In this document: positions 1-34,525 of the stretch, one piece after another | How positions within the stretch are numbered: the stretch's first letter is position 1 | Layout: each line of letters begins with the position of its first letter | NCBI GenBank assembly: GCA_038046445.1 | Contig: JBBSWE010000185.1 | Coordinates: 1 to 34,525, forward strand | From: Nanobdellota archaeon | GTDB taxonomy: Archaea > Nanobdellota > Nanobdellia > Woesearchaeales > GW2011-AR9 | Length of the DNA stretch: 34,525 nt | Reading direction: 5' to 3' | The notes under the pieces: generated by a model | Seen by the model: the letters and a program-made list of their open reading frames with translations, nothing else | What the model was told of the DNA's origin: nothing | Database searches by the model: none | Made by a program: the position numbers and the translations under genes

Positions 1-25
1 ATTGTGGTATTTTTGAAGAAAAAAG

Positions 26-670
26 TTAAATTTTAGAAAGGTCTTTCTCATCCTTCTTCAAATCACCCATAGCTTTCTGAATTTCGGACTTTCCTTCTTT
101 CTCTTTCTGATCTAAATCAATCAGACGTTCCACTTCGTCGGCTTCCTTTTCTACCTGTTCTGCTGCTTTCAACACCTCAAGAGGGATGCGGTCTAAGAAA
201 GCTTGTTTGGCTTCGGCTGAAGGCAAATCAAAATATTCAAAGAACTTTTTAGTCAGCTTTAATTTAAAGCTCCGTCCAAAACGTTCTTTTTCTACATAAC
301 CTTGGCTTTCCAATTGATGCATATGATCATAAGCTCCCGAACCGCGTAACTTAATCACATCTGATTGTAAGATCGGGTATTTCCAAGCAATAACGGCCAG
401 GGTAGCCATCATGGCTGAATCCAATTCAGTCGAGCTGACTAGACTGCTAACTAAAGGTACAAACTCATCTTTAACGGTTAATTTCCAACCGTTTTCTTTT
501 TTAACAATTTGTAAAGAATGATCTCGCTGCACATAATCTTGTTGTAATCGAATGATTATTTTTTCCACTTGGGGCACTTCTAAAGAACAAAGAACCGCAA
601 TTCGTTCTGAGCTAATCTCTTTTCCCACCGCGAACAACACCGCTTCCACTCTTTTCTCATCCGTTTCCAT
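26..670 (-). CDS. scpB: segregation and condensation protein B (ScpB)-like, tandem winged-helix
   Basis: 214-aa ORF. N-terminal 'VEAVLFAVGKEISSERIAVL' and a second wHTH 'ATLAVIAWKYPILQSDVIKLRGSGAYDHMHQLESQGYVEK' follow the ScpB pattern. Charged coiled tail. Confidence 0.75.
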   Translation of the reverse strand: METDEKRVEAVLFAVGKEISSERIAVLCSLEVPQVEKIIIRLQQDYVQRDHSLQIVKKENGWKLTVKDEFVPLVSSLVSSTELDSAMMATLAVIAWKYPILQSDVIKLRGSGAYDHMHQLESQGYVEKERFGRSFKLKLTKKFFEYFDLPSAEAKQAFLDRIPLEVLKAAEQVEKEADEVERLIDLDQKEKEGKSEIQKAMGDLKKDEKDLSKI

Positions 671-1238
671 TTTCTCGTATCAAGAAATATACTCCCTCTT
701 TTAAATCTACCTTCTTCTCATCAATCAGTTTATCTAAAAAGTCTTCAATTTTTTCCTTGTTTACTCCGGTCAGCTTGCTCAACTTTTCCGAAGTGAGATT
801 GTTTTGAGCCAGAAGTACCAAAATGTAATTTTTTAGCAATAAACTCATATTTCTTTGCAAGTGTTCACTTTCCATCTTGGTTTGTTTAGCTACCATATCC
901 ACATTATGCAACTTTCCTTGCAAGTCGCTCAAGAATTGTGAAATTTCCACATCGCTTAGAGTTAGTTCCTCCGGTTCGATCAACTCAATCATGGAAGGCA
1001 TATAATCAAAACAGAAAAGAGTCAAGTTCTTAATTTCAGTAGTTTCTATTTCCAATTCTGCAAAAATGGACCACATCTCCTGTTCTTCTTGTTTTTTAGT
1101 ATCGGCTAATTCCTGACTAAGAAGGGTATAACGCTTATCTTCCTTAAGTTGCTTAAGATATCCCTTAAAGGCTTCTTCTACATGTTCTTGAGGCTTACCT
1201 ATTACTTCAAGAATAGCTCTAAAGATAATTTTGCTCAT
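657..1238 (-). CDS. hypothetical protein with C-terminal wHTH-like segment
   Basis: 193-aa ORF overlapping the scpB-like start by 14 nt, so probably an operon. C-terminus 'LTSEKLSKLTGVNKEKIEDFLDKLIDEKKV' looks HTH-like. No kleisin/ScpA motifs recognised. Confidence 0.5.
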   Translation of the reverse strand: MSKIIFRAILEVIGKPQEHVEEAFKGYLKQLKEDKRYTLLSQELADTKKQEEQEMWSIFAELEIETTEIKNLTLFCFDYMPSMIELIEPEELTLSDVEISQFLSDLQGKLHNVDMVAKQTKMESEHLQRNMSLLLKNYILVLLAQNNLTSEKLSKLTGVNKEKIEDFLDKLIDEKKVDLKEGVYFLIRENGNG

Positions 1239-1310
1239 TTTTAAGCCAAGAACAAGGGTATTTTTAAGCCTTTCTGCATTCCAGTGTATTCTTCAGAAGG
1301 AAGACCATCA

Positions 1311-3518
1311 TTATTTCCTTTCCCACTTCTCTTTCATTAAGATTACACACAGTAACCCCAATACGATTACTAAAATATAAGGAATCAATTTCTTGGCTTT
1401 CTCGTTACTGGATTCATACACCAAGAATTTAGATTGATTAAGAATAGTTCTTTGGACACCTAAAGAAGAGCTTTCTATACTGCTTCCACCTTTACTTAAG
1501 GTAGAAGTAGTGGTAGCCATACTTTTTTCTTCTCCTCCACCAACCGTAATATTAACATCCACACTTTTGGCAGTAATCTGCCCATCTTTATGCACTCTTA
1601 CTTTCAGTTTATACTCTCCTGGTTTCATCTCCCCATCTAAAGGTAAAGAGTAATCTACTACTTTTTCTTCATCAAAACCCAGAAAGAACTCTTGTAAATA
1701 ATCTTCTCTTTCTTTAGTTTCGGCTTCACAGGAATAACAACGGCTGCCACGGTAGACATAACCATATGTCTGGAAGAAATGGTCCCATTCGTCTCCTTTG
1801 AATTTTACCTTAAAATTTAGAATCTGTCCGGGAGATATTCCGGTTGGAAAGTCTAAAAGTTCGTAAGAGACATCTTCACTCCCCGAATTAGTGGTAGCAG
1901 TATCCACGGAACCTTTTTCATTAGAATCGCTAGAGATACTTTCCGTTTCTTCCTCACTGCAATCAGAAGAGCTTTCAACAATAGTCACTTCTTGTTCTGC
2001 TCGTTGATCTAAACCTTCCAAAACCAAAATCGCCTCTTGAGCATCTTCTTCACAACGTAAATCCATTAGCAAAGGTAAGGCTAATTTATAATTGGTATAT
2101 TTAGAGTAGAGATTTACTTTAGTTACCTCACTAACTTGGTCTCCATCGATTTCTACCCAAGCAGAAATAGCGTATTTATTCGTATTTCCTTTATGAATTT
2201 CCACTTCTGCTCGTAGTGCTTCTCCCCAATCTAATTCTGAGGGAGTAATCTTATTAATCAAAATAGAAGAATCATTAACAGAAGTAGTATTGTCAGTACT
2301 ATTAGTATTGTTCATTTTCTGCAGCGCTCCTTCATTAGTCACAATAAACATTTTTTGGGCATAATTGTTGCTAAGGTTCTGGTCTTTGCAACTGGGATAA
2401 AGCTGAGCCTTGAGGTACAAGACGCGATCTTCTTCAGAGATATCTGCTTTCCAAGTTTTAGAATAAGTGTTAGTGGTAGTGTATTTGCTTTTGACCGTGT
2501 TTCCGAAAAGGTCTTCGATCCAGTATTCAATCTTAAATTGAAAGGTTTTGTTGCTGAGAATAAAAGAATAATTAATAGGTTCTCCTTGTTTATAGATTAA
2601 GGTATCGCTTATATTAATATTCAAATTAACGTCGCAAAGAACAGTAGAAGGATCTATCACCGTAATATTAAAACAAACGGAGTTGTCTGAGAAGTTGCTT
2701 TCATTGACGGTAGAATTAATGATATTGCCGCAGATAGTGTAATTACCCGCAGAAGGAGGAGTAAATTTACCGGTCCCTATAGAGCTACCACAACCAACTT
2801 CCTTAGTAAAATTGTCCTCCTTAAAAAAATCATTTCCAGTTATATTGTATTCAATAATAATATTATCGTAGGGAGTACAAGGTTTCTTATTCTCAATGGT
2901 AATATTAAACATATCCGTGTAAGGGGAACCTGCGTAAATTTCAGATGGAAAGTCCATTACAAGAATAATATTAAATAAACGTGTTCCGGAATCGTTAAGA
3001 TTAATAGAATTGGTTTCTCCCGGTGTTCCTCCAAAGATTAAAGAATAACCCCAATTTGACCTTATTAAATTATCGCTACTTAGATTTTTTAGTTCGATAG
3101 AAAAACCATCTTTGCTTCCAGAACTATAATTAACTTCATCTATTTTTTGACCAAACAAATCAAACAATGCTAAATATTCTCCGGAGTTAGATAAAGAATT
3201 AAAATCAGCGTAAATCAACGTTTTATTGTATGTTGGATGATCTTGAATAAAAAGAGTGTCGTTACTGGCAATAATTGCATATTCTCGAGGATTGATTAAT
3301 GAACCATTAATTAAAGTAAGGGTGTGGTTTCCTTCGCTCTCAAAAAAGATTAAATTTTTTGGGTCGACTGATGTATCGCCCTCGTTATATATTTCTATCC
3401 ACTCTCTTCCCGCTTCACTTCCGTTCGGGTTATACATCACCTCACTAATAAGCACTTCCGCATAAACAAAACTCAAAGAAAATAGAAATAATCCAAAAAT
3501 CCACCATTTACACCCCAT
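1311..3518 (-). CDS. secreted, C-terminally anchored surface protein with N-terminal lamin-tail domain (LTD)
   Basis: 735 aa. Signal-like N-terminus 'WWIFGLFLFSLSFVYA', LTD signature 'LISEVMYNPNGSEAGREWIEIYN', C-terminal TM 'IPYILVIVLGLLCVILM'. At least two dozen N-x-S/T sequons by my count. Confidence 0.75.
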   Translation of the reverse strand: MGCKWWIFGLFLFSLSFVYAEVLISEVMYNPNGSEAGREWIEIYNEGDTSVDPKNLIFFESEGNHTLTLINGSLINPREYAIIASNDTLFIQDHPTYNKTLIYADFNSLSNSGEYLALFDLFGQKIDEVNYSSGSKDGFSIELKNLSSDNLIRSNWGYSLIFGGTPGETNSINLNDSGTRLFNIILVMDFPSEIYAGSPYTDMFNITIENKKPCTPYDNIIIEYNITGNDFFKEDNFTKEVGCGSSIGTGKFTPPSAGNYTICGNIINSTVNESNFSDNSVCFNITVIDPSTVLCDVNLNINISDTLIYKQGEPINYSFILSNKTFQFKIEYWIEDLFGNTVKSKYTTTNTYSKTWKADISEEDRVLYLKAQLYPSCKDQNLSNNYAQKMFIVTNEGALQKMNNTNSTDNTTSVNDSSILINKITPSELDWGEALRAEVEIHKGNTNKYAISAWVEIDGDQVSEVTKVNLYSKYTNYKLALPLLMDLRCEEDAQEAILVLEGLDQRAEQEVTIVESSSDCSEEETESISSDSNEKGSVDTATTNSGSEDVSYELLDFPTGISPGQILNFKVKFKGDEWDHFFQTYGYVYRGSRCYSCEAETKEREDYLQEFFLGFDEEKVVDYSLPLDGEMKPGEYKLKVRVHKDGQITAKSVDVNITVGGGEEKSMATTTSTLSKGGSSIESSSLGVQRTILNQSKFLVYESSNEKAKKLIPYILVIVLGLLCVILMKEKWERK

Positions 3519-3617
3519 TTTGGATAGAAAACCATCTCTTAATATATACTTTTTGTTTTCACTATTATGGAATACTAAACAAAGCTTTTAAACAAGTTTT
3601 CACTTGTAACGATTATA

Positions 3618-4085
3618 ATGGGATTAGGATGGTTATTTGGAAAAAAGAAAGTTTTACCGAAGGTGCCCTTACCAGAAGGTTTACCTTTTGACGAAAAGAC
3701 CTTTCGGTTCTCTAAAAAATTTGGTGGAGACACCGTCATTGAACCGGAAGACTTGCATGCTGCTGCTGGCTTTAACCAGCCGTTCAACCTACCGGAAAAT
3801 GCTCCTCGGGCTTTAAGGCCGGGTTCAACCCCCGCGCCCACTCCTACGGAGACAGGAATGAGTCCTGAGCCGGTATTTATTAAGGTAGATGCTTACCAAA
3901 GAATTTTAGGAGAAATCGATGAGGTTAAATCTAACCTCATTAAATTGCAAGAAGCCAATCGTCACTTAGAAAGTTCGGAATATAATGAAGAGAACCACTT
4001 TGAACGCTTAAAAAAAGCGATGAAACAAGCTCACGATCAATTGCTTCAAGTTGATAAAACTATCTTCAAATATCAAGGTGAATAA
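3618..4085 (+). CDS. hypothetical coiled-coil protein (Pro-rich linker plus 'PVFIKVDAY' helical module)
   Basis: 155-aa ORF. TATA-like 'cttttaaa' lies about 30 nt upstream. The C-terminal half shares its motif with the next ORF. Confidence 0.55.
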   Translation: MGLGWLFGKKKVLPKVPLPEGLPFDEKTFRFSKKFGGDTVIEPEDLHAAAGFNQPFNLPENAPRALRPGSTPAPTPTETGMSPEPVFIKVDAYQRILGEIDEVKSNLIKLQEANRHLESSEYNEENHFERLKKAMKQAHDQLLQVDKTIFKYQGE

Positions 4086-4086
4086 A

Positions 4087-4314
4087 ATGGAAAGAATGCC
4101 AGTTTTTGTTAAAGTAGACGAATACGATGAGGTGCTTAATTTAGTCAAGCTAATTCGTAAGAAAATCGATGAATCCAAAGAAACTTTGCTTAAGATTAAT
4201 GAATTAAAAAATGAAGAGGACCACCAGCTAGAAATGTGGCAGAACAATTTAGCTGAAGTTGAAAAGAAAATTGACTTCATTGAACACTCGCTTAACGAAC
4301 CAGAACACTTCTAA
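4087..4314 (+). CDS. hypothetical small coiled-coil protein, paralog of the C-terminal module of the preceding ORF
   Basis: ATG at 4087 lies 1 nt after the upstream stop. 'MPVFVKVDEYDEVLNLVKLIRKKIDES' parallels 'PVFIKVDAYQRILGEIDEVKSNLIKLQEA'. The 4051 start in the ORF track sits inside the upstream gene. Confidence 0.5.
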   Translation: MERMPVFVKVDEYDEVLNLVKLIRKKIDESKETLLKINELKNEEDHQLEMWQNNLAEVEKKIDFIEHSLNEPEHF

Positions 4315-4315
4315 A

Positions 4316-4765
4316 ATGACCCACGCTAAGAATAATCCCAAACGTAAAGATGCTCGCGCAGAGAAGGATCCTAATTTTATGGTTCAGATTAGCGAGCCAC
4401 GGATGTTAAGAAAGGACATTTTAGAATCAGTAAGAGAAGTGATTATTTTTATGCAGGGATATGAAAAATTCCGTAAGATTCAAGAAGAAAAAGTAGCTCT
4501 TTTCACTTTATTGAAAACAGATGTACGAATATTGAACAACTTAGCGGAAGATAAATTGCGTAAATACCTGCCTAAAGGAAAGTTAAAAGCAGTGCAATTA
4601 GATAAACAACCGACTAAACCAGAGGATTATGCTTATCAACGAGATGAAGAGCCCTTAAGGGTTAGTACTTCGGCCGTTCCAACTAGTAATGCTCCACCTT
4701 CCGAATTAGACGAATTGGAAAGCCAGCTGAAAGATATTGAAACACAGTTAAGGAATGTTAGCTAA
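4316..4765 (+). CDS. hypothetical helical protein
   Basis: ATG at 4316 lies 1 nt after the upstream stop. 149 aa with a basic N-terminus, a helical core and an acidic 'ELDELESQLKDIETQL' tail. Confidence 0.5.
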   Translation: MTHAKNNPKRKDARAEKDPNFMVQISEPRMLRKDILESVREVIIFMQGYEKFRKIQEEKVALFTLLKTDVRILNNLAEDKLRKYLPKGKLKAVQLDKQPTKPEDYAYQRDEEPLRVSTSAVPTSNAPPSELDELESQLKDIETQLRNVS

Positions 4766-4794
4766 AAATTTACTTTTATTACTTTATTTGTCTT

Positions 4795-5787
4795 TTATTT
4801 CTCAGAAGTTCCTAAGAAAAACGGGGTCAAAGTTAAAACTATTGCTTTTCCGTCCTTATTTACCACTAAAATTTTCTTGCGTTCCAATCCTTCCAGTACT
4901 CGAGATAAAGTAGTTCGTGGAAGATGAGTTCCATGCCTTACTTTTGCTTGTGGAGAAGTATTATTTTGTTGGAGCAGAAAATTAACTACTAACCTTTCTT
5001 TATCTGAAAGAGTAGGTAATATCACTAAAGTATGGGAAGACAACTTTTTTTCTTTTATTGAAACTTCTAAAGAAGAATTTTTCTTACTTACTTCTTTCTT
5101 CTGGATTAAAGAAACAATCGTCCGCCCCAAGAGAAATATTCCCAATATAATCATTAAAGAATAAATGAGATATTCCCACCAAGAACTTTTTTGGACTAAT
5201 TTTTGTTTTAAAGACACTTCTATAGCAGTTACTTCACCTCTCTCTATCACCATTTCTTGCTTAGCCGCATTCTTAGTGTCAGAAGCAATTAAGATGCAAC
5301 CTCCCTCCGGAAGATTAGAAAAGGAGAAAAAACCGGTTTGATCCGCCTCTTCCAAATATGTTCCTCCATTTCCAGAAAAACAATTAACGGACACTCTTGC
5401 TCCGCTAGCTAAGTTTCCTTCGGTATCAGTCACGCTTCCTTGAACGTGACCAACAGGAAGAACGAACACTTCTACCGTATCACTTCCCGTAACTATCACG
5501 CTTCTGCTTCCAATATAATCTAAGGCAGGAGTAGCAGAAGAATCTAGCATGACGGTTAAAGTATAATTTCCGTTAAGTAAATCCAAAGAATAACCAGAAG
5601 ATAACAATTTGTCGGTCTTTATCTCATTGTTTACTTTTAAAGTAAGAATATAATCTGAAAAATCTATTTTTTCGGGGGAGTTAAAATTAAGAAGAAGATT
5701 AGAAGATTGCACTGAGCCCACTAGTAAAACTAGAAAAAACATCCCGCACCACATCTTTTTCATAAATAGGAAGAAAGAAAAATTCAT
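4795..5787 (-). CDS. membrane-tethered wHTH regulator with extracytoplasmic carboxypeptidase-regulatory-like beta-sandwich
   Basis: Signal/TM 'MWCGMFFLVLLVGSVQS'. 'GHVQGSVTDTEGNLASGARVSVNC...TGFFSFSNLPEGGCILIAS' resembles a CarboxypepD_reg domain. Central TM 'YLIYSLMIILGIFLLG'. C-terminal MarR-like wHTH 'LSDKERLVVNFLLQQ...TTLSRVLEGLERKKIL'. Confidence 0.6.
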   Translation of the reverse strand: MNFSFFLFMKKMWCGMFFLVLLVGSVQSSNLLLNFNSPEKIDFSDYILTLKVNNEIKTDKLLSSGYSLDLLNGNYTLTVMLDSSATPALDYIGSRSVIVTGSDTVEVFVLPVGHVQGSVTDTEGNLASGARVSVNCFSGNGGTYLEEADQTGFFSFSNLPEGGCILIASDTKNAAKQEMVIERGEVTAIEVSLKQKLVQKSSWWEYLIYSLMIILGIFLLGRTIVSLIQKKEVSKKNSSLEVSIKEKKLSSHTLVILPTLSDKERLVVNFLLQQNNTSPQAKVRHGTHLPRTTLSRVLEGLERKKILVVNKDGKAIVLTLTPFFLGTSEK

Positions 5788-5905
5788 TTATAAATCTATT
5801 TATATATAAAAGTAAACAGAACCGAGATATGTTTTAAAAAGGTCAATAGTACTTCCACAAAACGAAAAACATTTTATAGTAGTTCTATTTGTTAAATATT
5901 ACAAA

Positions 5906-7477
5906 ATGATTATGGAAAATATTCACGTCGATAAGAAAGGAAGTGTAAAAATAGAAGTAGAAAAGAAAGATAGTGCTAACATTAACGATAATTCTGGTCC
6001 TTCTCACAAAAAGAGTAATAAATTAGTTGCTAAAGAAGATCTGCCACTAAAAAAAGTAGGTTTATTCAAGCGCATGCTGCAGACGAGAAATTTGTATATC
6101 ACCAGTAAAATTGTGGACACCGGATTGAGTTTTGAACTCTCTTGGGGATCGATTAAAAGAAATTTTGAAGTTTTGTTTCCAGAAGAAGTCTGGAAAAATC
6201 TTCCCAAGGATTATAAGAGTATGATTTTAGAGAATACTGCTCATCTTTCTTCTTTAGAAATAGGGGTAATGCTTAACGCCAAAAAGATTTATTATAATAC
6301 TCCTTTGCCTTTGTTCAAATCTTTCTTTATAGAGGTCCTGTTAAAATGCTTATTATACAGTGGAGACTGCGATACCGGTAAGATTATTCGTTACATCACT
6401 CAATTAACTAACTTGGAAGCAAATTTTAAGGGATCTCCCACTCCTTTAGAAGTTAAATTCTTAGAAACTACTGAAGGAAGCATTAACACTCTCACTTTTG
6501 GTAAAGAAAGCTTGCTGAGTTTCGGATTATCGCAAGAATTGGGAATGAACCCTGTTCCGGTAACTATAATCGAACCCGATTGCGATGTAATTTATCGAGA
6601 TCAACATATCAAAACCTTCCAGAACCGCCATAAGTATGATTTAATCAAGAAGTTTGAACAAGAATTTAGTCTTCACGTTTATTGTATTGATAGTAATTTG
6701 AATGATATTCCCGATTACACTCTTTGGGATTTAGATTATACTGATTTGGGATGGTCTGCTCAACTCACCCAGTATATTTTCTTACTTTTACCTTTTAATT
6801 TCCAGTTTAAACAGAAATACACTGTTTATGGCAACGAATATTCCTGTGATTTTTACTATTATAATCAGGAAGGGTTCAAATGTCATCCGGTTTATGATCA
6901 GACTTCAGATTGGATGAGACAAGTTAATTCCATGCTGCAAACTATGACCGGCGGAAGAGTGCAAGCCATATCTTTGGTACAACCCTTACACGAAATTGCC
7001 GGAACTAAAGTATTATATCAAAGATATCCTCATTTAGCTAAATACCAGATGTCTTGTCACTGTAATAATGAGGGAGCAAAAGACCATCGCTGGTGCGGAG
7101 CTTGTTCTAAATGTGCCCGCTGTTTCATCTTTATGAAAGCTTTGGGGTTTGACCCGGAAATAGTGGGATTAAGAGAGATGCTTTCTCTTACCCATCAACA
7201 ACATTACTCCCTTTTCAATCAAGGTAAAGAAATGTGTGGATTTGACTCTGTTGGATTAGGGAGAGACGAACAACTATTTGCTTTTCATCTAGCTGCAAAG
7301 CGGGGAGTGCAAGGAGAATTGATAGATTTGTTTAAGAAAGAGTTTGGAGAGGAAGCCGAAAGAAGGGAAGAAGAGTTTAGAAACGAATTCTTTAAAGTAC
7401 AGCGACCAGCTAACATCCCAAACAATATTTGGAAAAAATTGAAGCCCATTTTCGAGGAGGAATTAAAGAAAAATTAA
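5906..7477 (+). CDS. uncharacterised protein, adenine-nucleotide-alpha-hydrolase-like (degenerate PP-loop 'TFGKES', QueC-like Cys motif); paralog A
   Basis: 523 aa. 'INTLTFGKESLLSFGLSQELGMNPVPVTI' sits where SGGxDS plus helix would be. 'SCHCNNEGAKDHRWCGACSKCARC' resembles the QueC zinc motif. Lys-rich N-terminal extension of about 60 aa. Confidence 0.55.
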   Translation: MIMENIHVDKKGSVKIEVEKKDSANINDNSGPSHKKSNKLVAKEDLPLKKVGLFKRMLQTRNLYITSKIVDTGLSFELSWGSIKRNFEVLFPEEVWKNLPKDYKSMILENTAHLSSLEIGVMLNAKKIYYNTPLPLFKSFFIEVLLKCLLYSGDCDTGKIIRYITQLTNLEANFKGSPTPLEVKFLETTEGSINTLTFGKESLLSFGLSQELGMNPVPVTIIEPDCDVIYRDQHIKTFQNRHKYDLIKKFEQEFSLHVYCIDSNLNDIPDYTLWDLDYTDLGWSAQLTQYIFLLLPFNFQFKQKYTVYGNEYSCDFYYYNQEGFKCHPVYDQTSDWMRQVNSMLQTMTGGRVQAISLVQPLHEIAGTKVLYQRYPHLAKYQMSCHCNNEGAKDHRWCGACSKCARCFIFMKALGFDPEIVGLREMLSLTHQQHYSLFNQGKEMCGFDSVGLGRDEQLFAFHLAAKRGVQGELIDLFKKEFGEEAERREEEFRNEFFKVQRPANIPNNIWKKLKPIFEEELKKN

Positions 7478-7478
7478 A

Positions 7479-8873
7479 ATGGGTTCAATCGATGTTAACA
7501 CCAAGATTAATCTTCGAGGAATAGAATTAATTTTTTCTAATCCTTCGGTTAATCGACGGTTAGAAGTAGAATTTCCCGAAGGGGTGTGGGAAAATTTTCC
7601 AGATAAACTAAAAGAGATCTGGACTCACAATTTGGTTTATCTAGCTACCGTAGAACTTACACTCATGTTCAAAGCTAAAGAGATAAGGTATAATACTCCT
7701 TTCCCCTTACTAAAACCTTTCTTCGATGAATTATTTATGAAATCTTTTACTTATAGTGGAGATGTTGATTCAGAACAATCTTTCCGCTATCATCAGCAGT
7801 TATTGAATTTAAACTTCTCTTTTTCTGAAAATGCTCCGAGTTACCAAACTATCGCTCCAAAAGTGGAAGAAAGTTCAATTAATACCCTCACTTTTGGAAA
7901 AGAAAGCTTGTTAAGTTTAGGGTTAGCGCGAGAAATCGGATTAAATCCTGTCCCGATTACAGTAATAGATAACGATTTAGACGTAGAATTTAGAGGAGAG
8001 AAAATTAAAAGTTTTACTAATAAGCATCTGTGGAATTTAATCCCAAAGTTGGAAAAAGAACTTAACTTAAAAGTAAACACGGTTAAGAACGAATTATGTA
8101 AACTGCGCTGTAATGTAGAATGGGATTTAGATGATACGGATTTGGGCAGCGCTAATGTCATTACAGAATTCCTTTTTTTGTGCCTGCCCTTCAGTTATTC
8201 TCACCATTCCAAGTATATTGTCTTTGGTAATGAAAATTCGTGTAATAAGTATTATTACAGTAAAGAAGGAGTAAAATGTTACGCCGTCTACGACCAATCT
8301 CCCGATTGGATTACCCATCTTAATGCTTTAACCAACATTTTAACTCAAGGAAAAGTACAAGTGGTTTCTCTGGTACAACCTTTGCATGAAATGGCCGTAG
8401 CTAAAGTTTTGTATCAAAGGTATCCTCATTTGGCTAAATACCAAACTTCTTGTCATGCTGATGAACTTAGTGCAGAAGAGAATCGTTGGTGTCACGCTTG
8501 CGCTAAGTGCGCTACTTGTTACGTCTTTATGAAAGGGTTAGGATTCAATCCAGAACAGGTAGGATTGAAAGATATGTTTAAATTAGAATATAAGCACTTG
8601 TTTTCTTTGTTTAATACCCACAAAGATATTTCTCAAGGATATTATTCCATGCAATTAGCCCGAGATGAGCAGCTGTTCGCTTTTCATCTGGCCGCTAAAC
8701 GGGGAGCGCAAGGGGAATTGATGGACTTGTTCAAGAAAGAGTTTGGGAAGGAAGCTGCTGCTCGGGAAGAAGAGTTAAGAGAAGAAATATTTAAACTACA
8801 TGAGCCAGAGAATATACCTTTAGAGTTGTGGGATAAGCTCAAACCTATTTTTGAGAAAGAGTTGAAGAAGTAA
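7479..8873 (+). CDS. uncharacterised protein, paralog B of the preceding gene
   Basis: 464 aa, starting 1 nt after the upstream stop and colinear with paralog A. It has the same 'INTLTFGKESLLSLGLAREIGLNPVPITV' and 'SCHADELSAEENRWCHACAKCATC', and a nearly identical C-terminus 'RDEQLFAFHLAAKRGAQGEL'. Confidence 0.55.
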   Translation: MGSIDVNTKINLRGIELIFSNPSVNRRLEVEFPEGVWENFPDKLKEIWTHNLVYLATVELTLMFKAKEIRYNTPFPLLKPFFDELFMKSFTYSGDVDSEQSFRYHQQLLNLNFSFSENAPSYQTIAPKVEESSINTLTFGKESLLSLGLAREIGLNPVPITVIDNDLDVEFRGEKIKSFTNKHLWNLIPKLEKELNLKVNTVKNELCKLRCNVEWDLDDTDLGSANVITEFLFLCLPFSYSHHSKYIVFGNENSCNKYYYSKEGVKCYAVYDQSPDWITHLNALTNILTQGKVQVVSLVQPLHEMAVAKVLYQRYPHLAKYQTSCHADELSAEENRWCHACAKCATCYVFMKGLGFNPEQVGLKDMFKLEYKHLFSLFNTHKDISQGYYSMQLARDEQLFAFHLAAKRGAQGELMDLFKKEFGKEAAAREEELREEIFKLHEPENIPLELWDKLKPIFEKELKK

Positions 8874-8889
8874 TAATAACAAAGAAACG

Positions 8890-8898
8890 TTTATAAAA
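8890..8898 (+). promoter_or_regulatory. TATA box for the tRNA gene
   Basis: 'tttataaaa' centred about 28 nt upstream of the first acceptor-stem base. The same (g/c)tttataaa motif recurs at 9210 and 23870. Confidence 0.45.
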
Positions 8899-8922
8899 TA
8901 CCTTCAGATTTAATTCTGTAAC

Positions 8923-9092
8923 GCGGATGTGCCGGAGCGGTCAAACGGGATAGCTTGTTTTGGTCTTCTGATCAAAATGGATCCAAACTCAAGGCATTTG
9001 AATATAGAGTGCTCACCAGAGTGCTATGAAGAAATCAATGTAAGTCATCTATTGGCTTAGTGCCTACCCAGGTTCGATTCCTGGCATCCGCA
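8923..9092 (+). tRNA. class-II-like tRNA (Ser/Leu type) interrupted by about 86 nt of intervening sequence; isotype unresolved (best manual model Ser-GGA)
   Basis: Acceptor GCGGATG (8923-8929) pairs with CATCCGC (9085-9091), discriminator A. D-arm 'CCG GAGCGGTCAAA CGG'. T-arm 'CCAGG TTCGATT CCTGG'. Candidate anticodon stem ATAGC (8950-8954) / GCTAT (9023-9027) encloses 68 nt. Long variable arm 'TGGCTTAGTGCCTAC'. An extra 25 nt lies between GCTAT and the variable arm. Confidence 0.75.
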
Positions 9093-9209
9093 TTTATTAT
9101 TTTCTTTAAAAGATTTCTACTAAGGCAACAATATTTTGAGGGTTGATAAGGGCAGTCTACCCTTATGGTGAAGAACCTGCCTTTCACATATTTTTTAATT
9201 CGAATAATG

Positions 9210-9219
9210 TTTATAAATA
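9210..9219 (+). promoter_or_regulatory. TATA box; near-leaderless start of the methyltransferase gene
   Basis: 'tttataaata' centred about 25 nt upstream of the ATG at 9239. Confidence 0.4.
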
Positions 9220-9238
9220 GAAAGATTCTTTAATAATT

Positions 9239-9961
9239 ATGGAAGAAAAAGAATTAGAAAAAGCTTATGATAAAGTCTCGAAGAAATATCTCTTTTCTAG
9301 AACGGAAGGTAAGGGTATCTGTGGGTTCGAAAATCGTGAAATGGAACAGCCGATTATGTTTGAATTAGTCCCAATGCATCTGAAAAATAAGAAATTACTT
9401 GATGTTGGATGTGGTCCGGGAATTCATATTAAAAAATATGTTAAAAGGGGAGCAAAATGCACGGGGATTGATTTAAGTAATGAAATGATTAAATTAGCTA
9501 AAAAATATTGTCCGAGTGCAGATTTTAAAAAAGGGAGTATTTATGACTTGAAATTTGATGATGACTTCTTTGATATCATTACTTCTTCTTTTGTGTTAGA
9601 TCATGTAAAAGAATTAAATCGAGGAATAAAGGAAGTTAAAAGAGTTCTTAAAACAAAAGGGTTGTTTATTTTCTCAATACCTCACCCCATAACATTTATG
9701 TTTAGAAATTCTGAAAAGGGAGTATTTATTCCTAGCCATAGTTATTTTGATCAAGATAAAGTTTACTACGATATTGTACAATCAGGAAATAAATTTCCTG
9801 AATTTCCAAGAACTTTAGAAGAATATTTCCAAGAATTTCTTAAACTGGGATTTACTTTAATAGACTTTAGAGAGAGTAAACCCAAGGAAGAATGGGAAAA
9901 AATTGATCCTATGTTTGTTAAAATACCCGATCTTTGTTTCTTTGTGTGGAGAAAAGACTAA
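9239..9961 (+). CDS. class I SAM-dependent methyltransferase
   Basis: 240 aa. Motif I 'LLDVGCGPGIH', post-I 'GIDLS', and a motif II-like 'FDIITSSFVLDHV'. Confidence 0.8.
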   Translation: MEEKELEKAYDKVSKKYLFSRTEGKGICGFENREMEQPIMFELVPMHLKNKKLLDVGCGPGIHIKKYVKRGAKCTGIDLSNEMIKLAKKYCPSADFKKGSIYDLKFDDDFFDIITSSFVLDHVKELNRGIKEVKRVLKTKGLFIFSIPHPITFMFRNSEKGVFIPSHSYFDQDKVYYDIVQSGNKFPEFPRTLEEYFQEFLKLGFTLIDFRESKPKEEWEKIDPMFVKIPDLCFFVWRKD

Positions 9962-10046
9962 ATTCTCTTTTTTTAGGAAAAGAAATGGACCTTACCCTGA
10001 AGACATTTATCAAAGCATTTTTAAACCCCAAACTTATCTTCTCCTC

Positions 10047-11387
10047 ATGCCCATAGAAATTTGCACCATTGGAGGATATTCTGAATCCGGAAAGAATTCT
10101 ACTGCGATTAAAGTAGATGATGAAGTAGTGATCCTAGATATGGGCTTGCAGATGGAAAATTACATCCGCTATACTGAAGATGAAGATATCAGCGGAGTAA
10201 CTTATGAAGAATTGCTTAAGGTTAAAGCTGTTCCGGATTACAATTTAATCAAAGATTGGAAAGATAAAGTCATCGCCATCATCCCTGGACATGGACATTT
10301 AGATCACATTGGAGCCGTGCCGTTCGCTTTCAAATTGTTTCCTAAAGCGACCATCATCTGCACCCCCTTTACTGCCGAAGTATTGAAAAGTATCTTTGCT
10401 GATGAAGAAATCAAAGTACCCAACCCTTTGGTCAGTTTAAACTTGAATTCTTCTTACAAAATATCCAAGAAGCTGACGGTGGAATTGATTTATATGACTC
10501 ATTCCATTCCCCATACCGCCATGATTCTGTTGCACACCCCTTATGGAACAGTAGTTTATGCTAACGATTACAAGTTTGATCTTCATCCGACCTTAGGACA
10601 AAAGCCAAATTTTGAACGTCTGAAAGAAATAGGGAAAGAGGGAGCCAAGGTGCTTATAGTAGAGTGTCTTTACGCGCATGAACATAAGAAAACTCCTTCT
10701 GAATCAGTAGCCCAACAGATGCTGAAAGATGTGATGATGGGAGTTAATGCCGAAGGGAAGGCCATGGTTGTTACTACGTTCTCTTCTCACTTAGCCCGAT
10801 TGAAAAGTATTGTAGAGATGGGCAAAAAATTAAATCGTAAGATTGTATTCTTGGGAAGATCCTTGGGACGTTATGTAACGGCGGGACAGAATCTCAACAT
10901 CATTGATTTTAAAGCTGATGTTAAGTTGATAAGACACCGAGATAAGTTAGAAGCTTTCTTTCGCAAAATGAACAAGGAAGGTAAAGAAAAGTATCTTCTA
11001 GTGGTTACGGGTCATCAAGGAGAACCGAAAGCGATGCTTTCGCGGATGGTGCGAGAAGAGTTGCCTTTTAAATTTGAAAATGGAGACCTAGTTATTTTTA
11101 GCTGTTCCGTTATCCCGGTAGAATTAAATAAAGATAATCGCGATATTTTGGAACGAGAGTTAAAAAATAAAGGAGTGCGTATCTTTACGGATATTCATGT
11201 TTCTGGTCATGCCGCTAGGGAAGACCATCGTGACCTAATTGGATATATCAAACCTCAACATATCATTCCTTCTCATTCCGGACATTATAAAGCAATGCAA
11301 ATGGCCGAATTGGCGGTAGAGATGGGCTATGAAATAAACAAGAATGTCCATTTAATGGAAGATGGGAAGAGAATAACCCTTAAATAA
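10047..11387 (+). CDS. rnj: archaeal RNase J-like beta-CASP metallo-beta-lactamase ribonuclease
   Basis: Start moved to the ATG at 10047 ('MPIEICTIGGYSESGKN'), because the 9903 start overlaps the upstream gene. 'PGHGHLDHIGAVP' is the HxHxDH motif. Later 'HVSGHA' and 'IIPSHSGH' are beta-CASP-like motifs. Confidence 0.8.
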   Translation: MPIEICTIGGYSESGKNSTAIKVDDEVVILDMGLQMENYIRYTEDEDISGVTYEELLKVKAVPDYNLIKDWKDKVIAIIPGHGHLDHIGAVPFAFKLFPKATIICTPFTAEVLKSIFADEEIKVPNPLVSLNLNSSYKISKKLTVELIYMTHSIPHTAMILLHTPYGTVVYANDYKFDLHPTLGQKPNFERLKEIGKEGAKVLIVECLYAHEHKKTPSESVAQQMLKDVMMGVNAEGKAMVVTTFSSHLARLKSIVEMGKKLNRKIVFLGRSLGRYVTAGQNLNIIDFKADVKLIRHRDKLEAFFRKMNKEGKEKYLLVVTGHQGEPKAMLSRMVREELPFKFENGDLVIFSCSVIPVELNKDNRDILERELKNKGVRIFTDIHVSGHAAREDHRDLIGYIKPQHIIPSHSGHYKAMQMAELAVEMGYEINKNVHLMEDGKRITLK

Positions 11388-11843
11388 TTAATAATTCTTG
11401 GAACAATAATCTGCCACCTGGTCCAGTCGCCCATGCAATTTTAGTTCTCTAATATAATCCTTATCACGGATTAATTTTATCCTATTAATTTCTCGAGCTA
11501 GTTCTTCTAATCTTCCACCTAAAGATAAAGGAGGATAAGGCCCATCCCTATTTTCTGAATCTTGATCTTTTCTTTTAAGAGCAACTCCAGCATTCTGGGT
11601 AACAATCAATAGATATTCAAGTGGAAGATATAAAGATGATTCTACTGAACGATAAAACATTTGTCTTCCATGACGATCCAATAAAATAATATCGCCCCAT
11701 TTTTCAAGATAAGCATACACTATTTCTACTTTTTTTTGGTCAGAGAGTTCTTTCATCACTTCATTAGCAGCCGCTTTCCAAGCAGAAGGTATAGATGATG
11801 CTGAATAAACCCGAATATTGTTATAACTTGATTCTTTCCCCAT
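11388..11843 (-). CDS. hypothetical protein
   Basis: 151-aa ORF convergent with rnj. No motif recognised. Confidence 0.45.
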   Translation of the reverse strand: MGKESSYNNIRVYSASSIPSAWKAAANEVMKELSDQKKVEIVYAYLEKWGDIILLDRHGRQMFYRSVESSLYLPLEYLLIVTQNAGVALKRKDQDSENRDGPYPPLSLGGRLEELAREINRIKLIRDKDYIRELKLHGRLDQVADYCSKNY

Positions 11844-11963
11844 CCTTAAGGCATTACCGGACGAATCTATTTAATGTTTTCTTTTACCTGAAGCTACGTT
11901 TCCAGCACAACAAATCTTATAAAGGTATTTCTCCCCTAAATCTCATTCGAGGGGGTACCTACC

Positions 11964-12710
11964 ATGAAAGTCGTTTTAGCTGAACCACGTTACTTTAAAG
12001 AGAGCATTGCTATTATTTCTGAATTAGTCAGTGAAGCCAAGTTTAAGGTCAATAAGAATGGTCTGGAATTAGTAGCCATGGATGCCGCTAATGTCGCCAT
12101 GGTCATCTTCAAGATGCTTAGCACCTGCTTTACTGCTTATGAAGTTAAGGAAGAGGAAGAGTGGGCAATTAATCTTAACAATTTAAAACAAATCTTGCGT
12201 AGAATTAAAGGCGACGACATGCTTACTTTAGAAACTACTGATGATAATCGTTTGAAGATTATTATGAAAAGTAATACGGTTCGTTCTTTCACCCTGCCTA
12301 CTTTAGAGATTGAAAGTAAAGAGCAAAAAGTTCCCGAGTTGAGTTTTCCCATTTCCGTAGAAATGAATTCTTCTCTACTTTCCGATTCAGTAGATGATGT
12401 TTCCGTAGTCGCTGAATCCGTAACTTTGTTAGGGGAAAAAGGTCAATTATCAGTAAAAGCAGAAGGAGATTTGTCTAAAGCCTTTATTGAAATCAAGCCC
12501 GATGAGAGTGTGATTATTAAAACAGATATTGATGACAAGTTCAAAGCTAAATATTCTTTAGAATACTTGAAGAAGATGATTGCTGGCGGAAAGTTAGCGG
12601 ATCGGGTTACTTTACGCTTTAACACCGACTATCCTTTGAAGATTGAGTATAAGATTATTGATAGACTGGCTTTAAGCTTCATCCTCGCTCCTAGAGTGGA
12701 TAATGACTGA
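11964..12710 (+). CDS. pcn: DNA polymerase sliding clamp (PCNA)
   Basis: 248 aa. 'FKESIAIISELVSEAKFKVNKNGLELVAMDAANVAMV' and the two-domain length are typical of archaeal PCNA. TATA-like 'cttataaag' upstream. Confidence 0.9.
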   Translation: MKVVLAEPRYFKESIAIISELVSEAKFKVNKNGLELVAMDAANVAMVIFKMLSTCFTAYEVKEEEEWAINLNNLKQILRRIKGDDMLTLETTDDNRLKIIMKSNTVRSFTLPTLEIESKEQKVPELSFPISVEMNSSLLSDSVDDVSVVAESVTLLGEKGQLSVKAEGDLSKAFIEIKPDESVIIKTDIDDKFKAKYSLEYLKKMIAGGKLADRVTLRFNTDYPLKIEYKIIDRLALSFILAPRVDND

Positions 12711-12712
12711 AG

Positions 12713-12970
12713 ATGAACGAGGCTGAAAAACCAGTTACTTGGAAAGCTTACGCTTTAGTGGGAGTAATGGCTGTAGGTTTGGCTACGGTGGCCTGGTACG
12801 TTCTTTCTGATTGTTCCTCAACGCCATCGACTCGCCCAGAAAATCAAGCAGAAGTTAATCGGCAGAAAGGAATCCAATCATTAGTCTGTGATCCTGGCAG
12901 TGTGCAGCATTTTAATCCAAAAGAATGTGATGCAAGTAAAGGATTGGAAATGGAACTTTACCAAAAATAA
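12713..12970 (+). CDS. small membrane-anchored hypothetical protein
   Basis: 85 aa with one TM 'YALVGVMAVGLATVAWYVL'. Starts 2 nt after the PCNA stop. Confidence 0.4.
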   Translation: MNEAEKPVTWKAYALVGVMAVGLATVAWYVLSDCSSTPSTRPENQAEVNRQKGIQSLVCDPGSVQHFNPKECDASKGLEMELYQK

Positions 12971-13019
12971 CCTTTCCTACATAAATCTTATAAATACACT
13001 ACTATTTAGGTATAAAAGT

Positions 13020-13499
13020 ATGGAAAATAAATATGTTGGATTGATGATTGTTGGGGTAGCTTTAGTGTTCTTCCTAGTAGTTATGTCTTTCAACAACGCC
13101 TTGGAAGAGATAGTAAACACCACTTGTGACCATGGACCTACTTGTCCCATGTACACTACTTTAAGCACCCAAAAGATCATCAGTTACAGTTTGATTGGAT
13201 TATTAGTATTACTAGGTTTATTGGTGACTTTCTTTATTAGAGAGAAGAAACTTCCTGCTGAAACTAAGAAAGTATTAAGCGAGGAAGAAAAGAAACATAA
13301 GTTAGAGAATCTTGATGATGAAGAAAAGAGAGTAATGGAACTCTTAATCAACAACCAAGGTTCGATGTACCAGAGCGACGTACTTAAAGAAACTCAATTG
13401 AGTAAGGTTAAAGTAACCAGAATTCTAGACAAGATGGAAGGAAAGCAACTTCTTGAACGAAAACGTCGTGGAATGACTAATATCGTTATTCTAAAATAA
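13020..13499 (+). CDS. membrane-tethered wHTH (MarR-like) regulator with an extracytoplasmic Cys pair
   Basis: ATG at 13020 ('MENKYVGLMIVGVALVFFLVV') preceded by 'tataaaag'. Two TMs flank 'TTCDHGPTCPMY'. C-terminal wHTH 'EEKRVMELLINNQGSMYQSDVLKETQLSKVKVTRILDKMEGKQLLER'. Confidence 0.65.
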   Translation: MENKYVGLMIVGVALVFFLVVMSFNNALEEIVNTTCDHGPTCPMYTTLSTQKIISYSLIGLLVLLGLLVTFFIREKKLPAETKKVLSEEEKKHKLENLDDEEKRVMELLINNQGSMYQSDVLKETQLSKVKVTRILDKMEGKQLLERKRRGMTNIVILK

Positions 13500-13567
13500 G
13501 GCTGAAACTAGTTTCACCAGTACTTTATAAAGCTGTTTCAATTGTTAGCCTTAACGGTGAATGAAAA

Positions 13568-13804
13568 ATGGTTTATTGTGGAACATTTGGTTTAGGATAC
13601 GGAACAGGAGGATGGAGCGGAATGATCTTTATGGGATTATTCTGGATAGCGGTTATAGCAGCAATTATTTGGCTGGTAATCAAGCTAAGTCAAGGCCAAC
13701 TCTCAGGCAATAAAACTGCAGAAGAGATACTAAAAGAGCGTTATGCCCGGGGAGAACTCTCAGAGAAGGAATACGACCAAAAATTGCGCGAGGTAAGAAA
13801 ATGA
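13568..13804 (+). CDS. SHOCT-domain membrane protein
   Basis: 78 aa. TM 'IFMGLFWIAVIAAIIWLVI' followed by the SHOCT-like 'AEEILKERYARGELSEKEYDQKLREV'. Confidence 0.7.
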   Translation: MVYCGTFGLGYGTGGWSGMIFMGLFWIAVIAAIIWLVIKLSQGQLSGNKTAEEILKERYARGELSEKEYDQKLREVRK

Positions 13805-14190
13805 AAATTAAGTGGATTTTTAGCTTATTATTAGTATTATCAGTATTGGTCGTTGGATGTGCTAAGTCTACCAATGAAACAACCTTAACTGGACAAGCGG
13901 TATCTCAAATTGAGACAATAAAAACATTTGAAATTACCGCTAAATCCTTTAGTTTTGAGCCAGATACAATTACTGTAAATAAAGGAGATAAAGTTAAACT
14001 TATTGTTACTTCCATAGATATCGACCACGGAGTAGGTATCAAAGAATATAACCTTAGACAATATGTCGCTGCAGGTAAAACAGAAACCATAGAATTCATC
14101 GCAGATAAACAAGGAACTTTCAATTTTTATTGTTCAGTTTATTGTGGAGAAGGCCATGGAACCATGAAAGGACAATTAATAGTGAAATAG
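13801..14190 (+). CDS. cupredoxin-fold copper-binding (lipo)protein
   Basis: ATGA overlap with the upstream stop. Lipobox-like 'LVVGC'. 'FEPDTITVNKGDKVKLIVTSIDIDHGV' and 'FYCSVYCGEGHGTMKGQLIV' provide His/Cys/His/Met ligands. Confidence 0.75.
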   Translation: MKIKWIFSLLLVLSVLVVGCAKSTNETTLTGQAVSQIETIKTFEITAKSFSFEPDTITVNKGDKVKLIVTSIDIDHGVGIKEYNLRQYVAAGKTETIEFIADKQGTFNFYCSVYCGEGHGTMKGQLIVK

Positions 14191-14202
14191 AGGTAAATAA
14201 AA

Positions 14203-14406
14203 ATGAAAAAAATACAATTGAAGATAACTGGAATGCATTGTAAAAGCTGTGAAATGTTAATAACTGACGCCTTGGAAGAGGTAGGAGCTAAAGCCCAAGT
14301 AGACAGCAAAAAAGGCACAGCTATCGTTGAATTTGATGAAAAGAAGCTAACGGAAGATAAGATCAAACAGATCATCAAAAACGAAGGTTATAGTGTAGAA
14401 AAATAG
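14203..14406 (+). CDS. copZ: heavy-metal-associated copper chaperone
   Basis: 67 aa. 'GMHCKSCEMLI' is the MxCxxC motif in an HMA ferredoxin-like pattern. Confidence 0.85.
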   Translation: MKKIQLKITGMHCKSCEMLITDALEEVGAKAQVDSKKGTAIVEFDEKKLTEDKIKQIIKNEGYSVEK

Positions 14407-14415
14407 AGGTACCCT

Positions 14416-16176
14416 ATGGTTGATATAAAAAGAAAATTTAAAATAAAGGGAATTGATTCTGAAGATTTAGAAAGTCTAGCGGCAAAAGAAGCTTTCTCGG
14501 TCTCTGGAGTGAAGTCCATAGATTTCTTCCCGGAAAAAGAAGAAGCCCAGATTGAGATGGAAGAAGATGTTAATTTAAGTAAAGTGTTCGAAAAAATGGA
14601 AAAGCGCGGATTTAATTGCGAAACTATTTCTACCGAAAAGATTATCCCTTTGGACACTAACAATAGTATAGAAGCGGAACCTCTTCCGGAAAATAAACCA
14701 CCCACTGAAAGCATCATCAAAAAGAAGTTTAAAGTTAAAAATATGGTTTGTGCCAGCTGTGAAAAAATTATTTCTAAAGAAGTACATAAACTTTCAGGAA
14801 TCAAAAGTGTTATCGTAGATTATAACTCGGGTTCAGCAGAGATATCTTACGATCAACATCAAGTTTCTTTTGAAGAAATAAAAAATAAAATTGAAAGTAG
14901 AGGATATATTGTAACCGATTCCAGTGAACTGGATGAAAAGAAAAAATTAAGTGGATTTTCCTGGTTATTGATTGCTGCTGGAATTATTATGTTAGGTTAT
15001 TTTGCTTTACAACTTTATTCTAACATTTCCATTCCAGAAATCTGTAAGAACATGGGTTATGGATTATTATTTGTAGTTGGATTACTTACTGGATTCCATT
15101 GTGTAGCTATGTGTGGCGGATTCGTAGTATCATATACCACTAAAGGTGCTAAAGAAGGGAAGAAACCAATGCAATTACATGCCAGTTATGCTATCGGAAA
15201 AACCATCTCTTATACTATTATTGGAGCGATCTTTGGCCTTCTGGGCAGCATTATTGCTTTTACTCCCGCTATCAGAGGGTGGGCAGGAATCATTGCCGGA
15301 ACTTTCTTGATACTGTTTGGATTAAAGATGTTAGGTTTAAGTTGGTTCAAAAAGTTCCAGTTCAGCTTACCTAAATCCATGAGTAAGTGGATTGGAGAAG
15401 AATCAAAGATTCATCAACAAAGTCCATTAATTATCGGATTACTAAATGGTTTGATGATTGCTTGCGGTCCTTTACAAGCAGTATATATTATGGCGGCGGG
15501 AACCGGAAGTATGGTTGAAGGAGCAAAGATGCTTTTCATCTTTGGCTTAGGAACGCTACCGGTAATGTTGGGCTTTGGTTATTTAACTAGTATTATAAGT
15601 TCCAAAGCTACTATGAAAATCTTGAAAGCTAGCGGAGTATTAGTAATAATCTTGGGATTGATTATGTTAAACCGAGGACTAGCCTTGACCGGTAGCGGTT
15701 ATGATACTGAATCCCTAACTTCGGGAATAAGTGCTCTAGGCAGCAACAATAATGTGCCCACGCAAACATCGGATTCTAGTTCTGGATTAGTGATTAAGGA
15801 TGGCTATCAAGAAATTAGAATGACTGTAGGAAGTAGCGGCTTTAGTCCGAACAAATTCGTATTAAAGAAAGGTGTCCCTGTAAAATGGATTATCACCGGC
15901 GCACAATTGAATGGATGTAATAATAAAATTCAAGTCCCGGCTTATAATTTAAATTTTGATGTCAAGCCAGGAGAACAAACTATTGAATTTACTCCCGATA
16001 AGGTTGGCACCATCTCTTGGAGTTGTTGGATGGGCATGTTAAGAGGAGCATTTGTGGTAACTGACAGTGCTGATGCTCAAACAGTAGCTCAGGCCGCAAG
16101 CCAAGTACAAGTTCCGAAGGGAGCAAGTTGTGGAGCAGGCGGTGGAGGCTGTGGCTGTGGAGGAGGTGCAAAATGA
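14416..16176 (+). CDS. fusion protein: degenerate HMA + canonical HMA + polytopic TauE/DsbD-like permease + C-terminal cupredoxin-like domain
   Basis: 586 aa. The first HMA-like repeat lacks CxxC; the second has 'NMVCASCEKI'. The membrane core carries 'GFHCVAMCGGFV'. C-terminus reads 'FSPNKFVLKKGVPVKWII...GCNNKIQVP...ISWSCWMGMLRGAFVV'. Tail 'SCGAGGGGCGCGGGAK'. Confidence 0.7.
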   Translation: MVDIKRKFKIKGIDSEDLESLAAKEAFSVSGVKSIDFFPEKEEAQIEMEEDVNLSKVFEKMEKRGFNCETISTEKIIPLDTNNSIEAEPLPENKPPTESIIKKKFKVKNMVCASCEKIISKEVHKLSGIKSVIVDYNSGSAEISYDQHQVSFEEIKNKIESRGYIVTDSSELDEKKKLSGFSWLLIAAGIIMLGYFALQLYSNISIPEICKNMGYGLLFVVGLLTGFHCVAMCGGFVVSYTTKGAKEGKKPMQLHASYAIGKTISYTIIGAIFGLLGSIIAFTPAIRGWAGIIAGTFLILFGLKMLGLSWFKKFQFSLPKSMSKWIGEESKIHQQSPLIIGLLNGLMIACGPLQAVYIMAAGTGSMVEGAKMLFIFGLGTLPVMLGFGYLTSIISSKATMKILKASGVLVIILGLIMLNRGLALTGSGYDTESLTSGISALGSNNNVPTQTSDSSSGLVIKDGYQEIRMTVGSSGFSPNKFVLKKGVPVKWIITGAQLNGCNNKIQVPAYNLNFDVKPGEQTIEFTPDKVGTISWSCWMGMLRGAFVVTDSADAQTVAQAASQVQVPKGASCGAGGGGCGCGGGAK

Positions 16177-16637
16177 AACAGTACTTTTTAATTTTTTTTA
16201 GTTTAATTGTTATTTTTATTGCCGGTTGTTCCGCTAATAATAACTCTACAATTGGATCAGAAACAGTTGTTAAGGCGGAAAATTACGAGAATGCGATAAA
16301 AATACCCCTTTCGGAGATTAGTACTACGGCTAAATTTTTTAATCAAACTATTGATGGAGTGAAAATTGAATTTTTTGTAGTAAAATCATCAAATGGAGAA
16401 ATAAAGGTTGCTTTCAATGCGTGTGATGTTTGTTACGGAAATCAGAAAGGATATGTTCAAGAAGGAAAAGAAATGGTATGTAACAATTGTAAACAGCGAT
16501 TTGAGATTGACAATTTGGATGTGAAAAACAAAGTTGCTGGTTGCTGGCCATCTTACTTAGAAAGTAAGATTGAGGGAGACTCAATACTAATTTCTCAAGA
16601 GAGGTTATCTGAGAGGAGATATATGTTTGAAAATTAG
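16173..16637 (+). CDS. DUF2318-like Cys-rich extracytoplasmic (lipo)protein
   Basis: ATG at 16173 overlaps the upstream TGA. Lipobox-like 'FIAGC'. 'FNACDVCYGNQKGYVQEGKEMVCNNCKQRFEID...GCWP' matches the four-Cys DUF2318 pattern from memory. Confidence 0.6.
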   Translation: MKQYFLIFFSLIVIFIAGCSANNNSTIGSETVVKAENYENAIKIPLSEISTTAKFFNQTIDGVKIEFFVVKSSNGEIKVAFNACDVCYGNQKGYVQEGKEMVCNNCKQRFEIDNLDVKNKVAGCWPSYLESKIEGDSILISQERLSERRYMFEN

Positions 16638-16707
16638 GGAGTAAGGAAGAGAAACGTTTACTGTAAATTTAACAAATAATAATACCACGTAAAAATAGAG
16701 ATTAAAA

Positions 16708-17178
16708 ATGGAAAGGAACACCTTATGGAAAATGATTATTTTTCTATCTTTATTAGGTATTCTTGTCTCTGGTTATTTAATCAAGATCCATTTTACTTTC
16801 TCCAGTTTTTGTGATTTAAATCAAGCATTAAGTTGCAGCACCGTTAATGCTAGCGATTATGCAAATGTTTTAGGAATACCGGTCTCCTTTTTAGGCCTTG
16901 CCTTTTATGTGTTTGTATTTATATTCAGTACTCTTAATTACTTCCTGAAAGAAAAATACAGAAAGTTATCTAAATTGATATTGGTTGCAAGTGTTGTTGG
17001 TTTGTTTTTTTCTTTGTACTTAACCTACGCTGAATTTTTCCTTATTAAGGCAGTCTGTATTTTATGTTTAATCTCTTTGGGATTAATCTTAGGAATAGTG
17101 TTCTGCAGTAATCAGCTTAATAAAACAGAAGTAAAAGATAATGAAAATACCCCTCCTCAAATAACGAAATCACCATAA
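16708..17178 (+). CDS. vitamin K epoxide reductase (VKOR) family membrane oxidoreductase
   Basis: 156 aa with four TMs. Loop Cys pair 'CDLNQALSC', 'GIPVSFLGLAFY', and a TM4 'CILC' redox motif. Confidence 0.7.
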   Translation: MERNTLWKMIIFLSLLGILVSGYLIKIHFTFSSFCDLNQALSCSTVNASDYANVLGIPVSFLGLAFYVFVFIFSTLNYFLKEKYRKLSKLILVASVVGLFFSLYLTYAEFFLIKAVCILCLISLGLILGIVFCSNQLNKTEVKDNENTPPQITKSP

Positions 17179-17211
17179 AGCTTAAATAGTTGAGCAACTA
17201 TTCAACTAAAA

Positions 17212-17544
17212 ATGATGAAATATAACCCAGAGTACACTCAAAAAATCCTTCAACTCTTTTCAAGTTTAAGTGATGAAACTAGACTGAGGATAACGTTGTG
17301 TTTATTAGAAAGACCAAGAACGGTAAAAGAAATTCATCACAGTATTGGTGAAGAAAAAATGACTTTGTCGGCCATCTCTCATCAATTGAAGCAAATGCAC
17401 GATATTAATATTATTGAATTTGAGAAAAGGGGACGAGAAAAAACCTTTCATCTTTCCGATAAGTTTTGTTGGTGCATCCTGAGAGATGCTCTAGGACATT
17501 TTCAACACACTAAATGTCCTGAGTGCAGCAAAGTTAAGAAATAA
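17212..17544 (+). CDS. ArsR/SmtB-family metalloregulator
   Basis: 110 aa. 'LFSSLSDETRLRITLCLLERPRTVKEIHHSIG...SAISHQLKQMHD' is the ArsR wHTH. C-terminal 'CWC...HTKCPEC' are candidate metal ligands. Confidence 0.8.
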   Translation: MMKYNPEYTQKILQLFSSLSDETRLRITLCLLERPRTVKEIHHSIGEEKMTLSAISHQLKQMHDINIIEFEKRGREKTFHLSDKFCWCILRDALGHFQHTKCPECSKVKK

Positions 17545-17578
17545 CACCAAAAAATTTAAACAAATTAAATAAGATAAA

Positions 17579-19744
17579 ATGGAAAAAATTATTTTAAAAA
17601 TACAAGGAATGCATTGCGCCAGCTGTGCTACGATTATTAACAGGGCCCTAACTAAAGTAGAGGGTGTGAAATTTGCTAACGTTAACTTTTCTACCGAGAA
17701 AGCAGCAGTAGATTATGATGCGAAGATAGTAAGTGAACAAGAAATGATTACTGCAATAAAGAGCAAAGGTTATAGTGCTTATATTGCTAAAGATACTAAT
17801 CCCAAAGAAGAGGAGAGAAAACGCAAATTTGAATTATCAAAATTGAGAAACAAAGTGATTCTTAGTTTTGTTTTTGCTGTTCCAGCTTTAATTGTGAGCA
17901 TGTTCTTGATGGATCTTCCGTTTAAGGAATATATCGTCTGGGCACTTGCTACCCCAGTACAATTTTACATAGGAGCTACTTTTTATCGTGGAGCTTGGGC
18001 CGCGTTAAAGAATAAAACATCCAATATGGATACTTTAATTGCTTTAGGAACTAGTGCAGCCTATTTTTACTCTGTTTATGTGGTTTTGTTCGTTCCCAAA
18101 GGAGAACAGTATTTTGAAGCAGCAGCAGTATTGATCGCTTTAGTCGTTCTAGGAAAATATCTAGAAGCGGTAGCTAAAGGAAAAACTTCTGAAGCAATTA
18201 CTAAATTAATGAAACTGGGAGCCAAAACCGCTACAGTTATCAGAAACAAGAAAGAATTGCAAATTCCTATCGAAGAAGTACAGGCAGGAGAGATTATTTT
18301 AGTCAAGCCGGGAGAAAAAGTACCGGTAGATGGAATTATTGTGGAAGGATATTCTGCTCTGGATGAAAGTATGATTACTGGAGAAAGTATTCCGGTGGAA
18401 AAGAAAAAAGGAGATGCTGTAATCGGTTCTACTTTAAACAAACACGGTAGTTTCACGTTCAAAGCAACTAAAGTTGGAGCAGAAACTATTTTATCTAGGA
18501 TAATTAAATTAATTGAAGAAGCGCAAACTAAAAAAGCTCCGATCCAAAGGTTTGCCGATAATGTTTCGGCTTATTTTGTACCTGTGGTTATCGTTATCTC
18601 TTTACTCACATTTATAACTTGGTACTGGATCGCTGGAGCTGCCTTTAGTTTTGCTTTGGTTACTGCCGTAGCGGTGTTAGTTATTGCTTGTCCTTGTGCT
18701 TTAGGTCTAGCCACTCCTACTGCCATTATGGTTGGAACTGGTAAGGGAGCTAAAGAAGGAATTCTGATTAAAGGAGGAGAAGCCTTAGAAACGGCTCATG
18801 AATTGAAAGCAGTAGTCTTTGATAAGACTGGCACGATTACTAAAGGTCAACCGGCAGTAACTGATATTCTTCCGAATAAGATTTCAGAAAAGGCTTTTTT
18901 AGAAATTGCTGGAAGCATCGAGAAAAGTTCCGAGCATCCTTTAGCTGAAGCTATCGTCAACAAAGCTAAGACAGAAAATATCTCTTGGAAAAAAGTAACT
19001 CATTTCAAAGCCATTCCGGGAAAAGGAATTTCCGCTAAAATTGGAACTAAAACTTACTCTTTAGGAAGCCCAAAGATGGTAAGTGTTGATTCCGTTTGGA
19101 AAAATAGAATCCAAGACCTGGAAGAACAAGGGAAGACGGTCATGGTTTTGGCTGAAGGAAAGAAAGTGCTTGGAGCCATCGCCGTAGCTGATGAAATTAA
19201 AGAAGACTCGCCAGAAGCTATCAGAAGATTAAAGAAATTAGGATTGAGAGTATACATGATTACCGGAGATAATCAAAGGACGGCTAAAGCTATCGCTAAG
19301 AAAGTAGGGATAGAACATTTCTTTGCGGAAGTACTTCCAGAACATAAAGCAAGTCATGTCAAAGAATTGCAAAAGAGAGGCAAAGTAGCCATGGTGGGAG
19401 ACGGAATTAACGATGCTCCGGCTCTAGCACAAGCTGATATTGGAATTGCTATGGGTTCAGGTACAGACGTAGCCATGGAATCTGGAAGTATCGTTTTGAT
19501 GAGAAATAGTTTGTTAGATATTCCCAAAGCCATTAAATTGAGCAAGATGACCATGAGTAAGATCAAGCAAAACATGTTCTGGGCTTTGTTTTACAATGTC
19601 TTAGGTATTCCCGTGGCCGCAGGAGTATTATATCCTTTCACCGGCTGGCTGCTTAGTCCCATCATTGCTGGAGGAGCCATGGCGCTGAGTTCAGTAAGTG
19701 TGGTTACTAGCTCACTCTTGCTGAAGAGAAGAAAGCTTAAATAA
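17579..19744 (+). CDS. copA: copper-translocating P1B-type ATPase
   Basis: 721 aa. N-terminal HMA 'GMHCASCA', plus TGES, the TM 'CPC', 'DKTGT', 'HP', and 'GDGINDAP'. Confidence 0.95.
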   Translation: MEKIILKIQGMHCASCATIINRALTKVEGVKFANVNFSTEKAAVDYDAKIVSEQEMITAIKSKGYSAYIAKDTNPKEEERKRKFELSKLRNKVILSFVFAVPALIVSMFLMDLPFKEYIVWALATPVQFYIGATFYRGAWAALKNKTSNMDTLIALGTSAAYFYSVYVVLFVPKGEQYFEAAAVLIALVVLGKYLEAVAKGKTSEAITKLMKLGAKTATVIRNKKELQIPIEEVQAGEIILVKPGEKVPVDGIIVEGYSALDESMITGESIPVEKKKGDAVIGSTLNKHGSFTFKATKVGAETILSRIIKLIEEAQTKKAPIQRFADNVSAYFVPVVIVISLLTFITWYWIAGAAFSFALVTAVAVLVIACPCALGLATPTAIMVGTGKGAKEGILIKGGEALETAHELKAVVFDKTGTITKGQPAVTDILPNKISEKAFLEIAGSIEKSSEHPLAEAIVNKAKTENISWKKVTHFKAIPGKGISAKIGTKTYSLGSPKMVSVDSVWKNRIQDLEEQGKTVMVLAEGKKVLGAIAVADEIKEDSPEAIRRLKKLGLRVYMITGDNQRTAKAIAKKVGIEHFFAEVLPEHKASHVKELQKRGKVAMVGDGINDAPALAQADIGIAMGSGTDVAMESGSIVLMRNSLLDIPKAIKLSKMTMSKIKQNMFWALFYNVLGIPVAAGVLYPFTGWLLSPIIAGGAMALSSVSVVTSSLLLKRRKLK

Positions 19745-19779
19745 GTTATTAACTTTATTCCCTAAAAAAGAGGTGAAAA

Positions 19780-19983
19780 ATGGTAAAACAAAATTTAGGA
19801 AAGCTGGATCGAATCTTCAGGTTCGTCTTAGGAATCTGGTGGCTAAGTCCTTTAGCTCCTGCTTTTAATGTAACCTGGATCAATTGGGTAATATTTGTAA
19901 TCGGATGGATCGCTCTGGCAGAAAGCTTCTTAGGATGGTGCTGGCTGCATAATCTATTACATATAGGCAACAAAAATCAATAA
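19780..19983 (+). CDS. DUF2892 (YgaP-like) small membrane protein
   Basis: 67 aa. 'GKLDRIFRFVLGI...GWIALAESFLGWCWLHNLL' follows the DUF2892 pattern. Confidence 0.6.
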   Translation: MVKQNLGKLDRIFRFVLGIWWLSPLAPAFNVTWINWVIFVIGWIALAESFLGWCWLHNLLHIGNKNQ

Positions 19984-19999
19984 TAAAGGAGTGTGGAAA

Positions 20000-20191
20000 A
20001 TGAGAACGATTTGGAAAGTTTTAGCTTGGGTATCGATGGGATGCGGATTAGCAACTTATTTCATAGCGTGGATAGCGATTATGATGGGAACTACTTTTTT
20101 TAGTATTCCTACCGAGTTTTGGTTTTATGACGCTATCAGTGCTGGTATCTTTGGGTTGTTTTTCCTTAAGCTTTATGGCATGAAAGGATAA
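20000..20191 (+). CDS. small two-TM hypothetical protein
   Basis: ATG at 20000 lies 8 nt after 'aaaggag'. Hydrophobic 63-aa product. A T-rich tract follows the stop. Confidence 0.35.
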   Translation: MRTIWKVLAWVSMGCGLATYFIAWIAIMMGTTFFSIPTEFWFYDAISAGIFGLFFLKLYGMKG

Positions 20192-20192
20192 T

Positions 20193-20209
20193 CTTTATTT
20201 TTTATTTTT
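20193..20209 (+). terminator. oligo-T archaeal terminator-like tract
   Basis: 'tctttattttttattttt' immediately after the stop at 20191, at the end of the metal island. Confidence 0.35.
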
Positions 20210-20288
20210 GTAATTACGAAAGAGATTAAGTAGATTTGGTATCATAAACACCACAAATCTTTTATAATCCCTTTTATTCTATCAATAC

Positions 20289-20507
20289 ATGAATATTTAT
20301 TGGGAAGGATTGTTTTGGTATTTAATATTAATCGATTGCTTGGTATACAATGTTATGAGCTGGAGTAAAGGCAAATGGCATCAACAGCAGACACATTGGT
20401 TTACTGATTATTTTCCTTACCAGAAAGGATGGGGCATAATTTATCTTCTTTTAGTGTTATGGATTGGTTTTTTGTTGTATAGAATGCAGTTGTTGGTGTT
20501 GTGGTAG
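20289..20507 (+). CDS. small two-TM hypothetical protein
   Basis: 72-aa hydrophobic ORF. No motif recognised. Confidence 0.35.
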   Translation: MNIYWEGLFWYLILIDCLVYNVMSWSKGKWHQQQTHWFTDYFPYQKGWGIIYLLLVLWIGFLLYRMQLLVLW

Positions 20508-20510
20508 AAA

Positions 20511-20999
20511 TTAAATTCTGAGCCGACAATGAATATATTCTTCTCCAGTATTACACCAATTAGAGTGAATGGATGTTGCTTCTGCCCCTTCTTTTTTAAC
20601 GATGTGTAAAGAAGCATTTGGTCTAAAATGACCTTCTATGAAAGTGTATCCTTGTGTTTTAGCAGCATTAACTAATTCTTGAAATAAAGCTTTACCAAAA
20701 CCTTTCCCTTGAAATTCGGGAAGAATAACAAAATTATAAAGATATAATGTTTTTGGATCGTGAACGATACCTTCCAGTTCAAGGTCTTGAATATCTTTTT
20801 CAGAAGGACAGAAACCGAGAACATTTCCAAGATATTTTGAACTACTAAAAGCTATTTTTGCAATAGGTTTATCTCCACTCAAAATACGAATTAATTGATT
20901 CTCATCTAATCGGATCGTTTCTGGAAAGATAGCTTCAGATCCTAAAATAGTTTGAAGATGTTGTTCATAGCTTCCAAGAGTAAGGTTTTCTAATTCCAT
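20511..20999 (-). CDS. GNAT-family N-acetyltransferase
   Basis: 162 aa. 'ILPEFQGKGFGKALFQELV' is the acetyl-CoA-binding motif A (Q/RxxGxG/A). Confidence 0.8.
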   Translation of the reverse strand: MELENLTLGSYEQHLQTILGSEAIFPETIRLDENQLIRILSGDKPIAKIAFSSSKYLGNVLGFCPSEKDIQDLELEGIVHDPKTLYLYNFVILPEFQGKGFGKALFQELVNAAKTQGYTFIEGHFRPNASLHIVKKEGAEATSIHSNWCNTGEEYIHCRLRI

Positions 21000-21061
21000 T
21001 TAAGCTTAAAAGAGGAAATACTATTTAAACCCTTTGTTTTATTGCCATCAATAAGTAACAA

Positions 21062-22240
21062 CTATTTCTGGGCATTCTTAAGCAACAAATTATAAAAATT
21101 CATATCAAAAAATATTACGGGTTCTTTTAATCCAAGTTCTTTACAAGCAGCAAGATAGTTCAAAATCAACTTCTTATGATCTTTAATGGTACTTAAGTAG
21201 GCATAAGTCTCTTTAAAAGTAAGCGGATCTAAAGCTTCTAGTTTAGCCACTTTAAAGTTAGATAGAAAATTATTCAAATCAGTGAATTTTATTTCCACCA
21301 AACCATTAACATAAACCTTAAGGTAAGGATGGGCTTTTCTCTTTTTTTTCAGTTTACTCAATCCAATAAAGTAACACATCAAGTAACCCAAATAATATTC
21401 TCCGGTTTCTCCGGTAGGATGAAATCTTTTCTCCAAAAAAGCTTCTGCTTCTTCTTTAGATTCCATTTGAGAAGTAGCAATTAGCATTGCTTTCAATTTT
21501 TCAATATGCTTTAAATCAAAAGGAACAGAAGTACGATTCTGCCAGTCTCTAAACACGGCTGTGCCTTCAGTTTGTAATCCGCACAATATCTCGTATATTT
21601 CGTAAAAGGAAGCTTTTAATTTTCCTTGAACAATTTTTTTAGAAAATTTGTTTTGCTGCTTTTCCTGTTTTTGGTAAAGCTCTCTAATTACTGCAGTTTG
21701 ATGTTCTAACTCATGATCAATAGACTTCAACCAAAAAGCAGCATCAAAATGTTTAGTATATAACCACGGCAAGTAAATCCTGCTCAGTAACGCCGTACCA
21801 TTAAAAGTTAATGAAACCAAATAACGAGAAGAACTTTCCCAATCTAATCCTCCTAAACATCCATCCACTTTCTTGTCATAAACAGTTAGGTTGATGGTTA
21901 ACTTCTCTTGTGGAATTACGTTTGGATTCCTTTCTAAGATAATCAGGATCAGTTTAGATATCTGTTTTCCCACAAACTCTTGGTATTCATTAAAATCAAT
22001 CTTGGGATTAATTCCCGCCTTAATCGCTTTATAGATATCGCTACGAAAGAATACTTCGTAATCGCGTAACATACGAACATAAGAACGAATATTCTTGGGA
22101 GCATCTTTGTGGCTGCGCCAAACCATCGTGTTAAATTTATGAAAGATATCTACATCCAGTTTAAACAATTCAGGGGTATAATCAGTAAAGAAAACTTTTA
22201 CTGTAACTTTTTTGCCATTCAGTTCGTGTGCAAACTCCAT
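21062..22240 (-). CDS. hypothetical protein with an HExxH motif
   Basis: 392-aa ORF. The only recognisable element is 'IDHELEHQTAV'. Confidence 0.45.
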   Translation of the reverse strand: MEFAHELNGKKVTVKVFFTDYTPELFKLDVDIFHKFNTMVWRSHKDAPKNIRSYVRMLRDYEVFFRSDIYKAIKAGINPKIDFNEYQEFVGKQISKLILIILERNPNVIPQEKLTINLTVYDKKVDGCLGGLDWESSSRYLVSLTFNGTALLSRIYLPWLYTKHFDAAFWLKSIDHELEHQTAVIRELYQKQEKQQNKFSKKIVQGKLKASFYEIYEILCGLQTEGTAVFRDWQNRTSVPFDLKHIEKLKAMLIATSQMESKEEAEAFLEKRFHPTGETGEYYLGYLMCYFIGLSKLKKKRKAHPYLKVYVNGLVEIKFTDLNNFLSNFKVAKLEALDPLTFKETYAYLSTIKDHKKLILNYLAACKELGLKEPVIFFDMNFYNLLLKNAQK

Positions 22241-22406
22241 CTCTAGTCAGCATCAAAATAATCAAACTAATAAATGTTTCTCAAACAACAAAAATATAGA
22301 AAAAAGCTGGCTTATCCCGCAATATACCAAGCCGTATCTTCTAAATCCTCAAGGTTACCCTGGACAAATTGATAACTCAAGAGGTCCTTGTAACACTTGT
22401 GAATGT

Positions 22407-22685
22407 TCATTCTGCGTCTTCTCCGCCTTCTGCTCCGCTGCTGGGGACAGCACTCTTGGAAATTACCAAAACGTCTCCAATCGCCTTAACTAGCTGATGA
22501 GGAACAATTACTCCTTTGGCGCTGCCTAGAACTTTGCTCAAGAAAGAATTTTTCGTAGCTTTAACTTTCCAGCCAAAGACTCGGTTAGCTTGTAGAATAC
22601 ACTCTTCCACATCCCCAAAATAGTCACCGCCATCGGTGAACACTCTAAGATCGTAGACCTCAGAAATCCTTTTCATTTTTAACAT
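22407..22685 (-). CDS. PRC-barrel domain protein
   Basis: 92 aa. 'ISEVYDLRVFTDGGDYFGDVEECIL...GVIVPHQLVKAIGDVLVI' follows the PRC-barrel pattern. Confidence 0.6.
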   Translation of the reverse strand: MLKMKRISEVYDLRVFTDGGDYFGDVEECILQANRVFGWKVKATKNSFLSKVLGSAKGVIVPHQLVKAIGDVLVISKSAVPSSGAEGGEDAE

Positions 22686-22755
22686 GATGAATCACCTCTA
22701 ATATTATTACCTCATAAATTTTCCCTTAGATTTAAATACTTTTCTGTTATAGAGA

Positions 22756-23445
22756 ATGGATATGAGCGTACATATTATCGGCACTTCCCACATTGCCCAG
22801 CAAAGTGTCAATGAGATAAAAAGGGCTTTTGCTGAGCTTAAACCGGACTTGGTAGGGGTAGAATTAGACCAAGAACGGGCCCAAGTACTGTTAAGCGGAA
22901 TCAAAATCAAGGTCAGTTTAATGGATATTTCTCAAATTGGGGTAAAAGGCTATCTTTTTGCTAAAATCGGTCAAATCGTCCAGCAAAAGTTGGGCCAAAG
23001 TATTGGAGTAAGTCCGGGAACGGAGATGAAAACCGCTTTAGAACTGGCCAAGAAGGAAGGAGTCAAAATCGCTCTGATTGACCAGCCCATTAAGGTCACT
23101 TTACGCAACTTCTCTAAAGAATTGACTTGGAAAGAAAAATTTCGCTTCTTGGGGGATTTGATTGGGGGATTATTGTTCCCAAAACGAACTTTGAAAAAAT
23201 CCGGATTAGGAAATTTAGATTTGAGTAAAGTTCCGGAAGGGAAAATGATTACTCTGATGATCAAACAGCTTAAGGATCGTTATCCTTCCATCTACAAGAC
23301 TTTAGTGGCTGATCGTAATAAGTATATGGTCAAGCAAATTGTAAAGCTATTGCGAGATAATCCGGATAAAAAAATCTTAATCGTGGTCGGAGCAGGACAC
23401 AAAGAAGGGATGGAAGAGTTGTTGTTAAAAGTGGATGTGGTTTAG
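22756..23445 (+). CDS. TraB/GumN-family protein
   Basis: 229 aa. 'VHIIGTSHIAQQSVNEIKRAFAELKPDLVGVELD' and the C-terminal 'VVGAGHKEGM' are typical of the TraB family. Confidence 0.8.
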   Translation: MDMSVHIIGTSHIAQQSVNEIKRAFAELKPDLVGVELDQERAQVLLSGIKIKVSLMDISQIGVKGYLFAKIGQIVQQKLGQSIGVSPGTEMKTALELAKKEGVKIALIDQPIKVTLRNFSKELTWKEKFRFLGDLIGGLLFPKRTLKKSGLGNLDLSKVPEGKMITLMIKQLKDRYPSIYKTLVADRNKYMVKQIVKLLRDNPDKKILIVVGAGHKEGMEELLLKVDVV

Positions 23446-23792
23446 GGAGTAGCCAACAAATGTTCTAACTTCGAACATCGAGTAACTAACATATCTCCAT
23501 TCCATTCGAATCTTTTAATGCAATCAAATCCTTTTTCTTTTAAAACTTGCCTTTGACTTACTAATTTTCTATTTTGATCATATAATTCTAAGAATGTAAC
23601 AGTTGTTTGATTATCGTTAGGATTACTTAAATAATCCTTACTAAAATTTCTTGCTTGTTCGGCTGCTGCAACTAATGCATCCATATCATTATCAACGGTT
23701 AAAATATCTTCTCGTTTTACATAATCAGGATATTTAACTCCAAAACCGGGAGAAACTCCACAATTGATTCCAAAAATTGCTTGATATACCAT
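23442..23792 (-). CDS. hypothetical protein
   Basis: 116-aa ORF, convergent with the TraB gene and overlapping it by 4 nt. Confidence 0.4.
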   Translation of the reverse strand: MVYQAIFGINCGVSPGFGVKYPDYVKREDILTVDNDMDALVAAAEQARNFSKDYLSNPNDNQTTVTFLELYDQNRKLVSQRQVLKEKGFDCIKRFEWNGDMLVTRCSKLEHLLATP

Positions 23793-23869
23793 TATATAAA
23801 AAAAAGAAGTTTAACATTAAAAATATTACTGTGCTGAAGAATAGAAAAGAACACAAAAACGCAACAAGC

Positions 23870-23877
23870 TTTATAAA
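23870..23877 (+). promoter_or_regulatory. TATA box for RNase P RNA
   Basis: 'tttataaa' about 26 nt upstream of the predicted 5' end of the P1 helix. Confidence 0.45.
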
Positions 23878-23899
23878 TTACCTCCTCTTAGTGGATATC

Positions 23900-24238
23900 G
23901 GTAGGGGTGGTAGATAGCAGAGGGTAGCAATACTCAGGAAAGTCCGTCCACTAACTTATCGCAAGAGTAGCGCGACGATGGCTCTCAGAGAGAGAAGGGG
24001 AAAACCCTTGGCTCTGGCTCCAGCAACGACACGTCCATAACTTAGGATGAAAATGGCGAAGTTTTCAGCGATGAAAATGAGTTAATCCGTTGACGTTGGT
24101 TATGGGAACGATGAAACGGCGAATCCCCATCGGTGCAAGTTCCGTTGTGAACGCTTAGTAGAATGCTATCAAATGATCATCGACATCACTGGTTGATGTT
24201 TTGGGTCAATACAAAAGACGGCTTATTCCCCCCTACCC
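23900..24238 (+). ncRNA. rnpB: RNase P RNA (archaeal, type-A-like)
   Basis: Terminal helix 'ggtagggg' (23900-) pairs with 'cccctacc' (-24238). CR-I/P4 5' strand 'GGAAAGTCC' at 23937-23945. CR-V/P4 3' strand 'AGACGGCTTA' at 24216-24225. A GC-rich, non-coding stretch of about 339 nt in an AT-rich genome. Confidence 0.8.
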
Positions 24239-24290
24239 ATTTTTTCTTAAAAAATGGAGTAAAAAACTTTAAGTGAAGAGAGATGTTCTG

Positions 24291-24758
24291 ATGGATAAAA
24301 TGAAAATACTTTTTATTGATGATATTAATAATAGTTTGATTAAGAACGTACATCATCGAGCTTTTCGGATAAATGAAAAGTTAGATTTACATCTTTATGT
24401 TCCCGTAGATTATCTCTATCGAAATGATCAAAATCATACTTTTGACGGACCAGAAGGACTAGTTAGCCTCTTGTTAAATGATAGTTATGAAGGATTGATT
24501 ATCGAGCCAAATATGTTTAGAGCAGAAAAACATAGCGATGGTAAAAGAGTAGGTGATACCTTGATTGAACAGTTCAAAAAATATGCTACAGCTATTTCCA
24601 ATTCCGACTTCGCAGGCAAAGTGATTCTTCTTACCTTTAATAATTACGGTCCTCTATTAGATGAAATGATAAAAACCAAATGGCCAATGTTTTGCCCCTC
24701 GGTTGGTTTGAATGATAAAAGATACATTCCTCGGGCGCTCTGGCGAGTTTATCGTTAG
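24291..24758 (+). CDS. hypothetical protein, possibly a CheY-like receiver fold with Glu at the phospho-acceptor position (weak)
   Basis: ATG at 24291 is preferred over the GTG at 24273. 'KILFIDD', 'GLIIEPNMF', 'VILLTFNN' and 'KTKWPMF' are spaced like REC beta1, beta3, beta4 and beta5. Confidence 0.45.
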   Translation: MDKMKILFIDDINNSLIKNVHHRAFRINEKLDLHLYVPVDYLYRNDQNHTFDGPEGLVSLLLNDSYEGLIIEPNMFRAEKHSDGKRVGDTLIEQFKKYATAISNSDFAGKVILLTFNNYGPLLDEMIKTKWPMFCPSVGLNDKRYIPRALWRVYR

Positions 24759-24932
24759 AAAAAGTAAAACAATTTAAAGGAAGAAGAATCACTATCTGCT
24801 TAAGTGGTAAATACTTTTAGGATAATTGCAATCTCTGATCTTGTTAAAATTAAATCGGAAGACCTACTTGCCTAGAGAACGGCTTCTTTTTCCCCCAAAA
24901 ACTATATAAATAGTTCCCATTTATAGAAGTTT

Positions 24933-25103
24933 ATGGCTGACGACAAGATTAGGATGCCTTCCGGGCAAGGGGGATTGGTACGCTATTTTGACGAATATAA
25001 ATCCAAAATAGAATTCGCTCCGGGCGTAATTATTATCATGTGTCTAGTGGTCATGGCCATTGTAATCTTACTGCACTATTTTGGCGGTTCATTCTTAGGT
25101 TAA
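24933..25103 (+). CDS. preprotein translocase subunit Sec61beta
   Basis: A 56-aa ORF that is absent from the ORF track: MADDKIRMPSGQGGLVRYFDEYKSKIEFAPGVIIIMCLVVMAIVILLHYFGGSFLG. It has the 'GLxRYFDE' motif plus a C-terminal tail-anchor TM. 'tatataaata' lies upstream. Confidence 0.75.
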   Translation: MADDKIRMPSGQGGLVRYFDEYKSKIEFAPGVIIIMCLVVMAIVILLHYFGGSFLG

Positions 25104-25104
25104 A

Positions 25105-25458
25105 ATGTTTCCTGGCGTTAATCCTCGGCAAATGCAGCAGATGATGAAGAAGATGGGTATTCAGCAGTCCGAAATTAATGCCATTAAAGTTATTATTGAA
25201 TGTGAAGATAAAGAAATTGTGATCGAAAACCCTCAAGTAACTAAAGTTAATATGATGGGTCAAGAAACCTTTCAGATTGTAGGAGAGATTATAGAAAGAA
25301 AACGTTCTACCGCTTCAGCGGTTCCAGATATTTCTGAAGAAGATATTAAAACCGTAATGGAACAAGCAGGAGTAGACAAAGCTACGGCCAAGAAAGCCCT
25401 CGAAGAAGCCGAAGGAGATTTGGCCGAAGCTATTCTGAATTTGAATAAAGAAGATTAG
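25105..25458 (+). CDS. nac: nascent polypeptide-associated complex protein (NAC domain + UBA)
   Basis: 117 aa. 'NPRQMQQMMKKMGI' and the NAC beta-barrel 'VIIECEDKEIVIENPQVTKVNMMGQETFQIVGE'. C-terminal UBA 'EEDIKTVMEQAGVDKATAKKALEEAEGDLAEAI'. Confidence 0.85.
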   Translation: MFPGVNPRQMQQMMKKMGIQQSEINAIKVIIECEDKEIVIENPQVTKVNMMGQETFQIVGEIIERKRSTASAVPDISEEDIKTVMEQAGVDKATAKKALEEAEGDLAEAILNLNKED

Positions 25459-25500
25459 AATCAGGAACGTTTTTATAGATTAATTCTCTTCTAGAATAAA

Positions 25501-25959
25501 ATGTCTTCAGATTATCACCTTGCTTGGAATAATGCGATCCAACAGCAACGTATCGCTGCCCATCTGCTGGAAGTTACTTTTCCCCTTTCTAAAGATCCCA
25601 AACTGCTGTTAGGAGTAATCTATAATCTCTGCGGAGCGTTAGAATATGCTTTAGATGCTCTCCTTCTTTCGGAAGGGATTACGGCAGGAGAAGGTTTTCA
25701 AAGCAAACTTACTGCGTTAAAGATAAAATCCAGCCAAGGAAGCAAAATCACGTTAGAAGATATCAAATTCATGCATTGGCTGCAAGAGATTAAAGTCAAG
25801 CATAAGCAATCACCAATGGAATTTCAAAGAGGCAAAAATTTGGTGATTTGCAGTGCCGAATATCAAATGCAAGTACTTTCCGTTCTAGAAATCAAGAAGT
25901 ACCTTAAACAAAGCGAAGAACTGTTGCAACGTTTAAATGGCGTTATTAATCGAAAGTAA
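25501..25959 (+). CDS. hypothetical all-helical protein (member 1 of a pair)
   Basis: 152-aa ORF with weak colinear similarity to the next ORF. Confidence 0.45.
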   Translation: MSSDYHLAWNNAIQQQRIAAHLLEVTFPLSKDPKLLLGVIYNLCGALEYALDALLLSEGITAGEGFQSKLTALKIKSSQGSKITLEDIKFMHWLQEIKVKHKQSPMEFQRGKNLVICSAEYQMQVLSVLEIKKYLKQSEELLQRLNGVINRK

Positions 25960-26004
25960 TAAAAAGAAATCTATATTTCATATACCCTTACACTATTAGC
26001 TACC

Positions 26005-26472
26005 ATGGATGAATACCTTTTAGAAGCGCGCGAAGAGTTAAAGCGCCTGGAACACATTATTTACGTCAGTTTAAAATATACCCGAACCACGGATGTAATT
26101 ATTAACGCTTTAACCCGTTTAATAAGCGTTTTTGATCTGATTATTGAAGCTTATCTAGAAAAAGCTAAAGAGGAAGGAAAAATTACTACTCTTCCAAAGA
26201 GCCCGGCTCTTCGTGGGACCATATTAGGAAAGTTATATGGGGAAGACCCAGAACTGCAAAAGTATTTGGAATTTTATTCTTTTTTGAAAATCATCCTAAA
26301 ATCTTCTTATAATAAACGCGAAGAATATCGCCGCCACGTTACCGTAATTGTAGAATTAGATCAGTGCACGGCTTTCGTAGACATCGATTGCCTAATTAAC
26401 TATGAAAGATTTGTACGCAATTTCTTGAAATGTGCTTACCGCCAGATAGAAGGAAGGAAGGACGAGGATTAA
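26005..26472 (+). CDS. hypothetical all-helical protein (member 2 of a pair)
   Basis: 155-aa ORF. See the previous entry. Confidence 0.45.
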   Translation: MDEYLLEAREELKRLEHIIYVSLKYTRTTDVIINALTRLISVFDLIIEAYLEKAKEEGKITTLPKSPALRGTILGKLYGEDPELQKYLEFYSFLKIILKSSYNKREEYRRHVTVIVELDQCTAFVDIDCLINYERFVRNFLKCAYRQIEGRKDED

Positions 26473-26502
26473 TCAAAGATAACTTCTTTCCAGGGATAAT
26501 TT

Positions 26503-27426
26503 TTATCTTTTCTTCTTAGGCAATCCTCTATTAACTTCCTTGCTAGATATTTCACTGGAAAACTTATCTTCAAACTTAGTTAAAACATCCATCCTAAGAA
26601 TATAAGTATCAGCATGTTGAGCATAAGCAATCCAACCTTCCATAAAATCATAGAGTTCATCGTAATCTATTTGCTTATTTTCAAAAAGACTTATGTTTTC
26701 CTTAAGCGTTCTTTGAAATTTCCGACGGTTTCTCCTTTTGATTAATCGGTAATGTGAAAATACCTTGAATCCCAGAAAGTCAACGCCATTCTCTAAGGAA
26801 ATAATTCTTGACTTATCTGGATGCAGTTCTAAAGCAAGATGTTCGTAAAGAAAAGAATCAATCTTGTTTTTCCATTCTTCCAAAAGAATTTTAGATGGAT
26901 GTAATATCACAAAATCATCCACATAACGCAGATAATACTTTGCTTTCAATTGGTGTTTAACAAATTGATCTAACTCATTAAGATAGACATTAGCAAAGAA
27001 TTGACTGGTTAAATTACCTAAAGGCATTCCCTTTTCAGAAGAATGATTTTTAAGAATCTTCTTAATCAACCAAACTATTCTTGCATCTTTAATCTTAGAT
27101 TTAAGTATCTTAAGCAAGGTGTCATGATTTACAGTTTCAAAATAATGCCGGATATCTGCTTTCAAGACGTAAGCGGGAAAAGCATAGTTTTTGGTTATCT
27201 CTTTAGAAAAATGTTCAAATCGTTTTATGGCTTTAAAGGCTCCTTTACCAATGCGGTTTGCATAAGAATCGCAAATAAAGCTTTTCTCAAACAGGGGTTC
27301 GATAACGTTGCATAAAGCATGATGAATAACTCGGTCTCGAAAATGAGCTTTGCTAATCTTCCGAGTTTTAGGGTCACGAAGAATGAAAGTCTCTAATGGA
27401 CGTGGCTGATAAGAATGAAATAATAA
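26503..27426 (-). pseudogene. DGR-type reverse transcriptase, C-terminal 307 codons (separated from its N-terminus by an IS insertion)
   Basis: 'FRDRVIHHAL', 'ADIRHYFETVNH', 'GMPLGNLTSQFFANVYLNELD' (the DGR-typical (I/L)GxxxSQ motif) and 'YLRYVDDFVIL' (YxDD). The frame is open from the IS boundary at 27426 to the stop at 26503. Confidence 0.85.
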
Positions 27427-27442
27427 TTGCTGTGTTGCATAA
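27427..27442. repeat. IS left terminal inverted repeat
   Basis: TTGCTGTGTTGCATAA. An exact reverse complement lies at 28600-28615. Confidence 0.85.
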
Positions 27443-27446
27443 ATAA

Positions 27447-27575
27447 TCAATCGTTCACAATAATTACATAGGCTCTTTTGCCTATGTACTTTTTTGGTGC
27501 ATCCAGTTTTCCAGAGTTCCCAAATTGAGTGATTACTTTTTCATACACTACATTGACCTTTTCTTTAATGATCAT
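27447..27575 (-). CDS. small IS-encoded protein, AbrB/SpoVT-like (reminiscent of the archaeal DUF2080 transposon-associated family)
   Basis: A 42-aa ORF not in the track: MIIKEKVNVVYEKVITQFGNSGKLDAPKKYIGKRAYVIIVND. 'aggag' lies just upstream of the ATG. The 'FGNSG...PKK.IGK...V' pattern is recalled from memory. Confidence 0.45.
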   Translation of the reverse strand: MIIKEKVNVVYEKVITQFGNSGKLDAPKKYIGKRAYVIIVND

Positions 27576-27661
27576 GTCTCCTGATAATAATTTAATTTGT
27601 CTCATGGATTTAGGATATCCATGGATATATTTAAATATTTGTATACTCTAGTATATAGATT

Positions 27662-28582
27662 ATGGCAAAAAACAAAAGATGGGGAGACACATACATAGAC
27701 CGGCGTAATTGGCCAGTTTATAGCGAACAGCTTGTAAAGCGAGGAGAATATCTCCTCGATACTGATTTTGTATCCAATTGGGATAAAGAGCTTTCCAACA
27801 TGAATGCTGGAAAGCACGGAGCACCTTACCAATTTCCAAATACGCTTATCGAACTACAAGCAGTTTGGCATGCGAAAATGATACCTTGTCGCATGATTGA
27901 AGGAATTACTAGGAAATTGGCAGACCTTGAGAAGGTTCCCAATTTCAACGATTTTTCTACAATTAATCGACGTATAAACAAGCTATCCTGTCAGCTAGCA
28001 ATTCCTGCGTCAGACAACTTAACCCTATTTAGTGATGGTACAAGTTTGCAAGCAGTAGAAGGTGGAGAATACCTTCGTGAAAAATACGGAAAAAAGAATC
28101 GTCGTTGGATTCAAGTTGTAATCCTCGGCGATCCTAAAAGCAAAGAACCAGTAAGTTATGAAGTGAATCTAATTCAAGATTCTGAATTGGCTTCAACAAA
28201 AAGACAGCTTGTTGAATTGAAAAAAAATAAGATAAACATTGTAGCTGTTGGTGGAGATGGTTCTTATGATGAAATCGCTTTCTGGAACCAACTGGTTTAT
28301 AATCGGATTGAACCGATTATAAAACCAGATAGAAATGCAATAATCCCTTCTGGAAGTAGAGAAAGAGACAAAAATACAGAAGAACGGAATGTACTTGGTT
28401 ATGATCTTTGGGCAAGAGAACATGGATATGGGTATCGTTGGCCAGCAACGGAAGGGATATTTAGCGCAGTAAAACGTATATTTGGAGAAGAAGTTCATGC
28501 TAAGACCGAGTTAGGTATGCTTCAAGAAGCCAAAATTAAGTTTTGGGCGTATCAAAAGATTAAACTTTATGGAGAAGCATAG
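27662..28582 (+). CDS. DDE transposase, IS5-family-like
   Basis: 306 aa. N-terminal 'NWPVYSEQLVKRGEYLL' resembles the IS5-group 'NW.aYNeaL..RGsl' motif. Candidate DDE triad in 'LFSDGTS', 'VGGDGSYD' and 'YGYRWPATEGIFSAVKRIFG' (YREK-like). Confidence 0.8.
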   Translation: MAKNKRWGDTYIDRRNWPVYSEQLVKRGEYLLDTDFVSNWDKELSNMNAGKHGAPYQFPNTLIELQAVWHAKMIPCRMIEGITRKLADLEKVPNFNDFSTINRRINKLSCQLAIPASDNLTLFSDGTSLQAVEGGEYLREKYGKKNRRWIQVVILGDPKSKEPVSYEVNLIQDSELASTKRQLVELKKNKINIVAVGGDGSYDEIAFWNQLVYNRIEPIIKPDRNAIIPSGSRERDKNTEERNVLGYDLWAREHGYGYRWPATEGIFSAVKRIFGEEVHAKTELGMLQEAKIKFWAYQKIKLYGEA

Positions 28583-28599
28583 CGGAAGCTATGCTTCAA

Positions 28600-28615
28600 T
28601 TATGCAACACAGCAA
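28600..28615. repeat. IS right terminal inverted repeat
   Basis: TTATGCAACACAGCAA, the exact reverse complement of 27427-27442. Confidence 0.85.
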
Positions 28616-28769
28616 ATAATAATTCTGTTCTTAACAAAAATAGATTATCAAACAAGTGGTCTTCAAATTCAATCACATACAACTTTAAGGTTTTATGTTT
28701 TCTTGCTCTTTTGAAAGCCAGTTCTAAATTCTTCTTGGAGCAAAGCTGCTCCCACAGGTCATCAGTCAA
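28616..28769 (-). pseudogene. DGR-type reverse transcriptase, N-terminal fragment
   Basis: '(L/M)TDDLWEQLCSKKNLELAFKRARKHKTLKLYVIEFEDHLFDNLFLLRTELLF' is a typical DGR-RT N-terminus. The possible start is the TTG at 28769, since there is no in-frame ATG. The frame is also open upstream through the TR to 28889. It continues in phase with 27426 once the IS and one TSD copy are removed. Confidence 0.75.
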
Positions 28770-28793
28770 AATGAAAGTCTCAGCACGCTGGGC

Positions 28794-28885
28794 TATTCCA
28801 CGGACGCGGTTATTGTTATTGATGTTACGATCATTCGCGTTGAAATTGGAATTGTTGTTGAAATTATTCAGCCACGAAGCCCGCC
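28794..28885 (-). repeat. DGR template repeat (TR)
   Basis: Ungapped 92-bp match to 29294-29385. On the minus strand it is AAY-rich (..NNFNNNSNFNANDRNINNNN..). 17 of its 31 adenines differ in the VR. It lies immediately upstream of the RT. Confidence 0.85.
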
Positions 28886-29070
28886 TCACGAATAGCTCTT
28901 ATTGCTTTGGAAGTGCTCTCTTCCATCACACACCATGGCTTCATTTCTGTCGCCATTGTAATTTATCAAACTGGAACTTGTTCAATTTGAAGGTTTCATA
29001 ACCGAGTCGCCTCAGCCCTAGCAAAAGAGCGTGTAGTCCAGCCTACTCCATACGAAGCTGCTGAGACAAC

Positions 29071-29099
29071 TAAAAGAAGAAAAAAGAAGTATAAAAAGT
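29071..29099 (-). terminator. oligo-T tract after the DGR target gene
   Basis: The minus strand reads 'actttttatacttcttttttcttctttt' directly after the stop at 29100-29102. Confidence 0.35.
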
Positions 29100-29966
29100 T
29101 TACTGAGCTTTTCCAGCCAAATATCTGGTTAAAATACATGACAAACCGGCAGCAGTTTTATCATCTAAAGCACTTACTGCAGCATCAGGACTACCTAAGA
29201 TTCTAGCGTAACAATTGCCCAAAGTCATTTCCTGTGGAGCTATTGGAACACTTGGAGTCTCGGACGCGTCGCCTGCGGCGACTACCTCACGACGTACCCC
29301 ACGGACGCGGGAATCGTAATAGATAGTACGAACAACCGCGTTGAAACAGGAATAGTAGTTGAAATAATACAGCCACGAAGCCCGCCCAATAGCGTCTTTC
29401 TTGGCATTAGCCTTAACATAATCTGGAGCTAAAACGTAAATTTTAGTTTCAGCAATTCTCTGCGGAGAAGTTCTCAATTTAGCCATATTAGCATCATAAT
29501 CTGCTTCAGTTGGTCCGAATACTCTCTTCAATAATTTTTGCTGTTCAGGATTGTAATCTCCGATATCTTTGGAAGTATCAACAGCCAAATAACGCCATTC
29601 TTTCTCTTTACCAGATAATTCTAATTTGGTTAAGTCAATAGTGACGGTATCATTTGCAGCTTTTACAGCAGCAAAATCTTCGGGAGTAACAAAATAATTT
29701 TCTTGAGTGGTTAATTGTATGAAAGCATCATCTATATTATTTAAAACTGGATTAACAGCTTTTCTAGTAATTCTTAAAGTAGGAGTTCCGTTATACATAG
29801 AATAAACTTCTCCATCAGCAGTGTAGAACCATAGGTCTCTTAAACTTGCGTCGTCTCGGCGTTCTCGCATTAATTCGTCAACGTGTTTTAAAGTGCCAGG
29901 AACTGCTTGCTTGTAAGCATCTCTTAAATTTCCATCAATATTCTCAATTTTTTGTTCTAAAGCCAT
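29100..29966 (-). CDS. DGR variable (target) protein; no signal peptide; VR encodes residues about 195-224
   Basis: 288-aa ORF with GGAGG (29973-29977, minus strand) 6 nt upstream of the ATG. It contains the VR 'GRASWLYYFNYYSCFNAVVRTIYYDSRVRG', which resembles a minimal C-type-lectin-fold VR. No other domain recognised. Confidence 0.8.
   Translation of the reverse strand: MALEQKIENIDGNLRDAYKQAVPGTLKHVDELMRERRDDASLRDLWFYTADGEVYSMYNGTPTLRITRKAVNPVLNNIDDAFIQLTTQENYFVTPEDFAAVKAANDTVTIDLTKLELSGKEKEWRYLAVDTSKDIGDYNPEQQKLLKRVFGPTEADYDANMAKLRTSPQRIAETKIYVLAPDYVKANAKKDAIGRASWLYYFNYYSCFNAVVRTIYYDSRVRGVRREVVAAGDASETPSVPIAPQEMTLGNCYARILGSPDAAVSALDDKTAAGLSCILTRYLAGKAQ
29267..29281 (-). promoter_or_regulatory. 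GC-rich hairpin just 3' of the VR (candidate DGR homing-associated stem-loop)
   Basis: GTCGCC-tgc-GGCGAC, a 6-bp perfect GC-rich stem with a 3-nt loop, 13 nt downstream (coding sense) of the VR/TR homology boundary. It is absent at the equivalent TR position. Confidence 0.5.
29294..29385 (-). repeat. DGR variable repeat (VR)
   Basis: See the TR entry. Mismatches to the TR are confined to TR-adenine positions except one (29324). The 3' end shares an invariant GC-rich block, CCGCGTCCGTGG on the minus strand. Confidence 0.85.
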
Positions 29967-30248
29967 GTTGTGCCTCCGTAAATATAAGTTTTAAGGGTAA
30001 AATAGACTTTAACTTATAAATCTTTCGGTTATTTAATCACTGCGAAGTAACAAACCAATTTTTCGCTCATGTCCTATGAGACATAAAAATCAACAAAGAT
30101 TGATTTTTAATTCGAAAAACGGGGTGAAGTGCGGCCCATTCGTTTGACAAGGAAGAAATCCTTCGCAAGATAGAAACCTTGGCTTGAAGTTTTCCACAGC
30201 TATCTGAGCCACGAAAAGATTAAATACTGATTTCTTCTTTTACCGCTT

Positions 30249-30986
30249 ATGACCCGCTTTATTGCTTTAGTTTCTGGAAAAGGGGGAGTAGGAAAGACTA
30301 CCACTACCTTGAATTTGGGACACGCCTTGCACAAGATGGGCCGTTCTACCCTCCTTCTGGATGCTAACTTGGCCACTCCCAACTTAGGACTGCAGTTAGG
30401 ACTGCTGAATCCAAAGGGTACCTTAAATAAATTTCTGTGCAAAGAAAAAGGTATCGGGATGCAAGATATTATGTATAAACATGAAAGTGGAATCACTTTA
30501 ATTCCCTCTTCTCTTAATTTTATGGACTTTCAGAAAACTAATCCTCAGAAATTAACCGAGATATTTGAACATTTAGATAACCTAAGCGAATTTGTATTGG
30601 TGGATGCGCCCAGCGGTTTAGGATACGACTTAAATCAAATCCTTAAAAACACTGATGAGGTCTTGGTGATAGTGCAACCCACACTAAGTTCAGTAATGGA
30701 TGCTTTAAAAACAATTCAATTAGCCCAGGCACATAATAATACCATAGGTGGAATCATCTTAAACATGGTCCATTTTCGCGGTTGGAATGAAATGAAGAAA
30801 GAGGAGATAGAAAATATTTTGGGGTTTCCGATTTTAGCTAATATAAAATATGACAAAAAGTTCCGCAAGTCCTTATTAGAACAAGCACCCGTACATTACC
30901 TCTTTCCTCGTTCTAATATTGCTAAAGAGTATCGTAAAGTGGCTCGACATCTTTGTTTAATGTCGGACGTGGAGAGAGAAACATGA
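30249..30986 (+). CDS. minD: MinD/ParA-family P-loop ATPase
   Basis: 245 aa. Deviant Walker A 'SGKGGVGKTTTTLNLG' and Walker B-like 'FVLVDAPSG'. Confidence 0.85.
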   Translation: MTRFIALVSGKGGVGKTTTTLNLGHALHKMGRSTLLLDANLATPNLGLQLGLLNPKGTLNKFLCKEKGIGMQDIMYKHESGITLIPSSLNFMDFQKTNPQKLTEIFEHLDNLSEFVLVDAPSGLGYDLNQILKNTDEVLVIVQPTLSSVMDALKTIQLAQAHNNTIGGIILNMVHFRGWNEMKKEEIENILGFPILANIKYDKKFRKSLLEQAPVHYLFPRSNIAKEYRKVARHLCLMSDVERET

Positions 30987-31459
30987 GCCGGGAGCGGCTG
31001 CTGAGGAAAGGCTGGCCGGAAGCGGAAGTAAGAAGAGTAGAGGCGGCATTAAAAGGTTCCGAAAAGGAAAACATTTTTTTCTCCCGAATTGCTTTCTGGA
31101 CGGCACTAATCGTGATAGTTATTGCTAATCTGATTGTTTCTTTAGTTTTAATCCCCTTTCTAGTTTTCTTGAAGAGTTGGGCCCTTTATTCCATAGTAGC
31201 CGTATTAGGAATACTGGTCGGTTTCGTATATAATTTTTTAATTACAGACATCCAACACTTAAGGTGGCATCACCATCTGTTGGGAGGAATAATCTTGCCT
31301 ATCATCGCTTTGGTCAATATGATTATAGTAGTTTTAGTCTCTAATCGTTACGTAGAAAAGTCTCTTTTAACGCAGGATAACAGTCCCTGGTTGATTGGAG
31401 GAATTTTTGCTGTAGCTTTTATCTTGCCTGCGGCGATAGATTGGATTATTAGTAAATAA
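30983..31459 (+). CDS. polytopic membrane protein translationally coupled to minD
   Basis: ATG at 30983 overlaps the minD TGA (ATGA). 158 aa with a basic cytosolic N-terminus 'MSRERLLRKGWPEAEVRRVEAAL' and four predicted TMs. Confidence 0.55.
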   Translation: MSRERLLRKGWPEAEVRRVEAALKGSEKENIFFSRIAFWTALIVIVIANLIVSLVLIPFLVFLKSWALYSIVAVLGILVGFVYNFLITDIQHLRWHHHLLGGIILPIIALVNMIIVVLVSNRYVEKSLLTQDNSPWLIGGIFAVAFILPAAIDWIISK

Positions 31460-31460
31460 G

Positions 31461-32012
31461 ATGGTTTATGCAGTAGTAATTTTTCTACAAGGGAATAGGA
31501 AAATTGAAGATATTCGAAAAAAGTATGATCCACGATACAAAAATATTCCCGCGCATATCACCTTGGTTTTTCCTTTTTCCGAAGGAAATATCTCAAGGAT
31601 AAAACTAATTGACCATATTCAGAAAATAAGTAAAAAAACTAATCCCTTTTCAGTAAAAACGGGAGAAATCATCATTGCAAGTGACCACGCCTTATTATTA
31701 GTAGTAACAAAAGGAAAAAAAGAGATTACTAAGCTTCATGACCGGTTATATTCTGATTTTCTAAGTGAACAATTGAACCAAAAGTTCAAATATATACCTC
31801 ATATTACTTTGGGACTTTTTTCTAATCGAAAAGAAGCTCAAAAAATACAAAGAAAAATGGTTATTGAAAAGATTAAGTTTAAAGTAAAAAACATTAATCT
31901 CCTACAATTAAATACTAACAAACAATTTATTCAAACTGGAATTTCGAAAATAATCTGGTCAAAAGATATTTTTCTTAACTTCCCATCCCGATCAAGACAA
32001 TCCCTAAAATAA
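31461..32012 (+). CDS. 2H phosphoesterase superfamily protein (LigT-like 2'-5' RNA ligase / cyclic phosphodiesterase)
   Basis: 183 aa with two HxT motifs, 'AHITLVFPF' and 'PHITLGLF', at the expected spacing. Confidence 0.7.
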   Translation: MVYAVVIFLQGNRKIEDIRKKYDPRYKNIPAHITLVFPFSEGNISRIKLIDHIQKISKKTNPFSVKTGEIIIASDHALLLVVTKGKKEITKLHDRLYSDFLSEQLNQKFKYIPHITLGLFSNRKEAQKIQRKMVIEKIKFKVKNINLLQLNTNKQFIQTGISKIIWSKDIFLNFPSRSRQSLK

Positions 32013-32316
32013 TCCCTACTAAGACCAGATACTTCCATTTATTCATCTTCTCCTTAAGGAATTTTACTGAAAAAACTACCGTCCAGATATAAGAAGTAGA
32101 AACTAAGGGGTAAACTACACTCAACTGTTCCCTCTTTAAGGCTAGGATATAAAAAACAGAAGATAGCCCATATAAAAACAGCCCGCTCCAGAAAAGAGAA
32201 GAAAACAACATTTTCTTAAAAGCATATTTATCCGCTGCTTTCTTCAGCAATAATGCTCCAATTCCCCCAATAAAAGTAGCAATCAATACTAATAAAACTG
32301 CTAATAGATTGATCAT
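31975..32316 (-). CDS. EamA-like half-transporter (ArnE/ArnF-like, DMT superfamily)
   Basis: 113 aa, four TMs. ATGA-type overlap with the upstream partner gene. Confidence 0.55.
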   Translation of the reverse strand: MINLLAVLLVLIATFIGGIGALLLKKAADKYAFKKMLFSSLFWSGLFLYGLSSVFYILALKREQLSVVYPLVSTSYIWTVVFSVKFLKEKMNKWKYLVLVGIILGIVLIGMGS

Positions 32317-32717
32317 GCTGCCACCGTCTTTCCTTCCTGTTCCACTCCTATTTTCTCTTTTTTAGAACTTCCATACCCCAAAAGGCAAACCGAGAGGATA
32401 ATAATAATTACCCCTAACCATTTCCACCAATTCATCACATCAGAAAATAAATATAGAGATAACAAGATTACCCAGACATAACTCGCGGCAATAAAAGGAT
32501 AAACCAAGCTCAACTCTCCGTACTTAAAAGCTAGCAACATAAATATTGCCCCTAAGCCATAAGAAATAAACCCGAAAATAAAAGGAACATTGATCAGGGT
32601 CCATAAATTGGTGAATTCTATCTGAGCTAACCCCAATTTCCACAACACTTGCCCTACAGAAGTAAAAATGGTGCAAATAATTGCCAACCAGATTGCTTTG
32701 CGATTATTGTAAGCCAT
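32313..32717 (-). CDS. EamA-like half-transporter (ArnE/ArnF-like, DMT superfamily)
   Basis: 134 aa, four TMs. Paired with the downstream 113-aa gene. Confidence 0.55.
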   Translation of the reverse strand: MAYNNRKAIWLAIICTIFTSVGQVLWKLGLAQIEFTNLWTLINVPFIFGFISYGLGAIFMLLAFKYGELSLVYPFIAASYVWVILLSLYLFSDVMNWWKWLGVIIIILSVCLLGYGSSKKEKIGVEQEGKTVAA

Positions 32718-32756
32718 TTATTTTATCTAGACCTCTTTTGAATAAAATTTAACTAT

Positions 32757-34364
32757 TTACTCTTCCTTTTTCAACAAGATTTCAGCTACGGCAGCATAAG
32801 CTGGCCGAGCTACCAGCACCCCAAAGGATATTCCGACGATGGTAGTAAAGGCAAATCCTTTCAACATTCCTGCTCCGGCAAACCATAAGGGAATCATGGA
32901 AGCTACCGCCGTTAAGTACGCTCCCATAATGATATACAAAGCATTTTTAATACGTACTTTCCAATCCGTAGCGGTTACTTCTCCCCGTACCGTTTCATCG
33001 GTAATAACTACTAAATGATCCACTGCCGTACCAATAACTATCAAAATACCGGCAATAGCCGCTAAATCTAAATTCCATCCTACTAAAGCGGCAAAACCTA
33101 ACACTAACATGATTTCAGAAACAATAGTTAAAACTAAAGGAACTACTATGCGCGGTTTTCTATATCTAATCGTAACTACAATACTAACCACAATAATTGC
33201 TAGTAACCCTACGAAGAGAATATTATTTAAAAATTCCTTACCTAAAGAAGGAGAGATGGTGTCCATCTTTACGATTTCCAACTTTACGGGCAGGCTTCCG
33301 GTAATGATGATAGTTTGCAAACGTTTCATATTCTGCAAGGTAGTAGCCATAGCTTGCTGCTGGTTAAGCCCGGAACCAGAACCAGAAATTTGAATATCAG
33401 TTGTTGCTCTTCCTTTCAATTCTGCTCCAATCTTCAAACGATCCACTTCCTTATCATCTAAAAATAAAACAATATCGTCGCTCAAATAATTTTCTCCACT
33501 CTGCTCTCCACTAACTACCGATAGCTTGTTAGTTAAGGCAGCTTGTCGTTCTGCCGCTTCCTGACTTAAGCTAATGCTAAAGAAAAAACTGCAAGCGGAT
33601 CCTCCTTGCACCGCAAAGCAGCCTCTATTTGGATCGATTCCAGAACATTGCGCACTTCTACAAACATAAGTAATATCTTTCTTTCCGCCAAAGAAAACCG
33701 TCTCGTTTCCGATCTTCGCTTCAAATTTTCCTTGCTTGCTTAATAAATCTCGAACTTCATCTTCAGTTACTCCGGCAATTTCGATCAGAATATATTCTTC
33801 TCCGGCTAAATCAGAAGCAGTTCTGACTGTAACATCGCTTAAACCATAAACATTTAATCTTTCCTTTAAAGTATCAACGGTAGTAGAAAGATCTTCCGTG
33901 CTTACCGCTTCGGCGGGTTTAAGTAAAACTCGGGTTCCCCCTTCTAATTCTAATCCTTTACGCAAATTGCTGGTGGGGGCATCATAAACTTTCAATCCTA
34001 AATCAATAGTCCCTTCTGAAGCTAATTCCTTAGTAACTAAAGTATAAGATTTCTTATTCGTTTCAACTCTAACACTTCGATTTAAATCTAACTTATTTAT
34101 AGAAGAATAATAATCTAGAGTAGAAACTATCTTTTCCCCATTAATAGAAATAATCTTTTCTTTAGCAAGAGGAGTAAGCTTAGAGGTCGGACTTTGCATT
34201 CCCGCTTCAGAAGCAGAAGAGTTAGTAGAAACACTTCGGATAGCTACTCCTTCATCCCAAAAATGAGGAACGATTCCGCCGTTGATAGAAAAATAAGCAA
34301 AAACTACAAAGATTAATAATAAAACCACTCTCCAGTTGGTGAATATTTTTTTCCAGTGAATCAT
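32757..34364 (-). CDS. secD: protein-export membrane protein SecD
   Basis: 535 aa. N-terminal TM, a large periplasmic-type domain with 'LRKGLELEGGTRVLLKP' (the GLDLxGG-like motif), and a C-terminal six-TM bundle. Confidence 0.85.
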   Translation of the reverse strand: MIHWKKIFTNWRVVLLLIFVVFAYFSINGGIVPHFWDEGVAIRSVSTNSSASEAGMQSPTSKLTPLAKEKIISINGEKIVSTLDYYSSINKLDLNRSVRVETNKKSYTLVTKELASEGTIDLGLKVYDAPTSNLRKGLELEGGTRVLLKPAEAVSTEDLSTTVDTLKERLNVYGLSDVTVRTASDLAGEEYILIEIAGVTEDEVRDLLSKQGKFEAKIGNETVFFGGKKDITYVCRSAQCSGIDPNRGCFAVQGGSACSFFFSISLSQEAAERQAALTNKLSVVSGEQSGENYLSDDIVLFLDDKEVDRLKIGAELKGRATTDIQISGSGSGLNQQQAMATTLQNMKRLQTIIITGSLPVKLEIVKMDTISPSLGKEFLNNILFVGLLAIIVVSIVVTIRYRKPRIVVPLVLTIVSEIMLVLGFAALVGWNLDLAAIAGILIVIGTAVDHLVVITDETVRGEVTATDWKVRIKNALYIIMGAYLTAVASMIPLWFAGAGMLKGFAFTTIVGISFGVLVARPAYAAVAEILLKKEE

Positions 34365-34374
34365 TTTATCCCGT

Positions 34375-34525
34375 TTAATTTTGTTTTGAATTATGCTTTT
34401 TTTCTAAATACCATCTTAGTATAGATACATTTTGAATCCAAGTCATAACCATATCCACAAACATTCCGATTAAGACGATTAACATAATTTGACGGATAGT
34501 TTCGCTTTGCACAAAGATAAATGCT
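34375..34525 (-). CDS. secF: protein-export membrane protein SecF, C-terminal end (partial, runs off the window)
   Basis: The minus-strand frame reads AFIFVQSETIRQIMLIVLIGMFVDMVMTWIQNVSILRWYLEKKHNSKQN*. This looks like the last TM of SecF, and the ORF ends 10 nt before the secD ATG. Confidence 0.65.
   Translation of the reverse strand, partial: AFIFVQSETIRQIMLIVLIGMFVDMVMTWIQNVSILRWYLEKKHNSKQN

Follow-up and report, generated by a model that had tools for sequence, protein, structure and literature searches.

The best explanation of two adjacent archaeal genes, here termed A and B, is that their products are intact enzymes from a sister family of MurL, unnamed and found mainly in DPANN archaea. 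It is very probable that both are MurL-related PP-loop enzymes with a QueC fold, and likely that they adenylate the carboxylate of an amino acid or peptide; that the outcome is epimerisation is put forward more tentatively. The genes lie in a stretch of 34,525 nucleotides (the window) from the genome of a member of the Woesearchaeota, DPANN archaea.

A and B are tandem paralogues

5906..7477, + strand: gene A, 523 aa, MurL-like PP-loop family, long (A-type) form
7479..8873, + strand: gene B, 464 aa, a short, B-type paralogue, always directly downstream of an A-type gene
5906..6097, + strand: N-terminal extension of A, ∼64 aa, rich in Lys, Asn and Ser and with no counterpart in B

The stop codon of A and the ATG of B are separated by one base (7478) on the same strand, and the reading frames are exactly those of the preliminary description, in which the genes had been called tandem paralogues with a 1-nt spacer. 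The two proteins are colinear and 52% identical over 459 aa with a single gap (BLASTP, E 1e-169), a similarity that, as judged from the alignment, is far beyond chance. The alignment begins at A residue 65; A-type homologues are 499–621 aa long, their N-termini cannot be aligned and the extension varies in length. The C-terminal halves, which had been described as the better conserved, are indeed 61.0% identical compared with 42.7% for the N-terminal halves. By domain, identity is 38% in the N domain, 49% in the Rossmann domain, 67% in the Cys region and 64% in the C-terminal helices.

In the phylogenetic tree A groups with long A-type proteins of Woesearchaeota and the B-type clade has support of 99/98; the pair arose by duplication inside the Woesearchaeota clade. 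Strict A-then-B adjacency was found in seven contigs, being seen in L011, L040, L041 and G138 and inferred for two short contigs. B-type genes always have an A-type gene just ahead of them, which suggests that the two proteins may act as a heteromer, or else on substrates that are related or handled in succession. Both A and B keep all columns that are invariant in the family, and a strict screen for differential conservation between A-type and B-type proteins returned a single column, position 212, so that there is no clear sign of loss or remodelling of an active site in A or B.

A variant PP-loop and a four-cysteine cluster

6494..6511, + strand: variant PP-loop TFGKES of A, residues 197–202
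7890..7907, + strand: variant PP-loop TFGKES of B, residues 138–143
7055..7114, + strand: four-Cys cluster of A, CHCNNEGAKDHRWCGACSKC, with C384, C397, C400 and C403
8451..8510, + strand: four-Cys cluster of B, CHADELSAEENRWCHACAKC, with C325, C338, C341 and C344; putative QueC-like metal site

The presence of TFGKES in both copies had been recognised from the outset, but its initial alignment, in which SGG became FGK, was off by one residue. Profile alignments to MJ0690, TtuA and a MurL-type protein instead register T-F-G-K-E-S on S-G-G-K-D-S, and the family profile reads fSfGKDS against the fSGGKDS of MJ0690 and TtuA. The changes in the loop are S to T, the first G to F and D to E; the second Gly is retained, as are the Lys and the final Ser. 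Among diverse family members G140 of B is invariant, K141 is kept in 121/123 and S143 in 120/123, while F139, which replaces the first Gly, occurs in 97/123 and position 142 is D or E in all 123. In register with the SGGxDS motif, the family carries the variant [ST]-F-G-K-[DE]-S. The retention of this pattern in ∼120 divergent homologues, together with the invariant columns kept in both copies, supports the earlier suggestion that the variant loop is functional rather than decayed.

In alignments A1 and A2 all four Cys columns show little or no variation; in the set of diverse members C325, C338 and C341 of B are invariant and C344 is present in 122/123. The spacing in A and B is C-x12-C-x2-C-x2-C (family range x8 to x20, mode x12), so that the QueC-like cluster previously noted in both proteins is a spacing variant of the QueC zinc motif, C-x8-C-x2-C-x2-C (PMC13329287). 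A weak Pfam match to QueC spans the cluster of B, and in the MurL-type protein P0268 the stretch aligned with this cluster reads SSC...WCGECAKC. The cluster is probably a zinc knuckle.

Predicted fold of B

The AF2 model of B (pLDDT 93.4, pTM 0.92) shows a predicted Rossmann-like α/β fold with the P-loop after strand 1, the arrangement that defines the PP-loop (AANH-like) superfamily, with which the preliminary description had compared the proteins. The best Foldseek matches were QatC (9y01_B), Cap9 (9nto_B) and QueC (3bl5/2pg3), then TtuA, NcsA and MnmA; the probability was 0.9–1.0 for all of these and for the GMP synthetase ATPPase, and the TM-scores to QatC were low (0.37–0.39). A phmmer search of B against PDB sequences gave just a chance LIM-domain match. 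The domain plan comprises a family-specific N-terminal domain of ∼125 aa, the PP-loop core and a C-terminal helical domain of ∼110 aa.

A and B are predicted to share with QueC, QatC and Cap9 a PP-loop Rossmann core and, after it, a zinc knuckle of four Cys, but they carry extra N- and C-terminal domains. They differ further from QueC in the Cys spacer (x12 rather than x8) and in their Pfam scores (PF06508, 10.6 and 12.0 bits against a gathering cutoff of 22, in the Cys region only), and a regex search found in neither protein the QueC substrate motifs YxQxHxxE and VPxRN (PMC13329287). With TtuA, NcsA, MnmA and ThiI the family has in common the profile-detected P-loop, first helix and second strand (S-G-G-K-D-S...G); in contrast, this similarity is limited to ∼40–70 residues, the metal site differs, and no RNA-binding domains were seen in A or B.

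Relationship to MurL

We know of no ATP-dependent, one-way peptide epimerase other than the bacterial enzyme MurL, and of no catalytic base assigned to it. MurL needs ATP and Mg, gives AMP and acts in the L to D direction only (PMC5808125, PMC8788868). In the open literature searched, reviews of 2018 and 2021 describe it as being without recognisable domains.

The MurL model NF041275 was the sole significant family match of both proteins (A, residues 306–513, 33.9 bits, E 1.2e-8; B, 28.9 bits, E 4.1e-7), and it matches A, B, P0040, P0055, P0164 and P0203 colinearly, with E-values down to 3.7e-9. The NCBIfam cutoff for MurL is 700 bits, from which A and B fall short ∼20-fold; on these scores they are homologous to MurL and are not equivalogs. 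No profile places either protein in a characterised family above its cutoff; such a placement would have told against the preliminary description.

Profile A2 retrieved, among 5.8 billion proteins, the MurL–MurD fusion P0268 (E 2e-26), of which residues 6–432 match the MurL model (E 1.5e-101) and whose gene adjoins FtsW and MurG. Alignment of A2 with P0268 by hhalign (99.4% probability, E 5e-21, 295 columns) brought SGGKDS, N-E, S-C, W-C-x2-C-x2-C and D-E all into line. The resemblance to MurL faintly suggested in the preliminary description was right as a statement of homology. Between the P-loop and the C-terminal end, MurL and the A/B family run colinear, with these motifs and the position of the P-loop in common, and they are of similar size with ∼130 aa before the P-loop. 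Unlike MurL, the A/B family has Phe for the first Gly of the P-loop and two paralogues in many genomes, and the N-terminal domains of the two groups cannot be aligned.

Identity between the A/B family and MurL-type proteins is only ∼19%. In precomputed Pfam annotation MurL_N and MurL_epimerase_C occur in no family member, whereas P0268 carries PF26299 and PF26298, two models that the local Pfam scan did not return even for P0268. Taken together, the low identity, the sub-cutoff scores and the lack of precomputed MurL domains suggest that function may have diverged.

Distribution, gene neighbourhoods and host gene content

The family comprises ∼350 clusters, mostly from DPANN archaea and every one annotated as hypothetical; literature searches (MurL/PP-loop, DPANN/Ddl and QueC-like/ATP-grasp) returned no description of it. 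A search for related loci with the close-clade alignment A3 led to Woesearchaeota MAGs. Ddl-like ATP-grasp genes lie at most 8 kb away in 14 of 30 non-redundant loci, and in 11 of these 14 they are directly adjacent and on the same strand. In roughly one related locus out of two the family gene comes after two Ddl-like ATP-grasp ligases, frequently accompanied by a lysine-2,3-aminomutase and a decarboxylase, and the operons contain two to four ATP-grasp ligases; loci L007 and L031 have complete operons of the Ddl–Ddl–MurL-like–decarboxylase–aminomutase type. An AblA-like aminomutase is present in nine loci and a LysA/FslC-like decarboxylase in six, and PanD is also among the operon partners. 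In a sample of the phylum, close Ddl1 orthologues occur in 20 genomes, of which 15 belong to the 26 that carry the family.

The A/B pair is not beside any ligase in the host genome or in its nearest relatives. The Ddl-like genes of the host are on contigs C167 (2112–3131) and C6 (2295–3272), neither linked to the pair, and that on C167 is 48% identical to Ddl1 of related operons. Three relatives from the same family (G196, G130 and G138) have the enzyme and no Ddl-like gene at E<=1e-20. The ligase partnership is thus not obligatory in the clade of the host. When the operon proteins were used in a tblastn search of the host genome, the aminomutase, PanD and a third ATP-grasp ligase were not found and the PLP-decarboxylase gave just a weak match (25% identity); LAM_C had no match there.

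The murein pathway is absent from the host: neither the Mur ligase domain PF08245 nor the MraY-type transferase PF00953 is found in its 92.8%-complete genome, and control genomes were positive for them. No alanine racemase or Asp/Glu racemase was found in the host genome, and its sole class-IV aminotransferase resembles BCAT. The absence of a racemase was reportedly the reasoning behind the discovery of MurD2/MurL, and the same logic is applied here.

Housekeeping genes surround A and B, among them ScpB, PCNA, RNase J and RNase P RNA. The gene order is kept from genus to genus, and no 7-deazaguanine pathway context is present. Upstream of A is a group of small genes:

3618..4765, + strand: three small unannotated genes encoding 155, 87 and 168 aa

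These genes had no family matches, and NCBIfam gave nothing useful either for them or for a 330-aa membrane/HTH gene. In close relatives, too, they immediately precede the A-type gene (clusters c13, c29 and c14 in the window, L011 and L017, and in the same order in L040); any functional link to A and B would be a conjecture.

Proposed activity and alternatives

The complete scheme, from a sister family of MurL through adenylation of a peptide carboxylate to epimerisation, is a possibility that we put forward tentatively. A and B would bind ATP and use it to adenylate a carboxylate, either of an amino acid or of a peptide, with release of PPi and then AMP; the activated C-terminal residue would be inverted at the α-carbon from L to D, as in MurL, and then released by hydrolysis. 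The substrate would not be a muropeptide and would most likely be a small peptide made by Ddl-like ATP-grasp ligases, candidates for which flank the family gene in many other DPANN genomes and are unlinked in the host. Genomic coupling to an amino-acid ligase is common to both systems, MurD2 with MurL and Ddl-like ATP-grasp enzymes with the A/B family; by contrast with MurL, the partner ligases here are not of Mur type and the archaea that carry the family lack Mur ligases and MraY. The analysis places both MurL and its sizeable archaeal sister family, which is unannotated, within the QueC branch of the PP-loop enzymes. The proposed adenylation thereby gains a structural basis in the P-loop, the Cys4 knuckle and the shared N-E and D-E motifs, which are open to mutation; the shared acid residues of B are E252 and E397.

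Most carboxylate-adenylating PP-loop enzymes yield amides, not epimers. Amide formation is the leading alternative, conceivable if unlikely: A and B would be ligases or amidotransferases with chemistry of the QueC/Cap9/Dph6 type, in which the adenylated carboxylate would be captured by ammonia or an amine such as β-lysine, a decarboxylated diamine or a peptide N-terminus. QueC adenylates a carboxylate, as is proposed for A and B, and the nearest folds of known structure, those of QueC, QatC and Cap9, all belong to enzymes that turn an adenylated carboxylate into an amide or nitrile (PMC13329287; PMC13279940); amines could be supplied by the AblA-like aminomutase, the LysA/FslC-like decarboxylase and PanD of the operons. 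However, the sequence homology is to MurL and not to QueC (10–12 bits versus 22, with VPxRN and YxQxHxxE absent), the operons already contain ATP-grasp ligases for amide bonds, and the N-E and D-E motifs, which the MurL-type protein also has, suggest that the step after adenylation is shared.

Sulfur insertion by an Fe-S-dependent enzyme of the TtuA/NcsA/LarE kind, giving a thiocarboxylate or thioamide, is very unlikely. TtuA, NcsA and ThiI are among the Foldseek and profile matches, and the organisms are anaerobes in which Fe-S proteins are abundant, but the TtuA matches are confined to the P-loop region and the conserved neighbourhoods are without a sulfur-carrier gene. Moreover, four Cys residues with QueC-like C-x(n)-C-x2-C-x2-C spacing suit a closed Zn site, whereas sulfur-transfer enzymes rely on three Cys, with one Fe site left free (PMC13329287).

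Among the structural matches of B, QatC and Cap9 come first, and three small unannotated genes precede the pair in close relatives, as might be expected if A and B were the QatC/Cap9-like part of an anti-virus system that modifies a partner protein. This reading is highly improbable and was rejected: PADLOC gave no match at E<=1, QatA/B/D, CD-NTase, Cap10 and TGT-like genes are absent from a neighbourhood of housekeeping character, the synteny is steady across genera rather than variable as in a defence island, and the TM-scores to QatC are low. Least probable of all, and likewise rejected, is true MurL orthology in a murein or pseudomurein-type pathway, since the MurL match, although the only significant one, scores 29–34 bits against a cutoff of 700, the host has no Mur ligase or MraY, and the genuine MurL-type P0268 is fused to MurD and adjoins FtsW and MurG, neither of which holds for A and B.

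The MurL-like scheme can be extended, as a speculation that is rather unlikely in its full form, to a pathway in DPANN archaea that lack racemases and murein. Here the family would act as ATP-driven C-terminal peptide epimerases which, with Ddl-like ligases, build a hitherto unknown peptide containing D- and/or β-amino acids for the envelope, or for use as an osmolyte or polyamine-like compound. In archaea this would correspond to the 'ligate first, epimerise after' route of MurD2/MurL, with A and B performing two successive inversions or forming a heterodimer. If epimerase activity were confirmed, it would reveal D-amino-acid peptide chemistry in DPANN archaea and provide new stand-alone peptide epimerases for biocatalysis. 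The repeated operon, with its Ddl-like ligases, β-lysine-type aminomutase and decarboxylase, points to an undescribed small-peptide pathway in ultra-small archaea of minimal metabolism and without murein. In many lineages the lysine-2,3-aminomutase and the decarboxylase would join the epimerase/ligase route; fusions of Ddl with the aminomutase exist.

Tandem paralogues of a MurL-related family

The window is the entire 34.5-kb contig (C185) of a host genome of 1.37 Mb, 92.8% complete, and close homologues come from Candidatus Woesearchaeota MAGs. The gene pair under study is adjoined by archaeal housekeeping genes, namely those for ScpB, PCNA, an RNase J-like beta-CASP nuclease and archaeal RNase P RNA.

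5906-7477, + strand: ORF A, 523 aa
7479-8873, + strand: ORF B, 464 aa

A single base separates the two frames. The A and B proteins align over 459 residues with one gap and 52% identity (E 1e-169). Conservation is lowest in the N-terminal domain (38% identity) and reaches 64-67% across the Cys region and C-terminal helices (42.7% versus 61.0% by halves). A carries ~64 additional low-complexity N-terminal residues that B lacks; TFGKES and a C-x12-C-x2-C-x2-C cluster are common to both. Reading frames, BLAST identity and motifs all agree with the preliminary description of tandem paralogues that bear these two motifs and are better conserved in their C-terminal halves.

In Pfam the sole match was to QueC, below threshold and confined to the Cys region. 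The one significant NCBIfam match was the MurL equivalog NF041275 (E 1.2e-8 for A and 4.1e-7 for B), at scores of 29-34 bits that fall far under the 700-bit cutoff. An exhaustive phmmer search over 1.84 billion cluster representatives returned 349 clusters at E<=1e-3, 122 of them at E<=1e-30; almost all have lengths of 440-500 aa. Members of this family that carry a name are all listed as 'hypothetical protein'; they come from Woesearchaeota, Nanoarchaeota, Aenigmarchaeota and one Omnitrophica bin, with more distant ones in Bathyarchaeota, and none has a precomputed Pfam domain. In an alignment of 123 sequences (mean column identity 26%; B numbering), G140, C325, C338 and C341 are invariant, and K141, S143, L144, P237, E252, Q273, L311, S324, W337 and C344 are at least 90% conserved. 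The loop follows the consensus [ST]-F-G-K-[DE]-S, in which 97 of the 123 sequences have the F, and both A and B keep every invariant column.

A variant PP-loop on a QueC-like fold

AF2, given an alignment of 43 sequences, modelled B with very high confidence (pLDDT 93.4, pTM 0.92). The model comprises, in order:

1 to ~125: beta/alpha N-terminal domain
130-136 onwards: Rossmann-type core, beginning with this strand, then the loop and helix 141-152
after the core: Cys-rich knuckle
C-terminal helical domain

Foldseek against the PDB ranked QatC (9y01_B), Cap9 (9nto_B) and QueC (3bl5, 2pg3) at the top, followed by TtuA, NcsA, MnmA, ThiI and further PP-loop enzymes. Alignment of the family profile with PDB sequences placed 'fSfGKDSLl' on 'fSGGKDSsl' of MJ0690 and on 'vSGGKDSav' of TtuA. 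This puts T-F-G-K-E-S in register with S-G-G-x-D-S and leaves a genuine replacement only at the first glycine; the register proposed earlier, in which SGG had become FGK, was shifted by one residue. The defining features of QueC are SGGxDS and a zinc-binding C-x8-C-x2-C-x2-C motif (PMC13329287). A and B bear a spacer variant of the latter, whereas the QueC substrate motifs are absent from both.

MurL belongs to the same branch

Searching a 5.8-billion-protein collection with the family profile identified P0268 (E 2e-26), an 840-aa protein that matches the MurL model over residues 6-432 (E 1.5e-101) and MurD over residues 444-831 (E 2e-82). Its gene (L057:1352-3874, on a metagenome contig), which encodes epimerase and ligase as a single polypeptide, adjoins FtsW and MurG, and the protein bears Pfam MurL_N and MurL_epimerase_C; P0268 is therefore an authentic MurL of the murein pathway, joined to its ligase. 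The family profile aligned with P0268 in hhalign at 99.4% probability (E 5e-21, 295 columns), with these correspondences:

VAVSGGKDS of P0268: TFGKES position
S-N-E of P0268: G-N-E (E252)
S-S-C and W-C-G-E-C-A-K-C of P0268: Cys cluster
F-D-E of P0268: R-D-E (E397)

The P-loop region of P0268 itself matches the Pfam tRNA_Me_trans, PAPS_reduct and PP-loop models. Together, these data indicate that MurL is itself a QueC-like PP-loop protein and that A and B belong to a sister family. MurL, which reviews describe as 'lacking known conserved domains', needs ATP and Mg, yields AMP and acts from L to D only (PMC5808125, PMC8788868).

Genomic context of the family

Neighbours were clustered for 30 non-redundant loci drawn from assemblies and from a further 25 genomes of this phylum. 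Ddl-like ATP-grasp genes lie within 8 kb in 14 of the 30 loci, and are directly adjacent on the same strand in 11 of these 14. A KamA/AblA-type radical-SAM aminomutase occurs in nine loci, a LysA/FslC-like PLP decarboxylase in six, a further ATP-grasp gene in three and PanD in two; the recurrent order is Ddl-like, Ddl-like, family gene, (ATP-grasp), decarboxylase, aminomutase. The operon ligases match the NCBIfam D-Ala-D-Ala ligase subfamily model at E ~1e-51 to 1e-53, under its cutoff, and the aminomutase scores 503 bits against an AblA cutoff of 525 bits. Frames of ~700 aa fuse the Ddl-like ligase to the aminomutase at L039 (G170:C11), G207:C1, G048, G345 and G238, which suggests that the ligase uses a beta-amino acid. 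Elsewhere the family gene is paired with a PLP (PALP) enzyme and a Ddl-GNAT fusion. Bathyarchaeota hold a subfamily of ~480 aa with a canonical SGGKES loop, paired with PALP and DUF1611:

L056:4766-8437: PALP, DUF1611, MurL-like gene, with a GNAT gene alongside

Everywhere, the genomic context is one of amino-acid or peptide metabolism. Among 401 evenly spread genomes of the phylum, 26 hold the family and 20 a close orthologue of the operon's first ligase (E<=1e-80); the overlap of 15 genomes is indicative only, since related genomes are not independent.

In the window's genome and its nearest relatives, however, family genes do not adjoin ligases. The conserved synteny of this clade is ScpB, an MJ0538-like gene, an LTD protein, three small unannotated genes, A and B. 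The host has two solitary Ddl-like genes, one on contig C167 with 48% identity to the first operon ligase and one on C6 with 35% to the second, and no Ddl-like gene at E<=1e-20 was found in three relatives from the same taxonomic family that have the enzyme. The ligase partnership is thus a family-level tendency, not established at the window locus. Neither aminomutase nor PanD was found in the 92.8% complete host genome. Alanine racemase and Asp/Glu racemase were likewise not found in this incomplete genome, whose sole class-IV aminotransferase looks branched-chain. Ligases lacking a D-amino-acid source also prompted the discovery of MurD2/MurL, although here the genome is incomplete. D-amino acids are not obligatory for Ddl-like enzymes.

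Upstream of A lie the following:

3618-4765, + strand: three small genes (155, 87 and 168 aa), possibly interrelated, with no family match
4795-5787, minus strand: gene with a carboxypeptidase-regulatory-like domain and a weak C-terminal ArsR-type HTH match

The latter stands between the three small genes and A in the window; the same three-gene order lies immediately upstream of an A-type gene at three other loci (L011, L017, L040).

Relationship between A and B

Maximum-likelihood phylogeny groups the short B-type proteins in a supported clade (99/98), nested within a Woesearchaeota clade (98/100) whose remainder consists of long A-type proteins. B-type directly follows A-type, with a spacer of 0-10 nt, in the window, at L011, L040 and L041 and in genome G138, and this adjacency is inferred for two short contigs whose lengths match. 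The A-type gene stands alone in G130, G176 and G196, and other lineages hold two paralogues independently (G207, G215, G093, G073). Under strict criteria only one column is differently conserved between the types, so that, judged from sequence, both A and B look catalytically competent. The pairing pattern fits either a heteromer, as first supposed, or two related steps.

Proposed activity

The fold, the homology, the conservation of nucleotide-loop and metal-site residues, and a genomic setting in amino-acid or peptide metabolism are established, and A and B are best filed as a real, well-conserved, uncharacterised enzyme pair in the MurL/QueC branch of PP-loop enzymes. ATP would be bound at the variant loop and the substrate carboxylate adenylated; the last step might then be C-alpha inversion with hydrolytic release, as in MurL. 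Epimerisation is the outcome tentatively favoured, because MurL is the nearest sequence relative, with non-nucleotide N-E and D-E motifs common to both, because several amide-forming ligases are already present in the operons, and because no racemase was seen in the host genome. Its main rival is amide formation, in which an amine would capture the adenylate as in QueC and Cap9; it is considered less likely. An assignment of A and B as MurL orthologues was rejected, as neither a Mur ligase middle domain nor an MraY-type transferase was found in the 92.8% complete host genome, with control genomes positive for both. A role in defence was dismissed on finding no PADLOC match and no defence-type neighbourhood. 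The pair matters mainly through the D- or beta-amino-acid peptide pathway that it implies in DPANN archaea and through giving MurL a structural home.

Other features of the window

8923-9092, + strand: probable tRNA gene with intron(s), directly after B
13801-19744, + strand: copper/heavy-metal cluster
23900-24237, + strand: archaeal RNase P RNA (RF00373; 117.6 bits, E 1.5e-32)

The first, missed by ARAGORN and by Rfam at gathering threshold, starts with GCGGATGTGCCGGAGCGGTCAAACGGG and ends with CCCAGGTTCGATTCCTGGCATCCGCA, which are clear tRNA acceptor/D-arm and T-arm/acceptor halves ~170 nt apart. The metal cluster encodes a cupredoxin, a DsbD-HMA-cupredoxin fusion, an FtrD-like protein, VKOR, an ArsR-type regulator and an HMA P-type ATPase.

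Follow-up and report, generated by a model that had tools for sequence, protein, structure and literature searches.

In the diversity-generating retroelement (DGR) of Bordetella phage BPP-1 (bRT/Avd/Mtd), sequence passes from a template repeat (TR) to a variable repeat (VR) in an adenine-specific manner, and an IMH, a hairpin and a target protein of lectin fold belong to the system; all of these recur at the locus described here. Archaeal DGRs were first described in the phylum Nanoarchaeota, where TGGGGT stands in the IMH and TGGAAT in the IMH*, and where the target ORF encloses a hairpin whose trinucleotide loop is GRA (Paul et al., 2015; PMC4372165). Avd occurs in about 74% of DGRs and is not universal, the Avd-less 'architecture A' accounting for 29% (PMC5758913). 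The RNA motifs RT-16 and RT-11 have been described without an assigned function, RT-10 being the only one tied to a DGR and the others speculative (Weinberg et al., 2017; PMC5737381).

The window analysed here, a stretch of 34,525 nucleotides from a Nanobdellota archaeon (contig JBBSWE010000185.1), very probably carries a chromosomal DGR of the Nanoarchaeota/DPANN type whose reverse transcriptase (RT) has been disrupted by an insertion sequence (IS) and which is probably frozen. The repeat statistics, the RT family, the anatomy of the IS, the conservation and covariation of an RNA and the predicted fold of the target were obtained directly. A preliminary description had already read the locus as a DGR, and the adenine-restricted TR/VR pair, the DGR-clade RT, the IMH/IMH*, the hairpin, the AAY codons and the lectin-fold target all speak for that interpretation. 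Its remark that DGRs are known in DPANN archaea also holds, and the locus fits the published Nanoarchaeota pattern point by point. In common with the Nanoarchaeota (DUSEL4) DGRs, it has the order target, TR, RT, the TGGGGT/TGGAAT marker, a GC hairpin with a trinucleotide loop inside the ORF, an AAY-rich TR and an internal VR with helices after it as a tail (PMC4372165). It differs in its RT, which shares only 52-58% identity with those of Nanoarchaeota SCGC AAA011-G17, in a loop of GCA and not GRA, in a target of another sequence family (no tblastn match), in an RT-11-like leader variant and in the breakage of the RT by an IS. As a DGR the locus adds little, given that DPANN archaea are known to be rich in these elements and that their metagenomes hold thousands of such RTs. 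What is new relative to the first reading is the IS-split RT, the RT-11/RT-16-type RNA in the gap before the TR and the finding that no Avd-like gene recurs.

The TR (28794-28885, minus strand) was delimited by pairwise repeat alignment, and the VR (29295-29386, minus strand) corresponds to codons 194-223 of the target. In a gap-free comparison, 74 of 92 bases match at an offset of 501 and 28 of 92 at 500, which corrects by one base the offset of exactly 500 bp, with a VR at 29294-29385, given previously. The recount of mismatches again gave 18, with 17 at adenines of the RT-proximal copy and all 17 listed positions correct, and the earlier translations of both copies (an AAY-rich TR and a VR within the 288-aa ORF) were reproduced. 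Tallied by base over the two 92-mers, the differences fall on 17 of 31 adenines and on 1 of 61 other bases (Fisher one-sided p = 2.8e-9), the sole exception being a synonymous C->T at 28824. An adenine-biased repeat scan of both strands of the whole window returned this pair only.

The 17 adenine mismatches do not form a single class. The two at the 3' end (28796 and 28797, AA->GG) are a fixed TGGAAT/TGGGGT end marker and not a product of mutagenesis. Without them, mutagenic differences remain at 15 of the 28 adenines in the mutagenic stretch of the TR (28798-28885, minus strand). These 28 adenines are confined to 15 codons (13 AAY, one GAT and one ATC), 12 codons are altered, each non-synonymously, and adenine mutagenesis of the TR can reach no stop codon while allowing up to ~3.1e16 protein variants. 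Moreover, the hypervariable columns of an alignment of target homologues coincide with the AAY codon positions of the TR. In the nearest intact relatives the TR/VR mismatches are at adenines only (16/16 and 22/22), and about 50 of 80 related loci have an adenine-biased pair with the TR just upstream of the RT.

The end marker places the IMH, TGGGGT, at 29296-29301 within the VR, and the IMH*, TGGAAT, at 28795-28800 within the TR, both on the minus strand. As a full hexamer the marker occurs in 17 of 62 TR/VR pairs, and most of the remaining pairs carry a shortened form, GAAT in the TR against GGGT in the VR. A GC-rich hairpin, GTCGCC-GCA-GGCGAC (29268-29282, minus strand), follows 13 nt after the IMH inside the target ORF, with a 6-bp GC stem and the trinucleotide loop GCA. 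Among relatives the loops are GAA (24), GGA (4), GCA (2) and GTA (1), and the stem sequences vary between loci with pairing kept. The hairpin is encoded in a linker that the target model predicts with low confidence (pLDDT < 50, residues 234-246).

The RT gene lies in two pieces on the minus strand: a 5' fragment encoding the N-terminal extension (28625-28769, with a probable TTG start at 28769-28767) and a 3' fragment encoding the rest of the RT domain (26503-27428; PF00078, 3.6e-21; from about bRT residue 50 onward). The motifs RDRVIHHAL, LGNLTSQFFANVYL and YVDDFVI reported earlier are present in this flanking ORF, as are LGNLTSQ and YVDD. Cutting out 27429-28624 in silico restores a single ORF of 356 aa, and no gap opens at the junction when it is aligned to intact homologues (60-85% identity). 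The motif-4 segment LGNLTSQ of the repaired RT aligns to IGSLTSQ of bRT, an [I/L]GxxxSQ signature common to both enzymes, and LGNLTSQFFANVY aligns to IGSLTSQLFANVY of bRT. In the recorded gene calls, the 5' fragment and the TR are omitted and a spurious antisense ORF is placed there.

A different origin of the cassette, with the 92-mers an ordinary duplication and the RT taken from a group II intron, a retron or a defence system, could be suspected from the fact that an NCBIfam group II intron RT model is the top match (165 bits) and that public annotations label relatives 'group II intron RT' or 'retron-type RT'. All the NCBIfam RT models, however, score far under their cut-offs (165/300, 62/235 and 80/200 bits). 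Against the PDB, the best match of the repaired RT is BPP-1 bRT (8ub7_A, 6.4e-42), the group II intron RTs reaching 1e-24; bRT thus leads the solved relatives by 17 orders of magnitude in E-value. Further, an Rfam search finds no group II intron or msr-msd RNA, the mismatches are adenine-restricted (p = 3e-9), and about 50 loci repeat this architecture with mismatches confined to adenines. An identity as a group II intron, retron or defence RT was rejected as contradicted by the bRT match, the adenine bias and the sub-cut-off scores, and the chance that the locus is not a DGR appears negligible. Sequence comparison supports the placement of the RT in the DGR clade once the insertion is removed.

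The split, only hinted at previously by the mention of an 'in-silico repaired' RT, is caused by an IS5-family insertion sequence of 1185 bp (27429-28613) with perfect 14-bp terminal inverted repeats (GCTGTGTTGCATAA), flanked by 11-bp direct repeats (27418-27428 and 28614-28624) that represent the target duplication. The IS and the duplication interrupt the RT ORF after about codon 48. The element carries an intact gene for an IS5-family DDE transposase of 306 aa (27662-28582, plus strand; NF033579, 142.3 bits against a cut-off of 140; PF13737, PF01609) as well as a gene for a 52-aa DUF2080 transposase-associated protein (27447-27605, minus strand; PF09853, 3.5e-15; NF033496). Since neither RT fragment has other stops, the insertion is recent. 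With the N-terminal extension separated from the catalytic core, the most likely outcome is that this copy is switched off and its VR frozen, so that we infer present inactivity of the DGR copy. The stop of the DUF2080 gene overlaps the TTG with which the downstream part of the RT begins (ATTGA), and a truncated 315-aa RT made from the IS-borne transcript is possible in principle.

It could be argued that the insertion is polymorphic or an assembly join and that most cells keep a working RT, because IS copies commonly cause assembly ambiguity and because the identical DUF2080 protein on 5 contigs indicates that the IS is multicopy somewhere. This seems unlikely, given the perfect inverted repeats and duplication, whose removal restores the frame exactly, the occurrence of the exact 315-aa RT fragment and of the transposase each on two contigs (NCBI, ENA), and the lack of any empty-site allele above 90% identity among 5.8 billion proteins. 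Another DGR RT, encoded in a different part of the genome, might instead serve the TR and VR in trans and keep the cassette active. Nothing is broken in the putative promoter, leader RNA, TR, IMH, hairpin or target ORF; loci whose RTs are only 60-65% identical share a near-identical TR peptide, RASWLNNFNNNSNFNANDRNINN; and arrays of target paralogues without an adjacent RT exist. In addition, Nanoarchaeota are reported to have at least 4 DGRs per genome, and service in trans has been suggested for fragmentary DGRs (PMC4372165). We nevertheless regard service in trans as quite improbable: neither the window, whose low-coordinate end is about 50 bp short of where the contig stops, nor the 10 kb of contig past its high-coordinate end contains another RT or TR/VR pair, the fit between RT and RNA in BPP-1 is intimate and specific, and the synonymous non-adenine change in the VR weakly hints at time since the last homing.

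The target gene (29100-29966, minus strand) encodes a variable protein of 288 aa. The preliminary description had called it unrecognised, which is true of its sequence, without a match in Pfam, NCBIfam or the PDB sequences, but not of its fold. The AlphaFold model has a pLDDT of 91.4, and a Foldseek search against the PDB returned a sole significant match, AvpA (5ioo_A; E 8.9e-8, probability 1.00, TM 0.70 over AvpA), which supports a predicted C-type lectin fold of the AvpA type with an internal VR and a C-terminal helical extension. In both AvpA (PDB 5IOO; PMC5006420) and the target, a VR of about 27-30 residues lies near, and not at, the C-terminus and precedes a flexible linker encoding the hairpin and then helices; in the target, the VR falls in the 3' part of the gene and a 65-residue tail follows. 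The target differs in sharing 13% identity and no sequence or profile similarity with AvpA, in its greater length and tail, and in having 15 variable codons where AvpA has 12. There are 85 homologues in DPANN, and the exact protein is a single sequence in a collection of 15 billion proteins.

Profile searches of the neighbouring ORFs (Pfam, NCBIfam, PDB) found no similarity to Avd or other entries, no Avd-like or small ORF family recurs across 50 related loci, and none of the 85 related loci has the neighbouring ORFs of 152 and 155 aa. The earlier statement that no Avd is visible is thereby confirmed, and both this absence and the compact layout are usual in the DPANN clade, not special to the locus. 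Of the compact layout first proposed (target, gap, TR, RT), the order stands; the RT is split by the IS, and the gap is occupied.

The 210-bp gap taken for an empty spacer in fact holds a TATA-box-like element and a structured leader RNA of RT-11/RT-16 type (28887-29074, minus strand) directly 5' of the TR. The element, TTTTTATA (29090-29097, minus strand), precedes the conserved start of the RNA, GTCTCAGC, by 22 nt, and the same box recurs with the same spacing in related loci; it is a putative promoter of an RNA-TR-RT transcript. The RT-11-like segment (29063-28931; 78.6 bits, E 1.3e-16) and the RT-16-like segment (29074-28887; 48.9 bits, E 2.5e-6), both on the minus strand, fall under the Rfam gathering thresholds of 143.5 bits for RT-11 (RF03106) and 50 bits for RT-16 (RF03019). 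The alignments span both models in full (1-158/158 and 1-147/147, respectively) and share with them the conserved strands CUGGACUACACGC and AUAAAAUACA as well as helices. The nearest relatives with intact RT genes and adenine-only mismatches (L004 and L005) score below threshold in the same way, so the low score is a trait of the subclade and not decay. Among related loci, RT-16 reaches threshold in 25 of 33, and its match ends at most 6 nt from the TR 5' end in 23 of 24 with a mapped TR; in SCGC AAA011-G17 (loci L038 and L040), RT-16 RNA likewise lies directly 5' of the TR (101 and 82 bits).

The predicted fold comprises a long-range helix (29030-29021 with 28905-28895) and hairpins at 29057-29046, 29015-29002 (GCGA loop), 28956-28935 and 28924-28909, all on the minus strand. 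Over 15 pairs in two helices, 95.4% of cells are paired, where shuffles give 70% and sliding gives 32-54%, and double-sided changes number 108 against 36. On this comparative evidence, what separates the target from the TR is a structured RNA, conserved and with strong covariation. The orphan motifs RT-11 and RT-16 are here pinned, in almost every related archaeal DGR, exactly to the 5' boundary of the TR, which gives them a concrete context. BPP-1, which supplies the nearest RT of solved structure (6e-42), has its conserved RNA domain (Sp, equal to Rfam RT-10) downstream of the TR. The locus also departs from BPP-1 in having no Avd, in residing on an archaeal chromosome, in an RT start codon about 25 nt after the TR, in an internal VR and in a coding hairpin.

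In intact copies, transcription would begin about 25 nt past the TATA box and yield the leader RNA, the 92-nt TR and the RT mRNA; we infer this transcription, and the roles of the RNA likewise. The RT would reverse-transcribe the TR into cDNA, misincorporating opposite adenines, and the cDNA would replace the VR, with the IMH marker (TGGGGT in the VR, TGGAAT in the TR) and the downstream GC hairpin directing homing. The 13 AAY codons, the GAT and the ATC would thus be rewritten in the ligand-binding face of an AvpA-like lectin protein. By analogy with BPP-1, the leader RNA may do the scaffolding and cDNA-stop work of Avd and the flanking RNA there. At the present locus, the IS5-family element at about codon 48 of the RT would leave the VR in its last diversified state.

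A more specific proposal, which we put forward tentatively and rate at slightly less than an even chance, is that in the DPANN DGRs that lack Avd the DGR RNA has RT-16/RT-11 as its 5' leader domain, with a closing helix that sets the 5' limit of reverse transcription and a remaining domain that recruits the RT in place of Avd, the locus being a natural IS knockout with a frozen VR. The closing long-range helix, which ends about 10 nt before the TR, would then be analogous to the 'cPRT stop' duplex of BPP-1. For annotators, the IS-split DGR is a caution, as the 5' RT fragment and the TR were overlooked. Moreover, an RT split by an IS with its cis elements intact is a natural off-state that can calibrate calls of active and inactive elements in metagenomic DGR surveys. 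The leader RNA offers a handle on template binding and the cDNA stop in Avd-less DGRs, which make up about a quarter of DGRs. If the proposal is true, a minimal archaeal DGR would consist of one RNA, one protein and a target.

Central to the locus is a pair of 92-base repeats on the minus strand, the template repeat (TR) at 28794-28885 and the variable repeat (VR) at 29295-29386, which align without gaps at an offset of 501. The preliminary description had set this offset at 500, where 28 of the 92 bases match, as against 74 of 92 at 501. Its remaining account of the pair was borne out: the recount gave the same 18 mismatches over 92 aligned bases, all 17 of its mismatch coordinates were right, and the translations of both copies and the reverse transcriptase (RT) motifs it quoted were correct. 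Of the 18 mismatches, 17 fall on an A of the RT-proximal copy, that is, on 17 of its 31 adenines compared with one of its 61 other bases (Fisher p = 2.8e-9). The sole non-adenine mismatch, C to T at 28824, lies in a diversified codon and is synonymous (ACC to ACT). A scan of both strands of the whole window for adenine-biased repeats returned no pair besides this one.

The TR ends in TGGAAT (IMH*, 28795-28800) and the VR in TGGGGT (IMH, 29296-29301), the IMH*/IMH signature reported for the diversity-generating retroelements (DGRs) of Nanoarchaeota (PMC4372165). Since the AA/GG difference is found repeatedly among related loci and matches the published signature, a fixed directional marker accounts for the mismatches at 28796 and 28797; the true mutagenic differences occupy 15 of the 28 adenines of 28798-28885. 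These 28 adenines are confined to 15 codons (13 AAY, one GAT and one ATC), 12 of which differ in the VR, all non-synonymously. Adenine mutagenesis of this TR can never reach a stop codon, and the possible protein variants number 3.1e16. Thirteen nucleotides past the IMH, inside the target ORF, lies the hairpin GTCGCC-GCA-GGCGAC (29268-29282). Relatives have a hairpin in the same place with other stem sequences and loops that are mostly GAA or GGA, in line with the in-ORF trinucleotide-loop hairpin published for Nanoarchaeota, but the GCA loop of the window is a minor variant. Thermodynamic z-scores were not significant in these GC-rich 46-mers, and support for the hairpin comes instead from pairing that is conserved despite the differing stems.

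An IS5-family element of 1185 bp (27429-28613) splits the RT reading frame into 28769-28625 and 27428-26503. The element has perfect 14-bp inverted repeats at its ends (GCTGTGTTGCATAA) and 11-bp direct repeats on either side (27418-27428 and 28614-28624), and it encodes an IS5-family DDE transposase (NF033579, 142 bits, cut-off 140) and a DUF2080 transposase-associated protein. The duplicated target site is AT-rich (AAATAATAATT, plus strand). Deleting the element and one repeat copy in silico yields a single ORF of 356 aa, whose restored junction, joining LLRTELLF to HSYQPRPLETF, aligns without gaps with 15 intact homologues. As both RT fragments are free of other stops and the transposase is intact, the insertion looks recent; none of the best 80 related RT loci is comparably interrupted. 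The DUF2080 protein is found in identical form on 5 contigs, and the element is therefore probably multicopy and recently active. The recorded gene calls place a 136-aa ORF (28591-29001, plus strand) antisense to the TR and the RT 5' fragment, both of which they miss (28596-28889, minus strand). The TR and the RT share a reading frame in many relatives, so that callers report 'RTs' of 390-435 aa that start with the TR peptide RASWLNNFNNNSNFNAN.

The repaired RT matches Pfam RVT_1 and scores far under the cut-offs of the NCBIfam models for group II intron, retron, Abi and DRT enzymes. Among solved structures it is closest to the DGR RT of the Bordetella phage (bRT; 8ub7_A, 6.4e-42, residues 5-326), with LGNLTSQFFANVY aligned to IGSLTSQLFANVY of bRT; a group II intron RT comes next at 1e-24. 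Relatives run to thousands in Woesearchaeota and Nanoarchaeota metagenomes, and in GTDB species genomes at least 591 candidate stretches encode one (591 of 600 among the matches listed). The best 80 RT loci are almost all from DPANN MAGs and include Nanoarchaeota SCGC AAA011-G17 (52-58% identity), whose phylum supplied the first archaeal DGRs to be described (PMC4372165). An adenine-bias scan places a TR immediately before the RT in about 50 of these 80 loci, with a VR another 300-500 nt upstream, and in the two closest intact relatives (RT identity 86% and 77%) the mismatches are adenine-only (16/16 and 22/22). The DGR reading of the preliminary description thus stands unrefuted, the mismatches being adenine-restricted and the RT nearest to bRT rather than to group II intron, retron or Abi RTs. 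The locus is a real DGR, belonging to the known Nanoarchaeota/DPANN kind.

The insertion separates the N-terminal extension of the RT, the part that in bRT contacts the accessory protein Avd, from the catalytic core. On balance, the cassette is rather likely to be inactive, with a frozen VR. One caveat is that an RT elsewhere in the genome might act in trans on this TR/VR pair; however, neither the window nor the 10 kb of contig past its high-coordinate end holds a second DGR or RT, the low end of the window lying about 50 bp from the end of the contig. Another is that the element may be polymorphic in the population. Moreover, the DUF2080 stop overlaps a TTG (ATTGA, 27446-27450, minus strand), the opening codon of the 315-aa 3' RT fragment, which lies on the same strand as DUF2080, and read-out transcription from the element could allow translation of this truncated RT, which has no N-terminal extension.

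The 288-aa target (29100-29966, minus strand) had been called unrecognised. This holds for sequence and profile comparisons, in which no homology to AvpA or to any Pfam, NCBIfam or PDB entry was found, but not for the fold. The confident AlphaFold model built from the homologue alignment (pLDDT 91.4) has a single significant PDB match, AvpA (5ioo_A; E 8.9e-8, probability 1.00, TM 0.70 over AvpA, 13% identity), the variable protein of a Nanoarchaeota DGR; the target is therefore recognised by fold and not by sequence. The modelled fold is AvpA-like, with an internal VR followed by the hairpin, encoded in a low-confidence linker, and then helices. All 85 homologues are from DPANN, and their alignment keeps the scaffold IGRASWLxxFxxxSxFxAxxRxIxxxxRVRGVRR, in which the x columns are exactly the AAY codons of the TR. 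The C-terminal tails after the VR (columns 401-483 of alignment A1) read …DDKTAAGLxxLLxxYLATRGQ, or the unrelated …EQFEAGLRKLYK, or are missing, which suggests that tails in the family are modular. Two related loci (L001, 6001-9429; L002, 6001-8835) carry tandem arrays of three or four target-family paralogues, each with a VR-like segment; no RT or TR lies within 6 kb of them, and these paralogues may be trans targets or retired targets.

What had been described as a 210-bp gap is a stretch of 214 nt from the target stop to the TR, holding a structured RNA. The spacer is strongly conserved in the two closest relatives, and a profile built on these detects the element at the corresponding place, between target and TR, in over 20 further loci. 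It matches Rfam RT-11 over the full length of the model (RF03106, 29063-28931; 78.6 bits, E 1e-16) and RT-16 just under threshold (RF03019, 29074-28887; 48.9 bits, threshold 50). RT-16 scores at or above threshold in 25 of the 33 related loci scanned and, in 23 of the 24 of these with a mapped TR, ends no more than 6 nt from the TR 5' boundary; the subclade of the window has an RT-11-like variant (73-104 bits). In DPANN DGRs these orphan Rfam motifs sit immediately 5' of the TR, here (28887-29074, minus strand) as in the related loci L004-L056. From 25 loci in a plain MAFFT alignment, RNAalifold recovered two helices, a long-range one of 10 bp (29030-29021 with 28905-28895) that ends about 10 nt before the TR and a second of 5 bp (28956-28952 with 28939-28935). 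Jointly, pairing holds in 95.4% of their cells (70% for shuffled alignments, 32-54% with a slid partner), and double-sided changes number 108 against 36 expected; covariation is strong support for the long-range helix. The start of the conserved RNA is preceded at a distance of 22 nt by a TATA-like TTTTTATA (29090-29097), likewise in relatives.

Weinberg et al. (PMC5737381) tied RT-10 alone to a DGR, as the BPP-1 spacer 3' of the TR, and left the other RT motifs to speculation; in the literature searched, no paper assigns RT-11 or RT-16 to DGRs. The RNA flanking the TR of BPP-1 on either side wraps bRT-Avd and primes cDNA synthesis, which it stops at a duplex adjoining the TR 5' end. By analogy, we infer that the archaeal leader RNA, with its closing helix about 10 nt before the TR, would recruit the RT and stop reverse transcription. 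Just 5' of the TR, GCUAUUC (28889-28895, minus strand) is complementary over 7 bp to GAAUAGC (28793-28799, minus strand) at the IMH*, and most related loci are compatible with a GGCUA/UAGCC core. In this possible TR-closing duplex the 5' strand is invariant, so two-sided covariation is absent and the duplex is a hint only. Directly 3' of the TR, an Sp-like hairpin was rejected, the 30 nt after GAAT averaging -2.9 kcal/mol in 47 loci against -2.8 in shuffles (Wilcoxon p = 0.9); the recurrent GGGA/AGGA/GAGAC at this place is more simply explained as the ribosome-binding site of the RT.

The absence of a visible Avd was upheld, since neighbouring ORFs have no similarity to Avd in Pfam, NCBIfam or PDB and no small gene recurs in 50 loci. 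Downstream of the RT are two helical ORFs (152 aa, 25501-25959; 155 aa, 26005-26472); they lack Pfam, NCBIfam or PDB similarity, occur in none of the 85 related loci, have housekeeping genes (NAC, Sec61-beta) for neighbours, and were rejected as Avd candidates. A 47-aa spacer ORF (28996-29139), which overlaps the leader RNA and has its sole match in the closest relative, was rejected too. All-against-all ORF clustering of the 50 TR-RT loci left the RT as the only universal gene, and an 83-aa cluster from six loci consists of antisense ORFs within the RT gene. DGRs without Avd are a known architecture (29%; Wu et al., PMC5758913).

Finally, an archaeal RNase P RNA (RF00373, 117.6 bits; 23900-24237, plus strand) confirms the archaeal chromosomal context, and the window, which also carries Sec61-beta, NAC, a MinD-like ATPase and SecDF and contains no tRNA genes, is archaeal chromosome, part of a DPANN MAG contig of 58,958 bp. 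What the locus adds to the known Nanoarchaeota/DPANN DGRs is the probable IS knockout of its RT, together with the RT-11/RT-16 leader RNA.

Follow-up and report, generated by a model that had tools for sequence, protein, structure and literature searches.

A DGR reverse transcriptase gene of a DPANN archaeon is split by an insertion sequence

Layout of the cassette

The window, meaning the whole 34,525-nucleotide stretch of DNA analysed here, comes from a groundwater DPANN archaeon (Nanoarchaeota/Woesearchaeota), and the diversity-generating retroelement (DGR) that it contains, a cassette for targeted hypermutation, is located on the chromosome. On the minus strand, the cassette runs from a target gene with its variable repeat (VR) through a leader and a template repeat (TR) to the gene for the reverse transcriptase (RT). 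The target (variable protein) gene, at 29100..29966 on the minus strand, is an intact open reading frame (ORF) of 288 amino acids; its product matched no family in Pfam or NCBIfam, and its homologs, of 220-330 amino acids, occur in Nanoarchaeota and Woesearchaeota MAGs. When the TR region was compared with the window by BLAST, the 87-nt VR came to light at 29299..29385 on the minus strand, toward the 3' end of the target and within the last third of its ORF, the usual place in a DGR. The TR itself, located by BLAST and alignment, is likewise 87 nt long (28798..28884, minus strand) and includes 28 adenines. It lies 501 nt downstream of the VR on the same strand, and the RT starts 28 nt beyond its end.

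Alignment of the TR with the VR reveals 16 mismatches over the 87 nt, of which 15 fall at TR adenines, so that 15 of the 28 adenines are changed in the VR. The lone exception is a C-to-T difference adjoining a mutated A. As expected for a DGR, the differences between the two repeats are thus almost confined to TR adenines. An open frame leading from the TR into the RT was considered as a conserved feature and rejected, since no more than 34 of the 76 loci have an open frame of 30 codons or longer upstream. Some gene calls run on through the TR.

The target gene is separated from the TR by a non-coding leader (28885..29099, minus strand), whose nucleotide sequence is conserved in a related cassette, L003. 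The alignment with L003, at 82% identity overall, extends from directly after the target stop codon through the leader, the TR and the RT. In nhmmer searches, the leader matched L003 (E = 2.8e-34) and a second locus, L040 (E = 5e-9); these two loci hold its only detectable homologs, too few for a covariation test of structure. A 30-codon ORF spotted by eye in the leader shows no conservation in L003 and was dismissed as a gene. Downstream of the VR by 17 nt, the centroid fold contains a candidate hairpin, GTCGCC-GCA-GGCGAC (29267..29281, minus strand), with a 6-bp GC stem and a 3-nt loop, in a segment that is no more stable than its shuffles (z = 0.58). In DGRs, the elements for target recognition (IMH and hairpin) belong at the 3' end of the VR. 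Hairpins with trinucleotide loops are known from Nanoarchaeota DGRs (PMC4372165).

The compact arrangement of target gene with VR, TR and RT, together with the candidate trinucleotide-loop hairpin after the VR, resembles the DGRs described from DPANN archaea (PMC4372165). The RT also belongs to the same clade as those of the Nanoarchaeota, Woesearchaeota and Pacearchaeota DGRs in these descriptions (Paul et al. 2015, PMC4372165; Paul et al. 2017, as cited in PMC6349945). Unlike the described DPANN DGRs, the RT in the window is interrupted, and Pfam found no Avd-like gene, the neighbouring ORFs at 25501-25959, 26005-26472 and 28996-29139 all being without an Avd match. In the DGR of Bordetella phage BPP-1, by comparison, an avd gene is present and the TR stands far from the RT across a long spacer, where the window has 28 nt. 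Avd is not universal among DGRs, and is hard to detect from sequence. Since none was detected, the competence of the cassette before the insertion is itself something that we infer.

The IS5-family element and its boundaries

Within the RT gene lies an IS5-family insertion sequence (IS) of 1187 bp (27428..28614, plus strand), the sole copy in the window. It begins and ends with the terminus shared by its related copies, a perfect 15-bp inverted repeat that reads TGCTGTGTTGCATAA on the plus strand at the left (27428..27442) and on the minus strand at the right (28600..28614). Each end abuts a copy of a 9-bp target-site duplication, AATAATAAT, at 27419..27427 on the left and 28615..28623 on the right.

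These boundaries differ slightly from those of a sequence-only reading made earlier, in which a 1189-bp element had 16-bp inverted repeats and a 7-bp duplication, ATAATAA. Both motifs are present where that reading had put them: the window contains exactly two copies of TTGCTGTGTTGCATAA, one at 27427-27442 on the plus strand and one at 28600-28615 on the minus strand, with no further site even at 3 mismatches, and ATAATAA stands at both element ends (27420-27426 and 28616-28622). The direct repeat is in fact 10 bp long (AATAATAATT), and the border between inverted repeat and duplication is therefore not fixable from the sequence alone. It is the relatives of the element that set it. About 20 related copies, for which the earlier reading had proposed a search, all end TGCTGTGTTGCATAA...TTATGCAACACAGCA, and the TGCTGTGTTGCATAA 15-mer terminates L004-L013, L016, L017 and L025. 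Furthermore, relatives with intact flanks have duplications of 9 bp (GTTTAAACG in L014, TCTTTTTCC in L017 and GGTTTGCGG in L023), and two further 9-bp duplications, AAATTATAG and ATAATATTA, were rebuilt from flanks swapped between contigs. Together, the termini and duplications of the relatives make a 1187-bp IS with perfect 15-bp repeats and a 9-bp AATAATAAT duplication the best partition; the 1196-bp sum of element and one duplication copy is the same under either partition, as is the RT frame described below.

The element encodes an intact, full-length DDE transposase of 306 amino acids (27662..28582, plus strand). It matches the NCBIfam model for IS5 family transposases, NF033579, at 142.3 bits (cutoff 140) over model positions 1-286 of 289, and also matches Pfam DDE_Tnp_1_5 and DDE_Tnp_1, both above their gathering thresholds. 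More than 100 clusters of related transposases, 304-307 amino acids long, share 74-94% identity with it, and it is identical to those of L001 and L002. The assignment to the IS5 family thus combines a transposase above the model cutoff, inverted repeats bounding an element in the range of about 0.8-1.5 kb, and a duplication of fixed length. Divergent from the transposase is a gene for a DUF2080 transposase-associated accessory protein of 52 amino acids (27447..27605, minus strand; Pfam PF09853, E = 3.5e-15; NCBIfam NF033496, E = 4e-13), which is oriented like the RT and reads outward over the left end of the IS. The relatives of the IS carry the same pair of genes; a literature search on DUF2080 returned nothing bearing on IS biology. 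The element has a GC content of 0.37; that of the window is 0.36.

The IS903-like subgroup of IS5 is marked by a 9-bp duplication and GGCTTTGTTG-type termini, and the element may belong to it. An IS903-like element of 1048 bp on a Klebsiella plasmid (NZ_AP018454.1) likewise has one DDE transposase, the two proteins being about 306-315 amino acids long, and a 9-bp duplication, and its terminus, GGCTTTGTTGCACAA, is identical to TGCTGTGTTGCATAA at 12 of 15 positions. Conversely, the two transposases are only about 29% identical, and the IS in the window, at 1187 bp, has the extra divergent DUF2080 gene.

The divided reverse transcriptase gene

The insertion falls at codons 49-52 of the 356 codons of the RT gene. 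The 5' fragment (28615..28769, minus strand) comprises codons 1-52, with a probable TTG start at 28769 that was set by alignment to relatives beginning M-x-(D/E)-L-(W/Y). The third base of codon 52 is now supplied by the end of the IS, after which the frame reads AVLHN and terminates inside the element, at 28596-28598. The 3' fragment (26503..27418, minus strand) begins with the third base of codon 52, ends with the stop codon of the gene and holds RT motifs 1-7, including LGNLTSQ, with its SQ dipeptide, and YVDD (Pfam RVT_1, E = 3.6e-21). A public protein, P0001, is 100% identical to the 3' fragment and is named 'reverse transcriptase/maturase family protein'. In the public annotation, this fragment appears as a protein of 315 amino acids starting at a TTG at 27450, inside the IS, a call that is flagged here as an annotation error.

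Removal of 1196 bp (27427-28622 or, equivalently, 27420-28615) leaves an empty site, ...GAATGAAATAATAATTCTGTTC..., and one continuous minus-strand ORF of 356 codons that reads ...DNLFLLRTELLFHSYQPRPLETFILRDPKTRKIS... without a stop. Aligned with 11 full-length DPANN DGR RTs, the restored protein is colinear through the junction, with no gap at that point, and at the nucleotide level there is likewise no gap at the junction relative to the uninterrupted L003. It is also colinear over residues 5-326, split point included, with a solved DGR RT, 8ub7_A (E = 6e-42); the RT of the BPP-1 DGR (structures 8ub7-8ube) is its best solved homolog, sharing the SQ and YxDD motifs at a distant overall similarity. 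Thus the earlier claim of an RT split by an IS, with a reconstructable frame, has held up, including against the failure of colinearity with full-length DGR RTs that had been set beforehand as its refutation.

By its RT motifs 1-7, its YxDD and the SQ dipeptide of its motif 4, the restored protein falls in the DGR clade of RTs, for which [I/L]GxxxSQ in motif 4 has been put forward as a criterion (PMC3521204). Its relatives in Woesearchaeota and Nanoarchaeota MAGs are 60-87% identical, and at none of the 131 columns invariant in the 11 intact relatives does it deviate, while the relatives themselves deviate at 0-6. Activity calls for an RT that is intact and expressible; with its RT split by the 1187-bp IS, the locus counts as a DGR in ancestry and layout but not as an intact one.

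The public metagenome assemblies bear on whether this anatomy could be an artefact, with a repeated IS contig wrongly joined into the RT gene. Mis-joins around this IS5-family group do occur in metagenome assemblies, as the swapped flanks in L006-L013 illustrate. A chimera, however, would yield neither a perfect 9-bp duplication nor halves of a gene that, once rejoined, are in frame and align to intact relatives without a gap. Furthermore, the junctions are identical in three separate assemblies: the window, contig CAYIJW010000001.1 (59 kb) of GCA_964363875.1, and ENA contig Hain_H52_02um_R2_4458 (10.8 kb). An assembly error is thus exceedingly improbable. Nor could the anatomy have arisen by chance to any but a negligible degree: from base composition, the probability of a matching 9-mer abutting both ends is calculated as about 1e-5, and to this are added the 15-bp repeat around a transposase and the restoration of the frame on excision.

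The 315-amino-acid ORF raises the question as to whether the DGR might still be on, either through expression of the 3' fragment by transcription that runs out of the DUF2080 gene of the IS and translation from the TTG at 27450, or through complementation between the two RT fragments. This ORF shares the frame of the RT and opens within the left end of the IS, its TTG overlaps the stop codon of the DUF2080 gene, and it keeps motifs 1-7 and a thumb-like C-terminus, so that, to judge from the reading frame, a truncated RT may be expressed. No invariant RT residue has been lost (0/131). An open frame running into the IS end is, on the other hand, expected by chance in about one case in three. The 52 residues that such a protein would lack are themselves conserved, with 13 columns invariant in the alignment of the 11 intact relatives (including NL..A...A...KT....V..FE), and they align to residues 8-55 of 8ub7_A, in a region that aligns to group II intron RTs as well as to this solved DGR RT. 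In group II intron RTs, the corresponding N-terminal extension, RT0, is needed in template and primer handling. Moreover, no VR variants were seen among the protein clusters, which argues against activity of a truncated RT. Continued activity is accordingly regarded as very unlikely.

Consequences for the DGR

The features of the locus are best accounted for by a single insertion. One copy of the 1187-bp element, with its transposase and DUF2080 genes, landed in the AT-rich 9-mer AATAATAAT of the RT gene and duplicated it. The gene is now divided into two pieces, one for a 57-residue N-terminal peptide (52 residues from the RT and five encoded by the IS) and one a 304-codon 3' fragment that has neither native start codon nor promoter. 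Since the copying of TR RNA into adenine-mutagenised cDNA is the task of the DGR RT, mutagenic retrohoming into the VR should have stopped, with the VR frozen at its present sequence. The anatomy, the family assignments, the colinear RT regained on excision and the adenine-specific TR/VR pattern are shown by the sequences. We consider it very probable that, with the RT of this DPANN DGR split by the IS, mutagenic retrohoming is off, as the earlier reading had also proposed; the functional state is judged from the gene structure. Likewise, the absence of deviations at the 131 invariant columns, the perfect repeats and duplication, and the intact transposase ORF suggest that the insertion is recent, in agreement with that reading, although the lack of deviations would be equally expected had the RT fragments remained under selection.

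The VRs are identical across the three assemblies. The target protein, P0241, forms a single-member cluster at 90% although it is present in NCBI, ENA and Logan sources; as weak evidence, since it was built from consensus assemblies, this cluster agrees with a frozen VR.

Two bacterial loci show that this type of event has precedents, and the earlier description of the locus as an unusual natural off-state was overstated. In Acaryochloris marina MBIC11017, a DGR RT is disrupted by an insertion element while VR and TR are intact (Schillinger et al. 2012, PMC3521204, Fig. 4B), and in DGR 3 of Thiohalocapsa PB-PSB1, a transposon-interrupted RT coexists with an intact allele (Dore et al. 2024, PMC10907252). 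These loci share with the window an element-split RT, an intact TR and VR, and adenine-specific mismatches, and for them, too, a very recent inactivation has been proposed. They differ from the window in being bacterial, the present case involving a DPANN archaeon and an archaeal IS with a DUF2080 gene. Furthermore, whereas the intact Thiohalocapsa allele was seen beside the interrupted one, no such allele was found here.

The Thiohalocapsa alleles, lying side by side, would also fit a reversible switch resembling phase variation, in which the population would toggle hypermutation on and off as precise excision, from one 9-bp duplication to the other, gave back the RT. Removal of the IS and one duplication copy does give back the exact RT ORF. 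Reversible IS insertion and excision controls genes elsewhere, as with IS492 in Pseudoalteromonas and IS256 at the Staphylococcus ica locus. Precise excision of DDE-type IS elements is, however, usually rare. The earlier reading had recommended a search for an uninterrupted allele, and about 5.8 billion proteins yielded none of the same strain. The closest RT of full length is 87% identical and lies in a different genomic context, and the insertion is present in all three assemblies. Moreover, none of the 80 related RT loci is interrupted, and RT-like flanks are lacking at all 36 loci that carry relatives of the IS, so that nothing points to a repeated pairing of the IS with the RT. A population-level switch therefore commands even a little less credence than continued activity of the truncated RT. 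Taken more broadly, the proposal that the insertion is a regulatory state of the DGR, be it a reversible off-switch or a DUF2080 promoter driving a truncated RT from the TTG at 27450, is highly doubtful, and a recent insertion that turned the DGR off remains the preferred reading.

The locus is one further, archaeal instance of an event type already documented in bacteria. For the element itself, a DUF2080-bearing IS5-family member that is widespread in DPANN archaea, the analysis establishes where it ends and that its target duplication is 9 bp long. For the DGR, it provides a clean, datable natural knockout in a DPANN archaeon. DPANN DGRs are thought to drive the diversification of surface proteins, and the hosts of such DGRs cannot, to our knowledge, be cultured. 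Should IS-bearing and IS-free cells co-occur, VR diversity could be compared in situ with and without a working RT.

The interrupted reverse transcriptase gene

The insertion sequence (IS) in the reverse transcriptase (RT) gene of the diversity-generating retroelement (DGR), as described in the sequence-only reading, is real. The 16-mer TTGCTGTGTTGCATAA has exactly two sites in the 34.5-kb window (27427-27442, plus strand, and 28600-28615, minus strand) with three mismatches allowed, ATAATAA directly adjoins both ends of the insert that it bounds, and deletion of 1196 bp (27427-28622 or, equivalently, 27420-28615) leaves a single stop-free minus-strand ORF, ...FEDHLFDNLFLLRTELLFHSYQPRPLETFILRDPKTRKIS... 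In silico deletion and translation thus bear out that the gene is cleanly split and its frame reconstructable.

The rebuilt RT comprises 356 aa from a probable TTG start at 28769, matches RVT_1, and carries YVDD and LGNLTSQ, whose SQ dipeptide is a criterion for DGR RTs (PMC3521204). Relatives number in the thousands in Woesearchaeota and Nanoarchaeota MAGs (60-87% identity), and the solved structure that matches best is that of the Bordetella phage BPP-1 enzyme, itself a DGR RT (8ub7_A, E = 6e-42), colinear over residues 5-326. An alignment of 11 full-length relatives is gap-free at the junction (LLRTELLFHSYQPRPLETF vs LLRTELLFHFYQPRPLETF in the full-length relative P0002), as is the nucleotide alignment with the uninterrupted locus L003. 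The joined halves are therefore colinear with full-length RTs, and the IS has landed in the RT gene of a DGR.

In the public annotation, the RT 3' fragment (26503-27450, minus strand) is entered as an entire protein of 315 aa ('reverse transcriptase/maturase family protein') whose TTG start lies within the IS. This call is misleading, as is that at 28591-29001 (plus strand), a probably spurious 136-aa ORF lying opposite the template repeat (TR) and the RT 5' fragment.

The window, CAYIJW010000001.1 (GCA_964363875.1, 59 kb) and the ENA contig Hain_H52_02um_R2_4458 (10.8 kb) are identical over the IS, TR and variable repeat (VR), and differ only at 31059, 31220 and 31453. It is hardly conceivable that the junctions are an assembly chimera, as such a chimera would yield neither a target duplication nor an in-frame rejoining, and three assemblies agree. 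A protein search found no uninterrupted allele of the same strain; the nearest full-length RT, 87% identical, adjoins a PolB gene in another MAG. None of the 80 related RT loci listed is interrupted, and none of 36 loci carrying relatives of the IS has an RT flank; thus, there is no recurrent association between the two.

Boundaries and family of the inserted element

A repeat finder called the IS arms as a single extended inverted repeat (I1). The flanking direct repeat measures 10 bp (AATAATAATT), so that the border between inverted repeat and duplication cannot be fixed from the window alone. For the boundary comparison, transposase relatives were fetched from metagenomes and GTDB genomes and their ends located. 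Approximately 20 copies (57-94% transposase identity) terminate in TGCTGTGTTGCATAA...TTATGCAACACAGCA, and those with reliable flanks show 9-bp duplications: GTTTAAACG in L014, TCTTTTTCC in L017 and GGTTTGCGG in L023. Re-pairing flanks that assembly had swapped between contigs recovers two others, AAATTATAG and ATAATATTA. On the evidence of these relatives, the IS occupies 27428-28614 (1187 bp) with perfect 15-bp inverted repeats, and the 9-bp target duplication AATAATAAT lies at 27419-27427 and 28615-28623. The 1196-bp insert with perfect inverted ends stands, and the restored ORF is the same; the initial partition into 16-bp termini and a 7-bp duplication gives way to one of 15 and 9 bp.

In the contigs L006-L013, which come from JGI, ENA and Logan, flanks of identical IS copies are exchanged between contigs: for instance, AAATTATAG closes the left flank in L006, L009, L010 and L011 and opens the right flank in L008 and L012. 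Different insertions were evidently mis-joined by metagenome assemblers, and the duplications of these copies are visible only after re-pairing the flanks.

The element encodes a 306-aa DDE transposase (27662-28582, plus strand; NCBIfam NF033579, Pfam DDE_Tnp_1_5 and DDE_Tnp_1). Its match to NF033579 ('IS5 family transposase') covers 286 of 289 model positions and, with 142.3 bits, exceeds the cutoff of 140. Divergent from the transposase gene is the gene for a 52-aa DUF2080 'transposase-associated' protein (27447-27605, minus strand; PF09853, E = 3.5e-15; NF033496, E = 4e-13), and the pair also occurs in relatives of the IS. The 56-nt AT-rich intergenic region (27606-27661) contains a palindrome, ATCCATGGAT (repeat I9), and is predicted as the likely site of divergent promoters and an operator.

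The transposase relatives form more than 100 protein clusters (304-307 aa, 74-94% identity), the majority from contigs close to 1.2 kb in length, as is typical for collapsed repeats. Their hosts are DPANN (Nanoarchaeia, Woesearchaeota, Micrarchaeota, Iainarchaeota), Methanosarcinales and Thermoplasmata. Three contigs of 1.2-3 kb with this IS family, which is otherwise archaeal (L020, L021, L024), are binned in Herpetosiphon, Victivallis and Poribacteria MAGs, which probably reflects binning contamination rather than bacterial hosts. A distantly related IS5-family element on a Klebsiella plasmid (1048 bp; transposase about 29% identical) resembles the window IS in architecture: its duplication, ATATTGAAC, is likewise 9 bp long, and its termini, GGCTTTGTTGCACAA, share 12 of 15 bases with those of the window IS. 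We take this duplication and these termini to be the IS903-type pattern of ISfinder, and any subgroup name for the window IS is tentative.

Repeats, leader and neighbourhood of the cassette

The 87-nt TR (28798-28884, minus strand) lies upstream of the RT, and the VR (29299-29385, minus strand), 501 nt further up, lies within the 3' part of a 288-aa target ORF without assignment to any known family. Fifteen of the 16 TR/VR mismatches fall at TR adenines, 15 of 28 of which are changed. The remaining mismatch, TR C (28824) to VR T (29325) on the minus strand, is directly 3' of a mutated adenine and may stem either from RT misincorporation opposite a base other than adenine or from a point mutation after inactivation.

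The 215-nt non-coding leader that separates the target stop codon from the TR (28885-29099, minus strand) aligns at the nucleotide level with L003 (9873-10086; 82% identity over the whole alignment), whose RT is 87% identical to the rebuilt RT. As the target gene bodies are hardly alignable and the neighbourhoods differ (NAC/Sec61-beta in the window, an intein-containing PolB in L003), this alignment suggests joint movement or joint conservation of leader, TR and RT, with the leader possibly belonging to the RNA of the DGR. By eye, conservation with L003 appears higher in the approximately 60 nt after the TR (28740-28797, minus strand; a 28-nt spacer and the first RT codons) than in the remainder of the RT gene, at about 93% vs 80%. 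Since only 28 nt separate the TR end from the RT start, a BPP-1-like spacer or priming region, if present, would extend into the first part of the RT coding region, upstream of where the IS inserted.

Pfam detected no Avd-like accessory gene anywhere adjoining the cassette and no family for two ORFs of about 150 aa convergent with the RT (25501-25959 and 26005-26472, plus strand). NAC, Sec61-beta, SecDF and CTP synthase genes lie nearby. A search of the window for tRNA genes gave none. The RNase P RNA at 23900-24237 (plus strand; Rfam RF00373, 117.6 bits, matching the full-length model) is of the archaeal type and confirms that the chromosomal context of the DGR is archaeal.

Consequence, age and precedents

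The IS lies at RT codons 49-52. Translation of the 5' piece now ends, after 52 RT residues, with AVLHN and a stop; the 3' piece lacks a native start. Because the lost N-terminus contains 13 columns invariant in the 11-relative alignment and falls within the region aligned to the solved RT, the enzyme is most likely dead and mutagenic homing off, in agreement with the initial proposal. In this account, the IS5-family element inserted at these codons and duplicated the 9-mer, and splitting of the RT would have inactivated the enzyme and stopped mutagenic homing. The DUF2080 gene ends in a stop codon that shares bases with the in-frame TTG at 27450; a truncated RT driven by this outward-reading gene, or a switch reversible by precise excision, is improbable even when both are taken together. 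The target protein forms a one-sequence cluster at 90% although it turns up in NCBI, ENA and Logan data alike, which is weakly consistent with a VR frozen by loss of homing.

The suggestion that the insertion is recent is likewise upheld. The inverted repeats and duplication carry no mismatch, the transposase retains its full length, stops and frameshifts are absent from both RT halves, and the rebuilt RT deviates at none of 131 columns invariant in the 11 intact relatives, a record that the relatives themselves, with 0-6 deviations, at best equal. Together, these features point to a recent insertion; the one TR/VR difference away from TR adenines is the sole sign that might speak of decay.

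DGRs are common in DPANN (PMC6349945; PMC4372165), and the view of this locus as an unusual off-state is overstated, as IS-disrupted DGR RTs have already been described. In Acaryochloris marina MBIC11017, DGR RT genes disrupted by insertion elements, next to intact TR/VR pairs that differ only at adenines, were reported in 2012 and read as very recent inactivation (PMC3521204, Fig. 4B). In Thiohalocapsa PB-PSB1, long reads revealed in 2024 that intact and transposon-interrupted RT alleles of a DGR coexist (PMC10907252). With its ends refined, and its interpretation supported except in the matter of unusualness, the insertion is therefore a known kind of event in a new and clean instance: an ordinary IS5-family element disrupting a DGR RT, here in an archaeon.
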